The translations under genes and the position numbers were made by a program. Under the pieces are notes generated by a model that saw only the letters and a list, made by a program, of their open reading frames with translations, did not search any database and was not told where the DNA came from. A stretch of 15,028 bases of DNA from Promethearchaeia archaeon (GTDB lineage: Archaea > Asgardarchaeota > Lokiarchaeia > Sigyniarchaeales > SOKP01), in assembly GCA_046483985.1 (NCBI GenBank), contig JAWOCD010000026.1:1-15028 (forward strand), given 5' to 3'. Below are positions 1 to 15,028 of this stretch, in pieces (within the stretch, counting starts at the first letter, position 1; each line of letters starts with the position of its first letter).

Positions 1-1
1 T

Positions 2-226
2 GACGAATTTTGCGCTTGCCTTTTTACTCTCGTTGTGAGGGATAATGAACTAATGTTTACAGACGAGGATGTTTCCGATTTCTGGTTTACTGAGAAGTCG
101 GAAAGTGGAGTCTTAGAGTTCATTAAAGAGATAGAAAAGGAAGTCGGAAAAAGGCACCTAAGATATTGGGTAAGTAATGGAAAAGAGCAAGTAAAGCTAT
201 ATAAAATCTTGGAGGAGGGTAATTAG
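2..226 (+). CDS. Hypothetical protein, 5'-truncated by window edge
   Basis: Frame 2 is open from base 2 (DEFCACLFTLVVRDNEL...), so the GTG at 35 is probably not the real start. It ends ...EEGN and abuts the next ATG. Confidence 0.75.
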   Translation, partial: DEFCACLFTLVVRDNELMFTDEDVSDFWFTEKSESGVLEFIKEIEKEVGKRHLRYWVSNGKEQVKLYKILEEGN

Positions 227-637
227 ATGCCTAATTATGAGTATTTGAGAGAAAATGTGTTCACGAAAGAGAAAGCTAAAGATTTTTTTAGGCTCGAGGA
301 GCGAGAAAGATATGAAATCTATAAGACTGACACCGATACAATACATATTATCTATGAAGATGATTATGGAGAGAGTATCTTTGTAAGCATCTTCATTGAT
401 GCTTTAGAAAATGGGGAATGGAAAACATCAACGATTGACTGGTGCTGTGTTGCAGAAATTATATTAGATGAGGGAGATTTTAAAGCTTTCAGAAAATTCA
501 AGGGCGGGGAATTAGAGTGCACATTATGCAATAATAAAGTAAGTGAGCATGATCTCTGTACGGAAAAAAACGGTCATAAGCTTTATATTTGCCGAGATTG
601 CAAAACCAATATTATCAGTATGGAGGAGGATGACTAA
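227..637 (+). CDS. Hypothetical acidic protein with C-terminal zinc finger (CTLC-x19-CRDC)
   Basis: GGAGGAGG SD at 211-218, ATG directly after the upstream TAG, two CxxC pairs. Confidence 0.85.
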   Translation: MPNYEYLRENVFTKEKAKDFFRLEERERYEIYKTDTDTIHIIYEDDYGESIFVSIFIDALENGEWKTSTIDWCCVAEIILDEGDFKAFRKFKGGELECTLCNNKVSEHDLCTEKNGHKLYICRDCKTNIISMEEDD

Positions 638-639
638 AA

Positions 640-1053
640 ATGATAGGGAACAAGAAAAAACATCTAAAAGGATTAGCAAAGGAGCAAAAGCAAGAAATGA
701 AATACCTCAGAGAATTATATAGTGAATCGGTGTTAAAATGGCTTAATGTGTTAAAAATGACTCATCAAGGAAAAACGGTTGAGACGCTATATTATGCAAA
801 ACAGAAATGTGCGTTTTGCCGTGAAGTAGATAAAGATCTCTATGGAGATTGTAATGATTGTTTAATCAAACATGATATATGTTATATATTAGAAGATAAA
901 AATGATGACCGCGGTTTAGTGGGGGAGTGTTACAAGGTATTAGAAGAGTGGAGTACGTGTCAAGAGACGATAGATTCTGTTTATGAATCAATTCGCAAGA
1001 TATTAGTTGCGCTGAGAAAGGAATGGAGGGATAATAAGGATGCAAGTAAGTGA
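640..1053 (+). CDS. Hypothetical Cys-rich protein (CAFC...CNDC...C)
   Basis: GGAGGAGG SD at 622-629, 137-aa ORF, Cys cluster typical of small viral proteins. Confidence 0.8.
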   Translation: MIGNKKKHLKGLAKEQKQEMKYLRELYSESVLKWLNVLKMTHQGKTVETLYYAKQKCAFCREVDKDLYGDCNDCLIKHDICYILEDKNDDRGLVGECYKVLEEWSTCQETIDSVYESIRKILVALRKEWRDNKDASK

Positions 1054-1285
1054 GATTGATAACTTAGCTAAGATCTTAGACGCGCTGCACCATTACTGGT
1101 TTGTAAAAGGAGTTATTAGCGATAAGATGATGAGCAAGGCGCTCTTTAAGTTAGAGCATAGACAAAATCCCTTTTTAGATGAGGATTTTGTAAGAAATCT
1201 GCGGGAAAATGCTGCTAAGAAAAATTATCAGATCAATCATGATGCGTTTTACGTTAAATTAGCAAATGATGAGGAGGGTAACTAA
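1040..1285 (+). CDS. Hypothetical protein
   Basis: GGAGG SD upstream, overlaps the previous stop, ends ...EEGN like the first ORF. Confidence 0.75.
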   Translation: MQVSEIDNLAKILDALHHYWFVKGVISDKMMSKALFKLEHRQNPFLDEDFVRNLRENAAKKNYQINHDAFYVKLANDEEGN

Positions 1286-1425
1286 TGAGCAAGGAAAATA
1301 TGCTGCAAGACTACCTTCTACATCTTGAAGAGAAGGTTAAGAAATTAGAAAAGCAAAATCGTTACTTGAAAAAGGCGGGAATTGCGGTCGTTAAGTTCCT
1401 GAAAAACGGAGGTGCAAGAAAGTGA
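1285..1425 (+). CDS. Small coiled-coil protein, 46 aa (MSKENMLQDYLLHLEEKVKKLEKQNRYLKKAGIAVVKFLKNGGARK); not in the supplied ORF track
   Basis: Hand-translated. GAGGAGG SD at 1271-1277, TAATG overlap upstream, GTGA overlap downstream; it fills the gap exactly. Confidence 0.75.
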   Translation: MSKENMLQDYLLHLEEKVKKLEKQNRYLKKAGIAVVKFLKNGGARK

Positions 1426-1994
1426 GCGAAGGCGAATTAGAGATCAGTAATCCAAAAGCATTTAATCCGCTCTTGAGATATATTAGAGAAGATATCAATC
1501 CAAAAACATTTAAGAATTATCATTATGTCGTGGAGGAGGATTTCTTCGAGGAGGAGTGGAATGGCATTACAGGGTTATTTAATTGCTCGCACACAGTATT
1601 CGTGTGTAAGACAAAAGACGTGCAAGATAAAATAGAGAAAGCAGAGGAAATTAATTGCGCGCAAATGGGTTATGCAGATACTCATTTTAATATACAGGGG
1701 ATCGATGGAGATTACGAGCGAAATTTCGTTTATTTCGCTCTGCGAGTGACTGGAGTGAAGGATGCGCAATTTTGTTTTCAAGGTGCTAAAAATAGAAACT
1801 ACGAGCAAGGGCTCTTGATAGTACATAATGATAAGTTCTGTATTTTTATTGCGCCGCGGTTAGACGTTATAGAATGGCGGAGGTGTGAGTGCTGTGGGAT
1901 TTATATTGATGCAGATACAATGTGGTGGAAAGTTAAGCAAGTATGCCCGCGGTGCGGAGCAACAAAATGGAGGGACCTTTTCGATGGTGAATAA
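1422..1994 (+). CDS. Hypothetical protein with sliding-clamp-like 'LLIVHNDKFCIFIAPR' motif and C-terminal Zn ribbon (CECC...CPRC)
   Basis: GGAGGTG SD, GTG start coupled to the upstream TGA. The clamp similarity is motif-level inference only. Confidence 0.8.
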   Translation: MSEGELEISNPKAFNPLLRYIREDINPKTFKNYHYVVEEDFFEEEWNGITGLFNCSHTVFVCKTKDVQDKIEKAEEINCAQMGYADTHFNIQGIDGDYERNFVYFALRVTGVKDAQFCFQGAKNRNYEQGLLIVHNDKFCIFIAPRLDVIEWRRCECCGIYIDADTMWWKVKQVCPRCGATKWRDLFDGE

Positions 1995-2009
1995 CGGAGG
2001 CGGTTTTAA

Positions 2010-2468
2010 ATGAGGTTTCATTGGGAATATAATAAGAAGAGAGCCATTTCTTTGGGATGGGGGCGTGTGGTTGCAGTAGGTGATCGGGATAATAACTCTC
2101 TTAATGAATCTCTTAAGTGTTTTATAAATGAGGAAATAGATATTCTCGATTTAATTTTAGAGTTAAATAATCAATCCGATCCTGATATTCTTAAAATAAA
2201 TAAAAGGAAATTTTATAGACCTCTGATAAAATATTTTCTCAAGATCCTTGGGGACCAAACCGAGATCTTCGTTCCTAAAAAGCATAGTCCATTATTTATG
2301 AAAAACTCACGGTATATAATCGCTATTGCGCCAAGAGCGTTAAAAGAGGAGGAGGAAAGGGGAAGCAAATGGTTTTTAAATAATTATAAAAACATAACGG
2401 GTTGTAAATGTCCATCTCTGGTTAAGATAATCAGAGAAAGACATGAGAGGGGAGGATTCATCAGATGA
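2010..2468 (+). CDS. Hypothetical protein with sliding-clamp-like 'SPLFMKNSRYIIAIAPR' motif
   Basis: GGAGGCGG SD at about 1996, 152-aa ORF, shares the IAPR motif with the preceding gene. Confidence 0.8.
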   Translation: MRFHWEYNKKRAISLGWGRVVAVGDRDNNSLNESLKCFINEEIDILDLILELNNQSDPDILKINKRKFYRPLIKYFLKILGDQTEIFVPKKHSPLFMKNSRYIIAIAPRALKEEEERGSKWFLNNYKNITGCKCPSLVKIIRERHERGGFIR

Positions 2469-2650
2469 CGAACAATTTTCTCGATTGGCAGCAGCAATTC
2501 AAAAATAAGCATTGGGATAAAACGCACTGTAATACCAATTATAATACAAATTTTTATTTTTTTAACTCAAAAGCAGCAAAAAGATTGATCAAAAAATGGA
2601 GAAATGAATTATTAGAGGAGATGAAAAATGATAAAAATCAAGAAAGATGA
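2465..2650 (+). CDS. Hypothetical protein
   Basis: GGAGG SD, ATGA overlap with the previous gene. Confidence 0.6.
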   Translation: MTNNFLDWQQQFKNKHWDKTHCNTNYNTNFYFFNSKAAKRLIKKWRNELLEEMKNDKNQER

Positions 2651-2846
2651 ATTTATCGAGATTCTAAGCGAGGTAAACGGGCTGCGCGGAGATTTAGAGT
2701 TTAGTGGAAGTGAGTTAGAGGAAGATGCACGGAAGTTGCATAAGCATTTGTTTAGGTTTTGGGTAAAACAAGTATGGGAGAGGGATTACGAAGATTGGAA
2801 AAAAAGTATGCAAAAAGAATGTAATTCGCAGCATTCTGAGGGGTAA
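2628..2846 (+). CDS. Hypothetical protein
   Basis: GAGGAG SD, 72-aa helical-looking ORF. Confidence 0.7.
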   Translation: MIKIKKDEFIEILSEVNGLRGDLEFSGSELEEDARKLHKHLFRFWVKQVWERDYEDWKKSMQKECNSQHSEG

Positions 2847-2901
2847 ACTTCAGAGTGTGTCGAATTATATTTTCTAAAATTTAAGATTTAGGAGGAAAAA
2901 T

Positions 2902-3111
2902 ATGAAAAGTATAACAATAAATCTTGCTGAAGCATACGTGAACGCAATAAAATCGCTCACTGATTTGGGAATATATCCTTCGAGAAGTGAGGCGGTCCGC
3001 GTTGCGCTCAGCGAGTTTCTGCAAGATGAAATTAAACTATTAGATGAACTAAACTCGGAGGTTGCCGAATCCTTTTTTAAATCGGCGCTGAGAGAGCGAG
3101 GTGAGAATTAG
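2902..3111 (+). CDS. Ribbon-helix-helix (CopG/Arc/MetJ-type) transcriptional regulator
   Basis: N-terminal alternating beta-strand KSITINL, helix, then GIYPSRSEAVRVALSEFL, a canonical RHH pattern. GGAGG SD. Confidence 0.9.
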   Translation: MKSITINLAEAYVNAIKSLTDLGIYPSRSEAVRVALSEFLQDEIKLLDELNSEVAESFFKSALRERGEN

Positions 3112-3112
3112 A

Positions 3113-3406
3113 ATGCGAATTGTAACTGTAAATGTGCCAGAATCATATATTGACGCGATGAAGAAGCTTGTCGGAGATAACGGTTTTTATCCCTCGCGAA
3201 GTGAATTGATTAGAGTAGCGGTCAGAAAATTTATTATTAGGGAATTAGAGTCGGCAAAACAATTAGTAAAATACGGTGTAATCGAGGATGAGGATAACGA
3301 ATTAGAGGATGAGGATTTTGTCAGGGTGCCAATATCAAAGAAAAATGAAAATAATGAAGAGGTCCGCGAATTTGAGACCTTTAAGATCGTGGAGAGGTTA
3401 AGGTGA
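3113..3406 (+). CDS. Ribbon-helix-helix transcriptional regulator with acidic C-terminal extension
   Basis: MRIVTVNVPESYIDAMKKLV...YPSRSELIRVAVRKFI. ATG 3113 is preferred over GTG 3101 because the GAGGTGA SD lies at 3098-3104. Confidence 0.9.
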   Translation: MRIVTVNVPESYIDAMKKLVGDNGFYPSRSELIRVAVRKFIIRELESAKQLVKYGVIEDEDNELEDEDFVRVPISKKNENNEEVREFETFKIVERLR

Positions 3407-3412
3407 AATAAA

Positions 3413-3961
3413 TTGAACTGGAAAGATTTAGGGAGTTATAAAAAGATCTTAGTTGTCGATCTTGAGACCGACGGACTTAATCCAAGCTCAGATCGGATTG
3501 TCGAGATTGGGATCGCTAGCTTGGACGCAAGTACATTAGAGATAAGCGAAGAATACTCAAACTTGATTAAGGATAAATATTTGAATGCAGAGGCGTGGAT
3601 TTTTGAGAATACCGATCTTACGAAAGAAAAAGTGTTATCTGCAGGAAAAAGATTTGAAAAAATTGAATCGGAAATACAAAAATTATTCAATCAATTTCCT
3701 GCATGCGCGTATAATGCAAAGTTCGATTTTGGATTTCTCAAATCGTATGGAATTCGTATCGAAAATACAATATTTGATCCGATGCCTATTATGCGCGATC
3801 ATCTTAAAATCCCGCATTGGAAATACGGATTCAAACTTCCAAGTGTTCAAGAATGCTTGGATTATCTCGGTATTAAGAAGCAAGAGCCGCACCGCGCACT
3901 TAGGGATGCAATGCTTGAAGCTGAAATTATAAAACAAATGATTAAAGAGGGGATCGTGTAA
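3413..3961 (+). CDS. DEDDh 3'-5' exonuclease (DnaQ/PolIII epsilon-like)
   Basis: ExoI VVDLETDG, ExoII AYNAKFDFGFL, ExoIII HRALRDA. AGGTGA SD and TTG start. Confidence 0.93.
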   Translation: MNWKDLGSYKKILVVDLETDGLNPSSDRIVEIGIASLDASTLEISEEYSNLIKDKYLNAEAWIFENTDLTKEKVLSAGKRFEKIESEIQKLFNQFPACAYNAKFDFGFLKSYGIRIENTIFDPMPIMRDHLKIPHWKYGFKLPSVQECLDYLGIKKQEPHRALRDAMLEAEIIKQMIKEGIV

Positions 3962-4191
3962 TGAATATTAAGATTGATGGAGATCCTGATAAGATTAAGG
4001 AGAACCAGTATTTTATCGAGACAATCATTGAGATCTTTAAGACCTGCAAAAACAGTAAAGAGTTCATCACGCGTATAAATAAATTAGTCAACGAGAAAAA
4101 TGGATTTATAAAAGTAAAAAAAGACGGGAAAACGATTATTGACACTGAAAAAAATATATATACGAAATTGGAGGCGGAGCGAGAAGGATGA
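3961..4191 (+). CDS. Hypothetical protein
   Basis: TAATG coupling; ends in the repeated junction peptide EAEREG. Confidence 0.75.
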   Translation: MNIKIDGDPDKIKENQYFIETIIEIFKTCKNSKEFITRINKLVNEKNGFIKVKKDGKTIIDTEKNIYTKLEAEREG

Positions 4192-4610
4192 CCGATTGTA
4201 AAGAAGATATAGATTTGATCTGGTTGATCGAGAAGTTTGATTATGCGCTGCAGTCTCATTTTCCGTTTGCCTATACAGAATCCCGGGAAAAAGCAGAGCA
4301 ATTACTTATGGAAGAGGATACGGGATTTAACGAGTTCCGAGTGAGGAAAGTCAAAACACTAAAGGAGGTGGAGCGAGAGAGATTTAAGACGATGAGTTTA
4401 GAGGAGAAATACGAGCAAGGCATTGATCTTCAAGATGGAGAAATTAGGCTTATACTTGCTTGTAATCAAGATTTTTACCGACAAACCGGAGGAATTCCAA
4501 TTCGAAATAGAAAATATACAGAGACTTTCAAACAATGGCTAAGAGAAGAGAGAGGGTGGAACAGATTAGTAGATTATATAGAAAAGAAGGAGGCTGAGAG
4601 AGAAGAATGA
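4188..4610 (+). CDS. Hypothetical protein (possibly a fusion of two cassettes)
   Basis: Starts MTDCK, ends EAEREE. Contains an internal junction-like copy (KEVERER..M) with an in-frame ATG at 4392. Confidence 0.8.
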   Translation: MTDCKEDIDLIWLIEKFDYALQSHFPFAYTESREKAEQLLMEEDTGFNEFRVRKVKTLKEVERERFKTMSLEEKYEQGIDLQDGEIRLILACNQDFYRQTGGIPIRNRKYTETFKQWLREERGWNRLVDYIEKKEAEREE

Positions 4611-4753
4611 CCGATTGTAAATACTCTGAGTTCGAGAAAGCTGCGGGAGAGGTACTCTGTGGACATCCAAGAAATGTAGTAGGCCTCTGTCGGTTATATT
4701 GCTGTCCGTTTATATTAAAACTACAAAAGGAGGCGGAGCGAGAAAATGACTAA
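4607..4753 (+). CDS. Small Cys-rich protein, 48 aa (MTDCKYSEFEKAAGEVLCGHPRNVVGLCRLYCCPFILKLQKEAEREND); not in the supplied ORF track
   Basis: Hand-translated. Shares its start (MTDCK) and end (EAERE) with its neighbours; SD and ATGA overlap. Confidence 0.8.
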   Translation: MTDCKYSEFEKAAGEVLCGHPRNVVGLCRLYCCPFILKLQKEAEREND

Positions 4754-5105
4754 AATACAACAGAAATTGAGAAGGATGAGTAACTCTAAAATGGAACACT
4801 ATCAATTCTCCAGCTCATTAAGTACTTGTAAATCTTGCGGCACAGAAATCACCACTCAAAATCGCTTTAGCAATCTACCATGTAACCACTATTGCTGTCA
4901 TTGCTGCTCACATAAAGAAGAGTTACCATGTCCAAGAGAAAAAGAGTTTGGAACTATCTTAGATAATATTAAATCCAATACAAGAGAGCAAATTCTAAAA
5001 GCAATTGATCGAAAGAAGATTTTCATCGGTTATATGATGCTCTGTAGATATCTGAAAGGAAGTAAAAAGACATGCCTAGAAAACACATACAGAACGGATT
5101 ATTAA
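4746..5105 (+). CDS. Cys/His-rich zinc-finger-like hypothetical protein (CKSC...CNHYCCHCC...C)
   Basis: SD within the junction repeat; dense Cys/His cluster. Confidence 0.7.
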   Translation: MTKIQQKLRRMSNSKMEHYQFSSSLSTCKSCGTEITTQNRFSNLPCNHYCCHCCSHKEELPCPREKEFGTILDNIKSNTREQILKAIDRKKIFIGYMMLCRYLKGSKKTCLENTYRTDY

Positions 5106-5126
5106 AGAGGAGGTCAAACAAAAAGA

Positions 5127-5894
5127 ATGAATAAAACCACAATTCAGAAAATTCTCAAAACTTTAGGAATTAAACGAGGGACCATGTACGACGACGCCAT
5201 CCAGAGACTCAATTTTCATGTGGGTTGTAAATTCAAATGTAAATATTGCGCGCCGACATTTCAGAGACAAATGAAACGACAAAAACAAAACTGTATAGAC
5301 TGTTATCATTATGTTCCACATCTTCATTTAGACCGTTTAGAGGATTATCTGGATCATACGACAGGGGATGAATTCATTTGGTTAGGCGCTTCAGGCGATA
5401 TCAGTTTTTGCCCAAAAGACGCGATGCGAGAAGCAGTTAAGGTAACTAAAAGGAATCAAGACCGGACATTCTTTTTTCAGACAAAAAATCCCTCATATTT
5501 TCACGGATTTAAGTTTCCGGATAATGTGCTGCTCTGTATCACATTGGAAACAGACAAAGATCATATCGCAAGGCAAGTTTCCTTGGCCCCAGCACCGAGC
5601 AAACGCATAAAAGATTTCAAAGAGTTAGACCACCCTCATAAAGTCATAACAATCGAACCGATTATGACGTTTCACTTGAAAAAAATGAAACAGATTATTC
5701 TCGATAAGATTAAACCGGAACGGGTTTACATTGGTTATGATTCGCATCCAGACTATTCCAATCTAATCGAACCGCGGTTAGAAAAAACATTAGCATTGAT
5801 CAAAGCAATCTCAAAGCATACAAACGTAAAAACAAAAGAGATCCGCTTTCCGCACCAACATCAAGTTAATTTAACACAATGGGGTGTCAACTAA
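5127..5894 (+). CDS. Radical SAM protein, DUF5131 / phage Gp37-Gp68 / SPL-like, with C-terminal PIP-box-like QVNLTQWG
   Basis: GCKFKCKYC (CxxxCxxC), FFFQTKNP, ITLET, VITIEPIM and VYIG motifs. GAGGAGGT SD. Confidence 0.88.
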   Translation: MNKTTIQKILKTLGIKRGTMYDDAIQRLNFHVGCKFKCKYCAPTFQRQMKRQKQNCIDCYHYVPHLHLDRLEDYLDHTTGDEFIWLGASGDISFCPKDAMREAVKVTKRNQDRTFFFQTKNPSYFHGFKFPDNVLLCITLETDKDHIARQVSLAPAPSKRIKDFKELDHPHKVITIEPIMTFHLKKMKQIILDKIKPERVYIGYDSHPDYSNLIEPRLEKTLALIKAISKHTNVKTKEIRFPHQHQVNLTQWGVN

Positions 5895-6339
5895 AATGAA
5901 CCAGAATTTTTCATTTTCCTCTAAATTTGGAAAAGCATACGTCGCAGCAATTCGCTCAGGAAGAAAAGATATGACGAATCGATTTGCGTCTGAATTCAGA
6001 GCAAAATGTAAAATTAATGATCTTATGCATTGTTTTTTAGACCTTCGTTCCGAAAACAGAAAAAGATTATTTGATGTCCCGGTCCAGAGGAGGATCTTAT
6101 GGTTTGTTGATGATATGCCTCAGCCAGAGGTCGCACATGAAGTCATGTCACCGCGATACTCGTTTAGTTGGAGGGATTTTGCAATTAAGGACGGCCTTTC
6201 AACATATACAGAATTTTACGAATATTTTCAAAACCACAAAAAGGGCAAAAAGTTCTTTTGTTTCATCTGGGACCCTGCGCAACGTCTAAAAAAAATTACT
6301 TTAATGCGATTTATAAAAAAAAAGAAGAAGATTATATAA
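5884..6339 (+). CDS. ASCH (PUA-like) domain protein
   Basis: AIRSGRKDMTNR matches the ASCH GxKxxTxR signature, plus the C-terminal FAIKDGLSTYTEFYEYF helix motif. The start could be ATG 5896. Confidence 0.82.
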   Translation: MSTKMNQNFSFSSKFGKAYVAAIRSGRKDMTNRFASEFRAKCKINDLMHCFLDLRSENRKRLFDVPVQRRILWFVDDMPQPEVAHEVMSPRYSFSWRDFAIKDGLSTYTEFYEYFQNHKKGKKFFCFIWDPAQRLKKITLMRFIKKKKKII

Positions 6340-6348
6340 AAAAATAAA

Positions 6349-7029
6349 ATGACGGAAACAAAAAACAAGATTGATAAATCAACCCAGTGGTGGGAAGATA
6401 AACCATTTGGCGCCCCGTGTTCTCAATGTCGAAAAGCACCGATGCGACATGTTGGGCTCTATACTGAAGAATGTCCGCGATGCGGCCATTATTATGTTTA
6501 TGATTTTATTAACGATACCGTGAAAGAAGAAGGATTTCGGAACCATTTCTGTGAGCAAGGAGAGGTGTTAGTATTAACAAATTGTAGTAAATCGAAAGCA
6601 AACTCGCCGTGTCAAGCAAAAGCGCTGTACCAAGGCCACATCTTTCAAAAGGCACTAAAATTAGCAAACCGATTTAAGTTTGATTTTTATATAATCAGCG
6701 CAAAATACGGCTTTCTTTCAGGTGAAGCCAAAATTGCACCGTATGATAATGAAATAGTTACAAAATCAGATAAGGACAACTTGCGAGAGCAAATCACCGA
6801 CGAATTTATACAACATATTCAAACCTATAAAACGATTATCTTGGCGATGGGTAAAAAATATCGGGAAGTCATAAAACCATTGCTAAAACATAGCGATGCC
6901 CGAATATTATCTGTAAGTAGTAAGAAAGGGTACGGAGGGTATCTTCGTAAATTAGACAAACTCATAACTATGGACCCTATTAATTTTAAGAAACTTATTC
7001 TAAAACGAGGCGGTGAGAGCGATAAATAA
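6349..7029 (+). CDS. DUF6884-like protein with N-terminal Zn ribbon
   Basis: LTNCSKSK...AKALYQGHIF...FYIISAKYGFL...IAPYD...MGKKY is the DUF6884/YaaA-related pattern. N-terminal CSQC...CPRC. Confidence 0.8.
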   Translation: MTETKNKIDKSTQWWEDKPFGAPCSQCRKAPMRHVGLYTEECPRCGHYYVYDFINDTVKEEGFRNHFCEQGEVLVLTNCSKSKANSPCQAKALYQGHIFQKALKLANRFKFDFYIISAKYGFLSGEAKIAPYDNEIVTKSDKDNLREQITDEFIQHIQTYKTIILAMGKKYREVIKPLLKHSDARILSVSSKKGYGGYLRKLDKLITMDPINFKKLILKRGGESDK

Positions 7030-7366
7030 GAAAAGAAATACGGGGGCGTTGGATTCATTTTTATCTAAAAAGACGTACCCCAAAAAGACACAGCCACACA
7101 GAATAAAGGTCCCACCACAACTGAAACAAGTAAACTGTGAGAAATGCGCGTATTATCAAGGAATATATTGTCCACGTTGCATGTGCGTATATAAATATCT
7201 AATCCGACACATACGAGGTGTTGAGAGGTTAGAGGGGTCCTCGAAGGACCTCAAACTTATCAGAGAGTTTGAAAAATTAGGTTTTCAAGTCGATTGGGAA
7301 GATACCCGGTATGACTTGAAAAAAATTACAAAAATAACCATTCCGGAGGAAGAGTATGAAAGATAA
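7013..7366 (+). CDS. Zinc-finger hypothetical protein (CEKC...CPRC) with N-terminal PIP-like TGALDSFL
   Basis: Fills the gap between coupled genes; Cys cluster. The exact start is uncertain. Confidence 0.7.
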   Translation: MRAINKKRNTGALDSFLSKKTYPKKTQPHRIKVPPQLKQVNCEKCAYYQGIYCPRCMCVYKYLIRHIRGVERLEGSSKDLKLIREFEKLGFQVDWEDTRYDLKKITKITIPEEEYER

Positions 7367-8108
7367 GCCCAAAGTTCAGAAACATAAATTAGGAAAGATA
7401 ATCTTTTGCGATTGTTTAGATACGGAGTACGGCCTCCCCAGCATAGAAGATAATTCTTATGACTTAGGATTTACCGACCCAAAATGGGGAGTTAAAATGC
7501 AACAAAATACCCGCACCTATATCGACGGTCGCGAGATGGATAATTCAGATAAGGTCCATTTTGACGATACAACATCCCCCGGATTTAATAAAACATGGTT
7601 TTTGCATTTAGACCGGATATGTAAGCGTATCATTTTAGTTTTAGGCGATAAACAGATTATATGGTTTATTCGCCATATTCAAAAAGAACCGAAAGGAATC
7701 TTACCGATCTTTTGGAAGAATTCACCATTCGGCTGCGGATACGCAAAACGCCGGCGACATTCACATTATTTGTTATACGGAAAATTTGATACTAAATTCA
7801 TGCATAGCATCTTAGCAAAACGGTATACTTCATCAAACGTGGAACCATTTACATATTATTGGGGTGCCACAAATAAAGAAAAACACTTTAATCATCCGAG
7901 TCCTAAAGGCTTGGAAATTCCGATGCGAATTTTAAAGGAATTAAATCCCAAATCTATGATTGACCCATTTTCAGGGTCGGGGACGTATGTATATGCGGCG
8001 CATATCCTAAATATTCCCTTTTTAGGTTATGAAATAAATGATAAAGAATATTGTAAAGATCATGAATGGCGATTTGCCCAAAAAAATATTAGCAGGTGGA
8101 TAAGCTGA
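7356..8108 (+). CDS. Site-specific DNA methyltransferase, N4-C/N6-A, beta class; C-terminal PIP-box-like QKNISRWI
   Basis: Catalytic motif IV variant TDPKW precedes HPSPK and SAM-binding motif I IDPFSGSGT...GYEIN, which is the beta order. GGAGG SD. Confidence 0.92.
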   Translation: MKDKPKVQKHKLGKIIFCDCLDTEYGLPSIEDNSYDLGFTDPKWGVKMQQNTRTYIDGREMDNSDKVHFDDTTSPGFNKTWFLHLDRICKRIILVLGDKQIIWFIRHIQKEPKGILPIFWKNSPFGCGYAKRRRHSHYLLYGKFDTKFMHSILAKRYTSSNVEPFTYYWGATNKEKHFNHPSPKGLEIPMRILKELNPKSMIDPFSGSGTYVYAAHILNIPFLGYEINDKEYCKDHEWRFAQKNISRWIS

Positions 8109-8410
8109 AAGAATACAAAAAATATAAGTTTAAACGGTATACAATGTCTGCTCCTTTCTTTTCAAAAAAAGACAAGATAAAAAGGGTTTCTCTTTTCATT
8201 TTATTCTTTTTATTATCTACTTTTTATTTTGTAATTATACACCCTGTATTCCATAATCCTCTTCTCTCGTTAATTATCTCCTTACCTATTTCGCTTGTAC
8301 TTTTTTCTCTCTTTTTAATTTTAATTCTGGATACGATTAACAGAATAAAGGTAGACTCAGAAATAACTTCTTTCTTAGAAGGTAATAAAGATTTGGGGGT
8401 GGAGGATTAA
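8096..8410 (+). CDS. Small membrane protein with two transmembrane helices
   Basis: Two long hydrophobic stretches (VSLFILFFLLSTFYFVII; LLSLIISLPISLVLFSLFLILIL). The start could be ATG 8144. Confidence 0.75.
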   Translation: MDKLKEYKKYKFKRYTMSAPFFSKKDKIKRVSLFILFFLLSTFYFVIIHPVFHNPLLSLIISLPISLVLFSLFLILILDTINRIKVDSEITSFLEGNKDLGVED

Positions 8411-10387
8411 ATGTCGGCACCAAAAAAATTCGATGTTGAGGCGGAGCTTCAGAACCAATTCAAAAAAGACCTTGTTACTCAACTCAAAAAACATGGATTT
8501 AAGGAATGGAAGTTAGAATTTGAAGAATATACAGACGCGAAGCGAACATTTAATTATCTCAGACTCTCTATTGAGCGATCTAAAAGAGACCCAAATACCG
8601 GCTTTTCTGAGAGTGTAAAACTAAATGATAAGGTTAATGGAGCCCTTTTTCCGTTACGCGAAAAGTGGGTATGGGAAAACGGAGCATACCACGGACCCTG
8701 CGCAGTTGACAAACTTCTTGACGAGAAGATTATATCAAATCACCATTTTTATGACATTAGATATAATTGGGAATGGGTCAAGAGACAGCACGGGACGATG
8801 CTCGGCCACAATATAAATATAAATGGTTATTACATCAAAATGCTTCAATATCTTTCTTTCCCCCATCCCGATTGGTATTATTCATATAATTGGTACTATT
8901 TTCCAAAAGAGGGTGATATTTATCTATCAAACTTTAGCGCACAGAGAGTTTTTCGGGCGACAAGACAATATATACAAGAATTTGATCACAGTTATCCATA
9001 TATTTTCATTCCTATGCGCGATTCATTAATTTCATGCTTGTTAAAAGACTCGGAAAAGCATGTATCAGTTTTAACGTCGAATGAAGGTCGCTACTTCGTG
9101 GAGGGACGGAAATACACATCAAGAGAGGAAGTAATCAAAGCGTATGAACAATATTTAGAGACGCAGCATATTTCAGTTCATTTCAATAGTGAAGTTTGTC
9201 TTTTCTTTAAATTCTTTATGAAGGAATTGTTTAGCGTGACATGGGATAAGAAACATGAAAAATGGTATAGAACGAAGATTTATCAAATTAATAAACATTT
9301 ATCAGTCCGTAATCGAAACGGACAAATTTCGGTTTATGTTAATGATAAAAAGTTCCGACAATGCACATATCTCCTCTTTAACTTAGATACAAATAAATTA
9401 GAAGAATATGACCGAATTAATTCTATTGACGAGATGAAAAGCATATATTCTAATGATAACGAAGCCGGAAAAGTAAGAATCGACACCGATACGGAATTTT
9501 GGGGCCACTGTTCCAATTTGCAAGCATGGTACGAAAATGATTATGATACCAGGATCCTTGAAATGCGATTGGCCTTCCCCCTACTCAAGAAGCTGACCGA
9601 AGCCGGTGACTCTCAAGCAAGAAAAGTATTTAAAGAAGAGGTTGCCCGTAGGTTCCAGAGCGGATTTCGCCCGGTACAAGAATATTTGATGATGGAAGGA
9701 TATACTGACGTTCTAACAAACGAGGAGCAAAAGTCGATAGGTCTGCTTGGGGATGATATTTTAGGCCCGTATAAGAGAGCAATAAAGAAACACTGCGCTG
9801 ACTCATCGGTAAAAAAAATGATTCAAGAGCTTCACTTAACTTATTTAGAAGAGGAGAGATATGATGCAGAAATACGGGTGCCCGTGTTATTACTCAAAAA
9901 CGGCACTTATCTTAATCTCTCTCATCGAGCGCTTATAGAGTTAGGATATAAACATCTTCTCGGTCTTTTACATCCTTATAAAGATGAAATTGTAGAGCAG
10001 TTTCAAACCGATGTAATCATAAGATTATTACGACATTTAATTGAGATTCCGCATTCAGAAGGTGAAGACTTTCTGAAAGGATTGAAACTTAAGCGATGTG
10101 AATATCTCACAATGAAAAAAGAATATTGTCCTAATTTTCATCCTAAGTTTTGTGGAGTTGAGTTTGTCTGTTTTTGTCAGGATACTTGTAGTTTATGTAA
10201 TAAACCCTATTGCGCTCATACACAGTGCAAGGTTGACCTTGTTCATTTCCGGGAGGTAACAGGCAAACATTTTGTAAACCCCTACAAACAAAAGAGATGG
10301 GAAAAGCAAGAAGAATTACGAAGCTTTCATAAGCCGGATAATACGCTGACATTAGATTATTTTATGCAAAAAAAGGAGGCACATTAA
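8411..10387 (+). CDS. Multidomain protein with central Lokiarchaeia-type 'FWGHCSNLQAW' domain, Cys-rich C-terminus and PIP-like tail TLTLDYFM
   Basis: 658-aa ORF with GGAGG SD. About 9270-9715 encodes YQINKHLSV...VYVNDKKFRQC...SIDE...EFWGHCSNLQAWYENDYDTRIL...AFPLLKKLTEAGD..ARKVFKEEVARRF, recalled from Lokiarchaeia LRR-associated proteins. Confidence 0.85.
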   Translation: MSAPKKFDVEAELQNQFKKDLVTQLKKHGFKEWKLEFEEYTDAKRTFNYLRLSIERSKRDPNTGFSESVKLNDKVNGALFPLREKWVWENGAYHGPCAVDKLLDEKIISNHHFYDIRYNWEWVKRQHGTMLGHNININGYYIKMLQYLSFPHPDWYYSYNWYYFPKEGDIYLSNFSAQRVFRATRQYIQEFDHSYPYIFIPMRDSLISCLLKDSEKHVSVLTSNEGRYFVEGRKYTSREEVIKAYEQYLETQHISVHFNSEVCLFFKFFMKELFSVTWDKKHEKWYRTKIYQINKHLSVRNRNGQISVYVNDKKFRQCTYLLFNLDTNKLEEYDRINSIDEMKSIYSNDNEAGKVRIDTDTEFWGHCSNLQAWYENDYDTRILEMRLAFPLLKKLTEAGDSQARKVFKEEVARRFQSGFRPVQEYLMMEGYTDVLTNEEQKSIGLLGDDILGPYKRAIKKHCADSSVKKMIQELHLTYLEEERYDAEIRVPVLLLKNGTYLNLSHRALIELGYKHLLGLLHPYKDEIVEQFQTDVIIRLLRHLIEIPHSEGEDFLKGLKLKRCEYLTMKKEYCPNFHPKFCGVEFVCFCQDTCSLCNKPYCAHTQCKVDLVHFREVTGKHFVNPYKQKRWEKQEELRSFHKPDNTLTLDYFMQKKEAH

Positions 10388-10403
10388 GAAAATGACTAAA
10401 ATA
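10371..10403 (+). repeat. Second copy of the 33-nt direct repeat first seen at 4725-4757
   Basis: AAAAGGAGGC-ACATTA-AGAAAATGACTAAAATA vs AAAAGGAGGC-GGAGCG-AGAAAATGACTAAAATA: 27/33 identical, 5646 bp apart. Confidence 0.8.
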
Positions 10404-10484
10404 AATATACGGTTAAAAGCAGAGAAACCCCACTTTAGACAAATTACAGAATATACGGAGGGGATAGACCATAGTAGAAAGTAA
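10392..10484 (+). CDS. 30-aa ORF (MTKINIRLKAEKPHFRQITEYTEGIDHSRK), leader peptide or N-terminus of a frameshifted gene
   Basis: Hand-translated. GGAGG at 10375-10379; overlaps the start of the long downstream frame. Confidence 0.5.
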   Translation: MTKINIRLKAEKPHFRQITEYTEGIDHSRK

Positions 10485-12666
10485 ATCGCAATTTAGGACC
10501 TTCACAGAGTGGTTAGAAAAGCAACAACAATCAATCGAATTTAATATAAATAATACAATTGCCTATTTTCAAGACTTTGAGCAATTCCAGTCAAATCTGC
10601 GACAAAATGCGCCGTTATCAAAAGAACAAATAAAACATCTCAAAATACATCGGGACCATCAAGACCAATATTATTTAATTCTTCCCGAAATAAAAGAAAT
10701 ATTATTTCGGGACCAAGATCAGCACGACAAAATTCAAAATTCAAAACCGATATTTTTATCCGATCTCCCTGAAGATATACAGTATTTTTTACATAAAATA
10801 GCAGAAGATAATGTTATTGAAATTAAAGAGGAAAAACAAACAATTCTCAAGTTAGACAAAAAAGACCTTTATTTTATGGCCATCAAAAATTATCAACCTA
10901 AGACCCAATTTTCAAAATTCTTAAAACAAATTATTACAACACATTTTCAAGATCAAAATTATCTGTATTTTAAACCATTTTTTGCGCAATTTTCAGAAAA
11001 ACAATTACAAACTATTAAGAAATCACAATCTTCAAAAGAAATCAAAAAAACAACCTCTATTTCCGATGGAAAAAAAAAAGATACCTCATCGGCGAAAAAT
11101 AAAGGAAATAAAGGGGGGGTTAACATCGAATCCTTGGAGAATGGTCGTTCACGGCTCGAGCAGACCGATTGGCAGGAGATCGACGACCGATCCTTTTCGT
11201 ATTTAGGAGAGAAACAGAAAAAGGCGTTAGATAAATTTGGGATGTGGATCAGTGAGGATGCATACATTCATTTTCACAGTTTTCGGTGCGACTTGGATAT
11301 AAGACACGATCCGAACGACCGGGATCTGTTTGAGGCAATTGTAGAGTTGTTCGAACCGAACTGGAGTAACCGGAATAGAGCGACACCAATTCCGAATAAA
11401 CTACAAAAGAAGCTAAAGATCTGTTTTAGTATGCAGATGAGCGCAAAGGGTTACCTTCAGTTGCATTTAAATTCGCGTGACGTGCAGCAGGTGGTTACGG
11501 ATATTATGAATGTATTCGCGGGCAAATATTTTCAGGGAAAAGAGGGATTAACCGAGCAGCAGTTACAACTGTTATTTGACCGCATTCATGATACGGAGAC
11601 AAAACGGAAGATGTTTACGTTGGATGTAAAGCACGGGCAACAAATGCATGTTGCACACGAGACAGGTCCCAAACATGTGATTGATAAAGATTTTAAAGGG
11701 GCGAAGGTTCGAATTATGATGGCAAACCCGTTCGGAAAAAATCGGTATAAAGCGTTTGTCGATTACTCGGATAAAGTGAACCCGCATTACGAAGCTGATG
11801 GGGCGGCGGATGTGGTCCAGAACTTTATGCAAACCGCGTCGGTTCCGATGAAGGTAACCTCGGGATTGGACGAAATGCGAACGTTAAATTATAAAATACA
11901 GCGAACAAGCGAAGAGACGTTTGCCGGTGTCGGCCAGATTTATGATACGGTACATGACGTGCAGCAATCGCAAGCTACGCAAACCGATATTGACGACTTA
12001 TCGAAGCAGATCTCACAGAAACTTACGCAAGTATCGATATCGAGCGAATTAGATAAAATTGAAGTGATTGACTTTATCAAGAAAAATATTAACCGAAAGT
12101 TGGAGTCGTTACTAACGCAGCAGCAATTATCGCTACAAGAACGCGCAAACTTAAAGACAGCACTGATTAAAATGTCGATTGATTTAAGCGCGTCTTTACT
12201 GAATTTAGAGGGAAACATTAAAAACGAGATAGGGCGCACCGAACAGCATGTAGAACAAACCGTTATCGATACAAATAATTTAGTGATGAAAAATAACGAT
12301 AAAAATACGAAGAACCTTAAAGCGCATATCGATAAAAAATTTGAAAATCTACATCAATACCTAGATAAACAATTTTCGCAGGTCCAGTCGCAGCGAAAAC
12401 AATGTTTATATTTAATATTAAAAAAAATAGATAAAAATCGGGAGATGACAATGGGCGAGCTTCAGAAACACATAAAACAATTTCATCTTCCACGCAGCAC
12501 ACTGCATTATTACCTAAAACGGATGCATGCCAAAGGAATAGTGCGTGCGGAAAATAAACACACTAAGACGCGGGGGCGCCCACCAAAAATATACCGTCTT
12601 ACGGAAAAGATAAAAGAATTATTCAAAAATAATAATAAAACTGGAAGTGAAAAAAATGACAATTAA
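10471..12666 (+). CDS. Large protein (about 731 aa if started at ATA 10471) with coiled-coil region and C-terminal winged HTH
   Basis: Frame 1 is open from 10468 to 12666 with no ATG/GTG/TTG before 10876. GGAGGGG SD at 10457-10463 sits 7 nt before ATA. The C-terminus LILKKIDKNREMTMGELQKHI..LPRSTLHYYLKRMHAKGIV...RGRPPKIYRLT is a wHTH. Confidence 0.75.
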   Translation: MVESKSQFRTFTEWLEKQQQSIEFNINNTIAYFQDFEQFQSNLRQNAPLSKEQIKHLKIHRDHQDQYYLILPEIKEILFRDQDQHDKIQNSKPIFLSDLPEDIQYFLHKIAEDNVIEIKEEKQTILKLDKKDLYFMAIKNYQPKTQFSKFLKQIITTHFQDQNYLYFKPFFAQFSEKQLQTIKKSQSSKEIKKTTSISDGKKKDTSSAKNKGNKGGVNIESLENGRSRLEQTDWQEIDDRSFSYLGEKQKKALDKFGMWISEDAYIHFHSFRCDLDIRHDPNDRDLFEAIVELFEPNWSNRNRATPIPNKLQKKLKICFSMQMSAKGYLQLHLNSRDVQQVVTDIMNVFAGKYFQGKEGLTEQQLQLLFDRIHDTETKRKMFTLDVKHGQQMHVAHETGPKHVIDKDFKGAKVRIMMANPFGKNRYKAFVDYSDKVNPHYEADGAADVVQNFMQTASVPMKVTSGLDEMRTLNYKIQRTSEETFAGVGQIYDTVHDVQQSQATQTDIDDLSKQISQKLTQVSISSELDKIEVIDFIKKNINRKLESLLTQQQLSLQERANLKTALIKMSIDLSASLLNLEGNIKNEIGRTEQHVEQTVIDTNNLVMKNNDKNTKNLKAHIDKKFENLHQYLDKQFSQVQSQRKQCLYLILKKIDKNREMTMGELQKHIKQFHLPRSTLHYYLKRMHAKGIVRAENKHTKTRGRPPKIYRLTEKIKELFKNNNKTGSEKNDN

Positions 12667-12751
12667 ATTGTTTTACCGGGACCCATTTTCATATCTCGCT
12701 TTTCCATCACTTAATAAACTTACTCAAGAACGAGGTGAAAGCAGCCAGTGA
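12656..12751 (+). CDS. 31-aa ORF (MTIKLFYRDPFSYLAFPSLNKLTQERGESSQ); not in the supplied ORF track
   Basis: GGAAGTGA SD at 12643-12650; overlaps the upstream stop and has a GTGA overlap with the next gene. Confidence 0.5.
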   Translation: MTIKLFYRDPFSYLAFPSLNKLTQERGESSQ

Positions 12752-13239
12752 GCAAAAGTAAAAGTAAAACAAATCAACATAAATCGCATCAGCCTGCAAG
12801 TAAAAAATCACGGTCCAAATCAACCTGGGTCGAATTATTTTCAATAAAAAATATAAATAAAAAAGGAAGTGAAAAGAAAATGTCGTTTATAAAATGTAAA
12901 AAATGCAGAATGATCTTATATGTCCCCAGAGGGACTACATCCATTAGCTTTGGTGAAAGACTCTCAAAAGTAGAACATCAACCGGAGGCCCTTGAGGAAT
13001 TTATTGGAGAATTAACAGACTTTGATTATTTCAGAGGAGTTCATAACTCTATATGCGCAAATCAATTGCCAACGGAGATCGACATTAATGAAGAGAAATG
13101 GGAAGTACTTGATACAAAAAATACAAAAGATCTTTATTGGGGAGATTGGATTAGACCATTCTCAATAAATCAAGTTGTTCATAAAACATATGAGGACTAC
13201 GAAAAATGGATGAAATCTAATTTGAATAAAAATAAATAA
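12748..13239 (+). CDS. Hypothetical Zn-binding protein (CKKC...HNSIC); alternative start ATG 12880
   Basis: GTG 12748 has a GAGGTGA SD and in-frame ATG 12880 has a GGAAGTGA SD. The first 44 aa are basic and low-complexity. Confidence 0.75.
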   Translation: MSKSKSKTNQHKSHQPASKKSRSKSTWVELFSIKNINKKGSEKKMSFIKCKKCRMILYVPRGTTSISFGERLSKVEHQPEALEEFIGELTDFDYFRGVHNSICANQLPTEIDINEEKWEVLDTKNTKDLYWGDWIRPFSINQVVHKTYEDYEKWMKSNLNKNK

Positions 13240-13270
13240 AGGCCCGAGAGAGCCTCTTTTTGAATCTCCT
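13240..13270 (+). ncRNA. Structured intergenic element copy 1 (putative H-type pseudoknot / terminator)
   Basis: AGGC-CC-GAGAGA-GCCT-CTTTTTGAA-TCTCCT immediately after a stop codon. Confidence 0.6.
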
Positions 13271-13306
13271 AAACAATTAAATAGAAAATTAAAGGAAGTG
13301 AAAATA

Positions 13307-13648
13307 ATGGCAATAAAAGCCCGAATCTTAAACGAAGAAAGAAAAAAAGAATGGCAAGAGACGTTAGGCACCGACACCATTAATGTACAGTCGCCTGTAC
13401 CATCTTATCATAAAGTATGCGGAAAGAAAAGATTAGTATACTGGATGGATATGCGTAAATTAACCGAAAAGCAAAAGGAAAAGATGATTATTCATATCGC
13501 GCAAAAATTTGAAGAAACAATTAAAGCAGCAGACGACTTTACGCATGATACGGTAGAAGAATACGTACGACAAAATATAGACACATTCGCCGTCCCAGTT
13601 CTTGCTGATGACGTTATAGTAAGTATGAACGCATCAATATTATTTTAA
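13307..13648 (+). CDS. Hypothetical protein
   Basis: ATG 13307 is preferred over GTG 13298, which lies within the GGAAGTGA SD at 13294-13301. Confidence 0.8.
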   Translation: MAIKARILNEERKKEWQETLGTDTINVQSPVPSYHKVCGKKRLVYWMDMRKLTEKQKEKMIIHIAQKFEETIKAADDFTHDTVEEYVRQNIDTFAVPVLADDVIVSMNASILF

Positions 13649-13651
13649 TAG

Positions 13652-13684
13652 AGGTTTGAGGGTACCTATTTTTTTGAAACCCTC
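13652..13684 (+). ncRNA. Structured intergenic element copy 2 (covariant)
   Basis: AGGT-TT-GAGGGT-ACCT-ATTTTTTTGAA-ACCCTC, with compensatory substitutions relative to copies 1 and 3. Confidence 0.6.
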
Positions 13685-13717
13685 AAAACAATTACCATTA
13701 ATAAAAGAGTGAATAAA

Positions 13718-13996
13718 ATGCCAAGAAAAATAGAGTTTTATATCAACTTTAAGAAGAAGATCGGGAAACGCGGTGTACAGTTTGACGTATACAAAAGTAC
13801 AAAATTTAACCCGGCCAAGAATAGTGAGACAATCAAATGTACGCTTGCTATTCCTGACGCATATTTCCAAGAACAAATACTTCAAGCGCATTTTGAAATT
13901 AATCCTCAAAACCCACACATCGCCGAAGCAAAAATCGAGGATAACAGGTTATCTAATTTAGAAAAACAACTAAAAGAACTTACCAAGGAGGAATAA
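13718..13996 (+). CDS. Hypothetical protein
   Basis: ATG 13718 follows the SD-like GAGTGA, which contains the track's GTG 13709. Confidence 0.75.
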   Translation: MPRKIEFYINFKKKIGKRGVQFDVYKSTKFNPAKNSETIKCTLAIPDAYFQEQILQAHFEINPQNPHIAEAKIEDNRLSNLEKQLKELTKEE

Positions 13997-13997
13997 A

Positions 13998-14237
13998 ATG
14001 TCTATTTTATTAAGATCACAGCTCAGAACCATAATTGAGACAATTATCAAGGAGGATAAGCAAGACGGTTTTGTAGACCCCGAGATCAACTTCAAAAACG
14101 CAATTGCAAGAGTGCTGGAGTTTTTACAAAAGGAAGTATTATTGGGAACATTCAATAAAAGCGTACCGTGGAAATTAAGAGAAGAGATCCATGATGCGCT
14201 TGAGCCCGTGGTAAAAAAAATAATAAAAGTAAGATAA
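13998..14237 (+). CDS. Hypothetical protein
   Basis: AGGAGG SD, 1 nt after the previous stop. Confidence 0.8.
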   Translation: MSILLRSQLRTIIETIIKEDKQDGFVDPEINFKNAIARVLEFLQKEVLLGTFNKSVPWKLREEIHDALEPVVKKIIKVR

Positions 14238-14241
14238 AATA

Positions 14242-14275
14242 AGGCCCGAGAGAGCCTACTTTTTTTAAATCTCTC
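14242..14275 (+). ncRNA. Structured intergenic element copy 3
   Basis: AGGC-CC-GAGAGA-GCCT-ACTTTTTTTAAA-TCTCTC. The 17-mer AAGGCCCGAGAGAGCCT is identical to 13239-13255. Confidence 0.6.
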
Positions 14276-14331
14276 ATATTTCATATACATCTAAAAAAAA
14301 AACAGCGAGAAAAAACAATAAAGTGAAAAAA

Positions 14332-14463
14332 ATGGAAAAATCAGAGCAAATTGTTAACTCATTAATATTCATGAAAAAATACAACGATCAGATCTATGAT
14401 GAAACAATCAAAAATAAAATTAACGAGGGAAATATTAGAATTAAAAATAAAATCAATAAATAG
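14332..14463 (+). CDS. 43-aa hypothetical ORF (MEKSEQIVNSLIFMKKYNDQ...)
   Basis: Hand-translated. AAGTGAAAAAAATG junction like neighbouring genes, but very A-rich and possibly spurious. Confidence 0.45.
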   Translation: MEKSEQIVNSLIFMKKYNDQIYDETIKNKINEGNIRIKNKINK

Positions 14464-14472
14464 GTTTAAAAA

Positions 14473-14640
14473 ATGAAAAATATTTGGTTTTTTATCTTCA
14501 TTATTTACATTGTAATTATTATTATCCGATGTATATATGTATATTATACCGGAACCCGAGAAAGGTATGAAGCAAAAAAAGAAGCGATTGCGATCGGTAA
14601 AGCAAAAACTCTGAAATTAGTGAAAGATAAAACTGAGTAA
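14473..14640 (+). CDS. 55-aa single-pass membrane protein (MKNIWFFIFIIYIVIIIIRCIYVYYTGTRERYEAKKEAIAIGKAKTLKLVKDKTE)
   Basis: Hand-translated. N-terminal hydrophobic helix, charged tail, followed by a long T tract. Confidence 0.6.
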   Translation: MKNIWFFIFIIYIVIIIIRCIYVYYTGTRERYEAKKEAIAIGKAKTLKLVKDKTE

Positions 14641-14666
14641 AGATAATTAAAATTGTAAATATAATG

Positions 14667-14690
14667 TTTTTCTTTTTTTTTCTTTTTTTT
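14667..14690 (+). terminator. Oligo-T archaeal-type terminator
   Basis: TTTTTCTTTTTTTTTCTTTTTTTT about 26 nt after the last + strand stop, followed by about 300 nt of non-coding sequence. Confidence 0.6.
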
Positions 14691-14930
14691 ACCTGAATAG
14701 TTGTTCCCCCCATAAGTTTCGAAAGTTATTAAATACTCATCGCATCAGAAAAGGCATAAAATCTGAGACCCGCAAATTGCTGCTAAATCACAAAATAAAA
14801 TCAACAGAATTTAATCACTATAATTTAGACACAAATCAGTTTAAAAAAATACAAAAATTATACGATAAAACATTTCCGTACCCGGAGTTTATTCCAAACC
14901 CTCAATATTTACAAGATTATTAATTTTAAT

Positions 14931-14990
14931 AAATTTAAAATTTAAAACCCTTTTTGTGTTTAATTGCCATACTATTGTATTACAATTGTA
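14931..14990 (+). promoter_or_regulatory. Putative archaeal promoter (TTTAAAA boxes) with overlapping palindromic operator
   Basis: AAATTTAAAATTTAAAACCC at 14931-14950, ATTGTA-T-TACAAT at 14974-14986 and TACAATTGTA at 14981-14990, then ATG at 15009 running off the window. Confidence 0.45.
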
Positions 14991-15028
14991 GGATAGGTTA
15001 TAAAAAAGATGAGAAAAAAAACAAGACA

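Follow-up and report, generated by a model that had tools for sequence, protein, structure and literature searches.

Conserved PIP-box-like tails suggest clamp docking of DNA-modification proteins on a putative mobile element of a Lokiarchaeia archaeon

The window analyzed here is the whole stretch of 15,028 nucleotides, positions 1 to 15,028 of contig JAWOCD010000026.1 (C49), from a Promethearchaeia (Lokiarchaeia) archaeon. Its block 5127–10387 encodes, on the plus strand, a CX3CX2C radical SAM enzyme, an ASCH-fold protein, a DUF6884 protein, a Zn-finger protein, a β-class DNA methyltransferase (MTase), a small membrane protein, and a protein of 658 residues. The radical SAM enzyme (5127..5894; 255 aa) is probably DUF5131/Gp37-Gp68-like, with the motif C-KFK-C-KY-C near residue 34. 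Its PF04055 match (14.4 bits) is below the cut-off of 29.5, and its GP88 and TIGR04471 matches are weak; it has 145 homologues, and many of those at 41–52% identity carry PF07505. The ASCH protein (5884..6339) starts either at GTG 5884 (151 aa) or at ATG 5896 (147 aa). A search of Pfam gave no match, but the AF2 model (pLDDT 93.7) resembles YqfB (9kyf), ZmASCH (5y6b), and PH0355 (2z0t) in Foldseek with a probability of 1.0 and E values of 5e-5 to 3e-4. The DUF6884 protein (6349..7029; 226 aa; PF21818, E 2e-21) has an N-terminal Zn ribbon. The Zn-finger protein (7013..7366; 117 aa) belongs to no known family, and its start codon is uncertain. The MTase (7356..8108; 250 aa) is of the N4/N6 type (PF01555, scoring 37.1 bits where the cut-off is 26.7; phrog_67), and its structural relatives in the PDB are 8s9m (N4C MTase), 6pbd, and 1g60, with CcrM and MboIIA among the relatives. 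The SAM-binding motif PFSGSGT is present, and the catalytic motif is DPKW; five relatives have DPPW, so the second proline is variable in this clade. The membrane protein (8096..8410; 104 aa) is a prediction. The 658-aa protein (8411..10387) combines a central domain expanded in Lokiarchaeia with a Cys-rich C-terminal domain, after which come a linker and a tail. No relatives of it were found among viral contigs, and its C-terminal part, searched in 161 genomes of the class, matched nothing beyond C49 itself and a single broken fragment.

Five of these proteins had been proposed to carry terminal PIP-box-like, that is, PCNA-interacting, motifs. The residues and positions of all five peptides are exact: QVNLTQWG in the radical SAM enzyme (5862..5885), KITLMRFI in the ASCH protein (6292..6315), TGALDSFL in the Zn-finger protein (7040..7063), QKNISRWI in the MTase (8079..8102), and TLTLDYFM in the 658-aa protein (10343..10366), each lying at most 17 residues from a terminus. 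The fit to the motif itself is uneven. Only the MTase peptide matches Qxx[LIM]xx[FWY][FYLIM] in full (strict form); the ASCH, Zn-finger, and 658-aa peptides match when the Gln is optional, as allowed for archaeal variants (Q-less form), and the radical SAM peptide fails with Gly at position 8. Lysine runs are found beside the ASCH, Zn-finger, and 658-aa motifs. Two further Q-less matches had been missed, DSEITSFL (8354–8377) in the membrane protein, 10 residues before its end, and WNRLVDYI (4557–4580) in an upstream protein of 140 aa. The DUF6884 protein has no PIP-like tail.

Counting such matches within the window is not informative. There are 27 Q-less matches in its 27 proteins, and among host ORFs of at least 120 aa (C49 excluded) 12.9% of C-terminal 20-mers and 11.1% of N-terminal ones contain the Q-less form, compared with 0.62% of C-termini for the strict form. 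When 27 host proteins were drawn at random, at least five terminal matches fell in some seven-gene run in 16% of trials, and at least four C-terminal matches were present in 6.6%. The clustering relative to the host proteome is not significant (P about 0.07–0.16), and the excess of PIP-like tails is visible only when homologues are compared. These figures are in line with an explanation by chance and structure, in which a loose pattern is met often in a proteome rich in I, L, F, and K, and the conserved tails would be amphipathic helices or strands of the proteins' own folds or of an oligomer interface.

The strict form is present within the last 12 residues of 11 of 3053 host ORFs, and seven of these are PolB, PolD DP2, FEN1, Nre, a Y-family polymerase, a PD-(D/E)XK nuclease, and a DUF72 protein. 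The chains end in QKTLTSYLE (PolB), QQKLSDFL (PolD DP2), QTSLDTFFK (FEN1), QKTLDDFI (Nre), and QTNLLNFIQV (Y-family polymerase). The strict, extreme C-terminal motif thus marks known PCNA clients of the same host.

The MTase tail, QKNISRWI followed by a single Ser, is a strict match at the very end of the chain and lies 12 residues beyond the region matched by Pfam. It is kept in 10/10 homologues at 45–65% identity as [QE]xx[IL]xx[WFY][LIM], eight of them strict. In two distant Asgard MTases of PF01555 the motif is found at the end of a long tail: L117 has a K/E-rich extension of approximately 80 aa ending in QNNLLSYLK, and L118 one of 24 aa ending in PLDDFL. Across the wider family, then, the motif lies outside the fold, which counts against a purely structural origin. 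In the clade of the window, the motif adjoins the last helix without a linker, M.MboIIA ends only about four profile positions before it, and L113, the closest homologue from a metagenome-assembled genome, does not have the aromatic pair; a structural C-terminal helix is therefore possible for this MTase. The AF2 model (11-row alignment, pLDDT 39.8) is too poor to place the tail, and the alignment retrieved only two distant phage-like loci from IMG/VR. The suggestion that an RFxQ element in this tail is a plain helix feature came from the phage-like MTase L057, which ends in RRFSQQELFAN; that ending is equally like a bacterial β-clamp motif, so the comparison weighs neither way.

For the ASCH protein the separation of tail and domain is clearer. 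Its KITLMRFI, followed by KKKKKII at the end of the chain, is the local form of a family tail [KRQ][KQ][IL]T[ED][FYW][IFL] with the consensus KKIT[ED]F[IF]. From 31 family representatives, the motif was counted over 30 (clusters at ≤50% identity) and is present in the last 20 residues of 16; shuffled sequences give 3.0 on average and at most 9, and the rate in interior windows is 10%. The linker before it varies in length and sequence. Members without a tail stop at the last core strand and are complete domains; the only two relatives retrieved from 400 Asgard genomes, both distant, have no tail. The ASCH relatives P0253 and P0266 lie on contigs too short for their gene context to be informative. 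AF2 models the tail at a pLDDT of 66–71 and the core at 96–98. The tail is drawn as a helix, which would suit a structural role, whereas the variable linker and the complete tail-less members argue against one. A predicted complex of host PCNA with the ASCH protein, built from an alignment of each, scored below the mark and was run without controls, so it counts neither way.

In the 658-aa protein, TLTLDYFM is followed by QKKEAH. T-L-D-x-[FW]-[LIM], which includes the aromatic–hydrophobic pair, is invariant in the two full-length relatives whose alignment reaches the end, and it follows a linker of variable length (KTLDNWL in P0133 and KTLDQFI in P0134). The claim that the tags are terminal and outside the core domains thus stands for the ASCH and 658-aa proteins, and the MTase motif is terminal without a linker.

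The two remaining motifs are weaker candidates for PIP boxes. In the radical SAM family, tail matches number 8/119, which is not enriched and is below the background, and they are confined to a sub-clade; most members end about 20 residues before the tail of the window protein. This tail, QVNLTQWG followed by VN, is homologous to the sub-clade tail V-K-x-N-L-E-E-W-M-G-V-K and reads as a degenerate copy of its NLxxW element. The codons of its W-G-V (TGGGGAGTG) also resemble a Shine–Dalgarno site of the next gene. In the Zn-finger protein, TGALDSFL is flanked by KKR and SKK, and its Leu is encoded by a TTG at 7049 that is possibly the start codon itself. The sole relative, encoded on L015, reads TGTLDTFL at this place, with the L, D, F, and L retained; this element is 92% identical, so conservation of the motif cannot be judged from it. 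No credible relatives were found in 161 genomes of the class or in metagenome contigs.

Conservation in 10/10 MTases, 16/30 ASCH proteins, and 2/2 relatives of the 658-aa protein therefore upholds part of the original prediction: three unrelated proteins of one block have terminal PIP-like tags conserved in the manner of short linear motifs. Homologues of one family are not independent, and the binomial P values therefore make the evidence look stronger than it is. Related elements as a whole match at the background rate (11/77), and seven of the eleven matches are on homologous MTase, radical SAM, and ASCH-type proteins. Four are MTases (L004, L007, L009, and L016); the others are the radical SAM enzyme of L007 (QTTLTKFI), a radical SAM-like protein of L016 (GLNQWL), and an ASCH-like protein of L009 ending in QKLTIWI. 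L007 also encodes a 109-aa protein of no assigned family with the ASCH-type tail SKITEFL.

Replication and transcription genes are present on some related elements, namely PCNA on L009, MCM on L004, and TFB on L007. On C49 itself, no replication enzyme was recognized except a 3′–5′ exonuclease, and no capsid or packaging gene was recognized. The host PCNA is encoded on contig C115 (L001:1495-2298), and C121, an element-like contig of the same bin, encodes a PCNA and TFBs resembling those of L009 and L007. An element-encoded clamp at 1422-2468 was rejected, as the two upstream proteins matched the PCNA profile with hhalign probabilities of 1.9% and 0.2%.

The best explanation, in our judgment, is that C49 represents a mobile element of this archaeon, either a virus or a plasmid, and that the conserved PIP-type tails of its MTase, ASCH, and 658-aa proteins dock on the sliding clamp, making DNA modification replication-coupled; we give this a probability of roughly 0.55. 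The three tails share the form xxx[LI]xx[FWY][LIMF], with Gln at position 1 in the MTase, and would fit the hydrophobic pocket of the clamp. The clamp would be the host PCNA or that of the element-like C121. Nascent element DNA could then be methylated and further processed directly behind the polymerase, before host restriction acts, and element DNA is thus probably modified at the replication fork. We infer both PCNA as the partner and the coupling to replication from the presence, terminal position, and conservation of the motifs and their match to host replisome proteins.

We consider the explanation by chance and structure unlikely. The background rates, the radical SAM family, the position of the MTase motif, and the helical ASCH tail are consistent with it, but it does not account for the variable linkers of the ASCH and 658-aa proteins or the motif 24–80 aa beyond the domain in distant MTases, and three unrelated folds converge on the peptide of host polymerases and FEN1. 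It is quite improbable that the tails are true docking peptides for another hub, such as an element scaffold or a host replisome or membrane factor, or that they occupy PCNA as competitive inhibitors of host replication. Conservation indicates function rather than partner, and the small membrane protein of the block carries a similar peptide. The Zn-finger N-terminus with its KKR and SKK flanks resembles inhibitor-type PIP peptides such as that of p21, and IEV, found at the end of several ASCH tails, is a type of ending that other peptide-binding domains recognize as well. Against this, the motif is borne by enzymes that act on DNA, PCNA genes are present on related elements, the two supposedly clamp-like proteins upstream are unlike PCNA, and the consensus equals that of host PCNA clients and of the AMT6 PIP box, which has been validated (PMC11761967).

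Docking of these tails on PCNA would mean that replication-coupled DNA marking was not invented by eukaryotes. It would explain how the DNA of a small, polymerase-less element is protected before host restriction, and it would make a terminal PIP tail a cheap sequence marker of fork association for otherwise unknown proteins, the 658-aa protein and the ASCH family among them. More tentatively, the sliding clamp may serve Asgard archaea and their mobile elements as a common platform on which DNA-modifying proteins dock: cellular and element MTases, ASCH proteins, and radical SAM enzymes would each bear their own PIP tail, and on this element a whole pathway could assemble on one PCNA ring. If so, eukaryotic replication-coupled maintenance methylation by DNMT1 and AMT6 would have a prokaryotic counterpart, which might also be its forerunner.

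The literature covered contains no account of PIP-tagged DNA-modification enzymes in archaea or archaeal viruses. To our knowledge, multi-protein PIP tagging has not been described for SIRV2. Its Gp1 engages host PCNA3 (Gardner et al. 2014, cited in PMC5537682), so that an archaeal virus poor in replication genes reaches the host sliding clamp through its own proteins; in that account, as cited, replication and resolution proteins are involved and not modification enzymes. Bacterial IS transposases, with their β-clamp-binding motifs, show that unrelated mobile-element families can independently gain a host clamp-docking peptide, although there the clamp is the bacterial β clamp, the motif is of the QL[SD]LF type, and transposition is what is coupled (PMC4549789). 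The archaeal clients PolB, PolD DP2, FEN1, Nre, and the Y-family polymerase have the same extreme C-terminal pattern, but the element carriers are DNA-modification proteins and the 658-aa protein, not replisome or repair proteins, and Gln is absent in three of the five. A functional likeness is also seen with DNMT1 and AMT6, in which a PIP box takes a DNA methyltransferase to newly replicated DNA. These are eukaryotic enzymes of the C5 and MT-A70 families with internal or N-terminal motifs and experimentally demonstrated binding, whereas the element MTase is of the prokaryotic β class (PF01555) and its binding to PCNA is predicted. In Tetrahymena, the AMT6 PIP box EKKITDFFKR closely resembles the ASCH-family consensus; it was established by IP and F-to-A mutants and directs a 6mA methyltransferase complex to PCNA (PMC11761967).

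The seven-gene block lies on a 15,028-bp contig (C49) from a 97%-complete, 4.06-Mb genome bin, and all plausible genes of the contig are on the + strand. The block encodes a radical SAM enzyme with a CX3CX2C motif (rSAM; 5127–5894, +), many homologues of which carry PF07505 (DUF5131), followed by an ASCH-fold protein (5884–6339, +), a DUF6884 protein (6349–7029, +), a Zn-finger protein of no family (7013–7366, +), a β-class N4/N6 DNA methyltransferase (MTase; 7356–8108, +), a 104-aa hydrophobic protein predicted to be a membrane protein (8096–8410, +) and a 658-aa protein (8411–10387, +). The AF2 model of the ASCH protein has a pLDDT of 93.7, and Foldseek matches it to YqfB, ZmASCH and PH0355. 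The central ~110 aa of the 658-aa protein form a domain that is hugely expanded in Promethearchaeia, where it adjoins LRR, Rab-like GTPase, TPR and WD40 domains, and on its C-terminal side lies a Cys-rich domain. Beyond the block, the recognisable products of C49 are two ribbon-helix-helix proteins, a 3'-5' exonuclease and a large protein that has a winged helix at its C-terminus. The whole contig gave no recognisable gene for a polymerase, helicase, primase, PCNA, capsid or terminase, and C49 is best described as a mobile element, whether virus or plasmid, that depends on other replication machinery. A contig 92% identical to the window over 5128–7369 (L015) has the rSAM, ASCH, DUF6884 and Zn-finger genes as here, with a 658-aa-like gene (L015 2514–3083) in place of the MTase gene. 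Both genes start with MKDKP, and from the sequences the difference looks like a cassette exchange at a conserved gene boundary.

The original prediction placed PCNA-interacting (PIP-box-like) peptides at the termini of five of these proteins. All five were found exactly as described: QVNLTQWG in rSAM (5862–5885), KITLMRFI in ASCH (6292–6315), TGALDSFL in the Zn-finger protein (7040–7063), QKNISRWI in the MTase (8079–8102) and TLTLDYFM in the 658-aa protein (10343–10366). Their agreement with the PIP box, Qxx[LIM]xx[FWY][FYLIM], is partial. The MTase tail, followed by Ser and the stop codon, is a full match (strict pattern); the ASCH, Zn-finger and 658-aa peptides match once the Gln is dropped (loose pattern), and the rSAM peptide fails, having Gly in place of the second hydrophobic residue. 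Additional PIP-like peptides are seen near the C-termini of the 104-aa membrane protein (DSEITSFL, 8354–8377) and of a 140-aa protein encoded at 4188–4610 (WNRLVDYI, 4557–4580, then EKK).

The loose pattern occurs 27 times across the 27 window proteins. Among 3053 host ORFs, 12.9% carry it in the C-terminal 20-mer and 11.1% in the N-terminal one. When 27 host proteins were drawn at random, the observed density was reached in some seven-gene run in 16% of the trials, or in 6.6% for C-termini only. Compared with the host proteome, the termini of the window proteins thus show no significant excess. Because the loose pattern is common and simulated draws reach the observed density, the motif count in the window is no evidence for clamp docking. 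The strict pattern is found in 0.62% of host C-termini, and 11 host ORFs carry it within 12 residues of the C-terminal end. Seven of them are PolB, PolD DP2, FEN1, Nre, a Y-family polymerase, a PD-(D/E)XK nuclease and a DUF72 protein, so in this organism a protein that ends in a strict PIP box is likely to be a clamp client. The DUF72 protein (C37, 81309–82202) has QTGLDKFL at its very C-terminus, as in the polymerases and FEN1, and judged by this tail it may be an unrecognised PCNA client.

The tails were expected to be conserved among homologues, and for the ASCH protein this was borne out. The motif falls within the last 20 residues of 16 of the 30 representatives (drawn from clusters at ≤50% identity) and is strict in 4, compared with a mean of 3.0 and a maximum of 9 after shuffling; 10% of interior windows carry it. 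The alignment gives a tail consensus of [KRQ][KQ][IL]T[ED][FYW][IFL], preceded by a linker whose length varies, and several family members have nothing beyond the final core strand. AF2 models the core with a pLDDT of 96–98 and the last 17 residues with 66–71. Together, the variable linker, the tail-less members and the low-confidence tail are the hallmark of a short linear motif appended to the core. The 658-aa tail is also retained, as K....T-L-D-x-[FW]-[LIM], in both relatives that align to the end (35–38% identity), and the linker before it varies in length and sequence.

The MTase tail is conserved as well. All ten MTase homologues (45–65% identity) end in [QE]xx[IL]xx[WFY][LIM], strict in eight. 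These homologues are located on other elements: one neighbours MCM and integrase genes (L004), another lies alongside a TFB-like gene and an rSAM homologue (L007), and a third lies alongside an element-encoded PCNA (L009). The motif could also be a structural helix extension of the MTase fold, since in this clade it directly follows the last conserved Arg without a linker and M.MboIIA ends only ~4 profile positions before it. The closest homologue from a metagenome-assembled genome (L113) does not have the aromatic pair, which fits such an extension, and the AF2 model is too poor to place the tail as free or packed. Distant Asgard PF01555 enzymes argue the other way, with a like motif far past the domain. 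A 334-aa SPPY enzyme (L117:1276–2280, –), whose gene adjoins a second MTase-like gene on a complete chromosome, has an 80-aa Lys/Glu-rich tail ending in QNNLLSYLK, and a 317-aa DPPY enzyme (L118:874–1827, +) ends in PLDDFL after 24 extra residues.

PIP-like tails are present on cellular PF01555 MTases of other Asgard genomes (L115, L116, L117, L118 and L120), and one further such tail reads STLSNFL, followed by 9 more residues. By these sequences the trait seems to be wider than this element. A distant phage-like PF01555 MTase from IMG/VR (L057:3510–4655) ends in RRFSQQELFAN, a sequence that occupies the place of the archaeal tail and is similar to a bacterial β-clamp-binding pentapeptide (QxxLF). 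The catalytic motif of the window MTase (7475–7492) is DPKW. It is DPPW in five relatives and DPVW, DPQW or DPLW in others; this clade does not conserve the second Pro of the classical (D/S)PP(Y/F/W) motif.

Conservation did not hold for rSAM, where 8 of 119 members across the whole family have the motif, which is under background. Most members are ~20 residues shorter at this end and stop with the final core strand. The tail V-K-x-N-L-E-E-W-M-G-V-K is shared by a sub-clade, and the window tail Q-V-N-L-T-Q-W-G-V-N is visibly homologous to it but has no hydrophobic residue following Trp. Independent strict tails (QKTLDQYL and QWRLDKWI) occur in other members, and the L007 homologue ends in QTTLTKFIGGNK. 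The W-G-V codons of the window tail also resemble a ribosome-binding site for the ASCH gene and may be under constraint for that reason. Conservation is uninformative for the Zn-finger protein, as its sole relative, on L015, is too close; the motif there is TGTLDTFL, and 12 of the first 36 residues differ. In the start region of this gene (7007–7051), the annotated GTG start (7013) lies inside a GAGGCGGTG stretch like the GGAGGCGG sequence upstream of other C49 starts, with no spacing left. Translation may instead begin further downstream; a TTG codon encodes the motif's Leu.

In the related elements, the loose motif is found at 11 of 77 C-termini, which is the background rate. Seven of the 11 are homologues of the MTase, rSAM and ASCH-type proteins, so the peptide travels with these enzymes and not with element composition. 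The host PCNA (L001:1495–2298) is encoded on C115 next to a PriL-like gene, and its closest relatives come from Promethearchaeia/Promethearchaeota MAGs, that is, Lokiarchaeia. A second PCNA of the same bin, 48% identical to it, is encoded on C121 (L002:1501–2322), a contig of 10.5 kb whose genes all point one way and whose GC content (0.357) equals that of C49. C121 also carries a wHTH protein and two TFB-like genes; its PCNA–wHTH pair resembles that of L009 and its TFB that of L007, both elements with MTase relatives. C49 and C121 may belong to a single element or represent two sister elements. Two proteins upstream of the block were considered as clamp-like and rejected, having no resemblance to PCNA.

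The tails are terminal, conserved and of the same motif as that of host clamp clients; we infer that PCNA is their partner, and likewise the timing of modification. On the reading with the most support, three or more proteins of the block would dock via their tails on a PCNA ring, the trimer could hold several at once, and new element DNA would receive its methylation and further modification at the fork. We put the probability that at least two tails are true PCNA-docking peptides at roughly 0.55; that all five are, as originally predicted, is improbable.

PIP boxes and PCNA-recruited eukaryotic methyltransferases are already known. The PIP box of Tetrahymena AMT6, EKKITDFFKR, is closely similar to the ASCH-family consensus; immunoprecipitation and Phe-to-Ala mutants showed that it binds PCNA and has a role in starting post-replication 6mA maintenance (PMC11761967). 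That an archaeal virus recruits host PCNA is mentioned in PMC5537682, citing Gardner et al. 2014, and bacterial transposases have clamp-binding motifs (PMC4549789). Nothing relevant came from a literature search on archaeal DNA methyltransferases that carry PCNA-interacting motifs, and the consulted papers on Asgard viruses and mobile elements mention PCNA, TFB, ASCH, Zn-finger and MTase genes but not PIP tagging. To the known systems, the window adds the ASCH family, the 658-aa protein, an rSAM sub-clade and the occurrence of several tagged proteins together in one gene block.

What the first reader, a model, noticed from the sequence alone, without database searches (positions are those of the whole stretch)
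13240..14275. Three-copy intergenic RNA motif with covarying H-type pseudoknot placed right after stop codons
Seen in sequence: three elements start 0, 3 and 4 nt after the stops at 13239, 13648 and 14237. All share the layout S1(4)-L1(2)-S2(6)-S1'(4)-U-rich L3(9-12)-S2'. Copy 3 (14242-14275) is AGGC CC GAGAGA GCCT ACTTTTTTTAAA TCTCTC. Copy 2 (13652-13684) is AGGT TT GAGGGT ACCT ATTTTTTTGAA ACCCTC. Copy 1 (13240-13270) is AGGC CC GAGAGA GCCT CTTTTTGAA TCTCCT, where S2 is 4 bp, a mismatch and a G-U. Between copies 2 and 3, three base pairs change on both sides (S1 C-G to T-A; S2 A-T to G-C and A-T to T-A), so structure is conserved over sequence. Copies 1 and 2 continue with AAACAATTA and reach the next ATG 67 and 66 nt after S1, so the whole intergenic unit is homologous. 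Inference: it could be a pseudoknotted terminator/antiterminator switch (the U-tract is enclosed only if S2' is transcribed), a nuclease-blocking or processing element, or a ssDNA recombination site delimiting gene cassettes. The size and S1/8-nt-loop geometry loosely recall ToxI type III antitoxin pseudoknots, but those are tandem arrays. I recognise no described archaeal family for it.
Basis: partly seen in the sequence, partly recalled or inferred. Interest (0 to 1): 0.8.

Follow-up and report, generated by a model that had tools for sequence, protein, structure and literature searches.

The report
Interleaved-helix terminator cassette, Asgard mobile element
A 31-35-base sequence, a run of T's wrapped in two interlocking mini-helices, recurs right after stop codons on a mobile element of an Asgard-type archaeon and on two metagenome contigs. 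It most likely closes one small transcription unit and opens the next, and it marks the points where small genes are swapped in and out.

Summary
All three copies sit at the stated coordinates with the stated layout, and 0 of 200 shuffles gave three matches.

I found three more good copies and one decayed copy on two JGI metagenome contigs, L051 and L072. Across the six good copies, 55 of 60 pair cells are Watson-Crick. Four pairs change on both sides: one in S1 and three in S2. Both helices are therefore real, and they cross each other. Whether they form at the same time, as a true pseudoknot, is untested.

The T-run lies where this host places its structure-free oligo-T terminators. It also looks like the TATA-type boxes upstream of some host tRNA genes.

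The helices are specific to this element. Host terminators show no such structure. A covariance model found no further copy in the own genome or in about 300 Asgard genomes, and pattern scans of IMG/VR and the GTDB representative genomes found none.

The copies mark mosaic junctions. A sibling contig has a single copy where the window has copies 1 to 3, so it lacks the three genes between them. L072 shares only the roughly 87-nt intergenic unit with the window and no protein.

Best reading: an archaeal analogue of the PeSL terminator/promoter cassettes of T4-like phages. Function is inferred, not shown.

The parts
13240..13270 (+). Copy 1. S1 13240-13243, L1 13244-13245, S2 13246-13251, S1' 13252-13255, L3 with a T5 run 13256-13264, S2' 13265-13270. 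S2 is weak here: 4 Watson-Crick pairs, one A.C mismatch and one G.T.
13652..13684 (+). Copy 2, the diverged copy. S1 13652-13655, L1 13656-13657, S2 13658-13663, S1' 13664-13667, L3 with a T7 run 13668-13678, S2' 13679-13684. It carries three two-sided compensatory changes, and S2 can extend to 8 bp.
14242..14275 (+). Copy 3. S1 14242-14245, L1 14246-14247, S2 14248-14253, S1' 14254-14257, L3 with a T7 run followed by AAA 14258-14269, S2' 14270-14275. All ten pairs are Watson-Crick.
13271..13306 (+). A-rich spacer of unit 1, with AAACAATTA and the Shine-Dalgarno-like GGAAGTGA before ATG 13307. It is part of the conserved ~87-nt intergenic unit.
   Evidence: L072 519-605 aligns to window 13229-13313 at 75%; repeat D16
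13685..13717 (+). A-rich spacer of unit 2, with AAACAATTA and an SD-like AAGAGTGA before ATG 13718.
14276..14331 (+). Spacer of unit 3 up to ATG 14332. It is homologous to the stretch that directly follows the single copy in the sibling contig L051.
   Evidence: L051 944-1065 aligns to window 14231-14351 at 89%
13272..14230 (+). Three-gene block (113-, 92- and 79-aa ORFans, plus copy 2). It is present in the window and absent from sibling contig L051. The indel is bounded by copies 1 and 3, which are direct repeats 1002 bp apart.
   Evidence: repeat D6
12625..12656 (+). Spacer-plus-SD half of a unit, fused to the 3' end of the 596-aa gene. Homology to L052 stops at 12628 and homology to L051 starts at 12627, so this is a mosaic junction. 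L051 has a decayed helix/T-run part upstream of this spacer, and the window has none.
   Evidence: repeat D8

Best explanation
The element is the 5' half of a portable intergenic regulatory cassette of about 85 nt. Its order is: stop codon, two interleaved short helices around an oligo-T run, A-rich spacer, Shine-Dalgarno sequence, next start codon. It is used in the small-ORFan region of a mobile element (virus or plasmid) of a Loki-type Asgard archaeon.

**Proposed mechanism (inferred)**
- The T5-T7 run on the coding strand is the archaeal intrinsic termination signal for the upstream gene.
- S1 forms in the RNA just before the run is transcribed. S2 closes over the run if the polymerase reads through. 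Together they tune termination or 3'-end stability.
- The same T-run followed by (G/A)AA may double as the TATA box of the downstream gene.

**What is shown rather than inferred**
- Because the cassette is repeated in direct orientation, homologous recombination between copies deletes, inserts and exchanges the small genes between them.
- The copies therefore coincide with mosaic junctions between related elements.

This is how the PeSL (promoter-early stem-loop) cassettes of T4-like phages work. This element is an analogue, not a homologue.
For: **Position**
- All six good copies lie at gene ends in the gene's orientation, from overlapping the stop codon to 13 nt after it.

**T-run as terminator**
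- In the host genome, T5 runs are concentrated in the first 40 nt after stop codons. The count falls from 0.25-0.38 per 10-nt bin to 0.08 at 90-100 nt, and 41% of 1552 gene ends have one.
- The genome encodes TBP, so it uses archaeal transcription.

**T-run as TATA box**
- Four of 19 host tRNA genes have the same kind of T4-7 + AA box starting 23-33 nt upstream of the mature 5' end.

**Helices under selection**
- 55 of 60 pair cells are Watson-Crick, and four pairs are compensated on both sides. The chance estimate is about 1e-4.

**Helices specific to this element**
- 690 host oligo-T terminators show no excess of flanking inverted repeats (10.0% against 9.9% in the control). They also show no upstream hairpin (mean -0.68 against -0.51 kcal/mol).

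**Portable unit**
- L072 shares only the intergenic unit with the window (75% over 87 nt). tblastx finds no protein similarity.

**Shuffling**
- L051 has one copy where the window has copies 1 to 3. The left flank of that copy matches the left flank of copy 1, and its right flank matches the right flank of copy 3.
- A second junction lies at 12627/12628.
- Other repeated gene-boundary sequences occur on the contig.

**Published analogue**
- PMC2839356 and PMC4122927.
Against: - Termination, promoter activity and folding are all inferred.
- Archaeal oligo-T termination needs no hairpin, so the role of S1 and S2 in termination is unexplained. S2' lies downstream of the T-run and would be missing from terminated transcripts.
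- S1 is only 4 bp. Alone it gives -2.1 to -4.5 kcal/mol at 37 C, and its outer pair is broken in two copies.
- The TATA reading rests on resemblance to four tRNA upstream regions. Upstream of protein-coding genes the positional signal for such boxes is shallow.
- The sample is small: six copies on three contigs, and most compensation sits in one copy (copy 2).
- The indel could be a single chance deletion between repeats rather than a recurrent process.
Confidence: 0.5

Rival explanations
1. A true H-type RNA pseudoknot with a dedicated job on polycistronic or read-through RNA. Candidates are a block to 3'-5' or 5'-3' exonucleases that defines stable cistron ends, a processing site, or a docking site for an element-encoded RNA-binding protein. 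The T-run would then be mainly loop 3 rather than a terminator.
For: - S1 and S2 share no nucleotides and cross each other, and both show two-sided compensation.
- The geometry fits the steric rules for classical H-type knots (established knowledge): S1 of 4 bp, L1 of 2 nt (5 nt in one copy), no L2, S2 of 6 bp, L3 of 9-12 nt.
- Each helix alone is marginal at 37 C: S1 -2.1 to -4.5 and S2 +0.1 to -6.9 kcal/mol. This favours cooperative folding.
- S2' is conserved even though it lies beyond the T-run.
- The short L1 is always made of pyrimidines.
Against: - No pseudoknot-capable folding or probing was available.
- Copy 1 has a degraded S2, and two copies have a broken outer S1 pair.
- There are no G.U-only substitutions that would separate RNA from DNA pairing, or one strand from the other.
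- No Rfam family matches.
- The family is tiny.
Confidence: 0.25
2. A DNA-level promoter with an operator. The T-run followed by AA would be the TATA box of the downstream gene, and the S2/S2' inverted repeat around it would be the binding site of a dimeric repressor encoded by the element (ribbon-helix-helix or winged-helix protein).
For: - TATA-like boxes of the same form lie upstream of four host tRNA genes.
- Two RHH proteins and a winged-helix protein are encoded on the contig.
- The arms are about two helical turns apart, centre to centre.
Against: - Copy 2 changes two of six positions in both half-sites in step, on the same element. One repressor would not tolerate that, but base pairing explains it.
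- S1 and its compensation are left unexplained.
- L072 shares the site but none of the window's proteins.
Confidence: 0.1
3. A folded single-stranded DNA recombination site, like integron attC sites or the hairpin targets of HUH enzymes, that is cut and joined by a dedicated recombinase to capture gene cassettes.
For: - Structure is conserved over sequence.
- The copies lie at the 3' ends of small promoter-poor ORFan genes in one orientation.
- There is a precise indel between two copies.
Against: - Pfam or PHROGs found no tyrosine or serine recombinase and no HUH protein on the contig. The contig is incomplete, however.
- At 31-35 nt the element is far shorter than attC sites, and it lacks their core motifs.
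- One 'cassette' holds two genes.
- Plain homologous recombination between 33-nt repeats that are 85% identical explains the indel.
Confidence: 0.05
4. No function for the helices. The copies would be recent duplicates of an intergenic stretch. The complementary changes would come from template-switch correction of a quasi-palindrome or from chance, not from selection.
For: - The family is very small. Copies 1 and 3 share an identical 16-mer.
- Most of the compensation sits in one copy.
- Copy 1 and the decayed copy L051a show erosion.
Against: - Four independent pairs are compensated in two different copies.
- The element is retained next to wholly unrelated genes in L072.
- The chance estimate is about 1e-4.
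- Two interleaved repeats being corrected at once by template switching is unlikely.
Confidence: 0.1

Closest known systems
PeSL (promoter-early stem-loop) regulatory cassettes of T4-like phages (Arbiol et al. 2010, PMC2839356; Comeau et al. 2014, PMC4122927)
   Same: - Both are short composite motifs that run from the stop codon of one small ORFan to the Shine-Dalgarno sequence and start of the next.
- In both, a stem-loop is interleaved with the promoter boxes.
- Both are repeated many times in one orientation in the variable part of the genome.
- In both, indels and replacements between close relatives have their ends in the motifs, through homologous recombination between copies.
   Different: - The host here is an archaeon, so there is no sigma-70 promoter. 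The candidate signals are an oligo-T terminator and a TATA-like box.
- There are two crossing helices instead of one G/C-rich stem-loop.
- There is no sequence similarity.
- Promoter function, terminator function and mini-circles were shown by experiment for PeSLs. Nothing has been shown here.
Archaeal intrinsic (oligo-T) terminators
   Same: A run of five to seven T's on the coding strand within about 25 nt of the stop codon. This is where the host's own gene ends carry such runs.
   Different: Host terminators carry no conserved structure. Here the run is enclosed by S2/S2' and preceded by S1, and both show compensatory change.
Classical H-type pseudoknots (viral frameshift and read-through knots, small riboswitch knots such as preQ1-I)
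   Same: The topology and the stem and loop lengths match: a short L1 crossing a 6-bp S2, no L2, and a longer L3 crossing a short S1.
   Different: - The element lies after the stop codon, not after a slippery site or a leaky stop.
- Read-through would add only a few codons.
- L3 is U-rich, not A-rich.
- No Rfam model matches, even at E <= 1.
ToxI-type (type III) antitoxin RNA repeats
   Same: A similar unit size of about 34-36 nt and a pseudoknot fold.
   Different: - ToxI units form tandem arrays next to a ToxN endoribonuclease gene and are cut by that enzyme.
- These copies are 412 and 590 bp apart with genes between them, and Pfam finds no ToxN-like gene in the 30 ORFs scanned.
Integron attC sites
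   Same: Both lie at the 3' ends of cassette-like ORFan genes, conserve structure over sequence, and have cassette-sized indels between copies.
   Different: - attC sites are 55-141 nt imperfect hairpins with R''/L''/L'/R' boxes, and they need an IntI integrase.
- This element is 31-35 nt with crossing helices, and neither the boxes nor an integrase was found.

Membership tests
H-type pseudoknot (structural class) | Two helices in crossing order: 5' S1, 5' S2, 3' S1, 3' S2 | tested here: met
   The segmentation of six copies shows this order. S1 and S2 share no bases.
H-type pseudoknot (structural class) | Each helix supported by compensatory change | tested here: met
   S1 position 4 changes C-G to T-A. 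S2 positions 1, 4 and 6 are each changed on both sides. The chance estimate is about 1e-4. The sample is small: two informative copies.
H-type pseudoknot (structural class) | Both helices formed at the same time in the RNA | not testable with these tools
   ViennaRNA folds nested structures only. This needs chemical probing or pseudoknot-aware folding.
Bacterial-type intrinsic terminator | Stable G+C-rich hairpin of at least 5 bp directly followed by a U-run | tested here: not met
   S1 is 4 bp and gives -2.1 to -4.5 kcal/mol. The candidate fifth pair is a mismatch in every copy. The + strand copies are not called by the terminator scan.
Archaeal oligo-T terminator | Run of at least 5 T's on the coding strand shortly after the stop codon | tested here: met
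   The window copies have T5, T7 and T7, and the three metagenome copies have T6. This matches the position where host T5 runs are enriched. Activity was not tested.
PeSL-type mobile regulatory cassette | Spans stop codon to SD/start of small ORFans, repeated in one orientation in a variable region | tested here: met
PeSL-type mobile regulatory cassette | Indels and replacements between close relatives end in the cassettes | tested here: met
   L051 has one copy in place of copies 1 to 3 and lacks the three genes between them. A second junction lies at 12627/12628.
PeSL-type mobile regulatory cassette | Sigma-70 early promoter plus a stem-loop shown to terminate transcription | tested here: not met
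   The host is archaeal, with TBP present. Only a TATA-like box is seen. This is therefore an analogue, not a member.
ToxI type III antitoxin | Tandem array of repeats next to a ToxN-family endoribonuclease gene | tested here: not met
   The copies are 412 and 590 bp apart. Pfam finds no ToxN-like domain in the 30 ORFs scanned.
Integron attC | A 55-141 nt imperfect hairpin with R''/L''/L'/R' boxes and an integron integrase nearby | tested here: not met
   The element is 31-35 nt with no such boxes. No recombinase was found on the contig.
Any Rfam 15 family | Covariance-model match | tested here: not met
   No match in the whole window at E <= 1.

The most novel reading that the evidence does not exclude
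The element is a genuine, compact pseudoknot made for archaeal transcription units. The U-run of the terminator is loop 3 of the knot, so folding decides whether RNA polymerase stops, or whether the finished 3' end survives exonucleases. The same DNA also serves as the next gene's TATA box and as a recombination handle. That would be a structured terminator/promoter/shuffling module in Asgard mobile elements. I know of no described archaeal counterpart, and two full-text searches turned up none.
Probability: 0.2. Interest if true: 0.7.

Novelty: new variant of a known kind. Interest (0 to 1): 0.5.

Why it matters
Very little is known about how the mobile elements of Asgard archaea organise transcription, or how they gain and lose their many small orphan genes. 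This element offers a concrete, testable handle on both questions.

It is a short cassette that sits exactly at the breakpoints between related elements. It also couples the simple archaeal T-run terminator to conserved RNA or DNA pairing, which the host's own terminators lack.

If the pairing affects termination or RNA stability, it would be a rare case of structure-assisted termination in archaea. If it only serves as a recombination handle, it extends the PeSL principle of modular shuffling from T4-like phages to archaeal elements.

The caveat is the very small family: six good copies on three contigs.

Tried and rejected
- **Rfam:** a scan of the whole window at E <= 1 found nothing.
- **Exact 16-mer in IMG/VR:** 23 hits, all chance matches inside unrelated high-GC coding DNA or unrelated contexts.
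- **Degenerate pattern in IMG/VR:** 13 hits, none with an S2' complement.
- **Second pattern in IMG/VR:** 0 hits.
- **Same second pattern in 185,579 species genomes:** 15 hits, all bacterial, at about the number I estimated for chance (~17).
- **Own genome:** a strict structural scan found only AT-rich chance hits outside this contig, 9 against 3 in the reversed control. The covariance model found nothing below E = 0.35.
- **Same-order genomes (about 150):** the DNA search gave only A-rich chance matches. The pattern search gave one hit inside a coding region. The covariance model gave two weak hits. One lies inside a gene and the other has no minus-strand gene ending next to it.
- **150 genomes of the phylum:** one weak hit without the helices.
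- **Protein route:**
  - The 113-aa and 119-aa proteins have no relatives beyond one sibling.
  - The 596-aa search returned nothing.
  - Its three homologues in related genomes carry no copy on their contigs.
  - Nor do the contigs of four of the five remote homologues of the 119-aa protein. No DNA could be fetched for the fifth.
- **Phage and plasmid collections:** nothing relevant.
- **Extended 6-bp hairpin with a GNRA-type tetraloop:** rejected, because the fifth pair is a mismatch in every copy.
- **Minus-strand terminator reading:** set aside, because there are no minus-strand genes and copy 2 does not fit.
- **Alignments:** the MAFFT and model-based alignments put copy 2's S2' one column out of register. 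I therefore counted pairs from explicit coordinates instead.

Full report
**Setting**

The window is a whole 15,028-bp contig (C49) of a 4.06-Mb, 128-contig genome bin. Its GC content is 35.9%, against 35.2% for the bin.

The bin encodes two TBP genes, which the control search finds only in archaea (for the bin, for TBP). Earlier notes of this scan call it a Loki-type Asgard archaeon. I did not check the phylum beyond the TBP search.

All plausible genes are on the + strand and tightly packed. The recognisable ones are two ribbon-helix-helix proteins, an RNase T-type exonuclease, a DUF6884 protein, an N6/N4 DNA methylase and a 596-aa protein with a C-terminal winged helix. The rest are orphans. 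This is the gene content of a virus or plasmid.

Homologues of the 596-aa protein occur in three other genomes of the same family, which ties the element to this archaeal group.

The degenerate core occurs three times, all on the + strand. Shuffles gave a mean of 0.14, and none of 200 reached three.

Copies 2 and 3 differ at six of their 20 paired bases. All six differences fall into three Watson-Crick-preserving pairs. Random substitution reproduces that in 251 of 2,000,000 trials. Copy 1 has a degraded S2.

**New copies from elsewhere**

A 90%-identity cluster look-up led to two short JGI contigs from one sample.

- **L051.** It carries the 119-aa gene that ends at copy 1 in the window. This part is 89% identical in DNA. 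It is followed by a single copy whose S2/S2' pair is AAGAGA/TCTCTT. That is a further G-C to A-T compensation, while the outer S1 pair is broken.
- **L051a.** A decayed copy lies further upstream in L051.
- **L072.** Nearly all are ordinary bacterial terminator hairpins without an S2' partner. One hit, the 1197-bp contig L072, has two copies flanking a 177-aa gene. In one copy the stop codon lies inside L1/S2. In the other, L1 is 5 nt and S2 is perfect.

Across the six good copies, 55 of 60 pair cells are Watson-Crick, one is G.T and four are mismatches. Four of the ten pairs show two-sided change.

**The family is small and belongs to the element, not the host**

- A structural scan and a covariance model found no other copy in the own genome.
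- Neither the model nor patterns found one in about 150 genomes of the order or 150 of the phylum. The few weak hits lie in coding DNA or lack the helices.
- IMG/VR and the 185,579-species collection gave only chance hits.
- More distant relatives of the element, reached through proteins, have overlapping genes and no copy.

**What the T-run is**

In this host, T5 runs pile up in the first 40 nt after stop codons. 41% of 1552 gene ends have one, and the density falls three- to four-fold by 100 nt. This is the known hairpin-independent archaeal termination signal (established knowledge).

The runs in the element sit in that zone, on the coding strand, in every copy.

The 690 host terminators show no excess of inverted repeats around the run (10.0% against 9.9% in the control). 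They also show no hairpin before it (mean -0.68 against -0.51 kcal/mol). S1 and S2 are therefore an addition specific to this element.

The run followed by (G/A)AA also has the form of boxes that start 23-33 nt upstream of four of 19 host tRNA genes. A TATA-box role for the downstream gene is therefore possible. It would give a leader of about 20 nt that includes the Shine-Dalgarno-like GGAAGTGA. This step is inference.

**What the helices are**

Each helix alone is weak at 37 C. S1 gives -2.1 to -4.5 kcal/mol and S2 gives +0.1 to -6.9 kcal/mol. Both are stronger at 15 C.

The helices share no bases, and their order and loop lengths fit an H-type pseudoknot. I could not test whether they form together.

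No substitution separates RNA pairing from DNA pairing, or one strand from the other. A dimeric-protein operator does not explain why both arms of copy 2 changed in step.

**The copies mark mosaic junctions**

- L051 aligns to the window at 12859-13271 and then, from the same element, at 14231-14351. The 113-, 92- and 79-aa genes and copy 2 are therefore an indel bounded by copies 1 and 3. These two copies are 33-nt direct repeats, 85% identical and 1002 bp apart.
- L052 matches the window up to 12628. From 12627 the window matches the spacer half of a cassette in L051.
- L072 shares only the ~87-nt intergenic unit with the window and no protein.
- The contig also has other repeated gene-boundary sequences.

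**Comparison with known systems**

The closest described system is the PeSL cassette of T4-like phages. It runs from a stop codon through a promoter with an interleaved stem-loop to the Shine-Dalgarno sequence and start. It is repeated among ORFans and mediates indels by recombination between copies (PMC2839356, PMC4122927).

The present element works like that on the evidence of position and junctions. It is not a member: the host is archaeal, there are two crossing helices, there is no sequence similarity, and no function has been shown.

ToxI, attC and every Rfam family fail their defining features (see the membership table).

**Verdict**

This is a real, previously undescribed small family of structured intergenic cassettes on Asgard-associated mobile DNA.

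- **Well supported:** the pairing and the link to gene shuffling.
- **Inferred from position:** termination.
- **Open:** simultaneous pseudoknot folding and any promoter role.

Noticed in passing
window 12656-12751; L051 417-593: The window holds a 31-codon remnant of a small gene that is intact in the sibling contig. There it is 58 aa with two CxxC pairs, like a zinc ribbon. The first ~10 codons are shared, and then homology is lost until 12859.
   Followed up: partly
window 10392-10875: The frame of the 596-aa gene stays open upstream of its ATG, for 732 codons in all. Its homologues in three related genomes have open frames of 404-658 aa.
   Followed up: no
window 4170-4202, 4589-4621, 4725-4757, 10371-10403: Other 33-nt direct repeats cover the RBS and first codons at gene junctions (families D4 and D5). 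They are a second kind of repeated gene-boundary sequence on the same element.
   Followed up: partly
window 14641-14700: The last small gene is followed by a long T-rich tract (T5, T9, T8) without any helix. This looks like a plain strong archaeal terminator at the end of the ORFan block.
   Followed up: no
window 12811-12842: A different 7-bp hairpin followed by a T-rich tail lies upstream of the 119-aa gene's spacer and SD. It may be another, unrelated terminator-type unit.
   Followed up: no
whole genome (G000): Host gene ends show strong enrichment of T5 runs within 40 nt of the stop, with no associated secondary structure. ARAGORN finds only 19 tRNA genes in a bin rated 97% complete, perhaps because of introns or assembly gaps.
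   Followed up: partly
L214 (JGI 3300037504 Ga0401366_0031435): This 5.2-kb contig carries a remote homologue of the 119-aa protein next to DUF5131 and N6/N4 methylase genes. That module resembles window 5127-8108, so it is a more distant relative of the same kind of element, without the cassette.
   Followed up: partly
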